A DNA stretch of 64,000 nt from a virus, in the IMG/VR virus record IMGVR_UViG_3300048088_000336, positions 15,463 to 79,462 of that record; one strand, written 5' to 3'. This document shows positions 1 through 64,000 of this stretch, piece by piece. The notes below the pieces were generated by a model. That model made no database searches. It saw nothing but the letters and a program-made list of their open reading frames with translations, and was not told where the DNA came from. Numbering within the stretch: position 1 is the stretch's first letter; each line of letters begins with the position of its first letter. Both the position numbers and the translations under genes were made by a program.

Positions 1-3000
1 CCAACGTCGACGCGTTGAAGAAAGTCATCCCCGCTGATCTGGGGGTCGATGAGGTCGACGGCCGGTTGGGTGCCGCGTGGATCCCCGCTGATGACGTCAA
101 AACGTTCATGATCGACCTGTTGCACGGTGGCGACAACCGGTACAACCCCGTGCAGGTGTCCACCTCCGGGGGTGGGATCTGGACCGTCGTCGGGGGCGAT
201 CACGGCAACGTCGCCACCGAACAGTGGGGCACGAAACGGAAGTCCGCTGGTGAACTGATCGCCGCCATGCTGGAGCAGAAACCGATCCGTGTAGTGGACA
301 CGATCGACGGGAAGTCCTACCCGAACCTGGAGGAAACCCTCGCGGCGCAGGCGAAGGCCGACGAGATCTCCGAACGTTTCTCCGAATGGTTGTTCGAGGA
401 CTCCGCGCGCACCAAACGTCTCCTGGCCGCCTACAACAATCAGTTCAACGCGGTCCGGTTGCGGTCCTACGATGGTGTGGATCGGGTGTTCCCGGGGATG
501 ACGTCGAGCGGGTGGAAACCCCGCGCGCATCAGGTGGCGGCCGTCAACCGGATCGTCTCGGAACCGTGTGCGCTGCTCGCCCACGTGGTGGGTGCGGGGA
601 AGACCGCTGAGATGGCGATGGGTGCCGCCGAACTCAAACGCCTGAGGATGGCGCGCAAACCCGCGATCGTGGTGCCGTCGCACATGCTGGAGCAGTTCAC
701 CCGCGAGTACCTCCAAATCTATCCGAGGGCGAAGATCCTGGCCGCTGGCACGGAGGACCTGGACGGGGATAAGCGCCGGGAGTTCGTGGCGCGCGCCGCT
801 ACGGGGCAGTGGGATTGCGTCATCCTCACCAAGGATGCGATGCAACTCATTCCCATGAGTCAAGACGCGCAGAAAGCCTACATTGATCGTGAAATGGCCA
901 CGATGCGCGCCCAGTTGGAGGCCGCGCAGGGCAGTGGTGGGGACGCCGCGCATCAAGCGACCGTGAAGAAAATGGAAAAGGCCGTCATCAAGGCTGAGGA
1001 GGCCCTGAAGGCGAAACTGGAGAAGACGAAAGACGCGGGGGTGTCTTTCGAGCAGACCGGCATCGACTACCTGTTCGTCGATGAGGCCCACCAGTACTCG
1101 AACCTGCGGACCGTGTCCAACATACAGGGCGCGGGGGCGTCCGGGTCGGGTATCGCCACCGACCTGCACATGAAGATCGAGCACCTGCGGGCCAACAATG
1201 AGTCGGGCCGGGTGGCGACGTTCGCTACCGGCACACCGATTCGTAACACCGTGACACAGGCATACATTATGCAACGGTTCATGCGCCCCGACCTGCTGAA
1301 AGAAGCGGGGGTGCATTCGTTCGACCAGTGGGCCGCCACGTTCGGGCAAACCGTTGACGAGATGGAACTCAAACCGGAGGGCACGGGGTTCCGGCAGACC
1401 ACCCGGTTCGCGAAGTTCCGCAATGTGCCTGAACTGCTGCGCCTGTTTCAGATTTTCGCGGACGTCAAGACCGCTGAGGACCTCAACCTGCCCACCCCGG
1501 ACCTGGCCGGTGGGTCGGTGGACAATGTGGTTGTCCCGAGCACCGATGAGCTGCGGGAGACCATGGCGGAGTTGGCGCACCGCGCCGACCAGTACCGGGC
1601 GGGGTCCCCGGAGAAGCGCACCAACGCGGCCGGTACCGGTGAAGTCGACGACATGATGCTGCTGATCAGCATGGATGGTCGCAAAGCCGCGATGCGCCAG
1701 TCGGACAAACTGGACATGGCGGCGGAGAAGATCGCGGACATCTGGGGAAAGAACAAGAACAAGCCCATCCCGAAAGACTTGGATGACCCCACCGCTGGGG
1801 ATGACCCCCCACCCGGTGGGATGCAAATCGTGTTCTGTGACATGTTCACCCCCAAGGGTGGCGCCAAGAGTGACGTCGAGCAGCGAACCGAGTACGACGA
1901 CGGGGACAACTTCGACGCCTACGCTGCCTTGCGGGCGAAACTGGCGGACCGGGGCATGGATCCGAAACGGATCCGGTTCATGCACGAGGCCAAGAATGAC
2001 CGTCAGAAGGCCGAACTGTTCGCCGCCGCACGCAATGGTGGCCTGGATGTTCTCGTCGGCTCCACGGAGAAGATGGGGGTCGGTACGAACGTCCAGAGAC
2101 GCGCGGTGGCCCTGCACCATTTGGATGCCCCGTGGCGCCCCTCGGATCTTGAGCAGCGTGACGGCCGGATCATGCGCCAAGGCAATGCCAACGACGAGGT
2201 CTCAATCCACCGGTATGTCACCGAGGGCTCATTCGACGCCTACATGTGGCAGACCCTGGAACGCAAAAAGAAGTTCATCGACCAGATCATGGGCGGCAGC
2301 CTCGACCAGCGGGAGATCGAGGACGTTGGTGAGACGGCCCTGTCCTACGCTGAGGTCAAGGCGCTGGCGACAGGCAACCCCCTGCTGTTGCAGAAGGCCA
2401 CCGTCGACACCGCGATCGGGAAACTGTCCCGCCTGGAGCGCACCCACAACCGCACCCAAACCAACCTCCGGCGTGACGTCGTCGCCTTCCGGGCCAACGC
2501 GGAAGCCTCCGACGCCTACGTCAAAAAAATGGACGCGGCCGTCAAAGCCCGCACTGACATCACGGGCGACAACTTCGCGATGACCGTGCACGGCACCACC
2601 ACCCGCGACCGGGGTGAGGCCGCGTCCATGCTCAAAGCCGCTGTCGAGGACGTCATCCGCAACGACTACGGGTACGGGAAGCGGGCCAAGCCCGTCGCGG
2701 AGTTCGGTGGACACAAACTGATGGCCACCGTCGAGGATCATTACGACCGCAATGGGGCCCGCCGCCGTGGCGTGACCTTGACCTGGGACGGGGTGCCCGG
2801 GGGTGCGAGTGGTGGTAACGCGACCGCCGCGTCGATCAGCTACCAGCAGCTCGCCAGTGGTGGCATCGGGCAGGGCACCCTGGCGACGCTAGCGCATTCC
2901 CTGCACTCCTTCGAGTCGCACCGCGACATCTCCGCTGATCACGCCACCCGTTTGCGGTCCGAAGCGGATGTGATGGAAGCCCGGGTGGGCACCGAGTTCC

Positions 3001-4319
3001 CGCACGCGGGCGCACTGAAAACCGCCCGGGATGAGTCCGCCCGGCTGAAGGCCACAATGGAGGCATCCGGGATCCGGGAGGACGCCGGGCCCGGTGAGTC
3101 GGACGCGGCGAAGAACTTGGCCACCGCGCGGACGAAAGCCGCTGGGCAGGCCGCCCGCATGGGCCGCTCCGGTGGAAACGCGGCCACCACGCTCAAGAGG
3201 TTCGGGAACTCCACCGCCACCCCCGGCGCGGTGGCCTCCCCCAACGGCGCGGTCGGCGCGTACATGCACAACGGGGACTTCAAAGTGTTCCTGACCGATG
3301 ACGGGGTCGATGTCCGGGACCTGGCCGGGATCTCCTCCGATGACCTCAAGGGTGTGGTCAAGGACCCGCAGGGGTTGGTGGATGACCTGGCGAAACTGGA
3401 CCTTCCCTTCGATGAGGGCGCGCGCTCCCTGTATCGGCGTTGGAACGGGGACTACTCCTACAGCCCACCGGACTACTCGAAGTCCTACGAGGAACGGGAA
3501 GCGATCGCTCAAGCCAAACGGGACAAGCTCAAAGCTGGGGAGACGGCCGACAAGAACGCGATCAAGGCTGTGTTCGCGCGGCACCTCACGGACGCACCTG
3601 TTGAACCGGAACTGACCGGGGTCGACGCCGCGAAACGGGCCGCTGCCCGCGCGGCGGAAAACGACCGCATCGGGGACCTGGCGAAGAAGCGACTGAAGCG
3701 GTTCGCGAAAGCCAGTAAACGCATCCCCCACTACGCGTCCCCCGACGGGAAGATCGGGGCCGTCACCGACACCGATGGCGGGCTGGAGTTCTTCGCCACC
3801 GGCAACGGCATGCTGCTCAACGCCCCCGGTTCGGTGGGGCCCGTCGATGACCCGCAGGCCGTGGTCGATGAGATCGCCGCACTCGGTGTGCCCCTGGGTG
3901 ATTCAGAAGTCCGGTATGAGCGGTGGGGGCGTGGGGACGGGCAGCAAAATGAGGACGTGACCGCGATCCGGGGCATCCTCACCCGGCATGCTGACCTCAT
4001 GGGTGAGAAGTCGGCGATCATCGGGGCGTGGGAGTTGCTGCGCGCGCAGCGCCTCGACATTGAAGTGAAGGCCCGCGCGGACCGGGCGGCTGGGGAGGTC
4101 ACCCCCACCCCGGACCCGGAACTGGAACCGTTCACGGTGCTCGTCGCCGATGACGTTCGCTACACGATGGACGCATCCGGGACCCTGCAACGTCTCATGC
4201 CGTGCCCGGCGTGCGGTCAGGAGATGATGGTGCCCGCGTTCGGGGAGTCCGAGACACCACCGTGCCCCTCGTGCGGTGCGGTCCCCACTGTGGACAAGCG
4301 CCGGGCACCGGTGGGTTGA
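1..4319 (+). CDS. DarB-like SNF2/SF2 helicase (methylase-helicase family), probably 5'-truncated by the window edge; C-terminal duplicated domain and Zn ribbon
   Basis: Motif I AHVVGAGKT, motif II LFVDEAH, ATGTPIRN, EKMGVGTNVQ and PWRPSDLEQRDGRIMRQGN match the DarB/N12-class methylase-helicase family. The frame is open from the window start. Confidence 0.85.
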   Translation, partial: NVDALKKVIPADLGVDEVDGRLGAAWIPADDVKTFMIDLLHGGDNRYNPVQVSTSGGGIWTVVGGDHGNVATEQWGTKRKSAGELIAAMLEQKPIRVVDTIDGKSYPNLEETLAAQAKADEISERFSEWLFEDSARTKRLLAAYNNQFNAVRLRSYDGVDRVFPGMTSSGWKPRAHQVAAVNRIVSEPCALLAHVVGAGKTAEMAMGAAELKRLRMARKPAIVVPSHMLEQFTREYLQIYPRAKILAAGTEDLDGDKRREFVARAATGQWDCVILTKDAMQLIPMSQDAQKAYIDREMATMRAQLEAAQGSGGDAAHQATVKKMEKAVIKAEEALKAKLEKTKDAGVSFEQTGIDYLFVDEAHQYSNLRTVSNIQGAGASGSGIATDLHMKIEHLRANNESGRVATFATGTPIRNTVTQAYIMQRFMRPDLLKEAGVHSFDQWAATFGQTVDEMELKPEGTGFRQTTRFAKFRNVPELLRLFQIFADVKTAEDLNLPTPDLAGGSVDNVVVPSTDELRETMAELAHRADQYRAGSPEKRTNAAGTGEVDDMMLLISMDGRKAAMRQSDKLDMAAEKIADIWGKNKNKPIPKDLDDPTAGDDPPPGGMQIVFCDMFTPKGGAKSDVEQRTEYDDGDNFDAYAALRAKLADRGMDPKRIRFMHEAKNDRQKAELFAAARNGGLDVLVGSTEKMGVGTNVQRRAVALHHLDAPWRPSDLEQRDGRIMRQGNANDEVSIHRYVTEGSFDAYMWQTLERKKKFIDQIMGGSLDQREIEDVGETALSYAEVKALATGNPLLLQKATVDTAIGKLSRLERTHNRTQTNLRRDVVAFRANAEASDAYVKKMDAAVKARTDITGDNFAMTVHGTTTRDRGEAASMLKAAVEDVIRNDYGYGKRAKPVAEFGGHKLMATVEDHYDRNGARRRGVTLTWDGVPGGASGGNATAASISYQQLASGGIGQGTLATLAHSLHSFESHRDISADHATRLRSEADVMEARVGTEFPHAGALKTARDESARLKATMEASGIREDAGPGESDAAKNLATARTKAAGQAARMGRSGGNAATTLKRFGNSTATPGAVASPNGAVGAYMHNGDFKVFLTDDGVDVRDLAGISSDDLKGVVKDPQGLVDDLAKLDLPFDEGARSLYRRWNGDYSYSPPDYSKSYEEREAIAQAKRDKLKAGETADKNAIKAVFARHLTDAPVEPELTGVDAAKRAAARAAENDRIGDLAKKRLKRFAKASKRIPHYASPDGKIGAVTDTDGGLEFFATGNGMLLNAPGSVGPVDDPQAVVDEIAALGVPLGDSEVRYERWGRGDGQQNEDVTAIRGILTRHADLMGEKSAIIGAWELLRAQRLDIEVKARADRAAGEVTPTPDPELEPFTVLVADDVRYTMDASGTLQRLMPCPACGQEMMVPAFGESETPPCPSCGAVPTVDKRRAPVG

Positions 4320-4325
4320 CGTAGA

Positions 4326-4359
4326 GACAGCCCCCGGAGGGGGGACACCGGGGGCTGTC
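4326..4359 (+). terminator. GC-rich hairpin after the helicase stop
   Basis: 12-bp perfect inverted repeat GACAGCCCCCGG / CCGGGGGCTGTC; no U-tract. Confidence 0.55.
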
Positions 4360-4667
4360 GGGCTGGGGTTACTCGCCCCAGCGGGGGTGATTTCACTGTA
4401 GCGGCGTGTCGGGCTCGCGGCCAGTCGTGAACGAAAGACGCCCCCAATGTGGATCGGGGGCGCTTCCGGCTGGACTCACTACTCCACCGACGGAGATAGT
4501 GGTTCCCACCGTACGCGGCGTGGCGCGCGCCCCGCCAGCCGAATCGGTGATCTACTCCGCTCCACGCGCCTGGTGCTGACCGGTGCGAGTCATTCCGGGC
4601 ACGCTGCCGGGGGCCTCGCGCTGCCCAGCTCGTGCTCACTCACACCGAGCACACAGGAGGGGCGGAA

Positions 4668-6023
4668 GTGCCCGACACACTGACCCACCACGACAAAGAT
4701 TTGATTGATCGTGGGCGGGCTGAGGTCAAGAGCCTCAACACCAAACTGGATGAGATCACCAAGTCTGGGTGGCTGGACGGCGACGGCAACATGCACGTCG
4801 AACCGGGTGCCCTCGCGGAGTTCAAGTCGACCCTGGCCGCCGCTGAGGAAGCGCACGGCATCGTCGCCGCCCTCGAACGCAAAGGCGCCCTCGATGCGTG
4901 GCTGGACGCCCCGGCGACGGATTCCCCGGCCGCGTTGGCCGCTGGGCAGGCCGGTGGCGGCAGTCAGCTCATGCGCCCAGCGGAGTACAAGTCTTTGGGG
5001 CAGCGGTTCATTGAGTCGACCGAGTTCAAGGGCCACCGTGACTCCGGGTTCATGGACTCCGCTTTCGTTGTCGAAGACCAGGAGATCACTTACGGGGCGC
5101 AGTTCAAGGACGTGCACTCCGGGTCGATCGGCACCGTCACCCACCCCGGTTTCGGCACGGTTCAGCGCGCACCGATGGTGTCGGCGCCGATGCTCACCTG
5201 GCGGGTGCGTGATCTTTTCCCGCAGATGAACACCAACTCGGTGATGATTGAGTTCATTGAGGAGTTGGGGTTCGTCGACGCGGGCGACAATGCCGCCGCG
5301 ATGGTGCCCGAACGTGAGGGCACACCACCTACGGACACGTTCGGTCTGAAGCCGAAGTCAACGATTCACTTCAACATCAAGACCACGCCGATTCGGACCC
5401 TGGCGCACTGGGTTCCCGCGTCCCGCAACGTGCTCGATGACGAACCGCAGTTGCGGGGAATCATCGACACGCGCCTGCTGTACGGCCTGCGCCTGGTCGA
5501 GGACCAGCAGTTGCTGCTGGGTGACGGCACTGGACAGAACCTGCTCGGCATTTTCAACACGCCGGGTATCCAATTGTTCCCCTCCGGCACCTACCACGCG
5601 CCCACCAACGAAACGTATGTCGACGCCATTCGCCGGGGTGCGACTCGCGTCATGCTGGCACAATACGACCCGACCGGCGTAGTTGTTCATCCTTACGATT
5701 GGGAAAGGATGGAGCTGACCAAGGACACCCAGGGCCGGTACCTGGTTGCCGGGTCGGTCACTTCCGGTGCCGAGAAGCGTTTGTGGCAGATGCCCGTGGT
5801 CGCCACCCCCGCGTGCCCGGAGGGCACGGCCCTGATTGGTGCGTTCGGTTTGGGCGCGCAAGTTTTCGACCGGATGCAATCCAATATCCGCACCGCTGAC
5901 CAGCACGCGGACTTCTTCATTCGTAACGCGATCGTGGTCCTGGCGGAGGAGCGGCTCGGTTTGGCCGTGTACCGGCCCGCGTCGATGGTGAAGGTCAACC
6001 TGGCCGCCGCGATCGCCGCCTGA
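4668..6023 (+). CDS. Major capsid protein, HK97 fold
   Basis: AGGAGG RBS before GTG 4668. Motifs RTLAHWVPASRNVLDD, EDQQLLLGDGTGQNLLGI, LWQMPVV and FIRNAIVVLAEERLGLAVYRPAS; N-terminal delta-domain-like coiled region. Confidence 0.95.
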   Translation: MPDTLTHHDKDLIDRGRAEVKSLNTKLDEITKSGWLDGDGNMHVEPGALAEFKSTLAAAEEAHGIVAALERKGALDAWLDAPATDSPAALAAGQAGGGSQLMRPAEYKSLGQRFIESTEFKGHRDSGFMDSAFVVEDQEITYGAQFKDVHSGSIGTVTHPGFGTVQRAPMVSAPMLTWRVRDLFPQMNTNSVMIEFIEELGFVDAGDNAAAMVPEREGTPPTDTFGLKPKSTIHFNIKTTPIRTLAHWVPASRNVLDDEPQLRGIIDTRLLYGLRLVEDQQLLLGDGTGQNLLGIFNTPGIQLFPSGTYHAPTNETYVDAIRRGATRVMLAQYDPTGVVVHPYDWERMELTKDTQGRYLVAGSVTSGAEKRLWQMPVVATPACPEGTALIGAFGLGAQVFDRMQSNIRTADQHADFFIRNAIVVLAEERLGLAVYRPASMVKVNLAAAIAA

Positions 6024-6051
6024 TCGACTGAGCTGAGAGAGGAGTAGAGCA

Positions 6052-6534
6052 ATGGCTATTCTGTCCTCCGACGGCACCACAGTGCTGTCGAAGTCCGGGC
6101 TGTACGCCCTGACCACTGATGTTCCGGTTACGCAGTGCACGGTCAACTCTGACGTGTACCAGTCCTACAACTACCCGCCCATCGAATACCAGGGCAACTA
6201 CAAGAATTTCGATGGGGAGCGTCGCCTGCTGTTCAAGGCGGGGCAGGTCGTGAACAAGGCCGATATCGAGGCTTTGTTCCCGGTGGCGACGATCGCGTCG
6301 ATCAGCCCGGCGACGGGTGCCGCCGCTGGCGGGACCCCGGTGACCATTAAGGGCACGAACCTCGATGGGGCGACGGCCGCCGCGCTGGGTGGCGTGGCTT
6401 TGACGTCGTTTGTGGTGGTGAACAACACCACGATCACGGGTGTGTCGGGTGCGCATTCGGCGGCGACGGTGAACGTGACGGTGACCGACGACAGCGGGAC
6501 TTTGACGCTGACGAACGGCTATGTGTACGTGTAG
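6052..6534 (+). CDS. IPT/TIG (Ig-like) domain protein, probable capsid decoration
   Basis: IASISPATGAAAGGTPVTIKGTNL...VVVNNTTIT is an IPT/TIG signature; GAGGAG RBS; directly after the capsid gene. Confidence 0.8.
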   Translation: MAILSSDGTTVLSKSGLYALTTDVPVTQCTVNSDVYQSYNYPPIEYQGNYKNFDGERRLLFKAGQVVNKADIEALFPVATIASISPATGAAAGGTPVTIKGTNLDGATAAALGGVALTSFVVVNNTTITGVSGAHSAATVNVTVTDDSGTLTLTNGYVYV

Positions 6535-6540
6535 TCGTGC

Positions 6541-6792
6541 ATGATCGGGGCGGGGTCGGCCGGTTCGACGGGTCGGCCCCGTTTCGTGCGCGTGCGGGAT
6601 GCGTGGGCGAATCCGAAGACGTGGCGGAGGTTTCATTCCATAGCCACGGGTGTGTGGTTTTTGGCGATCGTTCCGACGGTGTTGTGGTGGCATGATTCAG
6701 TGCTGTGGGTGGCTTTGATCTCGTGTTACGCCAACGCGGTGGGGCATTTCGCGGCGTGGCAGGGTTCCCGCGCGGAGGACAACGCCAGTTAG
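6541..6792 (+). CDS. Small membrane protein
   Basis: Two hydrophobic, Trp-rich segments. Confidence 0.55.
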   Translation: MIGAGSAGSTGRPRFVRVRDAWANPKTWRRFHSIATGVWFLAIVPTVLWWHDSVLWVALISCYANAVGHFAAWQGSRAEDNAS

Positions 6793-6980
6793 TCGGACAG
6801 CATCCCGACGGTGAGCAGGGCGTCGATGAGGCGACCGACCGCGCCGGGGTCGACGTAAACCTGCTCCCCTTCGGCGGCGAGGGCCCGCAGGTCGTCGCGG
6901 ACCTCGTTCCAGGTGCGGCCGTAGGTGCCGTCGAGGCTCATGGCGATTTCGGCGGCGGCGGCCTCGACACTGTTGCTCAC
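6789..6980 (-). CDS. Hypothetical protein
   Basis: Start overlaps the DUF2786 gene stop (4-nt overlap). Confidence 0.55.
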   Translation of the reverse strand: MSNSVEAAAAEIAMSLDGTYGRTWNEVRDDLRALAAEGEQVYVDPGAVGRLIDALLTVGMLSD

Positions 6981-7735
6981 CGGATCGCCGTCCGGGATGC
7001 GGTGACGCGGGTTTGTCCGAGGTCGGCGCGCCGCCCGGCCGCCTGACCGGAGTAGTAGGCGTCGGGGTTGATCTGGTTTCGGGACTTCACTTTGGGCAGG
7101 TCACCGAAGAGTTCGTTGTAGGCGGCGTCGACTTTGGTTTTGCGGTCGAGGAGAACGAGTTCGGTGGAGCGGGTACCGGGTTCCCCGCTCGTGGTGGTGG
7201 CCTGCTGGGCTTTGTCTTGGGCTGCGGCGCGGGCTTCGATGGCTTCCAGGCGGGCGCCGACGGCGTAGGCGAAGCCGTTGAACCAGGAGCGCCGGTAGAC
7301 GGTGACGCTGGAGGTGAGGTCGCCGTAGATGTCGAGGGGGGGACGCTGGTGTTTGATCTGCCCGGCCGCCTGGAGGAGCAGGGACGTGTAGGTCACTTCG
7401 ATGCGTTCGAGGTCGCTTTTGTGTCCGACGACGACGCAGTAGGCGACGGCGGAGGATCCGGGGGGTCCGTAGCGCACGGTGCGGCTACGGCAGGCCAGTG
7501 CGATCTGGACGAGGAGGCGGGTTTTCTCCGCCGTGTAGGTGCCCGTCATGTCGATGCGCATGGAGATGATCTCGTCGTTGATTTTTCCGGCGTCGGCGAG
7601 CTGGGCTTGCTCGATGCCGTGCTGGGCCATCAGGGCGTGCGCGCGTTCGGTGTAGGTCTCGGCTTCGGCTGGGAAGTCGGTGGACTCGGCTTTGGCGAGC
7701 AGCGCCCGGACTCGGTTGAGCAGTTTCTGATCCAT
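6977..7735 (-). CDS. DUF2786 domain protein
   Basis: N-terminal RVRALLAKAESTDFPAEAETYTERAHALMAQHG; C-terminal YYSGQAAGRRADLG. Confidence 0.85.
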   Translation of the reverse strand: MDQKLLNRVRALLAKAESTDFPAEAETYTERAHALMAQHGIEQAQLADAGKINDEIISMRIDMTGTYTAEKTRLLVQIALACRSRTVRYGPPGSSAVAYCVVVGHKSDLERIEVTYTSLLLQAAGQIKHQRPPLDIYGDLTSSVTVYRRSWFNGFAYAVGARLEAIEARAAAQDKAQQATTTSGEPGTRSTELVLLDRKTKVDAAYNELFGDLPKVKSRNQINPDAYYSGQAAGRRADLGQTRVTASRTAIR

Positions 7736-7761
7736 GGATGGGTCCCCCTCGCGGTGTCGTA

Positions 7762-7786
7762 CGGAACACCACGGAGCCTACCACAC
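7762..7786 (-). promoter_or_regulatory. Class I (putative early) promoter, copy 1
   Basis: GTGTGG-TAGGCT-N7-GTTCCG upstream of the DUF2786 gene RBS. Confidence 0.7.
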
Positions 7787-8538
7787 TAGGAGGCGCGTAC
7801 CATGCCGGGTCGGGCCGTCACCCCGTTGTCCGCCAACACATCCCCGGTGTCCGACAGCATCGGACCGACCGTGGCCGGTTCCTCGATGCTCACCGCCGCA
7901 GGCGCCACAGCACCCCCCGTGGTGGCCGGACGCAGGCGTAAGTGCTGGCCCACTGCGATGAGGTTCGGGTCGGCGACCGAGTCCCGATTCGCGTCGTACA
8001 GGGCCTGCCACCCGCCTGAGGTGTGCGCGGCATCAGCGATGCTCGCCAGGGTGTCCCCGTCGGTCACGCTGTAGTCGGTCGCTGACGCGGGGATCTCCGG
8101 CGCGGCGTGACGGGGTGGTGCGCTGGCGGCCAGTGGGATCGCTGGCACCGACGGGGCAGCATGACGCGGCGCCTTCACCGTCGTCGCGCTACCGCCGCGT
8201 TTGCCGCACACCGGCCACGCCCCGATGCCCTGCCCGGCGAGGACCTTTCGGGCGACGGTGATCTGCTGCTCCCGCGACGCGTTCTCCGGCATGCCCGCAC
8301 CGCCGTAGCCGTGCCAGGTTTGCAGAGTGAACTGGAGCCCCCCGTGGAAGCCGTTACCGGTGTTGATCGCCCAGTTGCCGCCCGATTCGCATGCCGCGAT
8401 GGCGTCCCAGTCGGGTTCGGCGGACGCGGGAGGGGCCAGTGCTGTGCTCACGGCCACAGCGGATCCCAGGATGTAACCGCCGCCGAGGACAACGCGGGGC
8501 AGGATGGGGCGTCTTGCTTCACGGTGTTTGCCGGACAT
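7786..8538 (-). CDS. rpf: Resuscitation-promoting factor (Rpf) transglycosylase with LysM domain, secreted
   Basis: WDAIAACESGGNWAINTGNGFHGGLQF...EQQITVARKVLAGQGIGAWPVC; signal peptide ending ASA; LysM YSVTDGDTLASIA...DPNLIAVGQHL. Confidence 0.93.
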   Translation of the reverse strand: MSGKHREARRPILPRVVLGGGYILGSAVAVSTALAPPASAEPDWDAIAACESGGNWAINTGNGFHGGLQFTLQTWHGYGGAGMPENASREQQITVARKVLAGQGIGAWPVCGKRGGSATTVKAPRHAAPSVPAIPLAASAPPRHAAPEIPASATDYSVTDGDTLASIADAAHTSGGWQALYDANRDSVADPNLIAVGQHLRLRPATTGGAVAPAAVSIEEPATVGPMLSDTGDVLADNGVTARPGMVRAS

Positions 8539-8758
8539 GGCGGGCAGTCCATGGCACAGACCGGCCGCAGCGAAACCCGTTACCGGCCCGTAATCGACGA
8601 GCGGGCATCCACACGCGGTGAGTGACACGCCATCGGCGACACGCGGGCGAACCTGAGAGGGCCCTAAGAGCGTTACTGACGGTGCGCGCGCTGTAGTGTC
8701 CGCGTGCGCTCACCGGGGCGTCGAGTTCCGGCCCCGGCCATCTACCGAGGGGATTTCG

Positions 8759-9484
8759 ATGTACCGCAAGTCTCTGGCTGTAGCCGCCGCCGTCGGCGCG
8801 CTGGCCCTCCCGCTGGCCCTGGCCATTCCGGCCGCCGCCGACCCCACCACATGCGCCAACGCCGTCAACGGCACCAAGTCGTGCGACTACGACGGGCTGC
8901 GCGTCAACGTCCACGTCGGCAACCTGGGTACCGTCGGGGCCCGACTGGGCAACGGTGGCACCTGCGATTCGGACACGCTGTTGCTCGTGCAGGTCCGCGC
9001 TGATCAGCACGGTTCCCACCAGCGGGTGATCCGGGCGGAGTCCGCCTACGGCACCGCGCAGGCAGACCTCAAGGCCAAGCAGGACGCCTATAACGCTGCC
9101 GTGGCCGGACACAACGCGAACCCGCCCACCGCCACCCAGGCTGACGTTGACCGGGCGAAGAATGCGCGCGACGTTGCGCAGACCAACGCCGACGCCGCCC
9201 GTCGGGAGTTGCAGGAGGCGCGCGACGCCGACAGTGTCCTGCTCGCCCGGATCTCCCTGCTGGGTAGCCGGATCCACGGCACCGAGTGCACCACCCCCAC
9301 ACCGGTGCCACCCACCACGGACGTCCCCGTGCCCACAGACACCCCGGCACCCCCGGTGATCGTGGGTGGGCCGACCATCGTCAACAACCCCCCGGCCGAG
9401 CAGTCCCAGGTGGGTCAAGCCCCGCAGGGGTTCGTTAGTGCTGGTGGTGGCGCTGACGCGGCAGCGGTCGAGTCTTTCAGTTGA
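8759..9484 (+). CDS. Secreted protein, putative class F sortase substrate
   Basis: GAGGGG RBS; Sec signal peptide (..IPAAA); Cys residues, coiled coil and Pro/Thr linker; C-terminal QVGQAPQGFVSAGGG; stop overlaps the sortase start. Confidence 0.75.
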   Translation: MYRKSLAVAAAVGALALPLALAIPAAADPTTCANAVNGTKSCDYDGLRVNVHVGNLGTVGARLGNGGTCDSDTLLLVQVRADQHGSHQRVIRAESAYGTAQADLKAKQDAYNAAVAGHNANPPTATQADVDRAKNARDVAQTNADAARRELQEARDADSVLLARISLLGSRIHGTECTTPTPVPPTTDVPVPTDTPAPPVIVGGPTIVNNPPAEQSQVGQAPQGFVSAGGGADAAAVESFS

Positions 9485-10179
9485 GTCGTCTCGCGGCCGT
9501 CATGGTCGCGTTGTGTGCGCTGGTCGCCCTCGTCGCCGGTTGTAGCCCCGGTGGCGGGGGCGTTCCCGCGCATGGTCCGATCGTGGTGCGCAACCAGGCA
9601 CCACCACCACCGATCCAACCGGCGAGCCTCGACATTCCGCAGATCAGTGTGCACTCCACTCTGATTCCGTTGGGTGTTGTCGCGGATGGCCCCGATAAGG
9701 GCGCGGTGGCGGAACCGGATGTCAACCATCCACAGCAGGCGGGCTACTACTGTGTGACCCCGCAACCCGCACCGGTGCCGCCTGTGTGCACGTGGGGTGT
9801 CGTCCCGGGCGCGCTGGGTCCGGCTGTGATCATCGGGCATGTGGATGGGTCGATCCGCAACGGGGCGCATCAACAGGGTGTGTTCTTTCGCCTCCACGAG
9901 CTGCGCCCCGGTGACCAAGTCGACGTCACCCGATTGGATGGCAGTGTCGTAGCGTTCGAGGTGTACCGCAGTGTGCAGGTGGATAAGCGCACCGGGTTCC
10001 CCACTCAGGACGTCTACGGCAACACCACCGCCCCAGAGTTGCGTTTGATCACGTGCACGGGGAAGTTTGTGGGCGGTCCGTTGGGATATAAGGACAACCT
10101 GATCGTTTTCGCCCGGCTGGCGGGGGTCACTGCGGCACCGGTGGCCGCTCCGAACTCAGTACCGGTTCCCCGGGGTTGA
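9481..10179 (+). CDS. srtF: Class F sortase (predicted lipoprotein)
   Basis: PGALGPAVIIGHVD (His), VFFRLHELRPGD, ELRLITCTG (Cys), YKDNLIVFA; lipobox-like VAGC. Confidence 0.92.
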   Translation: MSRLAAVMVALCALVALVAGCSPGGGGVPAHGPIVVRNQAPPPPIQPASLDIPQISVHSTLIPLGVVADGPDKGAVAEPDVNHPQQAGYYCVTPQPAPVPPVCTWGVVPGALGPAVIIGHVDGSIRNGAHQQGVFFRLHELRPGDQVDVTRLDGSVVAFEVYRSVQVDKRTGFPTQDVYGNTTAPELRLITCTGKFVGGPLGYKDNLIVFARLAGVTAAPVAAPNSVPVPRG

Positions 10180-10327
10180 GTCCGTAGTCGCAGCGCAGCA
10201 CGGCGAGTAGCTGCTCTGGGGTGAGTTCGACGCGGACTCGTCGCGGGGGCAGTGCGGCCATGGTGTGCCAGGCGTAGCTGTAGTCGTCCATGCGTACGCA
10301 GGGTAAGCCCCTCACGGCGACAGCGCA

Positions 10328-10352
10328 CTGTGGTATGGTTGGTGGCGTTCCG
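10328..10352 (+). promoter_or_regulatory. Class I promoter, copy 2
   Basis: CTGTGG-TATGGT-N7-GTTCCG, then GAGGAGG RBS and ATG 10375. Confidence 0.7.
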
Positions 10353-10374
10353 GTCCCCTTGAGGAGGCGCCCCC

Positions 10375-10683
10375 ATGGACTACGTCAAAACCATGTTCGG
10401 TCAGAACGCCCAGCACGTTCCCGCCTGGCTCTACATCCAAGACGCGGGCCACGGCGTGGTGACCTTCGCCGGATCATCCATGTCATCACCGGCCGACCAC
10501 CCGCTGCGCTACGCATCCCCGCGCACCCACCAGTTCATCGTCGGCGAGATCATCGTCCGGCCACACCTCATCGTCGCCACCGACGCACTCCGAGGTAAAG
10601 GACTAGCCAATCTGATCACCATCGAACACGACATTGACCGCATGCTCACCGACGGGGAGATCCTGCTCGGCCGCCGCCCATGA
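10375..10683 (+). CDS. Hypothetical protein
   Basis: Strong RBS and GC3 bias; coupled to the next gene. Confidence 0.7.
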   Translation: MDYVKTMFGQNAQHVPAWLYIQDAGHGVVTFAGSSMSSPADHPLRYASPRTHQFIVGEIIVRPHLIVATDALRGKGLANLITIEHDIDRMLTDGEILLGRRP

Positions 10684-11690
10684 TGTCGCCAGGCCACAGC
10701 CTGTCCGGCCCACCCGTGGCCTACTCCCTGTGCCTTCTCTACGAACTGTCCACAGGTGTGGAGCTGGCCTGGGGAATCCCGCACATCGCCGCGATCATCG
10801 TCGCCGGATGGTGCAACTGGCCCGACTGCGACACCCTGAAGTCCACCGTCTCCACCTCCCTGGGGATCATCACCCGCAGCCTGCACGAACTCGTCGTCAT
10901 GCTCTGCGCCGTCATCTACTACGCCACCCGCTCCGAAAAAGACGACCCCAAAAAGCCCGTCATTCACCGGGGCGCCACCCACACGTGGCCCGGCGCTGTC
11001 TTCATGGGCCTGCTGGTCGCCGTGATCTGCCTCGCCTGGCCGATGTGGGGAACCATCGGTGTTCTCGGAATCTCCCTGCACTGGGCGATGCGCGGCCTCT
11101 ACATCCCCAACTCCCCCGACAAGCCACTCGGTAAGACCGCCCTGGACGGGCACAGGCTGTTCGCCCGAATCGGCATCGTGGTCTACCACCGCATGGGTGT
11201 GGCCCTGAAACGCAATGCCGTGGAGATCCTGCGCATGCTGCCCATGCCCGGCAAGTACCTGCGGGCGTTCGGGCGCACCGGCACTTTCGCGATCTGCCTC
11301 GGTGTCGCGTTCATTCTGGTCCGGGCGACCCCCGCGCTGGACACCCCGTGGGCGGGCCTGCTCGGTGCCGCCGCCGCCGTCGGTGTCCTCACGCACATGG
11401 TCGGCGACAGCGTGACGGAGTGCGGCATCTGTTGGTTCTTCCCCTTCAGGCACCCCCGCACCGGGAAACGGTGGGAGTTCGTGCACCTGCCGAAGTGGTT
11501 GGCTTTCAAAACCGGCCGGGCGTTCGAGTACGGCATCGTCTACCCCCTGCTGATGCTCGCCGCGATGGTCGCCATGCCCGGTGGTTTCGCCCTGGTCTTG
11601 GAGGTTTACGCCGCGTGGCGCACCAACCATGTGCAGGCGACGGCGCTACGGTTCGCGCCATGGCTAACGGAACCTCAACTGACTCTCTAG
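10680..11690 (+). CDS. YdjM-like membrane metal-dependent hydrolase
   Basis: GHSLSG, PDCD, HRGATHT and HMVGDSVTECG motifs; multiple TM segments. Confidence 0.85.
   Translation: MMSPGHSLSGPPVAYSLCLLYELSTGVELAWGIPHIAAIIVAGWCNWPDCDTLKSTVSTSLGIITRSLHELVVMLCAVIYYATRSEKDDPKKPVIHRGATHTWPGAVFMGLLVAVICLAWPMWGTIGVLGISLHWAMRGLYIPNSPDKPLGKTALDGHRLFARIGIVVYHRMGVALKRNAVEILRMLPMPGKYLRAFGRTGTFAICLGVAFILVRATPALDTPWAGLLGAAAAVGVLTHMVGDSVTECGICWFFPFRHPRTGKRWEFVHLPKWLAFKTGRAFEYGIVYPLLMLAAMVAMPGGFALVLEVYAAWRTNHVQATALRFAPWLTEPQLTL
11613..11659 (+). promoter_or_regulatory. Class II (putative late) promoter, leaderless
   Basis: GCGTGGC-N27-TACGGT-N7-ATG 11660. Confidence 0.45.
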
Positions 11691-12139
11691 ACACCCCGGC
11701 TGAGGACACCCCGGCCGACAAGGACGCCGCCGCGTCGGTGAAGTCCCGCCGAGCGGGCAAGCGCCCGCAGGCAACCCTCGACAACGGTATCGACGACGAA
11801 CCGGAAGCCGAGATCCGCTCCCATCCCCTGGAACTGGCCGCGCACCGGCCGTCCCCCGCGCACACCCTGACCGGGTCATGGATCGCCGGGCACATCACGT
11901 CCACCGACTACACGGTCGCGCGGGACCACGCCTACCTCACCTGGTACCCGGAGGGCTGCCAGCAGACGTCGACGCGTCTGCTGTGGACGCGGGGGCAGCA
12001 CGTGCTCCGGGAGTACTACGACCGCTTCGGCGGGGACAACGCCCCCTCCGAGCCGCACCTCGCGGAAGCGGTCAACGAACCGGGCGGGGGACTGTTCGCG
12101 GAAGGCCGGGGCATGGCATCGGTGGGCATCGAAAGCTGA
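11660..12139 (+). CDS. Hypothetical virion-associated protein
   Basis: Stop overlaps the next start; shares a short motif with the N-terminus of 6052-6534. Confidence 0.65.
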   Translation: MANGTSTDSLDTPAEDTPADKDAAASVKSRRAGKRPQATLDNGIDDEPEAEIRSHPLELAAHRPSPAHTLTGSWIAGHITSTDYTVARDHAYLTWYPEGCQQTSTRLLWTRGQHVLREYYDRFGGDNAPSEPHLAEAVNEPGGGLFAEGRGMASVGIES

Positions 12140-12756
12140 TGGCCCCGGTTGTCATCGTCGAGGAGGTTCGCCACTACCTGTCGAGCCCCCCGTGGAGCGG
12201 GTACCAGGAGGCGTCCTGTGCTCTGCTGATCGACCAGCGGCAGCGGGAGCTTCAGAACTACCTGTCGTGCCCGATCGACCCGATCGACTTCACTGAGAAC
12301 GTCGAGGTCCTGGCGTCGGGTCTACTGGCCACGACCTACCCGGTGTTCGCTGTGCTCGGCATCGACTCGGTGGTGGTGTCCCCGCAGGCTGTGTTCGGTG
12401 AGGCTCTCCCGGCCCCGTACACGTGGCGGGGGGAAGGGTGGGTGACCGCGCCGACCCCGACACCGGGCGGCCCGGCGAACACCAGCCGCCCCTACACGAT
12501 CACCTCGGGGGACTGTTACGCGCTGCGGGTGCCGTTTCATTACCTGGCCGGGTGGGGACCGCAACCCGACATCACTGGGGCGATCATCCAGAAGGTGGCG
12601 GCCGTGATGCTCAACCGCCACGATGACACGGTCACCGCGCGGGCCCTGGACGCGAAGCCGCCGCCACCGTTGAAGGAAACGTGGCTACCGGAGGAACTCA
12701 AAGCCCTGTCCTACCGTCGGATCCGGCGCGGTGGCACAGCCCGGAGCACGTGGTGA
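12139..12756 (+). CDS. Head-tail adaptor-like protein
   Basis: EEVRHYL N-terminus and YLAGWG...ITGAIIQKVAAVMLN; position between head and tail genes. Confidence 0.65.
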   Translation: MAPVVIVEEVRHYLSSPPWSGYQEASCALLIDQRQRELQNYLSCPIDPIDFTENVEVLASGLLATTYPVFAVLGIDSVVVSPQAVFGEALPAPYTWRGEGWVTAPTPTPGGPANTSRPYTITSGDCYALRVPFHYLAGWGPQPDITGAIIQKVAAVMLNRHDDTVTARALDAKPPPPLKETWLPEELKALSYRRIRRGGTARSTW

Positions 12757-13238
12757 TCCGCATCAGTGTCGAGGGTTTGACGGCGGTGAAGGACCACCTG
12801 GAGGACATGCGCCGCCGCGCCGAGGATGTGTCCCCGGCGTGGGAGGAGTTCCTGGAGTGGTGGGTGACGACCAACGTGGAGCAGTTCAGTTCACGCGGCG
12901 CCCGCTGGCGGACCCCGTGGAAGCCGCTGGCGCCGCGCACGGTCGCAGAGAAGCGCCGCCAGGGGTACCTGTCGGAACCGTTGGTGCGCACCACCCGGTT
13001 GCGTAACGCGATGACCCGGCGCCCCCTGGAGGTGGAGCGGGTCACCGCCACTGATGTTGAGGCCGGGACGGACCTGTATTACGCGAAGTACCACCAGTCG
13101 GGCACGAGGTACATGCCCGCCAGGAAACTGATCAACGCTGATGCGGTGGCCCGGGAGGGTGCGGCCGGTGCGGCCGTACTGTCGTGGATAGTGGAGGGCG
13201 TCCCGAACACGGGTGGCGTGCGACGGTTGGAGCGCTGA
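12753..13238 (+). CDS. Virion morphogenesis protein (Mu gpG / P2 S-like)
   Basis: WKPLAPRT, LVRTTRLRNAM, GTDLYYAKYHQSGTRYMPARK. Confidence 0.85.
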   Translation: MIRISVEGLTAVKDHLEDMRRRAEDVSPAWEEFLEWWVTTNVEQFSSRGARWRTPWKPLAPRTVAEKRRQGYLSEPLVRTTRLRNAMTRRPLEVERVTATDVEAGTDLYYAKYHQSGTRYMPARKLINADAVAREGAAGAAVLSWIVEGVPNTGGVRRLER

Positions 13239-13564
13239 TGGACTGCCCATTTTGTGACCGGATCGCCAACCATGACGTTGACCCGTACTACTCCGATGAC
13301 CGGGCGGTGACGTTCGCTCCCCTGGATCCGGTCACCAAAGGGCATCTTCTGGTGGTGTCCCGCACCCATATTCACAACGTGGGTGAGGATCCGATGACAG
13401 CGGGGCGGGTCATGGAGATGGCCGCCCGGATTGCCCGCACCGTCGGCGACGCCAACATCATCACCTCGATCGGTCCGGCCGCCACCCAAACCGTGCGGCA
13501 CCTGCACCTTCATGTGGTGCCCCGCCGCGCCGGTGACGGCCTGAAGCTGCCGTGGGCGCCGTGA
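13238..13564 (+). CDS. HIT-family nucleotide hydrolase
   Basis: CPFC, GHLLVV, and histidine triad QTVRHLHLHVVPR. Confidence 0.92.
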   Translation: MDCPFCDRIANHDVDPYYSDDRAVTFAPLDPVTKGHLLVVSRTHIHNVGEDPMTAGRVMEMAARIARTVGDANIITSIGPAATQTVRHLHLHVVPRRAGDGLKLPWAP

Positions 13565-13878
13565 TGTTGGATTCGATGCACCGCGCCCGCACGGGACGCC
13601 ACCTCGGGCTGACCCTCTACGCGCAGCTCGGCACCTGTCCGGACGACTCCGATGTGTTCCTGGCCCTGTTCAACACTCGCGAACTGGCCCGCACCGCTGA
13701 GAACGCACTGAATGGATTGACCGTGGTCTCCCCACCCTGGTTGGCGATCGGCCGCCTGATCTACCCGGTGACCAACCCGGTGCTCGCCGGGGAGTTCATC
13801 GGGGTCGCGACCAGTGATGAGGTCGCCGAGCGGATCACTGAGGCGGTCAGTCGCGGCTGGACGGTGGGTCATGGCTGA
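13564..13878 (+). CDS. Hypothetical protein
   Basis: Translationally coupled ORF within the operon. Confidence 0.55.
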   Translation: MLDSMHRARTGRHLGLTLYAQLGTCPDDSDVFLALFNTRELARTAENALNGLTVVSPPWLAIGRLIYPVTNPVLAGEFIGVATSDEVAERITEAVSRGWTVGHG

Positions 13879-14509
13879 GCACGGGGCGAAACCGGTCCGG
13901 GACAAGGTCACGGCCTTGCTGGCCGCTGACCTGCCGAACCGGATCCCGATGGCCTGCAACTTGTGGGCCCTGGATAAGGCGGAGCTGCCCACCCCCGACA
14001 TGATCCATTCGGGGGATGTGGCTGACGGGGTGTTGGATCATCGGGGCGAGACGTGGATCGAGGTCATCACCCCGCGCCTGCTGCCCCGCACCCGCACCAT
14101 GGGATTGAACCCCAACGGGTACATGACCCACCGGTACCGGTATTCGGCCCGCATCTACGTGTGGGTGATCTCCCCAGTGTGGGATGACGCCGTCGACATC
14201 TGCAACCGCACCGCCACCGTCACCCGCGACTCCCTGATGGCCTACCCGACCCTGGCCCCACCCCCCGCCGTGGGCGACACCGGGTTCCTGGTCCGTTACG
14301 ACACGATCGCCGAGGATTTCGGGGAACCGTTCCGTATCGGTGGCCGCAACGGTGGCTCCCCCCGGGTTCGGATGGGTGCCCTGCTCAATTACGAGATCGA
14401 ACACGAGTACGCGGCCGGTGACCCGGACACCACCGCCGCGTGGGGCACATTCGACACTTACGACCTGCGGGTGACGCTGGTACCCGTGCTGACTCGCATC
14501 GGAGGATGA
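13871..14509 (+). CDS. Tail terminator/completion-like protein
   Basis: Position before the sheath gene, size and beta-rich pattern; function inferred. Confidence 0.5.
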   Translation: MAEHGAKPVRDKVTALLAADLPNRIPMACNLWALDKAELPTPDMIHSGDVADGVLDHRGETWIEVITPRLLPRTRTMGLNPNGYMTHRYRYSARIYVWVISPVWDDAVDICNRTATVTRDSLMAYPTLAPPPAVGDTGFLVRYDTIAEDFGEPFRIGGRNGGSPRVRMGALLNYEIEHEYAAGDPDTTAAWGTFDTYDLRVTLVPVLTRIGG

Positions 14510-14511
14510 CC

Positions 14512-14721
14512 ATGCCTGTTTTGATCAACACGGGTCGCGCGGGAGTCACCTATGACGACGCCGGGCACTCACTCGGCGGGGGTGAACGCATTCCCGTCAC
14601 CGAGGTCGACTACACCGGGCAGGACGCCATCGACCGGGGAATCCTGCGGGTGGAAGACGACCCGCCCCCCGCTACGCCACGGGACCGCGACACCGAACCC
14701 GGCGCGTCGCAAGCGGAGTAA
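14512..14721 (+). CDS. Small hypothetical protein preceding the sheath
   Basis: GGAGG RBS at 14501. Confidence 0.6.
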   Translation: MPVLINTGRAGVTYDDAGHSLGGGERIPVTEVDYTGQDAIDRGILRVEDDPPPATPRDRDTEPGASQAE

Positions 14722-14741
14722 CCCCGCGATCCTGCGATGAT
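14702..14741 (+). promoter_or_regulatory. Class II promoter upstream of the sheath gene
   Basis: GCGCGTC-N27-GATGAT. Confidence 0.5.
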
Positions 14742-14770
14742 CCGCCCGTGCCGATCCACGGGAGGGCCGC

Positions 14771-16234
14771 ATGGCTGTAGGTGTCACCGTTGCCCGCACC
14801 GCTGCGGCCGGATCGCTGTACCCCATTCCCGTTCCGAGCGCCTCCTATTTCGTGGTGGGCCTGGCCAACCGTGGCCCGTCGGTCGACGTCGTGCGCGTGA
14901 CGTCGATGGCGCAGTTCGAGGCCGCGTTCGGTACCCGCCCCAGCTTCGGCAACCTCTACGACGACGTCTCCACGTTCTTCTCCGAAGGCGGCGGTGAGGC
15001 TTACGTCGCCCGCGTCGTCGGACCGGCCGCCACCCAAGGGTCCCTGGCGACCCCACTGGCGGACCGCGCCGGTACCCCGGTGAGCACCATGCAGGTCACC
15101 GCCAAAGGGCCGGGCGCGTGGTCCTCGGATGTCACTGTCTCGGTCATCGCCGGGACGGTCCCCAACACGTTCACCCTCTCGATCTCCTACCTGGGTGTCG
15201 AGGTGGAACGGTTCGCAAACCTGACCTCCCCGCAGGACGCGGTCACCAAGACGGCCGGATCCGCGTGGGTGACTTTGACGGATCTCGCGTCGGTGACGAC
15301 CGCGCCGAACAACAATCCCGCCGTGGTGGGCCCGGTGGCCCTGTCGGCCGGTGCCGATGACCGGGGGTCGGTGGACGCCGCCGCCATGGTCACCGCCTTG
15401 AACCGGTTCGGTGGCCAGTTCGGTGACGGGTGCGTCGCCATCCCCGGTGGGGGGGACGCCACGCACGCGGGACTGCTGACGCACGCCACCGCGAACAACC
15501 GGCTGGCGATCTGTGTGTCCGCGCGGGGCGCGTCAGCGACCCAGTTGGCGACGTTGGCGGCCGGATACAACTCCGAGTACGGGGGGCTGTTCGGTCCATG
15601 GGTGCAAACCCGGGACGCGTTCGGTGGGACCCTGGTGATCCCACCGGACGGTTACATCGCCGCCGTGCGGGCTCGCGCGCACCGCGATGTGGGCCCATGG
15701 CAGGCCCCAGCGGGGGAACGCGCCCGATCCTCAGTTGTCGTGGGTGTGGATCAGATTTTCGATTCCGCCACCGCCAACGCCCTGGAGGACGCGAAAGTCT
15801 CCCCGATCCTGCCCACCACGGGTGGGGTTCGGCTCTACGGGTGGCGGTCCCTGTCGGCGGACACCGCGAACTGGCGGCTGCTCACCGGTGTGGACACGAT
15901 CAACCGGATCGTGATCGCCGCCAGTCAGCAGCTTCAGCTCCTCCTGTTCGAGACGATCGACTCCAAGGGGCACCTGCTGTCCCGCGTGGAGGGCGCCCTG
16001 ATCGGCATTGTGCAACCCATGGCCGACGCAGGCGGGCTGTACGCGTGGGTGGACGCGGACCCCAACGGGGGCAATCCCGTGCAGCAGGACCCCGGTTACG
16101 CGGTCACCACGGACCCGTCCCGGGAGGTGGCGTCAGCCAACATGGTTGTCGCCAACGTCGCGGTGCGCGTGTCCCCGACCGGTGCGCTGATCGCATTGAC
16201 CGTGACCAAGGTCGGCGTCACCCGGCGATTCTGA
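14771..16234 (+). CDS. Contractile tail sheath protein
   Basis: FVVGLANRGP, FFSEGGGEAYVARV, AKGPGAWS, IPPDGYIAAVRAR, PWQAPAG and LYGWRSL are sheath motifs. Confidence 0.93.
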   Translation: MAVGVTVARTAAAGSLYPIPVPSASYFVVGLANRGPSVDVVRVTSMAQFEAAFGTRPSFGNLYDDVSTFFSEGGGEAYVARVVGPAATQGSLATPLADRAGTPVSTMQVTAKGPGAWSSDVTVSVIAGTVPNTFTLSISYLGVEVERFANLTSPQDAVTKTAGSAWVTLTDLASVTTAPNNNPAVVGPVALSAGADDRGSVDAAAMVTALNRFGGQFGDGCVAIPGGGDATHAGLLTHATANNRLAICVSARGASATQLATLAAGYNSEYGGLFGPWVQTRDAFGGTLVIPPDGYIAAVRARAHRDVGPWQAPAGERARSSVVVGVDQIFDSATANALEDAKVSPILPTTGGVRLYGWRSLSADTANWRLLTGVDTINRIVIAASQQLQLLLFETIDSKGHLLSRVEGALIGIVQPMADAGGLYAWVDADPNGGNPVQQDPGYAVTTDPSREVASANMVVANVAVRVSPTGALIALTVTKVGVTRRF

Positions 16235-16244
16235 GGAGTAGAGC

Positions 16245-16658
16245 ATGAAAGCTGCGGCACGCCAGTGGCTCGTCACGGTGGCCGCCCTGGGCAATCGGAC
16301 GTTCGCCGAGAAGTCCGGTGGGGAGAAGAAGTCTGAGACCACGAAGTGGCGTGATGGTGGCGCAGTGTTCTCCGATGTGATCACCGCGCCCCCGGAGATC
16401 TCCGATGTGGTGCTCACCAACGCTTATGACCCGGATGTCGACGCGGCCATGATCTCCACGCTGCTCACTCAGGTCGGGGTGCTCACCACCACGATTACTC
16501 AGGTTCCGCTTTACGGTGACATGACCCGCGTGCCTGGGGTGAAACCACTGGTGTACACGGGGGCAGTGCTCACGGCGGTGACGCCCCCGGACCCGAACTC
16601 GAACTCCGGTGACCCCGGCACCTACAAGCTGACGTTCTCCGTCAACGCGCTGACCTGA
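16245..16658 (+). CDS. Tail tube protein (T4 gp19-like)
   Basis: 137 aa directly after the sheath; FAEKSGGE...WRDGG pattern; GAGGAG RBS. Confidence 0.8.
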   Translation: MKAAARQWLVTVAALGNRTFAEKSGGEKKSETTKWRDGGAVFSDVITAPPEISDVVLTNAYDPDVDAAMISTLLTQVGVLTTTITQVPLYGDMTRVPGVKPLVYTGAVLTAVTPPDPNSNSGDPGTYKLTFSVNALT

Positions 16659-16662
16659 TCGT

Positions 16663-16726
16663 TTACGGGTGGTGCGGGCTGACCTCGATACTCACAGGGG
16701 TCGAGGTCGGCCCGGACTGCCCGTAA
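16663..16726 (+). terminator. Long imperfect hairpin between tube and chaperone genes
   Basis: TTACGGG..CGGGCTGACCTCGA / TCGAGGTCGGCCCG..CCCGTAA. Confidence 0.6.
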
Positions 16727-16743
16727 CCCTGTGAGGAGTACCC

Positions 16744-17316
16744 GTGTCTGATCGCGTTCTCGACCCCGGTTTCGCCTACCACGACCGCACCCAGGACCCC
16801 GCGTCACCGCCCATAGTCGACACAGTCGACACCAACGGGCACGCCCCCCTGTCGAGCCTGGACGACCTGCGGTTGGCGCTGGAGCAGTCCGATGCGGTCG
16901 CCCAGCAGGAGTTCGAGGACTACATCCTGTTCGGGCCGGGCAAAGTGATCCGCTTAACGTGCTCCACGGACCTGGCCCAACACGACCTGAAGTCCGACCA
17001 GTTGGCCGCGATCCCCCGCGCCTACCGGCGCAAACGCATGCCCGATGCCACGAAAATGAATGAGGCCGAGGCCCTGGGTCGGGTCATCGGGCGGCAAACT
17101 CTCGAGATCGCGCTGCGCCAAGCCGACGGCAGTTACCGGGCCATGCCGGGCACGTTCGCCGACGCCAACATTCTGACCGCGTTCGGTGCCGCTGAGGTTC
17201 ATGTCGCGGTCGGTCGGGTGTTCGCCAACGACGCCTACCTGATTCGTGCGGGTGAGGAACTGCTCGAAGCGTGCGGCTACGGGGAGACCAGGCCGGGTGA
17301 CGGGGGCCCTACGTAA
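16744..17316 (+). CDS. Tail assembly chaperone (G-like)
   Basis: Between tube and tape measure genes; GAGGAG RBS; ends in a slippery heptamer. Confidence 0.75.
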   Translation: MSDRVLDPGFAYHDRTQDPASPPIVDTVDTNGHAPLSSLDDLRLALEQSDAVAQQEFEDYILFGPGKVIRLTCSTDLAQHDLKSDQLAAIPRAYRRKRMPDATKMNEAEALGRVIGRQTLEIALRQADGSYRAMPGTFADANILTAFGAAEVHVAVGRVFANDAYLIRAGEELLEACGYGETRPGDGGPT

Positions 17317-17549
17317 CGCCGGGCCCGCGCGAGCTGCTGCGGGAGGCGACGATCGAGTGGCTGGCCGGTTTGGGTCCGGTGCAGGAGGCCGCGATGGTGG
17401 CCCGGTTGTTTCGGCAGGATCCGGCCGCGCTGCTCGACGACGCCGGGGATGAGTGGCCGATGCTGGTGCGGGTCGCCGCTGCCCGCTATGTGGTGCGCTG
17501 CGAGGAGGCCGCCGCGAAACGGGAGCGGGAGTCAGCGAAGGGCCCCTAG
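17301..17549 (+). CDS. -1 frameshift extension of the chaperone (GT-like), absent from the ORF track
   Basis: The -1 frame is open 17301-17549 and reads VTPGPRELLREATIEWL...RESAKGP; G GGC CCT heptamer at 17304-17310. Confidence 0.7.
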   Translation, partial: RGPYVTPGPRELLREATIEWLAGLGPVQEAAMVARLFRQDPAALLDDAGDEWPMLVRVAAARYVVRCEEAAAKRERESAKGP

Positions 17550-17551
17550 CC

Positions 17552-17591
17552 GCGTGTCGTGCCCGCTGGGGGCCTCGGGCGCTGCCACGAT
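17552..17591 (+). promoter_or_regulatory. Class II promoter upstream of the tape measure gene
   Basis: GCGTGTC-N27-CACGAT. Confidence 0.55.
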
Positions 17592-17614
17592 CACCGGGAC
17601 TCGGGAGGTGATCG

Positions 17615-20149
17615 GTGGCTGAGGATGACGTGCATATCCATGCGTCCATGGACCGTGACGTCGCCGAGGCCCTGCACGCCACTGCTGATGCCGCTGTGGA
17701 AGCCGACCGGGAGTTGGGCAAGGTCGGGCGTACCGGGGAGAAAGCCGGTGAAGAACTCGACGCGGGGATGGACAAGGCCAAGAACTCCACCCAGCGGACC
17801 CGCAATGCTCTAGGTCAGTTCGTGGCGGCGGCGAACGCGGCCGGGAATGCGGCGACGTCGTCGGGCGCGAAGGCGGGGGCCGCCAGTCTCGGGTACACGA
17901 AGCTCGGCAGCTCCGTGAAGGGCGCTACGCAGGCCATCAACTCGTCGAATACTGGTGGCAAGAAGCAGGTCACGACGCTGGAGTCGTGGGCGAAGTCCGC
18001 CGATAAGGCGAGCAAGGCCACGGGTGGCCTGAAGTCGATGATGATGCTGATCAAGTGGGGAACGATCCTCACGGGTGGTCAGGCCGTCGTCGGCATGCTG
18101 GTGAGTTTGGGTGCGGGCGCGGTCATGGCTGTGGGGCACATGGCGCCGTTGGTGGGGGTGCTGGGGGCGCTCGGTCCGGCTGGGTTCCTCGCGGCGGCCA
18201 GCCTCAGCCTATTCAAGATCATCGGGCCGGATGTGGGTGCGATCCTGCGCCCGTTGACCAACGACTTCAAAGCCATGCGCCTGGAGATCTCCCAGGCCCT
18301 GGTGCCCGGCCTGCAAACCTTCAACCGGGAGATCCACGACCGGCTGATCCCCACCCTGCACACCGGCCTGGTGTCCCTGGGGACGTCCTTCGGCACCGCC
18401 GCCGCGCACGTCGGCGACATGGTCACCCAGGCCCGCACCGTGAGCCAGATCGGGGTGCTGTTCCACGGCATGGACCCGATCATCCAACTTCTGGCCAACT
18501 CCCTCGGGCACGTGCTGGTCACCCTGATCGGGCTCGCGACGGCCGCGCTGCCGATGACGACGTCGATGGCCCAGGGCCTCGACCGGGTGACCACGAAACT
18601 CGACGCGTGGGCCAAACGCATGGAGGACAGCGGCAAGGCCCAAGCGTTCATGTCGCGGGCCTGGAATCAGATGAAGAACGACGGGAAAATCCTGGAGGAC
18701 TTCATCGTCGGGCTGTACCACATTTTCGCGATCGCGGGCGGGGTCGCCCGGGATCAGCTCGGCGGCGGCATGGAGTCGGCGGCGGCGAAGTTCCGGGCGT
18801 GGACAACATCAGCCGACGGTGCGAAGCGGATCACCCAGTTCTTCCTTGACGCCATGCCGATCTTGCGGGAGACGGGTCTGCTGCTGCTGGCGCTCCTGCA
18901 CGGGATCAGCGGGATCGGCACCAACCCTCAGGTCGCCGCCCTGATCGCGCAGATCCGCACGGAGCTGCTCCCGGCCCTGGGGGCGCTGTTCCACAACCTG
19001 TCCGGCGCCAGTTCCGGCGGGTTCGGTTCGGCCCTGGTCACGGCGTTCACGCAGATCGCCCTGGCCTTGTCGAAGATCCCTCTGGGTGGCTTGACCGACA
19101 TCATCAAGGCGATCGGTGCACTAGCGGCGGTGATCTTGTGGCTGGTGAGCAACGTGCCCGGACTGGGGCCCGCGATCGGGATCTTCCTGACTTTGTTCAC
19201 GGTGTTCGGGGCGGGCGCGAAGGTCACCAGTGTGATCTTGAAGGCCTTCGACAAGGTTGAGAGCATCCTGAAGTTCGCCAAGGCGACCAGTGCTCTGGGG
19301 CTCGTCCTGAAATGGATTGCACCGATCCTCGACGGGGCCGCGTGGGCGATCAAGGGCGTGGGCACGGCGATCGCGTTCGCCTGGGACGCCAGTCCCATCG
19401 GGATGATCGTATTGGGCATCACCGCCCTAGTGTTGATCTTCATCTACCTGTGGAACAAGTACGCGTGGTTCCGTGACGGGGTCAAAGCCATCGGCGCGGC
19501 CGTCGTCGATGCGTTCATCTGGATGGCCAAGGCGGCTGCCGCCCCGTTCGTCGAACTCTGGAACCTGATCAAGGACACCTACAATCTGATCGCCAGAGGC
19601 TGGAACTCGATCCCCACGATCACCATCCCGTCCTGGATCCCCCTGGTCGGCGGGACCGCGTTCACCCTGCCGAAAATGCCGCTGCTCGCTGAGGGTGGCG
19701 TCATCGAGCACAGCATGGCCATCGTGGGCGAGCAGGGCCCGGAAGCCCTCGTGCGGGGCGGGCAGTTCCTGGGCATGGTCGGCATGAACGGCCCGGAGCT
19801 GCGCACCGACCTGCCCCGGGGCGGATATGTGGTGCCCAACCTGTCCACCCTGAACCGATTCCCGCTACTGGCCGACCGGCTCCCCTCTTCGGTCGCTGAC
19901 GCGGTCGCCGGGGCCATGCCCGGTTACGGGGCGCTGCTGGCGCGCGGCAACGCCGCACCGGGTGGGGCGAACGTGTCGGTCAACGTCGACACCGGATCGG
20001 ATGCGGTGGTCAACGCGATCCATGACCTGGCCGCCGCTGTCATGTCGAGCAACCGCAACCCCGTACCGCCCCCGATCGTGCCGAGGGACAACTCCCGGCT
20101 GGCCGCGATGTCGGAACGGTACAAGTACAGCTCCCCCAGGAGACCGTGA
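17615..20149 (+). CDS. Tape measure protein
   Basis: 844 aa, Ala/Gly-rich helical; hydrophobic segments, LWNKYAWFRDGV, and C-terminal LAEGG..IVGEQGPE. Confidence 0.9.
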   Translation: MAEDDVHIHASMDRDVAEALHATADAAVEADRELGKVGRTGEKAGEELDAGMDKAKNSTQRTRNALGQFVAAANAAGNAATSSGAKAGAASLGYTKLGSSVKGATQAINSSNTGGKKQVTTLESWAKSADKASKATGGLKSMMMLIKWGTILTGGQAVVGMLVSLGAGAVMAVGHMAPLVGVLGALGPAGFLAAASLSLFKIIGPDVGAILRPLTNDFKAMRLEISQALVPGLQTFNREIHDRLIPTLHTGLVSLGTSFGTAAAHVGDMVTQARTVSQIGVLFHGMDPIIQLLANSLGHVLVTLIGLATAALPMTTSMAQGLDRVTTKLDAWAKRMEDSGKAQAFMSRAWNQMKNDGKILEDFIVGLYHIFAIAGGVARDQLGGGMESAAAKFRAWTTSADGAKRITQFFLDAMPILRETGLLLLALLHGISGIGTNPQVAALIAQIRTELLPALGALFHNLSGASSGGFGSALVTAFTQIALALSKIPLGGLTDIIKAIGALAAVILWLVSNVPGLGPAIGIFLTLFTVFGAGAKVTSVILKAFDKVESILKFAKATSALGLVLKWIAPILDGAAWAIKGVGTAIAFAWDASPIGMIVLGITALVLIFIYLWNKYAWFRDGVKAIGAAVVDAFIWMAKAAAAPFVELWNLIKDTYNLIARGWNSIPTITIPSWIPLVGGTAFTLPKMPLLAEGGVIEHSMAIVGEQGPEALVRGGQFLGMVGMNGPELRTDLPRGGYVVPNLSTLNRFPLLADRLPSSVADAVAGAMPGYGALLARGNAAPGGANVSVNVDTGSDAVVNAIHDLAAAVMSSNRNPVPPPIVPRDNSRLAAMSERYKYSSPRRP

Positions 20150-20850
20150 TGGCACTGGCTGTGATCCGGGACCCCGTGAGCGGGGTGAACTTCACCGGCG
20201 TGCCCGGACGGCGGGCCTATTTGATAACAGAGGACGGGGCCCTGTCGTTCTCTTTCGATTTCGCCCCCCCGGTAATCGAATACTCGGTGCTGGAGCAGGA
20301 CTGGGTGCAGGTCGAACGGGTCGGGCTGGTCCCGTTGCTGGTGCGCAAAGCCGACAAACTGGAGACGATCAAGTTCTCGGTCAATCTGGGGGGCAAGGAC
20401 GGGGACTTCTACGCCGATCAGGGCCCGCACATCGTGGCCCTGAAGGCGGTGGTGAAGTCCCGGGCGCGAGTGATGATGCGCTACTCCGATCATGAGGCCG
20501 GGCTGTGGCGGATCACGACCGCGTCGATCTCCTCGGTACTGCGCGACCCGGACACCAACGGCATCATCCGGGCGACCGCTGACATCACCATGACCCAGGC
20601 CAGTGAGATCGCTCCCGGTGTCGGGCCGGTGTCGGCTCCTGCGGCACCGCAACCGGTCGCTCCCGCCGCAGCGGCGAGCACAGCCCCGGCACGGACGTAC
20701 ACGGTGGCGGCGGGGGACACGCTGTGGGGGATCGCGCAGAAGTTCTACAACAACGGCAACCGCTGGCCGGTCATTTTCGACGCGAACCGGGACAAGGTCG
20801 CCTCCCCGCAGACCCTGGCCATCGGCACACAGTTGATCATCCCACCGTAG
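20149..20850 (+). CDS. Tube-initiator (CIS tube-like) protein with LysM
   Basis: C-terminal LysM YTVAAGDTLWGIAQKFY...LIIPP; position after the tape measure gene. Confidence 0.85.
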   Translation: MALAVIRDPVSGVNFTGVPGRRAYLITEDGALSFSFDFAPPVIEYSVLEQDWVQVERVGLVPLLVRKADKLETIKFSVNLGGKDGDFYADQGPHIVALKAVVKSRARVMMRYSDHEAGLWRITTASISSVLRDPDTNGIIRATADITMTQASEIAPGVGPVSAPAAPQPVAPAAAASTAPARTYTVAAGDTLWGIAQKFYNNGNRWPVIFDANRDKVASPQTLAIGTQLIIPP

Positions 20851-20859
20851 GAGGTTGCC

Positions 20860-21042
20860 ATGCCCTGGTACAACGGTCTCGGCGCGCTGCTCGTCGGCAT
20901 CATTCTCGTCGTCGTCAACTCGTACCTGCCGCCACCGCTATCCACCTTGTGCTACATCGTGGGGATCATCCTGGCGATCGTCGGGCTGATCCTGCTGGTG
21001 CTCGGTCTCATCCGGGGCCCCGGCCCGTTCACGCGAGTCTGA
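20860..21042 (+). CDS. Small two-TM membrane protein
   Basis: AGGAGG RBS; two strongly hydrophobic helices. Confidence 0.7.
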   Translation: MPWYNGLGALLVGIILVVVNSYLPPPLSTLCYIVGIILAIVGLILLVLGLIRGPGPFTRV

Positions 21043-21476
21043 CCGCCCCACTATAGAAAACGTCGAGGGCAGTTTGCGATGACGACCAGGCCTGCCGGTG
21101 CGCCGGGTGTCGGCATGCCACGAAGGCAGCGCTGCCGCTGGCTTCGGCGCGGATCCCCGCTTGCGTGGCGCGACGTGCAGCCACGCGAGCAGGGCATCCA
21201 AACCAACCTGGTTAGCCACAACGCGGCCGGGGAATCGCGGCGAAGCACTGCGGTTCAGGATCGACCGGCGCGTCGAGGCAGCCGAATGCTCCGGCGTGTT
21301 CGGCGAGGGCGAGATCATTCCATTCGCGGAGTGCCGCGTGGGCACGGGCGGGTGGGGACTGTTCACAGGGTGGATTCATCCACAAAGGCGACCATGCCCA
21401 TAACAACGAAGGCAATCACCTACAGGTGTCCCATTTGTGGCACTCTGCGTGACCAGCGTGTCGTTGAGGTGACGTG

Positions 21477-23342
21477 ATGGCCGCAGGTCAGATCCATCTC
21501 ACCGGACCCCAGGTCGCCGCGCTCGTCGCCGAGGTGAACTTCCCCCCACAAGATCGCGTAACCATGGTGGCGATCGCTAAAGCCGAGTCCGGCTGGACCG
21601 TCGATGCGATCAACACCGCCAACTCCAACGGATCCGTCGACCGGGGCCTATTTCAGATCAACAGTGTGCACTCGCAATACAATGCACAACAGCTACTTTC
21701 CGACCCCCGCTACAACACCCAGGCCGCGAAAGACATCTACGATTCCCAGGGCCTGCAAGCATGGTCGACCTACAACGCGGGCGCCCAAACCCCGTACATG
21801 GCTGAGTCCGCGCAAGCCGTCGCCAACGCCGGGGGGCTCACCGGACTGCCCCCGGTGGCCGGATCCGACCCGGCGAGCCAAACCGTGGTCTACGGGCCGC
21901 CCGGTGGGGAGGAAGTTCGGGCGGGTAAGGCGTTCCCGCTGGAGTTCAACACCCCCACCGCCGACGGGTCGATCGGGGTGCTGCGCATCATGGGCACTCA
22001 GATCGCCGACAGCATCGGCATGAAGATCATAAACGAGCCGACGTTCCGGGCCGCCATGGATCAAGTCCCGCACATCACCATGAGCGTCATCGACCCCGGC
22101 TTCACCCAATCGAGCGCGAAACTGTTCACTCCCGGCAACCTCGTCACCTGGCGCGACGCCATCCTGCGCACCGACACCGTCGCCTACGTGCCCGGCGACC
22201 ACGGGCAGGGAGAAGCCGACGTCACCGCCGAAGACGACATCGTCCACGCGCTGAAACAGCTACGCGGACCGCACACCGCATCCAACATCGACGCCGTCAC
22301 CTGGCTGTTCCAAGAGATCTCCACCGTCGGCTACGACCCCACGAAGTTCCTCCTCGGCGAGTCCGTGCCCACCCAAACCACCATCGCCCGCGACGTGTGG
22401 GACCCGTCCATGGGTGTCGTCGCCGACACCGAGTTCCCCTCGGCGTGGACTACCGTCGTGCGCCTCGCCCGCGAACTCGGAAAATGGGTGTTCATCTCCG
22501 GGCGTCGCATCATCTTCGGCTCCGCCCAGTTCGCGATGGCGTGGGCCGCCGCCGCGCCCGTGCGCATCGGCTGGGTTGGCGCCCCCCCGGAGGAGATGTT
22601 CATCGACATCCCCACCACCGTGCGGGCCACCATCGCCGACCGGGTACAAACCTTGCAGGTCAAAGGCCGGGTACCGCACGCCCGCGCCGCGCTGTTCCGC
22701 CCCGGTGTGCCCGTGGACTGCTACGGGGTCATGGGCGTCGACAACACCCCGTCGATCAACCCAGCGAACACGTTCGCCGCCCCCATCCGCATGATGGTCA
22801 GCGACATCGAGCACGTGCTCGCCACCGACACCGACGGCGCCGACGTCACCCTCATCGAACCCGTCAACCCCATCCCCCAGCCACCCGGTTCGACGAACAA
22901 CCCCAACGCGCCGGGCGGGCCCGGTGGGGCGGTCGGGGTCACCGGTGGCGGGGCGGACGGGCAGATCGAGACGTTCGTCCGCAACGCGCTACAGGAGACC
23001 GGCAAAACCTACGTCTACGGCGCAACCCCGGCCGCATCAGACCCGGACCCGCGCGCCTTCGACTGCTCAAGCCTCGTGCAGTGGGCCGCGACCCGCGCGG
23101 GGATCCCCAACGTGCCCCGCACCTCGGAGCAGCAGATCGCCGCCTGCGACCTGATCAGCGTGCCGACCGCCATCAACACGAGAGGCGCGCTCCTGCACCA
23201 ACCCGGGCACATCGCCATCTCACTGGGCAACGGCCGCACCATTGAGGCCTCCCAGGACGGGGTGCCCGTCGGGCAGCTCAACGCCACCGGCCGCAGTTGG
23301 GATCAGGGCGGCAAACTGCGGGGCGCGAAGGGCTACCTGTGA
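21477..23342 (+). CDS. Baseplate hub with N-terminal lytic transglycosylase and C-terminal NlpC/P60 endopeptidase
   Basis: AIAKAESG...DRGLFQINS (lysozyme-like); YVYGA...FDCSSLVQWA...GHIAISLGNGRTIEA (NlpC/P60); hub-like middle region. Confidence 0.88.
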   Translation: MAAGQIHLTGPQVAALVAEVNFPPQDRVTMVAIAKAESGWTVDAINTANSNGSVDRGLFQINSVHSQYNAQQLLSDPRYNTQAAKDIYDSQGLQAWSTYNAGAQTPYMAESAQAVANAGGLTGLPPVAGSDPASQTVVYGPPGGEEVRAGKAFPLEFNTPTADGSIGVLRIMGTQIADSIGMKIINEPTFRAAMDQVPHITMSVIDPGFTQSSAKLFTPGNLVTWRDAILRTDTVAYVPGDHGQGEADVTAEDDIVHALKQLRGPHTASNIDAVTWLFQEISTVGYDPTKFLLGESVPTQTTIARDVWDPSMGVVADTEFPSAWTTVVRLARELGKWVFISGRRIIFGSAQFAMAWAAAAPVRIGWVGAPPEEMFIDIPTTVRATIADRVQTLQVKGRVPHARAALFRPGVPVDCYGVMGVDNTPSINPANTFAAPIRMMVSDIEHVLATDTDGADVTLIEPVNPIPQPPGSTNNPNAPGGPGGAVGVTGGGADGQIETFVRNALQETGKTYVYGATPAASDPDPRAFDCSSLVQWAATRAGIPNVPRTSEQQIAACDLISVPTAINTRGALLHQPGHIAISLGNGRTIEASQDGVPVGQLNATGRSWDQGGKLRGAKGYL

Positions 23343-23344
23343 GC

Positions 23345-24322
23345 ATGCAACTGGCCGACTTCGGCACCACGCATCGGGCGATCGTCATCTCGACCACCGC
23401 TCAGGGTGTCATCGTGGAGATCCCCACCCTGGCACCGAACGCCCCTTGGGGTCCGATCCCGACGTGCGTACCGAACCTCGCGGCGGGTGAGGCGGTGATC
23501 GTCACCCAGATCTCCACCTCCCGCGACACCATGATCGTGATTGGACGGTCGCCGGGCCGGGCCCCGACCATCGGGGAGATCCCCTCCCTGGCGACCACCC
23601 TGGCCGCGATCACCGGCGCGGCGACCGCTCTGACGACACGGGTCGGCACCGATGAAGGACTGATCGTCGCTAGCGGGTCCGCGATCACCGCCCTCCAAAG
23701 TCGGGCGACCACCGATGAGGGCCTGATTAACGGCAACACCTCGGCGATCACCGCGCTACAAAGCAGGGCGACCACCGACGAAGGACTCATCACCACCAAC
23801 ACCACCGCGATCGCCACCACCAACACGGCCGCCACCGCGTTGACCACACGGGTCACCACCCTGGAGGACACGACCCGCATCGGCGCCACCCGATACGTCT
23901 TCCAGGCCGCCGACATTCAGATCAACAACACCACCACCCCCCAAGCAACCAGCCTGACCCTGCCGGTGATCGCGGGCGCCACCTACGAATGGGAAGCGTT
24001 GCTCATCGTCGACTCGCTCCCGGCCGCCAACTGCAAAATCACGTTCGTGGTGCCCACCGGCACCTCCAACCCGCGCGTCGCCCCCTGGTTCTCCGGCGAC
24101 CCCGCAGGCAACGCCGCGATCTGGCACGACGTGTTCGACGGGCCCTCCTACGTGATGGGCGCCAAAACCGGTGGCGGCATGATGAGTTCCCGACCCGCTG
24201 GCGGGGTCATCATCGGGGCCACAGCGGGCAGCTTCGCCATCCAGTACGGGCAGAACGTCTCCGACGTATCCCTCGTGGTGTTCAAAGCCGGATCGAAGCT
24301 GAAGATGACTCGGGTGTCCTGA
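23345..24322 (+). CDS. Baseplate spike-like protein with coiled-coil stalk and C-terminal globular domain
   Basis: OB-fold-like N-terminus (VIVEIPTL..WGPIP..GEAVIV), 21-aa repeats, and position after the hub gene. Confidence 0.65.
   Translation: MQLADFGTTHRAIVISTTAQGVIVEIPTLAPNAPWGPIPTCVPNLAAGEAVIVTQISTSRDTMIVIGRSPGRAPTIGEIPSLATTLAAITGAATALTTRVGTDEGLIVASGSAITALQSRATTDEGLINGNTSAITALQSRATTDEGLITTNTTAIATTNTAATALTTRVTTLEDTTRIGATRYVFQAADIQINNTTTPQATSLTLPVIAGATYEWEALLIVDSLPAANCKITFVVPTGTSNPRVAPWFSGDPAGNAAIWHDVFDGPSYVMGAKTGGGMMSSRPAGGVIIGATAGSFAIQYGQNVSDVSLVVFKAGSKLKMTRVS
23629..23860 (+). repeat. 63-bp (21-aa) tandem coding repeat ITALQSRATTDEGLI
   Basis: About three copies visible in both DNA and protein. 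Confidence 0.8.
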
Positions 24323-24370
24323 TCAGCGCGCCCCCCGGATCGGCGCCGCGCGACATGCCAGGATGCCCGC

Positions 24371-24679
24371 GTGGCTGCCGTCTGGGATTTTCCCTTCACG
24401 CTAGGGCCGGGCGGGGCCGTAGCCGTGGTCGACCAGGACTCCGACCGGGACATCGAGAATTTGATCGCCGCCGCCCTCTACACGCGCCCCGGTGAACGCA
24501 TCCAAGCACCCACGTTCGGGATCTCCGACCCGGCGTTCGTCGGCTGGGAGGCCCCCTCATTGAACCGGCACCTGCTCGATTTCGGACCGCACGTCGACGT
24601 GACCTCCGTTGTCGTGGCCCGGCGTGAGGACGGCCGCGAAGAGGTCACCGTGTCCTGGCAGCGGAAAGAGTCCACGTGA
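24371..24679 (+). CDS. Baseplate wedge gp25/W-like protein
   Basis: FPFTLG, TRPGERIQAPTFG. Confidence 0.85.
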   Translation: MAAVWDFPFTLGPGGAVAVVDQDSDRDIENLIAAALYTRPGERIQAPTFGISDPAFVGWEAPSLNRHLLDFGPHVDVTSVVVARREDGREEVTVSWQRKEST

Positions 24680-26385
24680 GCGCCCCCCTGATCCGGCCAC
24701 CCGTCGACCTGGGTGCCTACGTCGACCTACGCATTTTCGACGTCCCCGACCAGGACCTGATCTCAGCGATGATCGCCTACTACGGGATCGTCAACCCCGG
24801 ATGGGTGCCCCGGGAGGGCAACACCGAGGTCCTGCTCATGGAAGCGATCGCCCTGGCGATCGCCGAGAACGTCGCCACGATCAACCGGCTCCCGGGCGCG
24901 GTCGTTGAAGCTGTCCTGCACCTCGCTGGAGTGGACCGCGACTTCGGTGCCCCCGCGATCGGCACCGCCACCATCAACCTCGCAGACGGCCTCGGGTACA
25001 CCATCCCGACCGGTACCCGCTTCTACCTGCCGCTGGCTACGGGCACGGTCGTGTTCCTGGCGCAAGCACCGGATACGCAGATCGCGGCCGGGGCGACCAG
25101 CGCCACGATCAACCTCATCTCCCAGATCAACACCGCCGCCGCCAACGGGGTCACCACCGGTACCCGTCTCGTGCTCGCCGACCAGTTGTCCATGGTGCAG
25201 ACCGTTGTGTTGGCGTCGACAGTGTCGAGTGGTCGGGACCCGGAAACCGACGCGGCGTGGCGCGACCGGGGTGTGGCCCGCCTGAAGCGACTTTCGGACG
25301 CTCTTGTGGTCCCAGCACAATTCAATGCGTTCATCGACGAGGATGTGCGCATCGGGCGCGTGATGACCGTCGATTTGTGGGACGGGTCTGTGGGCTCACC
25401 ACATACACCGGGCGCGGACCCCGGTCACATCACCTGCTGTGTGCTGGATCCGACAGGGCTCACGCTGGGCACCCCGGACCTCACCGACCTCCAGGCGCAG
25501 GCGCAGGCCAAAGCGGCCGCCATGCTGGCTGTGCACGTCATCAACGCCGCCTTGGACACCGCGAACATCGTGGTCACGTTCGTCACCGCAGCGGGCTACG
25601 TCGCGGCCACTGTGGCCGCCGCCATCATCACCACATTGCGCAACTACATCAATCCGCTGACCTGGGCGGCCGGGGCACCACTGCGGCACAACGAACTCGT
25701 CTCCGTCGCCGACCAGGTGCCCGGCGTGGACTACATCACCCACGTGATGATCAACGGATCGACGTTGGACGTCACCGCGTCCTCCCCCCGGGCGCTGCCC
25801 CAGGCGGGCCTGCTCGACGTCGCCGACCCGTTCTCCGGTGGTGGCCTGGAGGATCACTTCAACTCCGACACCAGCACCATCAACACCGCCCTGTGGACCG
25901 TCGCGGGCGTGACCTCCATCGTCACCAACCGTCTGCGCATCACCGGGCACAGCACCTACGCCGACTCCCTGACCTCGGTGGCCAAATACAACTTCACCGG
26001 CCGACGAGTCAGCGTCAAAATCCCCACCGTGCCCGCCGCCGCCTCCGGTGAGGCTTTGCTGCGCATGACCACCGACGCCAACAACTGGCTGTCCATCGGC
26101 AAATCCGGCACCAACCTGCTGATGCGCTCCCGCGTGGCCGGATCAAACTCCGACACCACTCTCACCTACGACGCGGTCGCTCACCTGTGGATGCGCATCG
26201 CTGAAGGACCAGCGGGCACCATCACCTGGCAAACCAGTCCCGACGGTTCTGTGTGGACAACCCGCCGCACCCTGGCCACCGGCCTGCCCCCGTACGTGAG
26301 CGTCAACGTGGTCCTCATCGCGGGACACACTGTGGGTGGCGACCCCGACCAGATCTCCGAGTTCGACGATTTGACGGTGATCTAG
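24676..26385 (+). CDS. Baseplate J-like protein with extra C-terminal beta-sandwich (lectin-like) domain
   Basis: EGNTEVLLME, IPTGTRF, GRDPETDAAWRDR, VPGVDYI; about 180-aa extension with HLWMRI..WQTSPDG. Confidence 0.88.
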   Translation: MSAPLIRPPVDLGAYVDLRIFDVPDQDLISAMIAYYGIVNPGWVPREGNTEVLLMEAIALAIAENVATINRLPGAVVEAVLHLAGVDRDFGAPAIGTATINLADGLGYTIPTGTRFYLPLATGTVVFLAQAPDTQIAAGATSATINLISQINTAAANGVTTGTRLVLADQLSMVQTVVLASTVSSGRDPETDAAWRDRGVARLKRLSDALVVPAQFNAFIDEDVRIGRVMTVDLWDGSVGSPHTPGADPGHITCCVLDPTGLTLGTPDLTDLQAQAQAKAAAMLAVHVINAALDTANIVVTFVTAAGYVAATVAAAIITTLRNYINPLTWAAGAPLRHNELVSVADQVPGVDYITHVMINGSTLDVTASSPRALPQAGLLDVADPFSGGGLEDHFNSDTSTINTALWTVAGVTSIVTNRLRITGHSTYADSLTSVAKYNFTGRRVSVKIPTVPAAASGEALLRMTTDANNWLSIGKSGTNLLMRSRVAGSNSDTTLTYDAVAHLWMRIAEGPAGTITWQTSPDGSVWTTRRTLATGLPPYVSVNVVLIAGHTVGGDPDQISEFDDLTVI

Positions 26386-26669
26386 TGGACCTCACTGGTG
26401 TGATGCACGTCTTAGACCGCAACGCGTGCCGCAGTTGCCGCCGCCCCATCATGCTGGTGAAGAACATCGGCTGGCTCCACGGGGAACTCCCGCAGTACGC
26501 GCACGAGGAACCCACATGCGCTAACGCCGTTCCCGTGGATCCGCGCTGCCCAGAGTGCGACGTACTTCAGGCCGCCGCGCAAGTACCGGGCGGACTACGC
26601 ATCTCCTGGCATTCCGTGGGGGGCGTGCGCTGCTCCGGTAGCTGGGCAATTGTGGCGAGACCACAATGA
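26385..26669 (+). CDS. Small Cys-rich hypothetical protein
   Basis: Two CxxC pairs; overlaps both neighbouring genes. Confidence 0.5.
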   Translation: MDLTGVMHVLDRNACRSCRRPIMLVKNIGWLHGELPQYAHEEPTCANAVPVDPRCPECDVLQAAAQVPGGLRISWHSVGGVRCSGSWAIVARPQ

Positions 26670-27865
26670 CCACCGCGATCCCAACCCTGCCGACCGCACC
26701 GACGGTCAACCATTTCGCGCAACGCATCTTCGATCGACTCCCGGAGGCCTACCGCACGTTCGACGCCAACTCCGGTTACCCGTTCCTGCTCTACATCGAC
26801 GCCGTCACCCAAGAGTTGGGGGCGATCGACGTCGTCATCGACCGGATCACCGGGCAGCGCCCGGTCGGTCCGGCGACCCCCATTCCGTGGTCGTTGCACC
26901 CCTCGGCGTTGGCCGACTACAACGCCAACCGGGTCCTGCGGCTGTCCGAGCTGGCCGATCCCCTGGTGGCGGACGCGGCGTGGCTACCGTGGCTGGTGCA
27001 ACTCGTCGGCGGGCACCTTGATCCGGCCGCGTCGGTGGCGGAGCAGCGGGACACGATCCGCTACGCCACCTCGGGGTGGCAGGCGGGCACGATCTCCAGC
27101 ATCGAGTACGCCGCCCGCTCGGCTCTGACCGGTAGCCAGTACGCGAAGTGCATCCCGCACATGACCGACGGCGGCGCGGCCGGTGGCCCGTGGGATGTGG
27201 CGATCATGACCAGGTCGTCGGAAACCCCGGACCCCAGTGCGGTGATCGGCGCGATCCTGCGCAAGGGCGTGAAACCGGCCGGGGTGATCCTGCACCTGGT
27301 GCCGTTCGGGGCGTCGTGGGACATGCTGGAGTCCGCGCGGCCGATCTGGGACCTGTGGGAGACCGACACGGTCGGGCCGGTCACCTGGGACCGACTGGCG
27401 GACACGGGACTGTCCTACGCTGACGTGCCCGGCAACCTCGTGCCCAACGCCTCCTACGAGGTCAACGTCACCGGTTGGACAGCGGGGTCGAACACCACCG
27501 ACACGTGGCTGGCTGGGGGTGTCGACGGGCTCGGACAGGCCACCGTGCACGCCACGGCGGCCGGACAAATCAAGATCACGTCCTCGACGTTCCCGGTTAC
27601 CGCAGCCCTGGACTACCGCAGCTCGTGCGCCGTGAAACCCGGCAATGCCCGCACCGCCCGGCAGATCCGCACCTGGTCAACCGGTGCCACGGCCACCAGC
27701 CCCGATTTCGTTCTCCCCGCTGGGGTGTGGACGCGGATGCCGACGCACACTGTCACCGCGCCGACCGGGGCGACGACGGCGAGTGTCGCGTTGCAGGTCG
27801 ACGGCATGGGCGTAGGGGAAACCCTGGCGTTGGACGCGTGGGATGCGCGGCAGTACCACGGTTAA
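26666..27865 (+). CDS. Baseplate wedge / P2 gpI-like protein with C-terminal CBM4/9-like domain
   Basis: RLPEAYR, DAAWLPWLVQLVG, KPAGV; NLVPNASYE..GW begins the CBM-like domain. Confidence 0.82.
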   Translation: MTTAIPTLPTAPTVNHFAQRIFDRLPEAYRTFDANSGYPFLLYIDAVTQELGAIDVVIDRITGQRPVGPATPIPWSLHPSALADYNANRVLRLSELADPLVADAAWLPWLVQLVGGHLDPAASVAEQRDTIRYATSGWQAGTISSIEYAARSALTGSQYAKCIPHMTDGGAAGGPWDVAIMTRSSETPDPSAVIGAILRKGVKPAGVILHLVPFGASWDMLESARPIWDLWETDTVGPVTWDRLADTGLSYADVPGNLVPNASYEVNVTGWTAGSNTTDTWLAGGVDGLGQATVHATAAGQIKITSSTFPVTAALDYRSSCAVKPGNARTARQIRTWSTGATATSPDFVLPAGVWTRMPTHTVTAPTGATTASVALQVDGMGVGETLALDAWDARQYHG

Positions 27866-28038
27866 GTCGGGGTGCCCCGATAGACTTCCCACTGGTGGCC
27901 GCAGGGGTGTCAAGGCCGTTGCCCGCAAGCTTCGGACGACTCCATATGCGGTTAAGGTTCGCTCGGTCGGGCTTTTGGTGGCGGGCAGTTCCTCCCGGCT
28001 GCAATGAGCGCTCCTGCACGAGCCTGCGGCCACCTCCA

Positions 28039-28085
28039 GCGTGTCACTGCCGGTACAGCGCCCCCGGGCCTGCCACGATCACGCG
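28039..28085 (+). promoter_or_regulatory. Class II promoter, leaderless, for the tail fibre gene
   Basis: GCGTGTC-N28-CACGAT-N6-GTG 28086. Confidence 0.55.
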
Positions 28086-29855
28086 GTGACGGTGACCCGC
28101 ACACCCCGCCTGGGTGTAGAGCAGTGGAGTTCCGGCAGCGACTCGCCGTCGCGCACCGGGTTCAATCAAGACCTGCTGAACCTTGAGTCGAAGACCGCGA
28201 TCGACCAGCGCACCCCGGCCGCCGCACTACCCACCGCCGCCACCACCCTGCCGGTAGGCGGGACGACACCACTAGTGGCGGCGGAGTTCTTCCAACGCAC
28301 CCTGGATCTCGGTTCCGGTGCCACTGCTTACGCCCTGTACCGCACCGACTCAGGCGGCACCTGGCACGCGCAAGCGTGGGTACCGGAGCGGCTGCTGGTC
28401 CGACCACCAGACACCGTGCCAGCAGTCACCGCTGAAGCACTGCGGGTGGAGCACACCGGGGTCTCCAACGGGCCCGGCCTGTCGGTGTCCTGGGATGGCG
28501 CGGCGACACTGCGCAAGCAACTGATCCTCGGTGGTTCCGCCGACGGCACGGTCGGGCGACTTTCAATTGGTGGGCTGGATTCAATGCCCGCCGCTGTTCG
28601 GGCCCGCATCACCCCGGTGGGTTCTGAACGAGGCCTGGAGATCAAAGCCGGGGACGTCAACGTCACCGAACTACTCCGGTTGATCGAGTTCGGTGGGTCG
28701 ACGGTGCTCACCGTCACCGGCGCCGGGCAGATGTCCAGCACTCAGGGTGCCGCGTTCGGTGGTACACCTCCGGCAGCGTCAGCGGCGCTGGCCGCGTCCC
28801 CCAACGCAACCGGAGCGATCAACACCGGGATCCTCGGTTACGGGCAGGAGACCGCGCCAACGCGGGTGATCTGGCAGGTAAACCGTTTCCAGCCGGGCAG
28901 CTCCGACGTCAACCCGATCTTCTCCGTGGCACCGAACGCCATCGTGATCGGCCGGGTCTCCTCGGACTGGACCGGGGAACTGGATCTCGGCGCCGCCCTA
29001 ACCAAACTTTCCACGCCGCGTCTCGCATGGTTCCCCACAGCCGCATCCCAGTCCGGGAGCACCCCGTTCAACCCGTTCCCCGGTATGACCGGGTTCGTCG
29101 GCATCGACGCCACCAACGGACTCAGCTCCACGATCAGCGCACTGCTCAACAACTACGGGGACCCCACCCGTGACGCCGCCCGGCTCTACTCCTACCCGTC
29201 GTCGACCGCGACCTGGACGGGGGACATTCAGCGCGGCTACCAGGCTGAGATCATCTCCGGGGCCCCGGATGTGGCCCTGGTATCCCGCATCGACCCCCAA
29301 GGCCGGTCACTGGCCAACGCCCCGTGGCGCGGTTCCGGTGGCAAACCGGTCCAGTTGCGGGACCTGCGCCAAGGTGTGGTGCACGCCAGTAAAAAGATTT
29401 GGGTAGTCCCCGGGGACTACCCCGACGGGCAGTTCATCGCGTCGAACGGATCATTCACCTACGACTGGCCCACAATGACCGTGCGCTCGGCGTCGGTCAC
29501 CCAGTTGGAAGTGGAGATGCGCCTGGAGGCTTTGTTCTTCAAACAGAACTCCGGCGCCAACCCCGACCGGCAGGTCCTGCAAATCCGGTGGTTCTATTCG
29601 ATCGCCGGTGGGTCGTTCGTTTCAGCCGACCCCGACTACCAGGAGGCAGCCGCTACCACAGTGGACTCCCCGTGGCCGCAGGCACCGGGGGTGCAAAACA
29701 TTTGGACGGTGATCGTTCCGGTCACTGCGGCGGCCGGGACCACGTTCCGTATGCGCATGCAAGCACTGTTGTACGCCTACGCCAGTGACGGGCGGTTGCG
29801 CCGGGCGGACCTGCGGGTGAGGGAATCCATTGTCGAGACATATACGGCGGCCTGA
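28086..29855 (+). CDS. Tail fibre / receptor-binding protein
   Basis: TRTPRLGVEQWSSGSD..GFN N-terminus typical of actinophage fibres; position after the baseplate genes. Confidence 0.7.
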   Translation: MTVTRTPRLGVEQWSSGSDSPSRTGFNQDLLNLESKTAIDQRTPAAALPTAATTLPVGGTTPLVAAEFFQRTLDLGSGATAYALYRTDSGGTWHAQAWVPERLLVRPPDTVPAVTAEALRVEHTGVSNGPGLSVSWDGAATLRKQLILGGSADGTVGRLSIGGLDSMPAAVRARITPVGSERGLEIKAGDVNVTELLRLIEFGGSTVLTVTGAGQMSSTQGAAFGGTPPAASAALAASPNATGAINTGILGYGQETAPTRVIWQVNRFQPGSSDVNPIFSVAPNAIVIGRVSSDWTGELDLGAALTKLSTPRLAWFPTAASQSGSTPFNPFPGMTGFVGIDATNGLSSTISALLNNYGDPTRDAARLYSYPSSTATWTGDIQRGYQAEIISGAPDVALVSRIDPQGRSLANAPWRGSGGKPVQLRDLRQGVVHASKKIWVVPGDYPDGQFIASNGSFTYDWPTMTVRSASVTQLEVEMRLEALFFKQNSGANPDRQVLQIRWFYSIAGGSFVSADPDYQEAAATTVDSPWPQAPGVQNIWTVIVPVTAAAGTTFRMRMQALLYAYASDGRLRRADLRVRESIVETYTAA

Positions 29856-30092
29856 ATGAACTACACGCATTTGACGGAGAAGGATTTCGCTGGGCTGCGC
29901 GCCGAGCGGATCACGGTACTTGAGGGGGAGCATTACCGGGCGACGCTGCGCCTGCGGGAGTGCACTGGGGTTGCCGAGTTGGAGGCGATCGGCGCCCAGT
30001 TGGAGGAGATTGAGCGGCGCATCGCCGTGCACGGTGACGGCATGCCCGCGACGGAGGTCGACCCCGTGAACGAGGCCGCAGGCGCCCCGTGA
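29856..30092 (+). CDS. Hypothetical protein
   Basis: Abuts the fibre gene stop. Confidence 0.6.
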   Translation: MNYTHLTEKDFAGLRAERITVLEGEHYRATLRLRECTGVAELEAIGAQLEEIERRIAVHGDGMPATEVDPVNEAAGAP

Positions 30093-30295
30093 TCTCGCCG
30101 CGACTGGCCAACGTTGTGATCATTATCGTCACGATTGTGTGGGTGACGTCGTTCGCCGTGTCCTTATTCTCCCTGACCTACAAACCGGACCCGCAAATCA
30201 ACGTCATCTTCATGGCGATCACTGGCGGAGCGATGGCGTTGAAAGCCAAGCGCGGTGAAGGCGGACCTCCCAGCCCGCCGAGGCAGGCGCCGTGA
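30089..30295 (+). CDS. Small two-TM protein (holin-like candidate)
   Basis: Two TM helices and a basic C-terminus. Confidence 0.6.
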   Translation: MISPRLANVVIIIVTIVWVTSFAVSLFSLTYKPDPQINVIFMAITGGAMALKAKRGEGGPPSPPRQAP

Positions 30296-30900
30296 ACATT
30301 TTCTACGTCATCAACTCACTGGTGTGGTCACTGGTGGGCGGGCTGGCCGGATTCAAATACGGGCAGCTCTACCGAGACAATGTTGAGATTAAGAGGCGAC
30401 TGAGCATGGTCGAAAGCGAACTCCCCGACACCCCCGACGCCCCGGCGCCCGTCGCCCCGGTGAGGCCGCCCCGCTGGAAAGTTCTGCTGCACGAGCCCAG
30501 TTCCCGCCAGCTCGTCGGTGTCGTCGTCATCATCATGGCCGTGCTCACCGTGATCAGTGGCGCCTTCTACTCGCACCAACGCAACGCTGAAAGTAACTGC
30601 CAAACCGCGTACTTCAACGCCTACACCGAGGCCCTGCGCTCCCGCGATGACCTGGCCACCCGCTCCCGCGCCGGACTGGAGGCATACATCGCCGCCAGCA
30701 ACGACCTGTGGCTCGGTTTCCTGAAGAACGCCCCCGTCGCCGGGGGCCAGTCCACTGACGCGCAGCGCGCCGCGAGCATCGCCATCCTCAACGACTACCT
30801 GGCGAAGTCCCGTGCCTCCATCGCCGACCTGCAAGAAGTGGACAGGGCCAAGCAGGTGTTCCCGATCCCCGCCAACACCTGCCCCGGTGCCCCCTCGTGA
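30292..30900 (+). CDS. Membrane protein, lysis region
   Basis: Two TM segments plus a helical extracytoplasmic domain bounded by two Cys. Confidence 0.7.
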   Translation: MNIFYVINSLVWSLVGGLAGFKYGQLYRDNVEIKRRLSMVESELPDTPDAPAPVAPVRPPRWKVLLHEPSSRQLVGVVVIIMAVLTVISGAFYSHQRNAESNCQTAYFNAYTEALRSRDDLATRSRAGLEAYIAASNDLWLGFLKNAPVAGGQSTDAQRAASIAILNDYLAKSRASIADLQEVDRAKQVFPIPANTCPGAPS

Positions 30901-31505
30901 CGCGGGCCTTGCGCCCTGCCCCGCGTCGCAGCCCGTGGCGGTGGCTCACCCAGGACCGCCCCGCCCAAATCGCCGCCCTGGTCATGCTGGTCGCGGGAGC
31001 GGCGGTCACGATCGTGGACATGGGGGATCGGGACGCTCAAACCAGCGCGGCCAACGATCGGGTTACTCAGGTCTCCGCCGAACGTGACGTCTCCGTGGCC
31101 CGGTCACTGTCCCTGGCGGAGCAGGTCAAAGCCGCCTGCGCTGGTAGTGGCGCGATCGAACTCGGTGACGCGTGTCATTCAGCGGAGGTTGTTGTCGCCC
31201 AACCGATCCCCGGCCCGCGCGGCATCCCCGGCGCTCCCGGTGTGAGTGGCCCGCAGGGGCCACCCGGCGCGACAGGACCGACCGGGCCGACGGGGCCACC
31301 CGGTAAGGACGGCACCCCCGGAACCGATGGACGCAACGGCGCCCCCCCAGCGGGGTGGGTCATCGCCAACGCCGACGGATCAACCACCACCTGCGCTCGT
31401 GCCCGCGCCTTCGATCCGACCAACCCGCGCTACGCGTGCACCGCGCGCGGCCTGCCCGTCGCCCCCCGGGAGCAACCGGGCCCCCGAGTGGAACCGACAC
31501 GATAG
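30897..31505 (+). CDS. Membrane-anchored collagen-like protein
   Basis: TM helix, Cys pair, about 15 Gly-X-Y triplets ([10 protein letters not shown]...), second Cys pair. Confidence 0.8.
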
Positions 31506-31517
31506 GAGGCCCTGGCC

Positions 31518-31871
31518 TTGTTAGGTTTCTGTCTGCCCCTGTACTGCAACCCTCAAGGCCCTAGCCTGCCGTTCGGCACCTGGTATTTGGCGATCTACGA
31601 CACGGTGCGGGTGGGGTGTGTGGTCGCCGCCCTGATCCTCATCGGCCGGATCGGGGTCGCGTGGCGCCGGTCATACCGTCACGGTGGGCAGCGGGACCGG
31701 TACCTGGCGCTGGCACTGTTCGCGTTCATTGTCGCCGCTACGGAGATCTCCCACATGGGTGACATCGCCTCCTACCGGTTGGTGGTCACAGCGGTCGCAC
31801 TGGGGTTCGCGCAGCGCGGCTTGCGCCGGTTCCCGGGGGAGACCTTGTCGGTGCCAAAGGGGTCGGCCTGA
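31518..31871 (+). CDS. Three-TM membrane protein (holin-like candidate)
   Basis: AGGAGG RBS; three hydrophobic segments. Confidence 0.65.
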   Translation: MLGFCLPLYCNPQGPSLPFGTWYLAIYDTVRVGCVVAALILIGRIGVAWRRSYRHGGQRDRYLALALFAFIVAATEISHMGDIASYRLVVTAVALGFAQRGLRRFPGETLSVPKGSA

Positions 31872-31919
31872 TCGGCGCGTCTACCAGGCATCGGGGCGGG
31901 CACGCCCGATGATGACGGC

Positions 31920-32333
31920 GTGACCGAAGACCGCCCGCTTGACGACACCACTGCCGGGTACGGGCGGCATGAGGCGGCGGCTACAGGTTCGTCGCTCATG
32001 CGGCTTATCCAGCGGATCCAGACGCAACACCAGATGATCGGAGATCTCGTGGCTACCGAGGCAGAGCAGATTCAACGCCTGAAGGACGATGTGGGCGGCT
32101 ACGTGAGCGCCATGCGCACGAAGGTGCAGTCCCTTCAGGATCAGATCACGAACCTGGGTGGGCAGGTGTCGTCGGCGGCGGCCGATCAGATGGGCCGCGA
32201 CGCCCAGGACCTGTCGGACAGCCTGGACACCTTGGAGCAGGCGTTCGCTCAGGACGTTCCCCCGGCCGCCCCGGCAACCCCGGCCGACCCGGGCACGGGC
32301 GGGACGACGGACCCAAACGCCCCACCGGCATGA
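31920..32333 (+). CDS. Coiled-coil hypothetical protein
   Basis: Heptad pattern; preceded by class II-like GCGCGTC-N26-GATGAT-N6-GTG. Confidence 0.65.
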   Translation: MTEDRPLDDTTAGYGRHEAAATGSSLMRLIQRIQTQHQMIGDLVATEAEQIQRLKDDVGGYVSAMRTKVQSLQDQITNLGGQVSSAAADQMGRDAQDLSDSLDTLEQAFAQDVPPAAPATPADPGTGGTTDPNAPPA

Positions 32334-32416
32334 TCAAGAAGCTTCTTGAGCTGGCGGCAGTGAAGAAGCTGCTCGACTGGTGGCGCAACCGCCACCAAGG
32401 CAAGGCCGGTAACTAG
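32330..32416 (+). CDS. 28-aa cationic amphipathic peptide MIKKLLELAAVKKLLDWWRNRHQGKAGN (not in ORF track)
   Basis: ATGA overlap with the upstream stop; mostly GC-ending codons; followed by a hairpin. Confidence 0.55.
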   Translation: MIKKLLELAAVKKLLDWWRNRHQGKAGN

Positions 32417-32423
32417 ACGTCGA

Positions 32424-32452
32424 GCCGGGGAGGGTGGCCGTCCCTCCCCGGC
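32424..32452 (+). terminator. Hairpin before the endolysin gene
   Basis: 11-bp perfect stem GCCGGGGAGGG / CCCTCCCCGGC. Confidence 0.55.
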
Positions 32453-32476
32453 CCGACACCCCCATCGGGAGGACTC

Positions 32477-33442
32477 GTGGCGCACCCATACCTGGGCGAC
32501 GTGCTGTGGTCCGACGTGTCCGAGTTCCAAACCGAGGTCACCGACCTCTACCCGTTCAACGCCCTGTGCATCCGCTCCAACGACGGCACTCACCGTGACC
32601 GGAATTTCATGGCCAACTACGCGTGGTCATTGCGGGCACTGGCCGCCAAACGCCTCAAACTGTTGATCGTCTACGCGGTGTACCGGGACAACTGGCAACA
32701 GACCGTGGCCACTATGCAATCCATGGTCGGCACCCCGCACCGGCGCATGGCTGTGATGATCGACGTCGAATCGTGGGGCGGGCAGATCACCGGGAACCAC
32801 TCCCCGGGAATCAACGCCATGCACACCGCCCTATCCCAGTGGCTCGGCAGCTACAAGCGGGTCATCGGCTACGGCAACACCGGGGACCTCAACGCCCTGT
32901 GGCCGGTCAAACCCGTCGGGGTGCGCATCATCGAAGCCGCCTACGGATCCAACCCCGACTACCCCGGCAAGATCGGCCACCAGTTCACCGACGGGCAAAC
33001 CAAGGACCGCATCGACGTGCCCCCGTTCGGATACGCGGACGCTGACTCCGCCGACGGCTACGACATCGACGCCCTGTGCGCCGCCCTGGGTATCGCCCCC
33101 GACCCCGCGCCCGCCCTAGGAGACCCCGACATGCCCGCCAACGAATGGCAAACCACCCCGGTGGCCACCCAGCACGCCGTGTGCTTCCCCGTGGGAGAGA
33201 AGGTGTCCTCCCTGATCACCCAAGGCTGGTTGTCGATCTTCCCGGCGCAGGACGCGGACGTGCACGTGGAGCTTTACGGCGGTGGCCTCAAACTCGCCGA
33301 GTTCACCGAGAAGGCCCCCCAGCGGGACCGATGGTGGAAAGAACTGCCCGACGGCACCGAGGGCGCCCTGGTGACCATCGCGACCCGCACCAACAGTGTC
33401 GCGGGCTGGTGTTTGGAACTGAAACCGAAAGCGAGTGTCTGA
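32477..33442 (+). CDS. Endolysin, GH25-like muramidase plus C-terminal domain
   Basis: DVSEFQ, IRSNDGT, MIDVESWGGQI, IGYGN and HQFTDG resemble actinophage GH25-type lysins. Confidence 0.85.
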   Translation: MAHPYLGDVLWSDVSEFQTEVTDLYPFNALCIRSNDGTHRDRNFMANYAWSLRALAAKRLKLLIVYAVYRDNWQQTVATMQSMVGTPHRRMAVMIDVESWGGQITGNHSPGINAMHTALSQWLGSYKRVIGYGNTGDLNALWPVKPVGVRIIEAAYGSNPDYPGKIGHQFTDGQTKDRIDVPPFGYADADSADGYDIDALCAALGIAPDPAPALGDPDMPANEWQTTPVATQHAVCFPVGEKVSSLITQGWLSIFPAQDADVHVELYGGGLKLAEFTEKAPQRDRWWKELPDGTEGALVTIATRTNSVAGWCLELKPKASV

Positions 33443-33984
33443 TGGGTAAGTGGATCGGCCGTGAGGCCGCGCAGTGGCCGCACCTGGTCGGCATGCTGGC
33501 GGTCCTGTTCACGCCCCTGTTGCACCTGACCACCGACCAGTCCGGTGCGCTGATCGCGGTGATTGTCGGTGTCACCGGTGGGGCGACAGCGGTCAGTGTC
33601 GGTGGGGAGAAGGCCGCCCCCCTGGTGGCCGGGCTGATGAAGGCCGTGCTGGCGGTCGCTCTGGCGATCCACCTGGACTTCTCACCGGGCGCGCAGGCCG
33701 CCGTGATGGTGTTCGTGGAGGCCATTGTCGGCTGGTACCTGCGCACCCAGGTCGTCGCGCCGGTGCCACCGATCCCCGTCGTCGCGCCTCCCGTGGTGAC
33801 ACCCCCGGTGGTGGCCGCGCCGGTGACGGTGACCCCCACCCCGGACCCGCTGCCGGTGACGGTGGTCGCCGAGGCCGTCCATGGTGCCCATGAGGCGCCT
33901 GTCGCGACAGGGCCGGTGCCTGCGGTCGGCTACCTCGACGACGCGCCGTTGGGGCCACCTCAGGGGGGCCCGCTCGCGCCGTGA
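33442..33984 (+). CDS. Holin-like four-TM protein with Pro/Val-rich tail
   Basis: GRE N-terminus, four TM segments, LRTQVVAP; coupled to the endolysin stop. Confidence 0.7.
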   Translation: MGKWIGREAAQWPHLVGMLAVLFTPLLHLTTDQSGALIAVIVGVTGGATAVSVGGEKAAPLVAGLMKAVLAVALAIHLDFSPGAQAAVMVFVEAIVGWYLRTQVVAPVPPIPVVAPPVVTPPVVAAPVTVTPTPDPLPVTVVAEAVHGAHEAPVATGPVPAVGYLDDAPLGPPQGGPLAP

Positions 33985-34337
33985 GGAAACGGATCCAGCA
34001 GGGCACGTCCCGGGTGGTGTCAGCTCGCGACATTGTCGACGACAATGACGCACCGCTGGTTGTCGAGGGGTGGCACGTGCACGGGGTGGCGCGGGCGAAC
34101 CACTCCGAGGGGGCCCTGCTGGCGGAATGGTCGGACACCCCCACTGGCGGGCAGGGGAGGGCAACGGCGGCGGGACGCACGGTGTCGCTGTTCATCACCC
34201 CGGAGATGTCGTCCGCGTGGGTGTGTGACCGGGTCGCGATCCAAGCGAAGATCATCAATCCGGGCGACCCGGATGACCAGACCGAACGCATCATCGACGA
34301 AACCTACGACTTCGACCTGGAGGCAGTGTTCACGTGA
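33981..34337 (+). CDS. Hypothetical beta-rich protein (possibly BppU-N-like)
   Basis: Coupled ORF; family assignment is tentative. Confidence 0.55.
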   Translation: MRKRIQQGTSRVVSARDIVDDNDAPLVVEGWHVHGVARANHSEGALLAEWSDTPTGGQGRATAAGRTVSLFITPEMSSAWVCDRVAIQAKIINPGDPDDQTERIIDETYDFDLEAVFT

Positions 34338-34651
34338 CCGCCCCAACCCTGCACCGCGACTGGGTGTGCGCCAAAGGCTGCGGCTCGGCCGCCCGCACGG
34401 TCGATGACAAACTCCCGCACCACCGGTGCAAGCGCATGGCCGGACTGATGGTGCCCCTGATCATCGCCGGAACCAAAGCGAAGGTCGAAACAGTGCAGCG
34501 CGGCGACTACGTCGGCAACGACCTCGTACAACGCGATGCCGACGGCAAAGTGTGGATGTCCACCGTGGTCACCCGAGATGAGGGTCAGGACTGCACGGTC
34601 TACGCCCCTTGTGCGACAGCGACCGTAGACAGAGGGGAAGTGCAAGGGTGA
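34334..34651 (+). CDS. Hypothetical Cys/His protein
   Basis: CAKGC, HRC; coupled ORF. Confidence 0.65.
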   Translation: MTAPTLHRDWVCAKGCGSAARTVDDKLPHHRCKRMAGLMVPLIIAGTKAKVETVQRGDYVGNDLVQRDADGKVWMSTVVTRDEGQDCTVYAPCATATVDRGEVQG

Positions 34652-34971
34652 CCGACCACGAGCGGGAGCAGGCGCGGCGCGAGGCCGTAGCCGCCGTCCC
34701 GGTGCACGAGCGGCAAGTCGAGGCCGCGCAACAGCGCGTCGACGGGGCCACCGCGAAGATCGCGAAGTTCAACGAGCACGTCGAGGGCTTAACGGCTGAC
34801 CTGACAGCGGCGCAAGAGAACCTCGCTACCGAGCAGGCGGACCTCCAGGCAGTGCGGGAACGCGCGGCGGAGGTTCTCGCCGAGGGTCCGGTCGCGATCA
34901 GCGGAATCGAAGTTCGGGCGGTCGCCGGGGTCGCTGGTGCCGTGGCTGAGGGCAAGGGTGGCGGTAACTGA
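34648..34971 (+). CDS. Coiled-coil hypothetical protein
   Basis: GTGA overlap with the upstream gene; heptad pattern. Confidence 0.6.
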   Translation: MTDHEREQARREAVAAVPVHERQVEAAQQRVDGATAKIAKFNEHVEGLTADLTAAQENLATEQADLQAVRERAAEVLAEGPVAISGIEVRAVAGVAGAVAEGKGGGN

Positions 34972-35465
34972 TGGCATGGTCCGCGAGCAAGATTTTCCGG
35001 GCCTACCTGGCCGACGTGCTGGACAACACGACCGCCCTCGATTTGGGTTCGGACGCGTTCAAAGCCGCCCTCTACGACAACTCGATCACCCCCGATGAGA
35101 ACGTCACCTCCGCGAACTCCGCCTACGGTGGCGCCGGTGTGTGGACCGCCACCGGCAGCGGCAGCGGCACCGCCCAGGTGTACCAGGCCGGGCAGTGGGC
35201 GCAGGCCGGTGTCGCACTGGGCAGCCCGGTCATCAACTCCGGCACGTCAGATGTGGTGTTCTTCGACGCCAACGACACCGCATCCGGGGCCGCCGCAACA
35301 CTGAGCAACATTTTCGGTGCCCTGGTTTATGACACGACCGTGACCACACCCGTCACCCAGCAGGGGATTTGTTTCAACTACTTCGGTGGCACCAACGCCG
35401 TCACCAACGGCACCTTCACCTCCGTATGGAATGCCCTGGGGCTCATGCGGATCACCATCACCTGA
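34971..35465 (+). CDS. Putative virion structural protein (fibre-associated)
   Basis: DLGSDAFKAALY...FDAND...ALVYD..TNGTFT pattern, recalled from phage fibre-module proteins. Confidence 0.65.
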   Translation: MAWSASKIFRAYLADVLDNTTALDLGSDAFKAALYDNSITPDENVTSANSAYGGAGVWTATGSGSGTAQVYQAGQWAQAGVALGSPVINSGTSDVVFFDANDTASGAAATLSNIFGALVYDTTVTTPVTQQGICFNYFGGTNAVTNGTFTSVWNALGLMRITIT

Positions 35466-35503
35466 TCCGAACAAACAAGGGGTAGACGGGCGGGAGGCTG
35501 ACG

Positions 35504-38500
35504 GTGGCTACCCGCCTGTACTTCAATAACACCGCAGCCCCTTACACCCCGACCACCATTCGGGGCACGTGGAGCGCCACTGGTAGTGCCGTCGCGAAAC
35601 TCCTCGGCGCAGCGCACGATGCTGGTGCGCCGACCACCATCGGGATCGCCGAAACAAACACATCAGCCACTTTCAACGTGCTGTGGGGACGGTGGATCTC
35701 CGCGCCCGCAGCGATCAGCGGGAACCTCTCCGGTGTTGTTTCCTGGGCGGTAGGCGTCAAAGAGTCGAGCGCCAGCGCACTCGACGTCCTACGGGTACAC
35801 ATCTATGTCACCACGGGCAGCAGTGACACCCCGCGCGGCACCCTGCTCACCAACTACACCGACACCGTCAGGTTCACCACCACCGCTGCCGGTATTTCAT
35901 CGCTCGACGTAGCGATCAGCACCGTCGCGGTACAGGCCGGGGACCGCGTTGTCGTCGAAATCGGCTACGAAGCACAGAACACTTCAGCGACGTCATTCAC
36001 CGGCACCATGAATTACGGCGGCAACCAGTTCTTCCGGGACCTGGTTGCCGCCCAGTCCTCAGGAAGTCACGGCACCGACCCGGCCACCCGCTACGGATGG
36101 GTCCAATTCTCCGACCCGAACAGCGTCCTGGTCGCCGCCCCCACGGGCGCTGCGAACCGTTGCCCCAACCCGGCCGCAAAAACTTACCAGGACTTCTGGT
36201 CAACCGCCGCCAACACCACGGTCACACAGCCCGCCGAGACCGGATTCAGTCGCACCACCGGATTGCACGTCGTCATTGGTACGGCAGGCGACCCGTCTAT
36301 TCAACCCGCTGTGGTTCCGGCCGCCGCAGGGGAAACTTGGTCAACCTATTTCGAGGCGAAAGGGTCGGTCACCGCAGGGAACACCACAACATGCTGGCTG
36401 AACTTCCTTGACGCCCGAGGCAACTTCCTCACCCCCAACCCTTCCCAAAACGTCACCCTATCCACCACCGCGCAAGCAATCACGTTCTCCAACTACACAG
36501 CCCCCACCAACACAGCCTATGTTGGCGTATCCCTTGAGGGCACCGCAGCGATTGGTGACACCTTCGACGTCACTTGCGTCCGCTACGACATCGCCGCCTC
36601 GATCGCCGCCTACGCCGACGGTGACACCACCGGCTGGTCGTGGGATAACGCCCTCACCGACGGCGACTCCCCCTCGCGGGCCCTGCCCGCCACCAATGCC
36701 AACGCCGGGAACGCCGCCGCCACGGCAACCGCCCAGACTCCCAGTCCGGCAGTCGCCCCCGTTCCCACCGCGAGCACCGCGAACGCTGCTGCCCAGAACC
36801 CTGGCGGCGCGGCTTCCACTGGCGCGGGCGTGGGCGCCGGGAGCGCGGCAGCGAAATCCCCGAACCCCAGCGTCGCCCCCACGGGCGGGGCCGGGGCCGC
36901 CAGCGCGGCGGCGCAAGCACCCAGCGTGTCCGTGTTCGCCAACGCCGGATGCGCTGGCGCGACAGCCTCCGCCCAGAGCGCAACCGGCACAGTCGCCCCC
37001 ACTGCCGGGGCCGGGGCCGCCAACGCGGTCGCGCAAGCCCTCAGTAGCACTGGCGCCGCCACCCCCACTGCTGCGGCAGCGACTGGCACCGCACCCACCC
37101 CGGCCGCGAACATCGCCGCGCCCGCTGGCGCTGCGACGGCCACCGCTGTCGGACAGTCCGCCACCACCCAGATCTCCCCCACTCCCACGGCGGCCGCCGC
37201 GACTGGTACGGCGCAGCAACCGGGTGGAACCGGCAGCTCCACCTCCACCGCCGCGACCGCCAGCGCAGCCGCGCAAACACCCACCCCTGCGGTAACGGCG
37301 CCCGCAGGAGCCGCCACCAGCACCGGTACCGCCCCGACTCCCGCCGTCGCCGTGGCCCCCACCGCCACCGTCAGCACAGCCACCGGCGTGGCGCAGGGCG
37401 CGAACTCCACTGGCGCGACCACCGCCCAGGCCGCTACCGCCAGTGCGGCGGGACAGTCCTCAGCCGGAAGTGTCGCCGCGCCAGCGGGGGCCGCCACAGC
37501 GACCGCCGCCGCGCTGAACTCGGTCGGGGTTGTCGCCGTCAGCGCGGTGGCCGGGGTAGCTGGTGCGGGCGCGGCGGCGGGCAATGCCAGTACCACAGCC
37601 GCTGCTGGCGCCGGGTCGGCCAGTGCGACCGCGAGCGCACCAACGCCGCGTGCGAATGTCGCCCCCACCGCCAGCGCGGCGACCGCCAGCGGAGCGGGCC
37701 TCAACGCGGTCGGGGTTGTCGCGGTGTCCGGGTTCGCTGGTGCCGCTGGGGCGACCGCTGCCGCGCAACCGCCCGGTGGGACGGTCACCGCGACGACGAG
37801 TGCGGCGGCAGGTACCGCGACGGCGCCCGCACCCACACCGTCGATCGCCCCCACCGCCAGTACAGCCACCGGCAGCGGGGCAGGTTTGAACGCGGCCGGG
37901 GTCGTCGCGGTAGCCGCGCCCGCCGGTGCCGCTGGGGCGACCGCGTCCGCACTGAGCCCAGCACCGTCCATAGCGTCCACTGCGGGGCCCGCGTCGGCGA
38001 CGGGTGCCGCTCTGACGGCCGCCGCGTCCAGCTCACCCACGGCCACTGTGGCGGCAGCGACCGGGCGCGCCGAGGATCCGACCGCCACGATCACTGCTCA
38101 CCCCGGTGCGGGTACGGCCACCGCCACCGCGTCGAATCCGGGCCCACTGGTCGCCCCGGTAGCCGGGACCGCATCTGCTACGGGTGAGGCGTTCGACCCA
38201 CTCACCTCGACCGCGACGGTGACGTTCGCGGTCGCCGGATGCGCGGGCGCCACCGCCAGTGCCGCCAACCCTGGTACGACCGTGACCAGTCTCGCCGGGA
38301 CCGCTGCGGGCACCGGGACGGCGCCAACACCAGGTGGCGCGGTCAGTACACCGGCCGGGGCGGGAGCAGCCGTCGGTGCCGCCCTGGCGCCTACTGGAAG
38401 GGTCGGGGCGCAAGCCGGGGCAGCCACAGTCAACGCGACAGGGAACACGCCCAGCGGAGACAGTGGAGCGCACTCCGGGGTTGCCAGTGCGACCGGCGCC

Positions 38501-39025
38501 GCACCCACCCCGACCCCACGCGTGCAGGCCGGGGCGAATACTTCTGCCGCGACCGGGACCGCCGAACAACCGGCACCCGCCGTGGCCCCCCGTGCGGGTA
38601 CGGCAACAGCCAGCGCGACGGCGCGCGATGGGGCACCAACCTCACTGACGAACGCTCTCGCCGGGGTGGCGGGGTCGACCGCTACCGCGCAGCCGCCCGT
38701 CTCGGCCGTACGGGCACACGCGGATCTCGCGGCGGCAATCGCCGCCGCACTAGCCGGTGCAGGCAGTGTGGGAGCTAATGCGGCGACCGCGTCCGCCCTG
38801 GCGGCGGCATTGGATGCGGTCGCGAAACTCAGTGTCGCCTGGCCGCCCCGCGCGGGCACGATCACGATCACTGGGGTGGCCCGTGGGGTGGTGACGGTGG
38901 CGGCGTTGGCCGCCGCTACCGTGACGGTGGAGACCGTCGGGGGCGGAAACATCGACATGATCGAAGTGGCCAGCGGTGACGAGCACGTCACCAGAGTGGC
39001 CAGCGGCGCGGGGACGCTGAACTGA
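35504..39025 (+). CDS. Large Ala/Thr/Gly-rich fibre-like protein with N-terminal beta-sandwich/CBM-like domains
   Basis: GGGAGG RBS; about 390-aa globular N-terminus followed by about 750 aa of degenerate, roughly 19-aa AGAATATA repeats. Confidence 0.75.
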   Translation: MATRLYFNNTAAPYTPTTIRGTWSATGSAVAKLLGAAHDAGAPTTIGIAETNTSATFNVLWGRWISAPAAISGNLSGVVSWAVGVKESSASALDVLRVHIYVTTGSSDTPRGTLLTNYTDTVRFTTTAAGISSLDVAISTVAVQAGDRVVVEIGYEAQNTSATSFTGTMNYGGNQFFRDLVAAQSSGSHGTDPATRYGWVQFSDPNSVLVAAPTGAANRCPNPAAKTYQDFWSTAANTTVTQPAETGFSRTTGLHVVIGTAGDPSIQPAVVPAAAGETWSTYFEAKGSVTAGNTTTCWLNFLDARGNFLTPNPSQNVTLSTTAQAITFSNYTAPTNTAYVGVSLEGTAAIGDTFDVTCVRYDIAASIAAYADGDTTGWSWDNALTDGDSPSRALPATNANAGNAAATATAQTPSPAVAPVPTASTANAAAQNPGGAASTGAGVGAGSAAAKSPNPSVAPTGGAGAASAAAQAPSVSVFANAGCAGATASAQSATGTVAPTAGAGAANAVAQALSSTGAATPTAAAATGTAPTPAANIAAPAGAATATAVGQSATTQISPTPTAAAATGTAQQPGGTGSSTSTAATASAAAQTPTPAVTAPAGAATSTGTAPTPAVAVAPTATVSTATGVAQGANSTGATTAQAATASAAGQSSAGSVAAPAGAATATAAALNSVGVVAVSAVAGVAGAGAAAGNASTTAAAGAGSASATASAPTPRANVAPTASAATASGAGLNAVGVVAVSGFAGAAGATAAAQPPGGTVTATTSAAAGTATAPAPTPSIAPTASTATGSGAGLNAAGVVAVAAPAGAAGATASALSPAPSIASTAGPASATGAALTAAASSSPTATVAAATGRAEDPTATITAHPGAGTATATASNPGPLVAPVAGTASATGEAFDPLTSTATVTFAVAGCAGATASAANPGTTVTSLAGTAAGTGTAPTPGGAVSTPAGAGAAVGAALAPTGRVGAQAGAATVNATGNTPSGDSGAHSGVASATGAAPTPTPRVQAGANTSAATGTAEQPAPAVAPRAGTATASATARDGAPTSLTNALAGVAGSTATAQPPVSAVRAHADLAAAIAAALAGAGSVGANAATASALAAALDAVAKLSVAWPPRAGTITITGVARGVVTVAALAAATVTVETVGGGNIDMIEVASGDEHVTRVASGAGTLN

Positions 39026-39033
39026 GGTGGGGC

Positions 39034-39363
39034 ATGGGGGGTAAACACCGTCTCGGCGACCCCCCGCCACCGCACAAAATCCCTCGACTGGTGTGCATCT
39101 ACTTCGGTGAACCGTGCGGGGAACCGTCAGCGATCCGGGACTGCCGCACCTGCGGTCGGCAACTCTGCGTCGCCATGCTCATGCTGCCCCTGGTTGAGGC
39201 CGGGGAACTCGCCCCCACCTGCCGGGCCTGCAACGGGGACCGCCCCGTCACCATGCACCCCCTGGAGGAGGAATGGTTAACGGAGCGGGGACTCGCCGAG
39301 GAGGGCTGGGAGGAGATCAAGGCGATCAACGACAGCCTGAAAGCGCCGGAGATCAACCCGTGA
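39034..39363 (+). CDS. Zn-finger-like hypothetical protein
   Basis: Multiple CxxC; GAGG RBS. Confidence 0.6.
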   Translation: MGGKHRLGDPPPPHKIPRLVCIYFGEPCGEPSAIRDCRTCGRQLCVAMLMLPLVEAGELAPTCRACNGDRPVTMHPLEEEWLTERGLAEEGWEEIKAINDSLKAPEINP

Positions 39364-39952
39364 CGTGCGTGATGACCTTGCCGGGGTCGTTGAGGTTCAC
39401 CTCAGGGTGATCGGCCAACCAGGCGGCGCGAACATCAGTGGCGTAGGCCTTGAACGCCTCCCACGAGTACAGGACGCGCGGGGTCGGCGAGTTCACCTTC
39501 ATAATCGCGACCGGGTCCGGGAAACCGGGACCCACCTTCCACCGGTGCAAAGTCCCCAGGGGGACCTCGGACAGGCGCTGGAGTCCGCGCAGGGAAGTGA
39601 CCTGACGGCGGACCGCTTCCTCAGCGTCGATCAACGGCAGGTGGCGTAGTTCCTGGTTGACGTCGAACCGGGCGGCGCTGCGCTCGAAGTAGTCGGCGAC
39701 CTGCTCCGGGGACCAGTAAGGGGTACCGGCGTGGTCGTAGGCGGGGCGGGCGATCTGCCGCAGCACACTGCGGTCCCCGTGCGCGTCGGACAGCATCGCG
39801 GTCGTGATGTAGCGCGGCTTCAGCCCGGTTTGGTCGGCGACTTCCTGCAAGGTCAGGGCGTCGTCGGGGACGGGGCCGGTGACGGTGGCGGCGTGCTGGC
39901 GCCACCGGGGAAGGCGCGCGTCGGGAGTGTTGTCGACCACGGCGGCAGTCAT
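39353..39952 (-). CDS. DNA-binding protein with two AlpA/Xis-like HTH segments
   Basis: LTLQEVADQTGLKPRYI and SLRGLQRLSEVPLGTLHRWKVGPGFPDP. Confidence 0.7.
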   Translation of the reverse strand: MTAAVVDNTPDARLPRWRQHAATVTGPVPDDALTLQEVADQTGLKPRYITTAMLSDAHGDRSVLRQIARPAYDHAGTPYWSPEQVADYFERSAARFDVNQELRHLPLIDAEEAVRRQVTSLRGLQRLSEVPLGTLHRWKVGPGFPDPVAIMKVNSPTPRVLYSWEAFKAYATDVRAAWLADHPEVNLNDPGKVITHVTG

Positions 39953-40386
39953 CCTTTTGCCTCTCGGATGCGGTGGGATTCGTTGGCGGCAGCAAGCCCG
40001 GTGAGGAACACGTGCCAGGCTCCGTCGGCGCGCAACATTCCTGTGGTCACTTCAGTATCCCCGGCGTCATCGAGGCGCAGGGAGATCTCCACCATGCCGA
40101 CGTCGACGACGTCGCCGTAACTCATCACCTTGTCCGAAGCAGTGATCCGCACAGACGCCGACGGCAGATCCACGGTGTCGCGGCGGGCGTAGAGCAGGGG
40201 ATACCACGCGTGCGGGGCGATGACATGATCATATGCGGGCACGATCAGGGCGTCGGAGTTGGCGGCGGCGAGCACCGCGTCCACCAGGTCACTGATCGAG
40301 AAGATGGGCCTGTCACTGCCGTCGATCGTGGGTGCCTCGTCGAGCACTTTTCGGGCCGCCTCGATGGCGGCGGGTTTATCGAACAT
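39949..40386 (-). CDS. Hypothetical protein
   Basis: GAGGGGAG RBS; downstream of a class I promoter. Confidence 0.65.
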   Translation of the reverse strand: MFDKPAAIEAARKVLDEAPTIDGSDRPIFSISDLVDAVLAAANSDALIVPAYDHVIAPHAWYPLLYARRDTVDLPSASVRITASDKVMSYGDVVDVGMVEISLRLDDAGDTEVTTGMLRADGAWHVFLTGLAAANESHRIREAKG

Positions 40387-40405
40387 GAGGTCTCCCCTCG
40401 GTAGT

Positions 40406-40430
40406 CGGAACGCTTAACACTCTACCAGGT
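40406..40430 (-). promoter_or_regulatory. Class I promoter, copy 3
   Basis: ACCTGG-TAGAGT-N7-GTTCCG. Confidence 0.65.
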
Positions 40431-40464
40431 AGCGCCAACCGCGCCCGACCACCGAAGGGCAACC

Positions 40465-41208
40465 TCAGGAACCGTGAACGCTGACCAGTCCGAACGATCT
40501 CACCGGCTTGGGCGCCAACCGGCGCGCGGTGCGGGACAGCGGCGACGCCTTGAGTTCCGTAGCCCTCCACGCCTCGTGCTTCTCCCCGAACTGCTGGGAC
40601 ACCGCCCCGTCCTTCATCACGATCAGATACCCGCCCGGGGTCATCGAAAACGGTGCCGTCAACTTCCCCAGGAAGTCGAACGGGCCCACTGTGGCGGCCG
40701 GGTCGAACCAGCGGGGCAGCACGAAGTTGCTCACCTGCACCTGGATCCCGGACACCGGCACCGCGTAGGAGTCGGACTCGACCGGGTCACCTACTTCCTT
40801 GGCGATCGAGTGCACTCCGTCGACGTCGGAGTAGTCGTTGCAGAACGGGTCGACGAACGTCTCCAGCACCTCATGGGAGAGCACACTGGCCACTGACAGG
40901 GGCGCCGTGAGGGCGTTGCCGCCGTGAGTGAGCACGGGGCGGACGAACACTCGGCCGTAGATGATGTCGCCCCGGGCGATGTCGTGCCATCCCAGTGCCC
41001 CGGCCTGATCGGAGTCGTCGAAAACACCGATCACCCAGGAGCCGGGAGGGGCGGACGCCTCGGTCGGGGAATAGACGACACCAATCGGATTTTTACCCCA
41101 TGCCGGTGACGCTTGGTAGCGCAATTGCCACGCTACGGCGCGGACCGCTAATTGAACATCCGGTGTCGACATCAAAGTGCTTCGATTCACTACCGTAATC
41201 AGGGTCAA
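40465..41208 (-). CDS. Putative zincin-like metalloprotein (HExxE)
   Basis: ALGWH, LSHEVLETFVDP, EVGDPVE, VSNFVLPRWF; AGGAG RBS before TTG 41208. Confidence 0.65.
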   Translation of the reverse strand: MTLITVVNRSTLMSTPDVQLAVRAVAWQLRYQASPAWGKNPIGVVYSPTEASAPPGSWVIGVFDDSDQAGALGWHDIARGDIIYGRVFVRPVLTHGGNALTAPLSVASVLSHEVLETFVDPFCNDYSDVDGVHSIAKEVGDPVESDSYAVPVSGIQVQVSNFVLPRWFDPAATVGPFDFLGKLTAPFSMTPGGYLIVMKDGAVSQQFGEKHEAWRATELKASPLSRTARRLAPKPVRSFGLVSVHGS

Positions 41209-41365
41209 CGCGGTACTCCTATTCGAGTGGACGAGCACGCATCTGCACGTGCGCCGATCCCGCACGGGACTCTGGCCGGTGCCGCGCGGGGCTGCCGGTG
41301 CACGTGGTGCAAGGTAGCCGCCGACGGCACCAACACCGACGGGACACCCGGGGACAAACCGGTCG

Positions 41366-42904
41366 TCAGGCAATCACCCGCGCGGGGTTCGGACCCTTCA
41401 TGGCTAGCGCAGGCATTAGCCCTACCGCCGCCCACACCGCCGCGTCCAACTCGTTCGGCGACGTCTCATCCCCCGGAACCCAGGACGTGAACCCGTCCTC
41501 CACCCCCGGAATCCCCCCCACCAAGTGCGCCCGGAGCTGCTCGAACATGCCCGCCACCGGTTCCGCGCGGGTGCGCTTGCCGACACTGGCGTGCACCTTC
41601 TTGATCCGGGGCGTGCGCGCCTCGATCTCGGCCGCGACCATCCGCAACATGGTTGTGCACAGGTCCCCGCCCTGGTTGGTTTCGATGACGATCGCATCGG
41701 CCGCCCAATCGTCGGCGACCTCGATCGCCCGGCGCGCCCACCGGCGCGGGGTACCACGCATCGTGGAGTCCTGAAAGAAGTACAGGTGCGGGCCCTCCAC
41801 CAGGGCTTTGCTGCCCAACCAGCCGCGCATCGGCGCGGGACCGAGCCCGGCGACGACAATGCCGCACGCGTCGGAGGACTCCCCAGCGGTGACGCACGGG
41901 TCGACGCCGACGACGACACGGCGCAGGATCGGAACATGGTCACCGTCGAGGATGCGGGTGGCCTCGATCAACGCCTGGGTGACCAGCGCCCCCTCGACCT
42001 CGTCGAGCATCTCCCCGTCGAGTTCCTGCCGCCCGACGGTGGTGCCCTTGTACCGCAGTTCCATCTCTTTGAGGAATGCGGCGGAGAGGTTCGCTCGGTT
42101 CTCGAACGTCGACCCCGTGGTGATCGCGACAGCGGAGTCTTTGCGTTTCGCCCGGTCCAGTAGCTCCCGCAGGACGATCGCCGACCGGCGCGGCGTCGTC
42201 GTGATGATCATGCGGGGGTGTTTGCCGATTCGCAGTGCGGGAATCAGCGACTTGTCCCACAGTTCCTTCTGCTCCGGCCCGAATGAGGCGAGTTCATCGC
42301 ACCACGCGCCGGACAGGTTGTAGCCACGCAACCGGTCCGGCGCGTCCGCACTGGCCAACACGATGCGGGACCCGTTGGTCAAATGAATGACGTAGTCGGA
42401 CTTGTTGTAGGACTTCAGTTGCGGACCGAGCGCGGTGATCAAACCCGAGGGGCCCTCGGTGCAGATCTTGCGAGCGTCCCCGAACGTCGGGGCGATCACC
42501 GCATAGTCGCCCCGGGTGGTCGCCGCCCACTCGGCGAGCATGTTGGAGCCGACGAACGTCTTGCCGAACCCCCGCCCGGCCATGATGATCCAATACAGCC
42601 ATTCGTCGCCCTTCGGGGGAAGCTGCGACGGGCGCGCCGTCTTACGCCACGGGCGCGCCGGAAGCGGTTCGATCTCCCGCAGCGCGTACAGGCTCGGATG
42701 GGCTTCTTCCACCCACGTAGGGACCTCATCGAGGCCCATCGCGCCCCAGTCGACACCGCGCCCGATCATCGGTGGGGCCAACACGTCAGCGGCCGTGGGT
42801 GCCGCTGGAATGGATTTGATCAGTGCCGTGGCGGCGGCGAAGATCTCCGCGTCAGCGTCAGCGGCGCCCATGCGGGAATAGGCGCCACGTTGGATGGTCG
42901 GCAC
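41366..42904 (-). CDS. terL: Terminase large subunit
   Basis: AGRGFGKT Walker A, LRG...AWCDE Walker B, TTTP motif, VVGVDP nuclease motif, IVIETNQGG, SPNELDAAVWA. Confidence 0.95.
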   Translation of the reverse strand: MPTIQRGAYSRMGAADADAEIFAAATALIKSIPAAPTAADVLAPPMIGRGVDWGAMGLDEVPTWVEEAHPSLYALREIEPLPARPWRKTARPSQLPPKGDEWLYWIIMAGRGFGKTFVGSNMLAEWAATTRGDYAVIAPTFGDARKICTEGPSGLITALGPQLKSYNKSDYVIHLTNGSRIVLASADAPDRLRGYNLSGAWCDELASFGPEQKELWDKSLIPALRIGKHPRMIITTTPRRSAIVLRELLDRAKRKDSAVAITTGSTFENRANLSAAFLKEMELRYKGTTVGRQELDGEMLDEVEGALVTQALIEATRILDGDHVPILRRVVVGVDPCVTAGESSDACGIVVAGLGPAPMRGWLGSKALVEGPHLYFFQDSTMRGTPRRWARRAIEVADDWAADAIVIETNQGGDLCTTMLRMVAAEIEARTPRIKKVHASVGKRTRAEPVAGMFEQLRAHLVGGIPGVEDGFTSWVPGDETSPNELDAAVWAAVGLMPALAMKGPNPARVIA

Positions 42905-42949
42905 GACCGCAGGTTAGGCGGGGTGCGACTCCAGAGCGTCGTGACACGC
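42905..42949 (-). promoter_or_regulatory. Class II promoter, leaderless, for terminase
   Basis: GCGTGTC-N26-TAACCT-N6-GTG 42904. Confidence 0.55.
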
Positions 42950-43186
42950 GTCGAGGAGGTCCAACGTCGCGCGACCAACCCCCGGATGCTGCCAGGTGCC
43001 GAACGCTTCCGGCGTGATGTCCAGAGGGCTACCCAGGACCGCTTCATAAAATCGGAACGCTGCGCAGTACAACGCCGCGCCCTGGCGGGTAATCGGAAAC
43101 AACTCCGGCTTTATCGCGAGCACGGCCGGATCGACCTGAATCTCTCTGGTGACAAACGTTGTCGCAGTGCTGTCACCATGGGTCAT
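42914..43186 (-). CDS. Hypothetical protein
   Basis: GGGAG RBS; fills the gap between neighbours. Confidence 0.55.
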   Translation of the reverse strand: MTHGDSTATTFVTREIQVDPAVLAIKPELFPITRQGAALYCAAFRFYEAVLGSPLDITPEAFGTWQHPGVGRATLDLLDACHDALESHPA

Positions 43187-43616
43187 CAGATGATCTCCCG
43201 TCGCCTGGGTGGTTCAGTGGGTTGACCCACAGGGGGTCGTCGAGGTGGTCGAGGAGTTCTTCGAGGTGAGCGACCGACAACACCCACCCGACCAGCGCCC
43301 CGGCTTGAGCCCAGCGGCGCATCTCCCCGACTTGCGCTGGTGTCGGAACGTTACCGTCCCGCTTGATCTCCAGCGCGAGGAACCTGCCTTTGAGGCAGGC
43401 CAGCACGTCGGGGGTGCCGCGTGTGGACAGCCCGGTCTGGTGTTTGACGATGGCTTTGCCGCCCAGAACCTCGATGTGCTTGATCACCGAGTCCTTCACG
43501 GCCGTCTCTGAGACGGGGCGGGCCTTGCGCCGTTTGGACTTCGGGGTCGCCCCCCGGGGCGCGTCGAGGTGCGGGTCGATGGTGAACCCACCCGAGCCGA
43601 AAACGATTCCGGTCAC
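43173..43616 (-). CDS. VRR-NUC domain nuclease (possible resolvase)
   Basis: SE..V, GTPDVLAC, LEIK, PTPAQ. Confidence 0.85.
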   Translation of the reverse strand: MTGIVFGSGGFTIDPHLDAPRGATPKSKRRKARPVSETAVKDSVIKHIEVLGGKAIVKHQTGLSTRGTPDVLACLKGRFLALEIKRDGNVPTPAQVGEMRRWAQAGALVGWVLSVAHLEELLDHLDDPLWVNPLNHPGDGRSSDDPW

Positions 43617-43774
43617 GATGCCTCCTGGTGTGAGTTATGACGTGCACGTGCATCCGAGGTTGCACGACGCACCCGGACGACCAGGGTCAGGGCACAGAAG
43701 TACAGGTGATTCGGGCCGATGTAGCACCCGATCCACCAGTCGGCGAAGTCGAAGTAGATCTTGACTCGGCTCAT
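43613..43774 (-). CDS. Small hypothetical protein
   Basis: ATGA coupling; MSRVKIYFDFADWWIG. Confidence 0.5.
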   Translation of the reverse strand: MSRVKIYFDFADWWIGCYIGPNHLYFCALTLVVRVRRATSDARARHNSHQEAS

Positions 43775-45549
43775 CGGACCTGCATTGTCTTCGGGCACAG
43801 CTCGGCGCGGGGCACGCTGTTGCGGTTCAGGGGGGCTAGCACCACGCACGACGTGTAAGTACGTGTAAGACCCACGTAGAACTGCCTGATGATGTGATCC
43901 CGTGCCCGGCCGCCGCGCGCCCATTCCGCGTACCCAGCGGGGGACAGGTCCGGGGACAGATACACCACGCCCCCCCGTGCGGGGGTGCCGTCAGCCAGCT
44001 CGGCGTGACCCACCTGACCGCCCTTCACGGAGTGAATGGTGCCGACCGTGCACAACGGCGGGTCGACCAACGCGGCCGGACCGAACCCGCGCACCACCCG
44101 CTCCGGGTAGCGAAGCGAATCCGCTTTCGACGGCAGCACCGCCGACATGAACCACGACAGGTCCGGCCCCAACGCGAGATCCAGATCCTCATCGGACAGG
44201 GTGAACAGTCCCTCGACCTGCGCGACATCCAAGGTGGACGCGGGCAGCATCTTCAGGGCCGCTTTCGCCCCACGCGCCAGTCCGGCCTCTTTCACCGACA
44301 CCAGGTCCGCCCACGCCCGCACGTCGTCCCCCGTCCACAGGCGCGACCGGTCCCCCAACGCCCGCTCATCCATGATCAGATACCGGTAGAGGCGCTCCGC
44401 TGCGGTCATGCCGTTGGCGGAGCGCAGCGGATTCCACCGGCCCTCCAATGGCCGGTAGCGGTTGGCGAACGGCACCCCCATCCCCTTCAGGTGCTTGCAC
44501 AAGGGACGCAGCATGTACTCGCACGACGCGAGGACCATCACCTCCCGCCCGGCGCGGACGTCTTTAGCGATCTGCTCGGCGGTGGCCTCATCAAAAATGG
44601 TGGCACTGACGGTGTAGATCTGCCCGTCCTCGTCGCGGGGCCGGTAATCCTTATCCTGGCGGTAAGAGCAGGTTTCGATCCAGGTCTGGGCCACCATGTG
44701 AACCGATGCGGGGATCCGCCACGACTGCTCCAGGGGCACGTCGACGACGTCGACACCGAGCTGCGGGCCACCGTCGAGGCCGGTACCCAGCGCGAGGATC
44801 GGCTCACAGTTCCCACCGCGCCAATTCATGATCGCCTGGTCGTCGTCGAGGGCGAAGATGGTCCGATCGGCGTAGACACCCCAGGCGAGCACGAGCGCGA
44901 TCTCCAACGGCGTCATGTCCTGCGCCTCATCAGCGATCAACACCCGGGGGGAGCCCGGCGCCGGTTCCCCGTTCAAAGCCCGCTCCAACGCGACACGGAT
45001 CATGTCGGTGAAGTCGATGACGTCGGCGGCTTTCTTCCACTCCTCCCACGCGGCGGCGAACCGGCGAACCGCGTTGGGCATGTCGGCGGTCGGCACGAAC
45101 TGAGACCGAGCCAGGTCGTACTGGGCGAGCAGCCCGTCACCACCACCGTCACCGCCCGGCCCGTCAGGGGCAGTGATGTCCGGGCCGGAGCTGCGGGAGT
45201 TGGGGGTGACATACCACTCGCGGATGGCGCGGCTATTCCAGTCGGCGATCACTTTCGATGCGGTGGCGACCTCGAACATGTTGCCCACCACCCGGTAGGC
45301 CATAGAGTGCAGGGTGCCCACCTGGTGATCGGGCAGGGGCAGACCCATAGCGGCCAGCGATTTGGCGGCGGTGACGGTGAAGCTGGTCGCCAGTACCGCA
45401 TCGGGCCCGAGGTCGAGCACGATCTCTTTAATGATCTCTTTCAGGCGGGTGGACTTCCCGGTACCGGGCGGACCGAAGATCCGCTCGACGCGTCCACTGC
45501 CCAGCAGGTGGACAGTGGACGCGGTCAAGCCGTCGAGGGGGGAGGTCAC
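43771..45549 (-). CDS. UvrD/Rep-like SF1 helicase A
   Basis: GPPGTGKST, TLHS, IDFTDM, DEAQD, DDDQAI, QSWR, TIHSVKG, YVGLTR. Confidence 0.9.
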   Translation of the reverse strand: MTSPLDGLTASTVHLLGSGRVERIFGPPGTGKSTRLKEIIKEIVLDLGPDAVLATSFTVTAAKSLAAMGLPLPDHQVGTLHSMAYRVVGNMFEVATASKVIADWNSRAIREWYVTPNSRSSGPDITAPDGPGGDGGGDGLLAQYDLARSQFVPTADMPNAVRRFAAAWEEWKKAADVIDFTDMIRVALERALNGEPAPGSPRVLIADEAQDMTPLEIALVLAWGVYADRTIFALDDDQAIMNWRGGNCEPILALGTGLDGGPQLGVDVVDVPLEQSWRIPASVHMVAQTWIETCSYRQDKDYRPRDEDGQIYTVSATIFDEATAEQIAKDVRAGREVMVLASCEYMLRPLCKHLKGMGVPFANRYRPLEGRWNPLRSANGMTAAERLYRYLIMDERALGDRSRLWTGDDVRAWADLVSVKEAGLARGAKAALKMLPASTLDVAQVEGLFTLSDEDLDLALGPDLSWFMSAVLPSKADSLRYPERVVRGFGPAALVDPPLCTVGTIHSVKGGQVGHAELADGTPARGGVVYLSPDLSPAGYAEWARGGRARDHIIRQFYVGLTRTYTSCVVLAPLNRNSVPRAELCPKTMQVR

Positions 45550-46997
45550 AGCGGAACGTCCGTCAGGGGACCGGGGTCGATGCGCAGCTTCGCCCGCGTG
45601 GTGCACACGTAGGCGAGCATCGCCGCTTCCCGCGTGAACAACGGCCGTGGATCGTCCTCGGACTCGGAGTCCCGAGGAGCGAAGTCGGCCCCGATGACCA
45701 CCGAATCCCACTCCCGGCCCTTGGACTTGTGCCCCGTGGAGATCGTGACATCAGCCTTGGACTCGTCAGCGGTCAACCGGTTACCCAGAGACAGGATCTC
45801 CTCCGGGCCGTAAAGCTCCACCATGGCCACCAGCACCCGGTAGGACTCCCCATCAGGGTCGTTGGCGACGAAGTTGAGGAACTCATCCCAGGAACGGAAC
45901 GAGGCGAGGTCCGGGTGGTTCGCTCGGCGCCCAGCCCGCAGGTTGATCGCGGCGCGCGCCAACCGGAGCACGTCACCGATACCGCCGCAGACAGCGACCT
46001 TGCGACCGGCCGCGAGTTCCCGCAGGGCAGCGTCCACGATCCCGATGTTGGTCCGGCACAGGATCGCGTCCGGTGCGGTGACCTCACCGATGCTGGAGTC
46101 CAGTTTGTCGTAGCCCTCGACCCGCATCTCGGCGTCAAGGAAGTCCAGCCACAGGTTGGCTTGCGCGGCGATCGCGGGCCCGAACCGGAACGATTTGGTG
46201 AGACCGAGACGCTGCCAGTCCCAGCGGGCCATGGCGTTGGCGGCACCGCGCCACCCGTAGATCTCCTGGCAGGGGTCGCCGACGGCGATGAGTTGCGCGT
46301 GGGTTTGCCGCTCGAACACGTCGGCCATGGCCCGATTAGCGTCCTGCGCCTCATCCAGGAAGATCACCTTGAATTTGCGCAGGGACGGCTTGGATAGCTG
46401 CCACAGTTTGAGGTAGATGTCTGGGTTGAACGTGAGTTTGCCGTCGACAGCCGACAGGTCCGCCCACACGCGCCGGGCCAGAGTGATGACCTCGTCAGCC
46501 AGTAGGTACGTCTCCTGGGCGGGCAGCCCGGCAGGGAGCGTGACGTGGCAGCGGGCGATCTCGAAGTCGGCGGAAGTGATGAACCGGCCGATGGTGCGGG
46601 CAACCAGCTCGGCGAGTTCTTTGCCCTCCAGGACGGGGCTGTCGGTCGCGAAAGTCCAGTCGAAAGGCCGGTAGAGGTTGCAGAATGCTTGGACGTCCTT
46701 CACGGGCAGGGCACCCATGCGCGCGTTGCGGACCCGGTTGCCGTACTTGCCGACGGTGCCACCCCAGGCCAGGGAGTGCGCGGTGCGGCATTCGACGTTT
46801 TTGGTGAACGATCCCTGTGCGTCGACCTGGATGGCCTTGTTGTAGGCGACATACAGCATGGGGATAGTGGGCCGGTCGGCGCCGAGGAGGCGCAGGGTGG
46901 AGGTCTTGCCGGATCCTGCGACGGCGATGACGACGAGGTTGGCGTCCGTGCGGGCGGCGGTGAGGATCGCGACCTGCTGGGCGGTGGGGTCGAACAT
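45546..46997 (-). CDS. UvrD-like SF1 helicase B
   Basis: AVAGSGKT, TAHSLA, DEAQD, GDPCQEIYGWRGA, KSFRFG, HKSKGREWD, YVCTTRA. Confidence 0.92.
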   Translation of the reverse strand: MFDPTAQQVAILTAARTDANLVVIAVAGSGKTSTLRLLGADRPTIPMLYVAYNKAIQVDAQGSFTKNVECRTAHSLAWGGTVGKYGNRVRNARMGALPVKDVQAFCNLYRPFDWTFATDSPVLEGKELAELVARTIGRFITSADFEIARCHVTLPAGLPAQETYLLADEVITLARRVWADLSAVDGKLTFNPDIYLKLWQLSKPSLRKFKVIFLDEAQDANRAMADVFERQTHAQLIAVGDPCQEIYGWRGAANAMARWDWQRLGLTKSFRFGPAIAAQANLWLDFLDAEMRVEGYDKLDSSIGEVTAPDAILCRTNIGIVDAALRELAAGRKVAVCGGIGDVLRLARAAINLRAGRRANHPDLASFRSWDEFLNFVANDPDGESYRVLVAMVELYGPEEILSLGNRLTADESKADVTISTGHKSKGREWDSVVIGADFAPRDSESEDDPRPLFTREAAMLAYVCTTRAKLRIDPGPLTDVPL

Positions 46998-47029
46998 GGT
47001 GTGATCTCCTGCTCAGTGAGTGCGGTTAC

Positions 47030-47054
47030 CGGAACAACGCCAACCCTACCACAC
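47030..47054 (-). promoter_or_regulatory. Class I promoter, copy 4
   Basis: GTGTGG-TAGGGT-N7-GTTCCG. Confidence 0.7.
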
Positions 47055-47294
47055 AACCTCTTGGGCGTTGCGGGCGCGCAGCATGTCGGCGAACTCCCGC
47101 CAGTTCCGCCGCTCGTAGAACCCGCCCAGCAGTACGAATCGGACACCGTGCGGGACACCGCGCAGTTGCGTCGGTTCCCCCACTATGATCACCTGATCTG
47201 AGCGCAGCCCCGACTCCCACCGTGCCCAGCCCAACGCATGCCGGTAGTCGAACCCGATCACCGCGATCCGCTCACCCGGCGCCAGCTCGATCAC
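47046..47294 (-). CDS. Hypothetical protein
   Basis: GTGA coupling with the upstream gene. Confidence 0.55.
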   Translation of the reverse strand: MIELAPGERIAVIGFDYRHALGWARWESGLRSDQVIIVGEPTQLRGVPHGVRFVLLGGFYERRNWREFADMLRARNAQEVVW

Positions 47295-47581
47295 GAACGC
47301 GGCACCGGCGCGAACTCGCACCCCACGTGGTACTCGCCAGCAGCAGCGTGCGACCGACACCCCACACCCTTCGCGGTGCACGCCTTACAGATCCCCCACC
47401 GCACTGGGATCGGGTTCACCGCGTCGCGTGACCAGCCCCAGATCGAGCTGATGTGCCCGTTCGGATCCTCCCGCCACTCATGGCCACCGGAGTACACCCC
47501 GCACGACGGACACGGCAGCCAGAAGTACCCGCCCTGCCACGCCCAATACCGGTGCACCCACCGGGGCAGTCTCAGTCTCAC
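47291..47581 (-). CDS. Cys/Trp-rich hypothetical protein
   Basis: GYFWLPCPSCG..GHEW. Confidence 0.6.
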   Translation of the reverse strand: MRLRLPRWVHRYWAWQGGYFWLPCPSCGVYSGGHEWREDPNGHISSIWGWSRDAVNPIPVRWGICKACTAKGVGCRSHAAAGEYHVGCEFAPVPRS

Positions 47582-47793
47582 GCGGACTCCTCTGGAGTGT
47601 TCCCGGCCGTCACAGGGTCGACCGGGGCATCCTGGGCGCCTACCGGTGTAGGGCCCTCAACATTGTCGGCGTACCACTGCGGGAACACCGCAGCGAGCCA
47701 GTCATAGATGGGTGTCGCCACAAAACCATTCGAGTCGTGCACCTGCTCGGACACCTCGGCGTCAGGGTGCGTGGCTGGGTCAGGGTTGGTCAT
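47578..47793 (-). CDS. Hypothetical protein
   Basis: GAGGA RBS; coupled ORF. Confidence 0.55.
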   Translation of the reverse strand: MTNPDPATHPDAEVSEQVHDSNGFVATPIYDWLAAVFPQWYADNVEGPTPVGAQDAPVDPVTAGNTPEESA

Positions 47794-48016
47794 CGGTCCT
47801 CCTCGACAACGCCCCCGACTGGTTGGTCATCACAGCCCACAGCAGGGCCAGCAGCACACTGACCCGGCACTCCCGGCACCAATCCGGGTGGTGAATCCTC
47901 CCGTCCGGGCCCGACCATGTGACGTGCTGGGTTTCCATGTTCTCAATGAGTCGGTTCAGTACCTCGATGTGTTCATCACGCTCAGCGAGCAACCGTCGGG
48001 TCGCCAGTTCATCCAC
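47780..48016 (-). CDS. Hypothetical protein
   Basis: Overlapping chain of ORFs; CxxC. Confidence 0.5.
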   Translation of the reverse strand: MDELATRRLLAERDEHIEVLNRLIENMETQHVTWSGPDGRIHHPDWCRECRVSVLLALLWAVMTNQSGALSRRTDDQP

Positions 48017-48458
48017 GCCGGGCCGCCATTGCCAGCGCGGCGACCAGCAGGCACCCGTGGTGCAGGGCCTGATCGGCTAAGTACATGCCTTGGGGGAACG
48101 GGAACTTCACCGACCCACGGCGCGCGGCGAACGTGAGATCCGCGAACCCCGGTGACCCCGTGGCATCCAGGACGGCCGCGACTGGCCAACGCCGGTCGAT
48201 GAACGCGTGCGACGCGGCCGAGAGCACCGTGCCTGCCAGCAGTGACCACCGGTTGCAGCGCAGCCCGGTAGCGGCCAGCACAGAACTGACGGCGACGGCT
48301 TGCGCAGCCTGGTAGGTGGCGATGTGACCGGCCATCGCGGACCAGTCTTTCGTTTTCCGGTTCGCCTGATGATCAGTTTGAGCAACGTGATCACCCACGT
48401 TGTGGGCCGACCACAAAGTCGGCAGGATCACCGCGAACGCCAGGGGGTCAACTCTCAT
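48009..48458 (-). CDS. DUF3307-like membrane protein
   Basis: AHNVGDHVAQT, SHAFIDRRWP, DQALH. Confidence 0.8.
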   Translation of the reverse strand: MRVDPLAFAVILPTLWSAHNVGDHVAQTDHQANRKTKDWSAMAGHIATYQAAQAVAVSSVLAATGLRCNRWSLLAGTVLSAASHAFIDRRWPVAAVLDATGSPGFADLTFAARRGSVKFPFPQGMYLADQALHHGCLLVAALAMAARRG

Positions 48459-48536
48459 ATCGGTTCCTTCCGTTTCGGTACGAAAACAAGATCACAGATC
48501 GCGCTGGAGTCCCGGCGCACCATCACCGCGTCACCA

Positions 48537-48800
48537 TCAGCACCTCTTATCGCGCCCGTGCAAACCCATGAGGCGATCCACCAACTGCGCCGGAGTCTCA
48601 CTGTGGTCAGCGAAAACTTTCATCGCCGTCGCCCCGTGCACCGCACACCACGACATCCCGTGCACCACGACCATGGCGGGAGTCTCGGAGATCTCCAGTG
48701 GACCCATCTGGGCGTGACGGCAACCCACGCACACCCAACCGTGCCCACTGGCCGACCACACGGCCCCGTTGACCGGCTCCGCCGGTACCGGCACTGTCAT
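48537..48800 (-). CDS. Hypothetical protein
   Basis: Coupled ORF; Cys/His motifs. Confidence 0.5.
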   Translation of the reverse strand: MTVPVPAEPVNGAVWSASGHGWVCVGCRHAQMGPLEISETPAMVVVHGMSWCAVHGATAMKVFADHSETPAQLVDRLMGLHGRDKRC

Positions 48801-49018
48801 CGCTCACGCTCCCGGGCGATCGCGTTAACGACGGCCTGACCGATGTGCCCGGCACTCTCCTCGCAGGAGAAGAAGTTGACGGAGAAGCCGTCAGCGGCAC
48901 TGGTCACCGCCACCGTCCCGGACACCCCGTAGATCGCGTAAGAGTCCGGGGAGTACTGGATTTCCCCGCAGGCGTCGCACTCCGCCCGATCAACTTCCAC
49001 CGTTGAGATCACCATCAC
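48797..49018 (-). CDS. Hypothetical Zn-ribbon protein
   Basis: CDACG; coupled ORF. Confidence 0.55.
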   Translation of the reverse strand: MMVISTVEVDRAECDACGEIQYSPDSYAIYGVSGTVAVTSAADGFSVNFFSCEESAGHIGQAVVNAIARERER

Positions 49019-49506
49019 GCCGCCCTCCTGGGGTTCCTGAAGAAAGGCAAACCTAAGTCGCAGCGCACGTTGTAGATCTCGCGCCGGACTCGCTCCTGCT
49101 CGTGGATCGGACCCATCACGAGCTGCGCCGCCAACTTCACATCGTGCGGCACCGGCATCAGACCGTCACGGCGGAACGTCTGCCACTGGCGCCTGTGACC
49201 GAGGACTGCCAGCCCCAGCGCCTTGGAACGAAACGTGAGGTCCTCGTCCCAATGTTCTTCCAACTCCTCACCAATTGCTCCGTAGAGGAAGCCGTTGCAC
49301 ACCTCGATCAGCCACTCGGCCGAGATTTCGCAGTGCTGGCACAGTTTCAGCACTTCCCACCGGCCGTCAGCCAGGCCGGTCGCGCAGTGGTACCGCTCAC
49401 CACTGGTGATCTTGCGGAGGCAGTCCATGCACTGGTGCTCTTTACGGGCGACCCGGCGACCGGCCCGGAAGTAGTCCCACGGTTCGCAGTACTGAATGCG
49501 GCACAT
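49015..49506 (-). CDS. Zn-finger hypothetical protein
   Basis: ARKEHQCMDC..I..GERY..CQHC. Confidence 0.7.
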   Translation of the reverse strand: MCRIQYCEPWDYFRAGRRVARKEHQCMDCLRKITSGERYHCATGLADGRWEVLKLCQHCEISAEWLIEVCNGFLYGAIGEELEEHWDEDLTFRSKALGLAVLGHRRQWQTFRRDGLMPVPHDVKLAAQLVMGPIHEQERVRREIYNVRCDLGLPFFRNPRRAA

Positions 49507-50186
49507 CAGGGCGTCACCTCGAACAGGATCATGCTATGCCCTCGGACGTCCTCACCCGCGACGTTGACCTGGCATTCGGCGTTGCCGTGCAGGGTCACGC
49601 CGAGGCGCTGGTGACGCCATCCGACGCCGACGATCGGCCGCTCGCAGCCTCCACAGATAGCCTGGGTGATCGGGGTGGCAGCCCGCCATCCCCGGGAGAA
49701 GATCACCCGTGTTTTGTCGGCGACCGCCACATCGAGGTTCACCCCGGACTGGCGGGCGGCCAACCGCACGGCCAGCACGATCCGGGCCAGTCCGGCGTCA
49801 ACGTCACTCCACTGCCCGGGGCGGCGGGCGTACCCCAGCGCGCGCCGTAGGGGCCCGGCGAGGGTCGTGATGTAGTAGCTGGGTGTCTTGTGCGCCAGCA
49901 CCACCACGCCCCCGTCGTCGACCCCGCGTGCCAACACGCCTTCGAGATCCGTTTCGGGCAGGTAGTGGGCCAGCAGGTAGACGGTGATCAAGGTGTCGGC
50001 CAGTTCGCCGCGCAGCTCGTACAGGGACCCGAAGGCCAGGGCCTGATCGAGTTCGTCACCTTCCTCAACCAGGGACAGGTACTGCCGTCCGGGCATCTCC
50101 GTCGCGGGGGCTGGGAACTCGGTGCCCACGGCGGTGGCGATGTCGGTGGCGAGTTTGGTCATATTCATGGTGGTCGGGGTCGTCAT
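49506..50186 (-). CDS. MazG-like nucleotide pyrophosphohydrolase domain protein
   Basis: LVEEGDEL...GELADTLITVYLLA; C-terminal Cys/His segment. Confidence 0.7.
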   Translation of the reverse strand: MTTPTTMNMTKLATDIATAVGTEFPAPATEMPGRQYLSLVEEGDELDQALAFGSLYELRGELADTLITVYLLAHYLPETDLEGVLARGVDDGGVVVLAHKTPSYYITTLAGPLRRALGYARRPGQWSDVDAGLARIVLAVRLAARQSGVNLDVAVADKTRVIFSRGWRAATPITQAICGGCERPIVGVGWRHQRLGVTLHGNAECQVNVAGEDVRGHSMILFEVTP

Positions 50187-50356
50187 GAAGGCTCCTCTTC
50201 AGGTGGTGGTTTGCGCGACGGTGGCTCCGGAGCCTGCCGTAGGAACGCGATGAACCGCCGGATGGCCGTCGCATCGTGCTCGGACAGGTCACCGGCGGTT
50301 ACCGCAGCGGCGATCTCCGCATCGTTGCGGTAGATGCAACTGCGCCTACGATCCAT
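50183..50356 (-). CDS. Small hypothetical protein
   Basis: Fills the gap in the ORF chain. Confidence 0.45.
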   Translation of the reverse strand: MDRRRSCIYRNDAEIAAAVTAGDLSEHDATAIRRFIAFLRQAPEPPSRKPPPEEEPS

Positions 50357-50642
50357 GGGTGGCTTCCCGATCGGCGTAAACCTGGTATTCGGCGTAGTCA
50401 GCATCGGTCGGATATCCATTGGCCCGGCAGACCTCGCAGTCGCATAGCAGGTCCCGCGCGTGCAGGTGAGCCGACCGCTCTTGCTGCTCGGCATGCTCGG
50501 CTGCGCTGGCCGCGCAGTCCTCACCGCAGTACCGGCCGCACGGTCCGGGCACCCCACCGCGCACTTCAGCGTGCAGCCACCCGCCACATTCGATGCATTC
50601 ATCGGGAGCAATCTGCGCCTGCCCGCAGGCAATGATCGTCAC
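50346..50642 (-). CDS. Cys-rich hypothetical protein
   Basis: CIECG, YCGEDC, CDCEVC. Confidence 0.55.
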   Translation of the reverse strand: MTIIACGQAQIAPDECIECGGWLHAEVRGGVPGPCGRYCGEDCAASAAEHAEQQERSAHLHARDLLCDCEVCRANGYPTDADYAEYQVYADREATHGS

Positions 50643-50923
50643 GGCCGCATCGCCACCCATTCGTCGGCGCGGAAGATCGTGTACGCGTCGGGCGGTGCGT
50701 CCCCCGGATCCATCCGCCACAACACCCGCACGTAGCCGCTCGGTCCCGCCAGCGGCTGCACCTCCAGCACCACGTGATGCTGCGACCAGCCCGCTGCCCG
50801 AATGCGGGAATCAACTTCGGCGTCCCGCGCCCGGCAGGGCTCCTCCGTGATGTGCAGGTCCAAGACGTCGGGGAACGCGCCCCGGCCCGGCTCCTCAGTC
50901 ATCGTCACCGTGTAGTCGCTCAC
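50639..50923 (-). CDS. Hypothetical protein
   Basis: GTGA coupling on both sides. Confidence 0.55.
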   Translation of the reverse strand: MSDYTVTMTEEPGRGAFPDVLDLHITEEPCRARDAEVDSRIRAAGWSQHHVVLEVQPLAGPSGYVRVLWRMDPGDAPPDAYTIFRADEWVAMRP

Positions 50924-51732
50924 AGCAGGATCACCCCCGTGGCCACCGACCGGCCATCCGGTCCCGGTGTCGGGATGACCCGCCCGTTCGGAGCGAACAC
51001 TGGGCAGGACGCGCGCACCTTGCATGACGCGCACCGCTCCCCCGGCCTCGGCAGGAACCCCTGGTCGAACTGGGCGGCCCATGCGGACGCGGCCACCGCG
51101 CGGGCCCCGGCCAGGGCCCGCGCGGTGGCGATCACTGACGTCACTGCGACCCGGGCGTTGATCGACGCGATCTCCACCGCCACCCGCGTGGTGTCGAACG
51201 TCCGCGCCGCGCACAAGGCACCCACAGCCAACTGCCGGTCACCTGGCAACTCGAAAGCGCGGGGCAGCTCCGAGGACGACTTCCAGTCCCGCACCACCGT
51301 CACCCCGTCACGGCGGTACACCACATCCGCCCGACAGGTGATCTCCACCCCATCGACCGTGATCAACATCGGCAGCTCCACACCGAGCACCACATCCCGC
51401 GCCTGGGGACCGAGGTGGCGTAGGGCACCAATCACCGCCTCGAATGCCTCATCGGCATCCCAGGAGTTCGCGTGCGCGCCCTGGGCGACCTCGGTGACCG
51501 CGTCGGACACCGCCTCGAACAAGCCGCGTCGCACCGCGCCCGGCGTCATCTTGCGGGGATCGCGCCCGTGCTGGTCGAGGAACGCGTACCCGGCCGCGAG
51601 CCCGGCGTGGCACATCACACCCCGGTTGTTGACCGCATCCTGCTGTTGCTCGACGTGCGCCCGGTGGGTCAGCCACCACGCGCGGGGGCACTGGTACAGC
51701 CGGTGCGCGCTGACACTCCACGCGCTGGTCAC
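50920..51732 (-). CDS. PD-(D/E)XK RecB/Cas4-like exonuclease
   Basis: YQCPRAW, RADVV, DWKSS, QL, CASC-x5-CP (1+3 Cys). Confidence 0.85.
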   Translation of the reverse strand: MTSAWSVSAHRLYQCPRAWWLTHRAHVEQQQDAVNNRGVMCHAGLAAGYAFLDQHGRDPRKMTPGAVRRGLFEAVSDAVTEVAQGAHANSWDADEAFEAVIGALRHLGPQARDVVLGVELPMLITVDGVEITCRADVVYRRDGVTVVRDWKSSSELPRAFELPGDRQLAVGALCAARTFDTTRVAVEIASINARVAVTSVIATARALAGARAVAASAWAAQFDQGFLPRPGERCASCKVRASCPVFAPNGRVIPTPGPDGRSVATGVILL

Positions 51733-52124
51733 GACGTTGCCGCCAGGGAGTCCGCGTCATCCCACTCGTGCGTGTCGGGGTAATTCAGGCCGCCGATGAA
51801 GTACACGCCCCGGTGCGGGATCCTCTGCTTCGACTGGTGATCAATGTGATCGCCGTGGTCAGCGTCCAACGCGCACTCGTACCTGCGCCCGGCCAAGGAC
51901 TTCCAGCGCGGCGTGCCGTCGGGCAGCTTCTCCTCGTGCGGCATGCACGTCGCAGCGCAGCGTGGCCGCGACGGGTCCTCGCGACGCCCGTTGCGGCCAT
52001 CGGATTCCCATGTCAGGTTGCAGGACTCGCAGTCGAACGCGCCATCGTTGGGGTTGGTCTCCGTCCCGCACAGTGGGCAGTCGGGGGCCCGGAACTCCAG
52101 CTCCGGCAGTCTCGGTTCAGCCAT
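51729..52124 (-). CDS. Zn-ribbon hypothetical protein
   Basis: CPLC...CESC..W. Confidence 0.65.
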   Translation of the reverse strand: MAEPRLPELEFRAPDCPLCGTETNPNDGAFDCESCNLTWESDGRNGRREDPSRPRCAATCMPHEEKLPDGTPRWKSLAGRRYECALDADHGDHIDHQSKQRIPHRGVYFIGGLNYPDTHEWDDADSLAATS

Positions 52125-52332
52125 TGGCCGTCTCCATTCCAGGTAAGTGAGCGTGACCGGGCGGTGACGCGACCGGGGTCAGCCGACCGCGTCGCCGGAA
52201 CTCGGCGATCAGGGCCTCGATCACGATGATCTCGTCACCGCAGGACATGGACAGGTCCCGCTCCAGCTCGGCAACCAGTGCCATGAGCACTGTGCGGCGG
52301 GCGGTGCGCAGGCGGGCGCGTCTGCTCGCCAT
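52117..52332 (-). CDS. Hypothetical protein
   Basis: GGAGG RBS; coupled ORF. Confidence 0.55.
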   Translation of the reverse strand: MASRRARLRTARRTVLMALVAELERDLSMSCGDEIIVIEALIAEFRRRGRLTPVASPPGHAHLPGMETANG

Positions 52333-52841
52333 CAGATCGCCTCCAACACTTTGAGCAGCGGTTCGATGTCGGCCCACGCGCGCGGCGGGACACCCCGCTT
52401 CAGGGGCACCAGGAAGGGCTCGTTGATCCGCAGCCGGGCCTTGCGGTCCTGGGTGACCGCGAACTGGAACGCCCACGTGCGGTCACCCACATTGACCAGG
52501 AGGATCTTGTCGCAGTCCGCGAGACCGCCCTCGATGCGACAGATCTTGATCCGGTACGTCATTCCATTGCCACCAGGGCGCCAGTCTCGCCACGCGGTGC
52601 GTGCGTGAAACAGGGTCAGTTCCGGGTCGCGGGACAGCCAGTCGTCGATGTGAGCCTGGTGCGCCACCGTGGCCGCCCGGGACCCACCCTGCGACGGGGA
52701 CGCTTCGATTTCGGTACCGGTCCAACCGCAGGAGCAGGCCACGGTGGTGGCGTAAGCATGGAAACCGCCGTGATGGCGGGCCCCCAAATCGCGGCGGCCG
52801 ATACGTTCGGTGTGCCCGGCGAGCACGTCACGGCGCTTCAC
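52332..52841 (-). CDS. Hypothetical protein
   Basis: ACSCGW motif; coupled ORF. Confidence 0.55.
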   Translation of the reverse strand: MKRRDVLAGHTERIGRRDLGARHHGGFHAYATTVACSCGWTGTEIEASPSQGGSRAATVAHQAHIDDWLSRDPELTLFHARTAWRDWRPGGNGMTYRIKICRIEGGLADCDKILLVNVGDRTWAFQFAVTQDRKARLRINEPFLVPLKRGVPPRAWADIEPLLKVLEAI

Positions 52842-53227
52842 CGAACCACCACCGGCTTGTCGAGGTCCCGGTGTGTGGCGGCGGCGAGTCGCCACGTCGC
52901 ACACACCGAACGCGCGAGGTGATCGGCGAGCACCACGGAGCGATGCCGCCCTCCAGCGCACCCGATAGCGACCTTCAGCGGCGTGTCGCGTTGCAACGCC
53001 ATCGGGTACAGGGCGTAGATCGCGATGAGTAGCCCGTTGACCAGCCCGAGCGCGCCGGGGGTGTCCAGGACGCGTTCGATCACCCGCGAATCGAGGCCGG
53101 TGAGTTCCCGGAACGCGGGATCGACGTGCGGGTCACGCAGGTGACGCCGGACATCGACGGTGATATCGGCTTCCGGGGGGTCACCGTGGAGGTACCCGAA
53201 GGATGTGACGATCACAGTGTTGCTCAC
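52838..53227 (-). CDS. Stand-alone RapZ C-terminal-domain-like protein
   Basis: VTSFGYLHG..ADITVDVR..LRDPH..LTG, IGCAGGRHRSV, HRDL. Confidence 0.85.
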   Translation of the reverse strand: MSNTVIVTSFGYLHGDPPEADITVDVRRHLRDPHVDPAFRELTGLDSRVIERVLDTPGALGLVNGLLIAIYALYPMALQRDTPLKVAIGCAGGRHRSVVLADHLARSVCATWRLAAATHRDLDKPVVVR

Positions 53228-53754
53228 TGGTCAGCCCCCGGTGTGGTCTTGGACGCCTCCAGGGCTTCGCGGGCGGTGTAGAACACCGACAGTGGGACGC
53301 GCGTGAGGTGATCGCCGGGCTTGGGGTGCTCGACACCCCAGAAGACGAACGTGCCCAGGGGGGTGGCGGCCAGACCTGGGGTGTAAATGCGGGAATGGTC
53401 GACCCGAGTGATCGTGGTTTCGATGCCGAACTGGCGGAATACCGCCGACAGTTTCGGGCGGCGGTTCAGTTGCATCATCGCTTCACCCCAGGGGGCACCG
53501 GAAGCACCACGCCGGGGCAGCAGCTCCTCCCGGTTCTTGGCGCGGGACAGACCTTCGGGAACCACCCCACCAGGATCCTTGAAACCGACCATCTCCAGTT
53601 CCAGGTAGGTCCGCACCCACAGGGGGGTGGTTTCGGGGTGGGCGGCTTCCCACGGGTCGATGACGTCGCGTTGGAAGACGCGGCAGGTTTCGGCGTAAGC
53701 TTTCAGGGCTTCGTCCAGTTCATCGCTGGCGCGGTAGGCGTACTTGTCAGCCAT
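53224..53754 (-). CDS. Hypothetical protein
   Basis: AGGAGG RBS; downstream of a class I promoter. Confidence 0.7.
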   Translation of the reverse strand: MADKYAYRASDELDEALKAYAETCRVFQRDVIDPWEAAHPETTPLWVRTYLELEMVGFKDPGGVVPEGLSRAKNREELLPRRGASGAPWGEAMMQLNRRPKLSAVFRQFGIETTITRVDHSRIYTPGLAATPLGTFVFWGVEHPKPGDHLTRVPLSVFYTAREALEASKTTPGADQ

Positions 53755-53774
53755 CAGGCAACCTCCTATTGGAC

Positions 53775-53799
53775 CGGAACGGGCCTAACCGTACCACAC
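53775..53799 (-). promoter_or_regulatory. Class I promoter, copy 5
   Basis: GTGTGG-TACGGT-N7-GTTCCG. Confidence 0.7.
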
Positions 53800-53806
53800 G
53801 TTGCCG

Positions 53807-54097
53807 TCAGGCTACGCCCCGGCGTGAATACGCGCCCCGACGGCGCGAAGCCGACCGCACCGGCGCGGGCTCCGACGACACCGGGCCCTGCGCATCGAAA
53901 CGGGTCACCACCCGGCCGATGCACTGCGGATGCACCGGCCCGTAGACCGGATGCCGCCACGACGACAGGTGCGCGCACGAAATGCACACACCCATCGGAC
54001 CGTCATCAACCAGCACCGCCAACCACAGAATCGACTCGATCGGACCCGAGATCTCCACCACCCCGGCATCCCGACCCACCCACGGATGCTCACTCAT
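53807..54097 (-). CDS. Hypothetical protein
   Basis: CISC..HPQC; follows the primase gene. Confidence 0.5.
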   Translation of the reverse strand: MSEHPWVGRDAGVVEISGPIESILWLAVLVDDGPMGVCISCAHLSSWRHPVYGPVHPQCIGRVVTRFDAQGPVSSEPAPVRSASRRRGAYSRRGVA

Positions 54098-56345
54098 GCG
54101 GCCGGATCACCCGCACGTCGTTGCGCCGATCATCCACATCTCGCTGCTCCGCCCGCAGCAGCGTCGCCGCCCACAACTCCGCACCCAACAACTCCTCCGG
54201 CACCCGCACCCACGGTTCGATGTCGTACACCGTGCGCTCCCCCTCAGCCACCGACATGCGGGTGCGCATCTTGCACCGCATCTCCTCCAGGGTGTCCGCG
54301 AACGGCACCGCTTTCGGCGGGGAGAACCCCAGGCGGGAGATCGCATCCAGAATGTTGCCCCGAGGCACCCACAGTTCCCCGTCAGCCACCCACGGGTCCC
54401 GCGTGGCGACCGCTGTCGTGAAATGCCCCGTGCCCGTCGCATGCCGTACCAGGGACAGAATCCCCGAGGTGACCACCTGCTCCGGGGTGCCCTCAGTGAG
54501 TTTGCGGGCCAGCTTGTAGAGCAACTTCAACCCGTTGGGGTCCGACCGCCACGTCCGGGCCAGCTCAGTGAACAAGTTCAGGTCATGCTGGAGGATCTCC
54601 GCGACCCGGGTGCGCGCCGACCACGTCGCCTTCGAGTGCCAGCGGGTGCCCTTGATCCGGCCCGGACCCCAGTCCCCACCCTGCACCGCATCGGTCTCCC
54701 GACGGAACAGCCACAGGCGCATCTCGTTCTCTTCAGCCATGCGGCGTTCCGCGACCGCGACCACGATCACCTCCCCCGGCAGGCCCAACTGGGCCTCCAA
54801 CAGCCGGTAGGTGGGCCGTTCGGTATCCGGGGGCGGTTTCGGGGTGGAGTCGTCGAACCCCAGCACCGGTGTTTCCACCGCGTCGGGGTTCACGTCGTGC
54901 ACGCTGGTCTCCACCGGGGGCACCGACCGCAGAATCGGCCGGGCCGCTGGCTCCGTCTCACCCCCAACAGTGGGGCCGTCAGCGTTGGATTCAGGGGTGC
55001 TGTCGCCAACGTCAGTTGGACCCTCGTCGTCCGGGGGGAAGTCGTCGAACGGATCCGGTGGCGGTGGCGGCTCCTCCTCCACCGGGGGCACCGACCGCAG
55101 CGGGACGGGACCGGACGCCTGCGCCAGCGCGGCCACCGTCTCCTCACTGGCCTGCTCCGCCGCCGCCAGCTTCGCCGCCTCCACCCGCAGCTCCGCAGCC
55201 ACCCGGCCCACCGTCGTCCCCAGGTAGGTGGTGCGCCGCGCCGGATTAACCTTGTCGATCTTCTTTCCCGGTGCGCACCGCCGCAAACGGCGGCACATGA
55301 TGGCCAGGCACACGTCAGCCGGGGTCATTCCCCACTTCAGCATCACCCGCGTCAACGCCATGTCGATCGACGAATCGTCGTTGGCGTACTCGGCGTCGCG
55401 TTCCCCCAGCCACAGGGCTTCCAGCTCCGGGGCGATGTTCTGAGCGAAGATGTCGGTCAGCCACGTCGGCTCGTGCTCCGGCAGCGCTTCGGCCTGGGAC
55501 CACAACGCCGGGAGGTCCACCCCGGCCATCTCACCGGACAGGATCACCGTGTCGTACCGCAGCGGGGCCAGGACCTTCTCCGGCATGAGCACCGCCTGAA
55601 AGTCCTCGATGTCATAGACCCGCGACGGCTCGCATTCGAGCATCACCACCGCGCGGTGATCCCCATCGACCTTGGTGTTCACCGAGCCGGGGCAGCGCAC
55701 CAACCGCGACGGATCCGTCGTCGGATCCACATGCCAGCCACCGCGCTCCCGCGCCCGCACCTGAAACGATTTCACCCACGCCCACGCCAGTTCCTCACCG
55801 GCAGCACGGTCCGCGTCGATACGGGTCTCGTCGACGATCGGGGCCCCGTCGTCGTCGACGTCGGTGGCACCGTAGATGAATGGCTCTCGCATCCTCCAAT
55901 GCGCTTGGATCCCGTGCCCGGTGTTGACCAGCACGGTCGGTGGTAAGCCCACGGACCGGACCAGGGCCAGGGCTGTGGCCATGTCGGGGACCAGGGACAT
56001 TTTCGATCCGGCGTGCCCGCCCCCGGCGATGTCAATGTCGATCCACAGCCACGCCAAACCGTCCACAGTGGCTTTGGTCAATCTCAGTGGGCGCTTACCC
56101 GCTGGGTCGGCGCGGGGACCGCGCGTGAGACCTACCCCGACGTAGACCCCCAGTACCGCATCCCCCTCGGCGGCCTCGGTGATCGCCGACGCGAGGCCAC
56201 CCGCCGTAGCGGGCAGCCACCGCGTCAACGGTCCCGACGCACCAGACGCAAAATGGGTCAGGGTGAGCTGAAACCCACGGAGCATCTCGCCGTGATCGCC
56301 GAGCAGCGCCGCCGCGAAGGCGCGCGCCTGCTCGGCGGGTGTCAC
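54090..56345 (-). CDS. RepB-type/AEP primase-like replication protein
   Basis: WIDID, PTVLVNTGHGIQAHW, DPSRLVRCPGSVN, D.S..D helical domain; no Walker A seen. Confidence 0.8.
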   Translation of the reverse strand: MTPAEQARAFAAALLGDHGEMLRGFQLTLTHFASGASGPLTRWLPATAGGLASAITEAAEGDAVLGVYVGVGLTRGPRADPAGKRPLRLTKATVDGLAWLWIDIDIAGGGHAGSKMSLVPDMATALALVRSVGLPPTVLVNTGHGIQAHWRMREPFIYGATDVDDDGAPIVDETRIDADRAAGEELAWAWVKSFQVRARERGGWHVDPTTDPSRLVRCPGSVNTKVDGDHRAVVMLECEPSRVYDIEDFQAVLMPEKVLAPLRYDTVILSGEMAGVDLPALWSQAEALPEHEPTWLTDIFAQNIAPELEALWLGERDAEYANDDSSIDMALTRVMLKWGMTPADVCLAIMCRRLRRCAPGKKIDKVNPARRTTYLGTTVGRVAAELRVEAAKLAAAEQASEETVAALAQASGPVPLRSVPPVEEEPPPPPDPFDDFPPDDEGPTDVGDSTPESNADGPTVGGETEPAARPILRSVPPVETSVHDVNPDAVETPVLGFDDSTPKPPPDTERPTYRLLEAQLGLPGEVIVVAVAERRMAEENEMRLWLFRRETDAVQGGDWGPGRIKGTRWHSKATWSARTRVAEILQHDLNLFTELARTWRSDPNGLKLLYKLARKLTEGTPEQVVTSGILSLVRHATGTGHFTTAVATRDPWVADGELWVPRGNILDAISRLGFSPPKAVPFADTLEEMRCKMRTRMSVAEGERTVYDIEPWVRVPEELLGAELWAATLLRAEQRDVDDRRNDVRVIRPHE

Positions 56346-57253
56346 GGCCCGTCTTGCCCAGCGTTGTCGAACTCGCCACCCAAACCGTCGTCCTCGGCGG
56401 CGGCCTCGCCCCGGGCTTGGCCGGTGGCCAGGTCGATGACGTCAGCGACGGCGAGCAGCTTCTCGAACCCGCGTGAGAACTCCAGGGCGCGAGCGGCCGG
56501 GCTACCTGGTGCCGCCCACCCCTTGCTGCGGGGCAGTGCACCCTCCAGGACACCCTTGAGCTGCGGGTGCAGGGTGGCGAACTTCGTGCCGTTTTTCTCC
56601 TGCTTGTCCAGGGAGATCCCCAGCTCGAACGCGCTGTAATGCGCCTGGTAGCGCATCGACAGGGCGATCATGAACGCTTTGAGCGGATCCAGGCTCGTCG
56701 GCGGTGCCGACACCAGCATCGGCAGCAGCTCACCCGGGCGGCTGACGAACAGCAGACGACGCTCGGCGCACGCCGGGGCCTTCCCGGATCCCCTCGTGGA
56801 ACTCCCGAACTTGCTCAACGGGCACGTGGAGCACTTACCCCCGGGGTTGAGGTGACCGTTGAGACCATCGAGGGCGTACATGCCCCCGGAGACCGGGAAC
56901 TTCCCGTCGGCCGACGAGCAGTCCGGGGGCTCACCGGTGAGCGACCCGTCCTCGGTGGGGATCCAGAAAACCCGGGCGGCCTGCCAGAACGCCAGCGTGC
57001 CGACCAACTCGGCGGTGATCTCATTCTTGCCGGTGAGCTTGTCCGGGATCTCCCACGTGGTAGACCCGGCCGCTGGCATGGGCACCCGCGTGAGGTCCCG
57101 AATCTGCAAACCGTCGTCGCCGATGTTCTCGGCGAGCACATCGGACAGCATGTCGATACCGGCGCCTTCGATCAGCCCCGGATACCTATCATGATCAACA
57201 ATCTCGAGGCCGCCCAAACCAGTCGGGACAGCCACCGTGCCAGAACCTGCCAT
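56342..57253 (-). CDS. Putative ssDNA-binding protein
   Basis: PDCSSADG, CSTCP..FGS..GKAPAC, PPTSL; acidic tail; next to the primase gene. Confidence 0.55.
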   Translation of the reverse strand: MAGSGTVAVPTGLGGLEIVDHDRYPGLIEGAGIDMLSDVLAENIGDDGLQIRDLTRVPMPAAGSTTWEIPDKLTGKNEITAELVGTLAFWQAARVFWIPTEDGSLTGEPPDCSSADGKFPVSGGMYALDGLNGHLNPGGKCSTCPLSKFGSSTRGSGKAPACAERRLLFVSRPGELLPMLVSAPPTSLDPLKAFMIALSMRYQAHYSAFELGISLDKQEKNGTKFATLHPQLKGVLEGALPRSKGWAAPGSPAARALEFSRGFEKLLAVADVIDLATGQARGEAAAEDDGLGGEFDNAGQDGP

Positions 57254-57315
57254 GAAACACTCCTCCCGTTGCCCCCGCCGACCCTGATGCCGGACAGGGA
57301 TTTCACCACCACCAA

Positions 57316-57349
57316 CTCACGCGGGGAGCGTTCAGCTTGCCCGCGTGAG
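57316..57349 (-). terminator. Intergenic hairpin
   Basis: CTCACGCGGG..AGC / GCT..CCCGCGTGAG. Confidence 0.5.
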
Positions 57350-57352
57350 ACA

Positions 57353-57982
57353 TCATCGAGCGGCAGACTCGCCGCTGAGCACCGAAGACCGGGCGCCCCC
57401 CGCCAGCTTCGCCGCCCGCGACGGACGCGGGCTCGTAAACGCGATCGCCCACCGGTTCCACCCGACCAGCACCTTGGCCACATTCGGGGGCAGTGGCTCG
57501 CCGTTCTCCTCCAGGCGACGCGCCCACGCCGAGATCTGCGACGCGTTGTAACCCTCCGGCTGCACCAACTCGTCGAGCCGGTCAGCGCGCAGCGCGGCGG
57601 CCACATCAGCGGCCGTGACGTCCTCATTGACCTTGCGCAGCCACAACGTCGCCCGCGCCGTCGCCCGGCGCCCATCAAGATCAAGGGAAGTCACCCCGGC
57701 CGCCGCGTACTGCTCCACCAACTCATCCTCGGCAGCGTCGATCAGCGCACCCAGTTCCTTAGTGCGCCGCTCGGAGTCCTTCTTCGCGGACTTCCACTCG
57801 TCGAGCTGGCGCACCAACGCGGGATCAACCTCGACGACACGCTCCCCGGTCTCCGGGACACTCGGTGCGTCAGCGGGCGCCACCTCCAGCGGCGGTAGAC
57901 CCTTCGCGCGGCGGTAGTCGGGGTCGGTGAGCAGCCGCAGCTTGTGGTCACCGAACGATGTGGGGTTGGCGATAGCACCCAT
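57353..57982 (-). CDS. Phage replication-region hypothetical protein
   Basis: GAGGAGG RBS; coiled segment followed by GVTSLDLDG...GEPLPP. Confidence 0.7.
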   Translation of the reverse strand: MGAIANPTSFGDHKLRLLTDPDYRRAKGLPPLEVAPADAPSVPETGERVVEVDPALVRQLDEWKSAKKDSERRTKELGALIDAAEDELVEQYAAAGVTSLDLDGRRATARATLWLRKVNEDVTAADVAAALRADRLDELVQPEGYNASQISAWARRLEENGEPLPPNVAKVLVGWNRWAIAFTSPRPSRAAKLAGGARSSVLSGESAAR

Positions 57983-58008
57983 CGGGGCCTCCTCGTAACT
58001 GTGCGAAC

Positions 58009-58033
58009 CGGAACGGAGGCCAGCCTACCACAC
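58009..58033 (-). promoter_or_regulatory. Class I promoter, copy 6
   Basis: GTGTGG-TAGGCT-N7-GTTCCG. Confidence 0.7.
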
Positions 58034-58899
58034 TAAGTAGCGACTGGCACCCGGGGTTGCACGGGCCAACACCCGCGCGCCGTGGACTCCGCACGATCAG
58101 CGGCGGCAGGCAGGCCTGCGATCCACTCCAATGCCTCCTCGCGGGTCAACTCCCCCGCGTGATGCCGCTCCCACGTCTTCGCGATCGCCTTCGGAGTCCG
58201 CCAATACGCGGCCAGCCCGAGCTGCCCCTGCTCATGCCAGAGCACCTGAGCATCATGCAAACCCCGGGCGTTATCCGAGGCGACCAACGCGCGGGCGTGA
58301 CGCTCCTCCGGGTCAACCTTGCCCCAGCGCGGGCGCGGCCACTGACCGCGCATCGACCGCAGCACCATCTTGTACGCCAACCGGCCAGCCGCCTCACAGT
58401 CGGCCAGCGCATCATGCGCGTCCCGCAGATCCACCCCGTAATGCCGGGCCGTGTCCTTGAGCCGCCGCGACCCCTTACGCCACTTGTCCAGACGTTTATC
58501 GAGCAGCAGAGTGTCCACCGCAGGGCCACCGATCGACAGTCGCCCCAAATCGAGGTGACGGCCGAACTCACGATCCAACACCGTGAGGTCGTAGCAGACG
58601 TTCGCCCCGATCAGCACCACATCATCACGCCACGCACCCAACGCGGCCTTGATCTCGATCAACACCTCGGTGATCGGGCGACCCTCCGCGCGAGCCCGCT
58701 CCGTGGAGATCTCGTGCACCGCCACCGCACCGGCCGGGATCTCCCTACGCGGCTGCGCCAGCCACGATCTGCGGTGAGAATCCTGTCCAGGCCGGACGTG
58801 CACCACAGCGGCCTGGATGATGAACGCCTCACTGGGCTCCGGCGCGTCAGTCTCCAAATCGAGCAGCAGCAGCTCGCGCCCGATCCAATGATCGGCCAT
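58033..58899 (-). CDS. DEDDh 3'-5' exonuclease (DnaQ-like)
   Basis: LDLET, AVHEI, NVCYDL, VDTL, AHDALADC. Confidence 0.88.
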   Translation of the reverse strand: MADHWIGRELLLLDLETDAPEPSEAFIIQAAVVHVRPGQDSHRRSWLAQPRREIPAGAVAVHEISTERARAEGRPITEVLIEIKAALGAWRDDVVLIGANVCYDLTVLDREFGRHLDLGRLSIGGPAVDTLLLDKRLDKWRKGSRRLKDTARHYGVDLRDAHDALADCEAAGRLAYKMVLRSMRGQWPRPRWGKVDPEERHARALVASDNARGLHDAQVLWHEQGQLGLAAYWRTPKAIAKTWERHHAGELTREEALEWIAGLPAAADRAESTARGCWPVQPRVPVAT

Positions 58900-59171
58900 C
58901 ACCGGGGCCGCCGACGGTAGTACGCGGCATCGGCGCACGACGCGAAATGCGACCGGTGCAGGCCCCCGTCGCGCTTGCGCCACAACTCCCGCTCCGCCGA
59001 CGGAACCACCTCCACCCGCAGGATCTCGTCACGCCAGTACAGGCGAAGCATGCCGTCGGCGTGCGGTTCAGCATCCACCGGCATCGACCGGTTCCGCTCC
59101 GTCTTCGCGAAGACAACCTTCGCGTGACACCTCGGTGACGTGCACCGCGTCACGTTGACCAACACCGTCAC
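58899..59171 (-). CDS. Small Cys/His phage protein
   Basis: C..C, MPVDAEP, SHFASC. Confidence 0.7.
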   Translation of the reverse strand: MTVLVNVTRCTSPRCHAKVVFAKTERNRSMPVDAEPHADGMLRLYWRDEILRVEVVPSAERELWRKRDGGLHRSHFASCADAAYYRRRPR

Positions 59172-59189
59172 GTTGCCCTCCCGATCAGC

Positions 59190-59214
59190 CGGAACATGTC
59201 AGAGCATACCGCGC
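59190..59214 (-). promoter_or_regulatory. Class I promoter, copy 7
   Basis: GCGCGG-TATGCT-N7-GTTCCG. Confidence 0.6.
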
Positions 59215-59227
59215 TAGCCCGACAGCC

Positions 59228-61183
59228 CTAGAACCCCTCCAAGCCAGCCAGAGCCAGCATCCCCGCCTGCTCATCCAGCTCCCGCTCAGCGGGCGCACGC
59301 GGCGGCTGCGGCTGACCCATCAACCACTTCGGCAACGACACCGGCTCCCCCGCGATCTCCCCCGGCGCCGGTTCAATCACCGGAAGATCCTCCGAATCCC
59401 GCTCCGCCGTCCCGTGAAGGTAAGCGTTCACGCACGAGGACACCACATCCTCCCGCCGAGCCAACGCCGTATACACGTCAGCATCCACGGTGTTGTTCGC
59501 GATCAAATAAACGTAAAGCACCTGACGGGTCTGACCCGGGCGGCACGACCGCGCCAACGACTGCTGGTACAACCACAATTCATACCCGCACGAATAGTAG
59601 ACGTTGATCCGGGCACGAGTGAAATCGACACCCACCCCACCCGAAGCGATCTGCGCCCCCAACACGTCACACTCCGGGTGCATTTTCGCGTCCACATCCA
59701 AACCGTCCTTACGGGAACCCGACACCTCCCGGTACCGCAAGCCCGCTTTCCCACACAATCCCGCGATCGCATCCAAATCAGTGCGGAACCGACAGAACAC
59801 CACCACCGGCTCCGGACGGGACCGGCCATCATGGCCACCCTTACGGCACCCCACCCGCTCCAACACATTGCCCAACGCCGCCACCTTCGCTGTGGACACC
59901 ACAGCCGGATTCCGGTCATCATCGACCACCGTGCCCCCCGTGACCTGAGCGAACCGCAACAACTCCACCCCCGCGTTCGCCGGGGCCACCGTGCGCTCAT
60001 CCCCCACCGGGGTCGGATTACCACCCGCCGCGACCACCGCATCCGAGATCTCCGCCAAACCCACATCCCGGATCGAGTCATACACGCGGCGCGCGGCCGG
60101 TTCCAAATCAAACGACTCAATCACATGCGACGCCACCGGCAACTTCAGGTCCACCACCGGAATGTAGGTGATCGAATGGAACCGCTGAGAGAACTCGATC
60201 TTCTCATCCTCTTTAATGTCCTTCGGGAACTCGTTACCGTCCCGATCCCGGCCATACACCACATACTTGGCGTTGAAACGGGTCACGTTCGTCCCGAACA
60301 CCGACGGATCCAAGGCCCGGAACTCCCCATAAACATCCCACGGACCCTGCGGCATCAACGTCCCCGACAAACCCCACCGCAGTGGCACCGCATTCACCCA
60401 CGAGAACGCCGTCATCGACGCGCCACCACCAGCAGCCTTCAACCGGTGGCACTCGTCATACACCACCGCCTGAACCTTCAGCACCGACAAATCAGCCGAC
60501 GCCACCGGATCCCGCACCATCGCCTCATACCCGATCGCCGCCAAATGCGCCCGACCGCACCCGCACACCATCAAGTCCTCAATCAACTTCCACCGGTCCG
60601 CCAACGAAATCTTGCGAGGCTGACCATTGCGGGTGCGCGGGACACGCAACGTGTGCCACTTCCGAGTCGAGTGCAGGCGCAACTCACGCGGAAACACCCC
60701 GAACGTCGCCACCGGCGCCACCAACAGTGTCCGATCCACCTCCCGGGCATTCAGGGCACCAATCGCCATCAACGTCTTCCCCGTGCCCATCCCCGCACCG
60801 ATCGCCGCCACCGACGACCCGTGCATGAACCCGATACCGCGCTTCTGGTGATCCCACGGGTCCGTCGTCAGCCACTGATGCCACGGCAGGCGCGGCAACG
60901 GCAGGGACTCATCCGCCGCCAACACCCGGCGCTCCTCCCGGCCCGCCGCCTCACGCGCCAACGCGACCACCGTCGGGGACACCGACGCCCCCGCATCCAC
61001 CAGGATCGACAGGAGTAGCTCCGCGTTACCCGGTGTCGCGGGCATCGTCCACGCCTTCAGCTTCCTACCCCACCACTGCGCCCCCGGAATGTCCTTGATC
61101 GACTCATGCCACGGGTACACCTCCCGCGCCGCCAACCGGCCCCGCCTATCAATCCCCACCTGCGGTAAACCAGCCATCACCAA
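59228..61183 (-). CDS. SNF2-family helicase
   Basis: MGTGKT, YDECH, LSGT, VVFCRF, GGVGVDF, QSLARSCRPGQ. Confidence 0.9.
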   Translation of the reverse strand: MVMAGLPQVGIDRRGRLAAREVYPWHESIKDIPGAQWWGRKLKAWTMPATPGNAELLLSILVDAGASVSPTVVALAREAAGREERRVLAADESLPLPRLPWHQWLTTDPWDHQKRGIGFMHGSSVAAIGAGMGTGKTLMAIGALNAREVDRTLLVAPVATFGVFPRELRLHSTRKWHTLRVPRTRNGQPRKISLADRWKLIEDLMVCGCGRAHLAAIGYEAMVRDPVASADLSVLKVQAVVYDECHRLKAAGGGASMTAFSWVNAVPLRWGLSGTLMPQGPWDVYGEFRALDPSVFGTNVTRFNAKYVVYGRDRDGNEFPKDIKEDEKIEFSQRFHSITYIPVVDLKLPVASHVIESFDLEPAARRVYDSIRDVGLAEISDAVVAAGGNPTPVGDERTVAPANAGVELLRFAQVTGGTVVDDDRNPAVVSTAKVAALGNVLERVGCRKGGHDGRSRPEPVVVFCRFRTDLDAIAGLCGKAGLRYREVSGSRKDGLDVDAKMHPECDVLGAQIASGGVGVDFTRARINVYYSCGYELWLYQQSLARSCRPGQTRQVLYVYLIANNTVDADVYTALARREDVVSSCVNAYLHGTAERDSEDLPVIEPAPGEIAGEPVSLPKWLMGQPQPPRAPAERELDEQAGMLALAGLEGF

Positions 61184-61479
61184 CCCCCCATCTGTCGAAA
61201 CTCCACCCGCCGCGCAGCCCGCAGCACGTCATCGGACAGCAACCGGCACAACGACCCCCGCAGCATCCCGACCACCTCGGCCTCACGCCAGCCCATCGCC
61301 CGGCCGTAGGCCACCACCGCCTCCAACGTGGTGCGCATCGACGTCATCGCCACCACACACGCCGGGTCGACCGCCATCGCCGCCGTCTCCGGTTGCGACA
61401 TCAAACGTTCCGTCGTCAACGCGGCCACCAACTCCCGGGCACTGCGCTCATCACCGGTCACCGACGCCCCGCATGCCAC
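61177..61479 (-). CDS. Hypothetical protein
   Basis: Overlaps the SNF2 start. Confidence 0.45.
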   Translation of the reverse strand: MACGASVTGDERSARELVAALTTERLMSQPETAAMAVDPACVVAMTSMRTTLEAVVAYGRAMGWREAEVVGMLRGSLCRLLSDDVLRAARRVEFRQMGGW

Positions 61480-61690
61480 AAAAGATCAACCATGAACAGC
61501 ACCCGATCTCGCGATCTCCGGCGCGCTCACCGAGTGCACTCCGGGCACGGCGCCACAGGATGCGACCGCGACCCCGGACGGTGCGGAATCAACACCTTGC
61601 GTCCCAACTCAGCGGTCAGCTCATAGTGCACCGCGACCCCCCTCAGGTCATCGCATAGCCAGCACGGTGGTCGCCGTGTGCTCGGCGCGT

Positions 61691-62056
61691 TCATTCCGCA
61701 GCCCACAACGCGATCATCGCGGCCAACTCCGCCCGAACCAGAGCCAACTCCACGTCAAGCACCGACCGGGTCGCCTGCACAATCGCCGCCGTGTAGTGAT
61801 CCCGCACATCGGTCGACACATGCGTCAACAACGCCATATGCTCTCTACGCGCCCGGATCGCCACCAACACCTCCGGCTGCGAATCCAAATACGCGCGGGC
61901 GATCGCCACCCGCTTCGCCGTCTCCGGGTCGAAACTCACCGCCGCCTCCGCACCCGCCGGGATCACCGCCACCGCGTCAGCGGGGATATCCCGGAAGAAC
62001 TCCTCCGCCCCCGCCCGATCGGCCGCCGTCAAATAGCTGCGAACCTCATCGTTCAT
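61691..62056 (-). CDS. Hypothetical protein
   Basis: Helical ORF within the chain. Confidence 0.55.
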   Translation of the reverse strand: MNDEVRSYLTAADRAGAEEFFRDIPADAVAVIPAGAEAAVSFDPETAKRVAIARAYLDSQPEVLVAIRARREHMALLTHVSTDVRDHYTAAIVQATRSVLDVELALVRAELAAMIALWAAE

Positions 62057-62258
62057 CGTGACCCACCATCCCCCCTCGCAACGCCAGATTCGAGCACCCC
62101 GGGTCGCGATGCGACTTCTCATGCCACCAGTTCGTGTTACCGATATCGGAACCCGGTGGCAGGCTGCACGACCAGTAAAGCGCGCCGGGCTCGATCGGAT
62201 CCGTGCACCTACTGCACGCATGCCGCAGGCGAGCCCGGCGCTGGCAGTGAATCGTCAC
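62046..62258 (-). CDS. Zn-finger protein, similar to the N-terminus of 49015-49506
   Basis: RARLRHACSRC..IEPG..Y. Confidence 0.55.
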   Translation of the reverse strand: MTIHCQRRARLRHACSRCTDPIEPGALYWSCSLPPGSDIGNTNWWHEKSHRDPGCSNLALRGGMVGHDER

Positions 62259-62383
62259 CCCGGCAAACAACTCAACACTTCAGAATCGTCGATCTCCCCA
62301 TACAGCACCCACCGCAACGCGGTCTGCACACCCTGCGCCGTCTCATCATCATCGACAGTGATCGACGAAAACCGCATCGACAT
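62255..62383 (-). CDS. Small hypothetical protein
   Basis: GAGGTGGAG RBS; coupled ORF. Confidence 0.45.
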   Translation of the reverse strand: MSMRFSSITVDDDETAQGVQTALRWVLYGEIDDSEVLSCLPG

Positions 62384-62393
62384 CTGCTCCACC

Positions 62394-63986
62394 TCAAGCT
62401 GACTTCGCACGAGAACCCACCTCCCGCTCCACATGCGACGCGATCTGTTGCAACGTGAACTCCTGCGACTCATACATGTTCACCACATTCCACAACCACT
62501 CCACACCATAAATCTTGTAGATCTTCGCAGCGTCCCGGTGCAAGTACGCTGTCCCCGTCCGCAACCCCCGCACCGACCCCACCGAATACCAGCCGTTCGG
62601 ATCGAACTCATCCCACAGGAACCCCACCGCGCAATACCGGCACTTCCCGTACGACTTCACTCGCCACGCCTGAAACACCTGATCATCCTGCGAGGCCATT
62701 CGCATCCGACGAACCCACCGTGTCGTCAAATCACCCATACCCACCAGATACACGATCGGCACATCCGACGACATGGCCAGCATGCGATCATCCGCACTCG
62801 ACGACTCCGCCGCCCGCACCCGACGGCGCGCACCCGTCAACGCACCCACCACACCGAAACTGATCTGCCGCCCCGCCATCACCGCAGCCACCTGCGCTGT
62901 CGGCGACGTATCCCCGAACATCAACCGGGACACCACCGACTGAGGTTTACCCCCCGGTGCCACCGGGGCCGGGCCCGAACCACCCAACAACATCTGCGAC
63001 CACACGCTCCGGTACGGGGCACCCAACACCGCACCCCGCGACGTCACCTGCGCAGCCGGAACACCAGCGATCCGACCCAACAGCGACACCCGGCGCGCCC
63101 CGACAGGCGCAGCGACCGGCGTAGTCACGGTCGTCGACGAACCCAACACACGGGCCCCCGCGCGAGCCAGCACACCCCGCTGCGGCAAAGCCTCAGCCGG
63201 ACCGAACAGCAGGCGCGACGCACCACGCGCCAACACGCCCTGACCGCCCCGAGACGACTCCACCGACATCGGTGTGAGCATCGCCGGTGCCGGTGCGCCA
63301 CCGGCCGCCACAGCCTCAGCGGCGGCCACCGCAGCGGGATCCGGGGAACTCGCCCCGAACGTCGACGCCAACAGTGACGCCCGACGCTGCGTGCCATCGG
63401 GGTACGCCCCCACCGCGACCGTCGAATCCGTTACCGCCCGAAAACGCCCCAGTCGACCAAACCCGCCACCCACCGTGCTCAACAACCCCCCGGGAAGCGA
63501 GCCCACACCGGGCACGGGCAACCCCGACACCGATGCGCCCCGACCTCGCGCGCACAGCACCACCACCCCCGCCAACACCAGCAGGGGCAGCAAGCCAGCC
63601 CCGATCGCCACGGAAGCCCCGAACAGCGACACCGTCAGGGCATACAGCACATACCCGACCAGAGACACCGCGCCACCCACAGCCAACACGCCAGCAGTCA
63701 CCGCGCTGTAAAACACGTAATCACTACCCGTACGCACCGCGTGATCCGACGGCACGAAATCATCCACCGGCTCCGGTGCCCGCACAGGGGCAGGCACCGA
63801 CACCGGCTCCACCCGCAGCGGCGTGTCCGCCACCAGGGCCTCACCGAACATCTCCGCAGGCGTGTCCGGGATATCCGCCAACAGTGCCCGCAAATCCGCG
63901 TCACTGAGATCCAGCGGAACACCCGCCCGCGTCTCCTCTACCGGCTCATCCACACTCACTACCTCCCAATTCGTCGACACCATCAC
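62394..63986 (-). CDS. Membrane protein with short amphipathic repeats and C-terminal CxxC domain
   Basis: Two TM helices; repeated R.S/GVL.R..FG-type segments; CRYC. Confidence 0.65.
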   Translation of the reverse strand: MMVSTNWEVVSVDEPVEETRAGVPLDLSDADLRALLADIPDTPAEMFGEALVADTPLRVEPVSVPAPVRAPEPVDDFVPSDHAVRTGSDYVFYSAVTAGVLAVGGAVSLVGYVLYALTVSLFGASVAIGAGLLPLLVLAGVVVLCARGRGASVSGLPVPGVGSLPGGLLSTVGGGFGRLGRFRAVTDSTVAVGAYPDGTQRRASLLASTFGASSPDPAAVAAAEAVAAGGAPAPAMLTPMSVESSRGGQGVLARGASRLLFGPAEALPQRGVLARAGARVLGSSTTVTTPVAAPVGARRVSLLGRIAGVPAAQVTSRGAVLGAPYRSVWSQMLLGGSGPAPVAPGGKPQSVVSRLMFGDTSPTAQVAAVMAGRQISFGVVGALTGARRRVRAAESSSADDRMLAMSSDVPIVYLVGMGDLTTRWVRRMRMASQDDQVFQAWRVKSYGKCRYCAVGFLWDEFDPNGWYSVGSVRGLRTGTAYLHRDAAKIYKIYGVEWLWNVVNMYESQEFTLQQIASHVEREVGSRAKSA

Positions 63987-64000
63987 GCAACGCGCGAATC

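Follow-up and report, generated by a model that had tools for sequence, protein, structure and literature searches.

A class F-type sortase gene coupled to a gene for its predicted anchor-less substrate in a lineage of actinobacterial phages

Class F sortases are widespread in Actinomycetota, and we know of none in the clade considered here for which the substrate, the cleavage site, or the acceptor has been established. Reviews describe the function and structure of the class as undetermined (PMC11231552), and an Actinoplanes strain that had lost all four of its class F sortases showed no phenotype (PMC13251363). The genome of an uncultured soil actinobacterial phage, a myovirus of ~120 kb, carries a gene of this type immediately behind that of a secreted protein (here called X), which ends in a sorting-like motif without a membrane anchor. 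This locus raises the question of whether the sortase acts on X and, if so, to what X would be joined. We analyzed it in a window of 64,000 nucleotides of the source record, and all positions refer to this window. We consider it fairly probable that X and the sortase are a self-contained enzyme-substrate cassette in which X is transpeptidated to the host wall and the anchor is dispensable.

The gene pair and its products

The window is phage DNA throughout, with capsid, sheath, tape measure, baseplate, and terminase genes, and the X-sortase pair sits between the capsid/decoration genes and the neck genes (Table 1). The same arrangement was found in two complete relatives with direct terminal repeats (121.5 and 120.2 kb). 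Neither the source record nor these two relatives contains an integrase or serine recombinase. Lysogenic conversion was therefore rejected, and any role of the cassette should fall in lytic infection; the ~120-kb lineage is probably virulent. A simple consensus scan, which is uninformative for actinobacteria, detected no sigma-70-like promoter or terminator around the cassette.

Table 1. Features of the X-sortase locus, in window coordinates
Feature	Position	Strand	Basis or remark
Divergent spacer, 130 nt, between the Rpf gene and X			holds GAGGGG
Shine-Dalgarno-like GAGGGG	8747..8752	+	6 nt 5' of the X ATG; sequence
Gene X, 241-aa secreted precursor, predicted private sortase substrate	8759..9484	+	ATG start
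X Sec signal peptide, residues 1-27	8759..8839	+	sequence; conserved in X alignment
X antiparallel helical hairpin, residues 69-173	8963..9277	+	predicted structure, pLDDT 86-99
X Pro/Thr-rich disordered stalk, residues 178-215	9290..9403	+	sequence and structure model
X sorting motif QVGQAPQGFVSAGGG, Q217-G231	9407..9451	+	matrix top match; best-conserved X segment
Predicted leaving peptide GGGADAAAVESFS, 13 aa	9443..9481	+	non-hydrophobic, without Arg or Lys
TTGA overlap; sortase start TTG and X stop TGA have two bases in common	9481..9484	+	sequence
Class-F-type sortase, 232 aa	9481..10179	+	profile search, alignment, structure model
Sortase lipoprotein signal peptide, lipobox L-V-A-G-C, Cys21 at 9541-9543	9481..9543	+	GC conserved in most relatives
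Cys91-Cys103 Pro-rich loop insert	9751..9789	+	alignment
Catalytic His120 (GHVDG)	9838..9840	+	invariant column
R-L-I-T-C, Arg188 and catalytic Cys192	10042..10056	+	both invariant
Asn206 (YKDN), start of strand beta8, canonical catalytic Arg position	10096..10098	+	alignment, structure

The sequence-only reading had described a secreted protein whose stop overlaps the TTG start of a sortase with His, Cys, and Asn signatures, a lipobox, and a Cys-flanked loop. Both reading frames, the overlap, and His120, Cys192, Asn206, LVAGC, and the Cys91-Cys103 loop were all recovered. Its assignment of the enzyme to class F held in rank and fell short in score: NCBIfam class_F_sortase (NF033748) outscores every other family with 141.3 bits but does not reach its cut-off of 166. 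The next NCBIfam family, class GN, reached 19 bits, and the Pfam sortase model (PF04203; MEROPS C60), whose cut-off is 26.6 bits, was passed with 63.3 bits. His120 and Cys192 are invariant across 30 aligned relatives, and so is Arg188, four residues before the catalytic Cys. The canonical catalytic Arg is absent and Asn206 is nearly invariant; Asn in place of this Arg is a documented rule of actinobacterial class F sortases (PMC6998099). The AlphaFold model is an eight-stranded sortase beta-barrel (pLDDT 85.5), which Foldseek matched to class A, C, D, and E sortases with a probability of 1.00 at 13-20% identity. Among named proteins, the nearest are class F sortases from Amycolatopsis, Saccharopolyspora, Kutzneria, and Actinomycetospora (37-49% identity). 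The Cys91-Cys103 loop occurs in the phage lineage and in its nearest metagenomic relatives but not in the class F enzymes of Amycolatopsis and Streptomyces. In a FastTree phylogeny with many weak forks, the enzyme from the window clusters with those of its lineage mates.

The other gene product, X, proved to have the features of a secreted protein that had been read from its sequence: a signal peptide, Cys residues, a coiled coil, here modeled as a helical hairpin, and a Pro/Thr stalk. The signal peptide lacks a lipobox and would be cleaved after residue 27, between AAA and D. Cys32, Cys42, Cys69, and Cys177 are conserved, and the last two lie at the base of the hairpin, whose helices span residues 69-118 and 127-173 in the predicted model. 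The length of the hairpin tip differs among homologues. In anchored surface proteins, segments of this kind, rich in Pro and Thr, extend across the wall. As modeled, X is built like a wall-anchored fibril, with a signal peptide, a coiled coil, a Pro/Thr stalk, and a sorting motif. The family is small, with 34 clusters among 1.84 billion proteins. All of its members with a Q-V...TG-type tail lack an anchor, and distant homologues of the same build terminate in LPVTG. Pattern scans found no relatives of X in 185,579 species genomes or in JGI metagenome contigs.

Among the IMG/VR loci in which the pairing was examined, seven contigs of one phage lineage, two of them the complete genomes, place the sortase gene directly behind X with stop and start codons that overlap or abut, so the pairing proposed for homologous loci was borne out. 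The junction is an NTGA overlap in five of the seven and a directly abutting TAA-GTG in two. Within the lineage, capsid proteins share 81-90% identity, sortases 47-64%, and X only 33-45%.

The tail of X and the neighbors of cellular class F sortases

X ends in QVGQAPQGFVSAGGGADAAAVESFS, that is, the motif QVGQAPQGFVSAGGG and 10 further residues, and the stretch QAPQGFVSAGGGAD is the predicted target peptide of the sortase. By alignment of its register with cellular QVAKVPSGAPQTGGG-type signals, which it matches, the scissile bond is predicted between Ala228 and Gly229 (between nucleotides 9442 and 9443). Beyond the motif there is neither a transmembrane helix nor any hydrophobic segment or basic tail, as had been noted from the sequence; only 12 non-hydrophobic residues come after Gly229. 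This tail is the best-conserved part of X, with 13-15 identities in 16 positions against 34-42% identity in the hairpin.

The tail was compared with those of cellular proteins by an ungapped log-odds matrix, trained exclusively on 42 tails of proteins that adjoin cellular class F sortases. The matrix was used because such short profiles fit HMMER badly; a HMMER profile of 17-residue cellular tails did not rank X. With 18.4 bits, the X tail was the first of 77,456 six-frame positions in the window, and the runner-up scored 10.0 bits, so that the matrix gave no second substrate-like site elsewhere in the window. X and the cellular neighbors have in common the extended motif Q-V-x3-P-x-G-x3-[T/A]-G-G, and by the matrix the X tail falls in the motif type P-x-G-[GA]-[VPA]-x-T-G-G. 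Its P1 residue is Ala instead of Thr, as it is at five cellular loci (L006, L016, L029, L058, and L059).

PxGGVxTGGG ends do occur beside actinobacterial class F sortases, as the sequence-only reading had stated; examples are TPKAGGVETGGGATARS in Amycolatopsis and PSGGVATGGGPA in phages. One protein family includes anchored forms in Amycolatopsis and anchor-less forms in phages, and both carry an invariant P-x-G-G-V-x-T-G-G-G. For the anchored form there is a curated NCBIfam model, the GVDTG sorting domain (GVDTG_CTERM, NF058571). This model detects no anchor-less tail: it did not match the last 44 residues of X even at E values up to 10, and an anchor-less Amycolatopsis tail aligns to only positions 1-14 of its 44 positions. 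Compared with NF058571 substrates, X lacks the defining transmembrane helix and basic tail and has Ala at P1. For the anchor-less cellular versions, we found neither a curated model nor a paper.

The anchor-less signal is not special to the source phage and is common beside cellular class F sortases, with anchor-less partners at 20 of the 63 classed cellular loci against 26 of 31 viral loci. The expectation that such partners would recur in phage genomes was confirmed by about 20 more viral contigs of other types, in which a class F sortase lies behind an anchor-less partner. The cellular cassettes contain the same enzyme family with the same His, Cys, and Asn-for-Arg pattern, the same order of substrate and sortase with a frequent stop/start overlap, and the same extended motif. 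The phage pair differs in being borne by a probably virulent phage and in its enzyme, which scores below the class F cut-off and has the extra Cys-flanked loop. The partner type switches several times across the sortase tree, many forks of which are weak. In the raw counts, anchor-less partners are associated with lipobox sortases (41/45 versus 24/48, Fisher p = 1e-5). This association is a lead only and fails a control for relatedness, because the supported branches provide only one independent pair.

Proposed attachment of X to the host wall and alternative readings

Because the coupling is kept in seven contigs, the tail is conserved better than any other segment of X, and its matrix score is the highest in the window, X is most likely the dedicated substrate of the adjoining sortase. 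X is probably grafted onto the host wall. In the proposed mechanism, both proteins would be produced from one message through the coupling suggested by the observed overlap. X would be exported by the Sec pathway and lose its signal peptide. The sortase would be exported and lipid-anchored at Cys21, and would thus sit on the outer face of the membrane. Cys192 could then attack the Ala228-Gly229 bond, between QVGQAPQGFVSA and GGG, to free the 13-residue peptide and leave a thioacyl enzyme. This intermediate would be resolved by an amine, for which the likeliest candidate is the cross-link amine of lipid II. X would become joined to the wall, with its stalk spanning the wall and the Cys-flanked hairpin and variable tip exposed. 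The membrane anchor, which normally holds a substrate near the enzyme, would be dispensable, as in the AbpA-SrtB system.

AbpA-SrtB of oral streptococci is the one experimental precedent for an anchor-less sorting signal with a dedicated adjacent sortase, and both wall anchoring and cleavage within the motif have been demonstrated (PMC4974636). As in the phage pair, the sortase gene adjoins that of a single substrate, which has an extended helical coiled coil and a short motif followed by a few residues, without a hydrophobic domain or charged tail. In contrast to the phage pair, SrtB is a class B sortase of Bacillota, its motif is LPKTS-AVK, and the system is chromosomal. The likeness is therefore one of functional class and not of homology, and no sequence relationship is to be expected. 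AbpA, with its similarly short tail, is in part readily released into the supernatant, and SrtB also assembles it into a polymer ladder (PMC4974636). By analogy, much of the anchor-less X may simply be released. Other points that weigh against the proposed cassette are the class F score below the cut-off, the missing canonical Arg, the Ala at P1, the failure of the GVDTG model and of the HMMER profile to pick out the tail, and the lack of a phenotype in the Actinoplanes deletion strain.

The likeliest rival to grafting is that the sortase is a C-terminal processing enzyme only, which hydrolyzes off the 13-residue peptide and leaves mature X soluble and not wall-bound. Sortases do hydrolyze their substrates when a nucleophile is absent, X has no membrane anchor for retention, and the partial release of AbpA fits this reading as well. 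However, wall-spanning segments typically look like the Pro/Thr stalk that immediately precedes the motif, homologous cellular proteins carry a full anchor, and a dedicated transpeptidase would be a costly means of trimming a tail. We consider pure hydrolysis unlikely. It is somewhat less likely still that the sortase joins X to itself or to another protein, as a pilus, a ladder polymer, or an adduct of a host surface protein, and not to peptidoglycan. Polymerization had been proposed in the sequence-only reading, and the AbpA ladder is a parallel. Nevertheless, a 14-member alignment of the X family contains no invariant or nearly invariant Lys, which argues against pilin-type polymerization; the predicted N-terminus of mature X is Asp-Pro and not Gly, and neither a second substrate-like gene nor another matrix site is present in the window.

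The two genes might also be neighbors and not partners, the enzyme serving GVDTG-type proteins of the host and the X tail having another use. Pseudonocardiaceae-type hosts encode many anchored proteins of this type, and the action of the sortase on X is a prediction. Against this stand the stop/start coupling in the seven lineage members, the conservation of the tail above all other parts of X, its first rank in the window under a matrix built from cellular neighbors, and the same pairing in unrelated phages; we regard this reading as very unlikely. A host origin of the cassette, through chimeric assembly or a prophage flank, is close to refuted. The source record is indeed a linear metagenomic contig with an estimated completeness of 66%, and neither protein has a match among 50,697 cultured-phage records. 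However, the pair is embedded between virion genes, recurs in the same arrangement in the two complete genomes, and includes a protein without relatives in the scanned species genomes.

Relation to other systems and a possible role in infection

The biochemistry of SrtF from Propionibacterium (Cutibacterium) acnes was reportedly described by Di Girolamo in 2019. By description, this enzyme shares with the phage enzyme the class F label and its nature as an actinobacterial transpeptidase, but it is a housekeeping sortase with LPXTG substrates that have full anchors, whereas the phage enzyme has a predicted private substrate with a P-x-G-x3-[T/A]-G-G motif and no anchor. In the passages that two papers devote to it, P. 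acnes SrtF is the only "class F" sortase studied biochemically (PMC8225981, PMC13251363).

Grafting of X onto the wall could serve to keep more phages from adsorbing to the infected cell or to debris. More specifically, virulent actinophages might use a phage-borne class F sortase and an anchor-independent sorting signal to graft a protein of their own covalently on the peptidoglycan of the cell under infection, and the fast-evolving, exposed hairpin might alter binding to the infected hypha or to its debris, for example in superinfection exclusion or progeny protection. We offer this role as a tentative possibility, which is more doubtful than the attachment itself. Llp of phage T5 is a phage lipoprotein that blocks adsorption by binding non-covalently to FhuA. 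The parallel, which is speculative, would lie in an envelope protein that the phage encodes and produces during infection and that could mask receptors on the infected cell or on debris; the attachment of X would differ in being covalent and performed by a phage-borne transpeptidase.

If the grafting reading is true, it would give class F its first assigned function and phages a new route to envelope remodeling. It would suggest that virulent phages may alter the host wall chemically during infection, and that an entire branch of sortase systems may be able to do without the portion of the classical sorting signal that retains the substrate at the membrane. With one enzyme, a private substrate, and a well-defined tail, the pair is the simplest system in which to define the class F motif, cleavage site, and acceptor. 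A transpeptidase specific for P-x-G-x3-[T/A]-G-G would also be orthogonal to LPXTG-based protein-ligation tools.

Two weak leads on X itself came from the ESM Atlas: a match of 0.75 to clusters named putative LPXTG-anchor proteins, and a likeness of its helical hairpin to HlyD adaptors.

The sortase and the protein encoded upstream

The sortase gene starts with a TTG codon that overlaps the TGA stop codon of the gene for X, a secreted protein. The sortase carries a lipobox (LVAGC), a Cys91–Cys103 loop, His120, Cys192, and Asn206; according to the literature, actinobacterial class F enzymes as a rule have Asn in place of the catalytic Arg (PMC6998099). It scores well above the Pfam Sortase threshold. 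The class F assignment of the sequence-only reading stands in that NCBIfam class F is the best family by far, but the score (141 bits) is below the curated cut-off (166 bits). Cellular class F sortases are the closest relatives, and judging from the sequence, the phage enzyme probably works like them. However, it differs from them in failing the cut-off and in having the extra Cys-flanked loop; therefore, we call it a class-F-type enzyme. AlphaFold predicts a sortase barrel (pLDDT 85.5), and the enzyme is thus expected to have an intact sortase fold with the His and Cys residues. In the PDB, the model best matches sortases of classes E, A, and C (13–20% identity); no class F sortase structure has been solved.

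The X gene starts with ATG and has a GAGGGG ribosome-binding site. X has a signal peptide, and its model contains a confident helical hairpin (residues 69–173, pLDDT 86–99) with conserved Cys69 and Cys177 at its base; a Pro/Thr stalk, modelled as disordered, comes after the hairpin. The features of both proteins described by the sequence-only reading, from the TTG overlap and the sortase residues to the coiled coil and anchor-less tail of X, were thus all recovered. X ends in QVGQAPQGFVSAGGGADAAAVESFS, and neither a hydrophobic segment nor a basic residue follows the motif. The tail is in register with the cellular consensus (QVGQAPQGFVSAGGG versus QVAKVPSGAPQTGGG), with Ala replacing Thr, and the same Ala is found in five cellular loci. 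We trained a log-odds matrix exclusively on 42 cellular tails, leaving out viral sequences. When it was run over all six frames of the window (77,456 positions), the X tail came first with 18.4 bits, ahead of a runner-up with 10.0 bits. X, which directly precedes the enzyme gene, is therefore the window's sole candidate substrate.

Cellular and viral partners of class F sortases

In 80 cellular loci with a class F sortase (Amycolatopsis, Streptomyces, Micromonospora, and others), we examined the gene immediately before the sortase; almost every one ends in Q-V-x3-P-x-G-[GA]-[VPA]-x-[T/A]-G-[GDF]-G. In one form, the motif is followed by a transmembrane helix and an RRR tail, which corresponds to the NCBIfam GVDTG sorting domain (NF058571). 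In the other, only 2–13 residues precede a stop codon that often overlaps the sortase start. The PxGGVxTGGG ends that the sequence-only reading named for proteins beside these sortases are therefore real. X shares the motif of the GVDTG domain and lacks the other defining features of that family, the helix and the basic tail.

Related sortases are encoded on 39 IMG/VR contigs, including complete genomes of other phage types. When upstream partners were typed by regular expressions, anchor-less partners outnumbered anchored ones at viral loci (26 versus 5); the cellular loci had 20 and 43, respectively. Many viral partners end in P-x-G-G-V-x-T-G-G-G-P-A. One partner family includes both forms with an identical motif: the Amycolatopsis members are anchored, whereas the viral members stop where the cellular ones run on into the helix. 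Several of these viral members share the build of X (signal peptide, Cys, coiled coil, Cys, Pro/Thr stalk, and motif).

The partners in two cellular loci, L003 and L004, are 'choice-of-anchor P' proteins (NF040603) that end in VVPAGAPQTGDGSLA without an anchor. A lipobox sortase adjoins 41 of 45 anchor-less partners versus 24 of 48 anchored ones (loci L003–L121; Fisher p = 1e-5). This link provides a single phylogenetically independent contrast on supported branches and may therefore be due to shared ancestry. Sortase partners repeatedly contain calcium-binding modules of the Excalibur type (DxDxDGxACE, PF05901). The module is inserted N-terminally in two metagenomic X homologues (P0006 and P0008), and it directly precedes the motif in another partner family with viral and cellular members (alignment A4; L048, L072, L073, L089, L095, L109, L115, and L116). 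Class F sortase relatives also occur on 35 actinobacterial plasmid records (for example, NZ_CP108387.1 and NZ_CP021994.1), 15 of which are predicted to be mobilizable or conjugative.

Conservation and proposed function of the pair

Seven IMG/VR contigs share the phage backbone (capsid 81–90% and sheath 72–86% identical), and X followed by the sortase is kept at the same place in all seven; a lack of such pairing would have counted against the original proposal. The X stop and the sortase start overlap as NTGA in five contigs and directly abut in two. Compared with the virion genes, the cassette has diverged far more rapidly (sortase 47–64% and X 33–45% identical). The best-conserved part of mature X is its tail, with 13–15 of 16 residues common to close homologues versus 34–42% in the hairpin, the tip of which varies in length. 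The sortase is thus preceded by an overlapping gene whose most conserved element is, by its sequence, a putative anchor-less class-F-type sorting motif. Two of the relatives, with genomes of 121.5 and 120.2 kb, are complete and carry direct terminal repeats. No tyrosine integrase or serine recombinase is encoded by them or by this record; therefore, the lineage looks virulent.

When 1.84 billion proteins were searched exhaustively with a profile, only 34 clusters of X relatives emerged, and all those with a Q-V...TG-type tail are anchor-less. A distant metagenomic subgroup (P0141, P0146, P0149, P0154, P0155, P0157, and P0158) resembles X in its signal peptide, coiled coil, Cys residues, and Pro-rich segment and has LPVTG or LPVTH as its very last residues, so that here, too, a sortase motif occupies the C-terminal end. 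Among 185,579 species genomes, none encodes a relative of X, and two different viral sortases have no detectable relative in the 50,697 cultured phage records.

X and the sortase very probably form a dedicated enzyme-substrate pair, rather than being neighbors that are not partners. The idea that the cassette is host DNA is nearly excluded by its synteny in complete phage genomes. In the mechanism that we propose, X and the sortase would be translationally coupled through the stop/start overlap; X would be exported by Sec with cleavage of its signal peptide, and the sortase would be lipid-anchored. Cys192 would attack the Ala228–Gly229 bond of X, releasing a 13-residue peptide, and X would be transferred to the cross-link amine of lipid II and built into the wall, where the stalk may span the wall and expose the hairpin. 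In the experimentally studied AbpA-SrtB system, the anchor is dispensable; an LPKTS-AVK tail is enough for SrtB-dependent wall anchoring, and part of the protein is released (PMC4974636). We also weighed whether the sortase only processes X, which is then released, or ligates X to a protein or polymerizes it; pilin-type polymerization is disfavored because the X family lacks a conserved Lys. The whole mechanism, including wall attachment of X, appears somewhat more probable than not, while any specific role, such as the exclusion of other phages, is speculative and rather unlikely to be the correct one.

The function of class F sortases is stated as unknown in the literature. Our full-text search found the motif in a sortase context in no paper and no paper dedicated to phage-encoded sortases. 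A sortase with a dedicated substrate is a known arrangement, and this pair is a phage-borne, class F, and anchor-less form of it rather than a category of its own.

Genomic surroundings of the cassette

The window, all of which is phage, belongs to a 79.5-kb IMG/VR virus record. It encodes a DarB-like giant protein, an HK97-type capsid protein, a TIG decoration protein, neck, sheath, tape measure, and baseplate proteins, a terminase, helicases, and a primase-polymerase. The cassette lies in an envelope-related block between the capsid/decoration and neck genes.

Coordinates of the features discussed (window positions unless a locus is named)
Feature	Position	Strand	Remark
DarB-like 1,434-aa ORF	15-4319	+	open at window 5' end; just upstream of capsid gene
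Capsid protein	4632-6023	+	
DUF2786 gene	6977-7735	-	envelope-related block
Secreted Rpf-type lytic transglycosylase with LysM domain	7786-8628	-	envelope-related block; divergent from X
X	8759-9484	+	envelope-related block
Sortase	9481-10179	+	envelope-related block
102-aa ORF	10375-10683	+	envelope-related block; strong GAGGAGG site
YdjM-like membrane hydrolase	10680-11690	+	envelope-related block
202-aa collagen-repeat protein	30897-31505	+	
1,173-aa ORF	35504-39025	+	
Partner protein, Labedaea	L003:3000-3965		choice-of-anchor P
Partner protein, Pseudonocardiaceae MAG	L004:2907-3959		choice-of-anchor P

Rpf-like genes also adjoin the sortase cassette in L002, L087 (downstream, same strand), L095, and L111. 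No peptidoglycan hydrolase other than the Rpf-type transglycosylase was seen among the scanned window ORFs. The stop of the 102-aa ORF overlaps the start of the YdjM-like hydrolase gene (ATGA), and this hydrolase is kept in every lineage member (43–76% identity).

The 1,434-aa ORF matches a DarB-like antirestriction protein that has methyltransferase and helicase parts (755 bits). In the capsid protein, about 190–240 N-terminal residues, possibly a fused scaffold or delta domain, precede the HK97 domain (Pfam match, residues 240–456); among cultured phages, Brevibacterium phage Cantare (50%) and Gordonia phage GMA6 (48%) come closest. The GC content of the window is highest (72%) where the 1,173-aa ORF lies. 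This ORF matches nothing in PHROG or Pfam; because it comes after the genes for the baseplate and fibre, its product may be a tail fibre or receptor-binding protein. The 202-aa protein contains collagen triple-helix repeats and is probably a tail fibre component.
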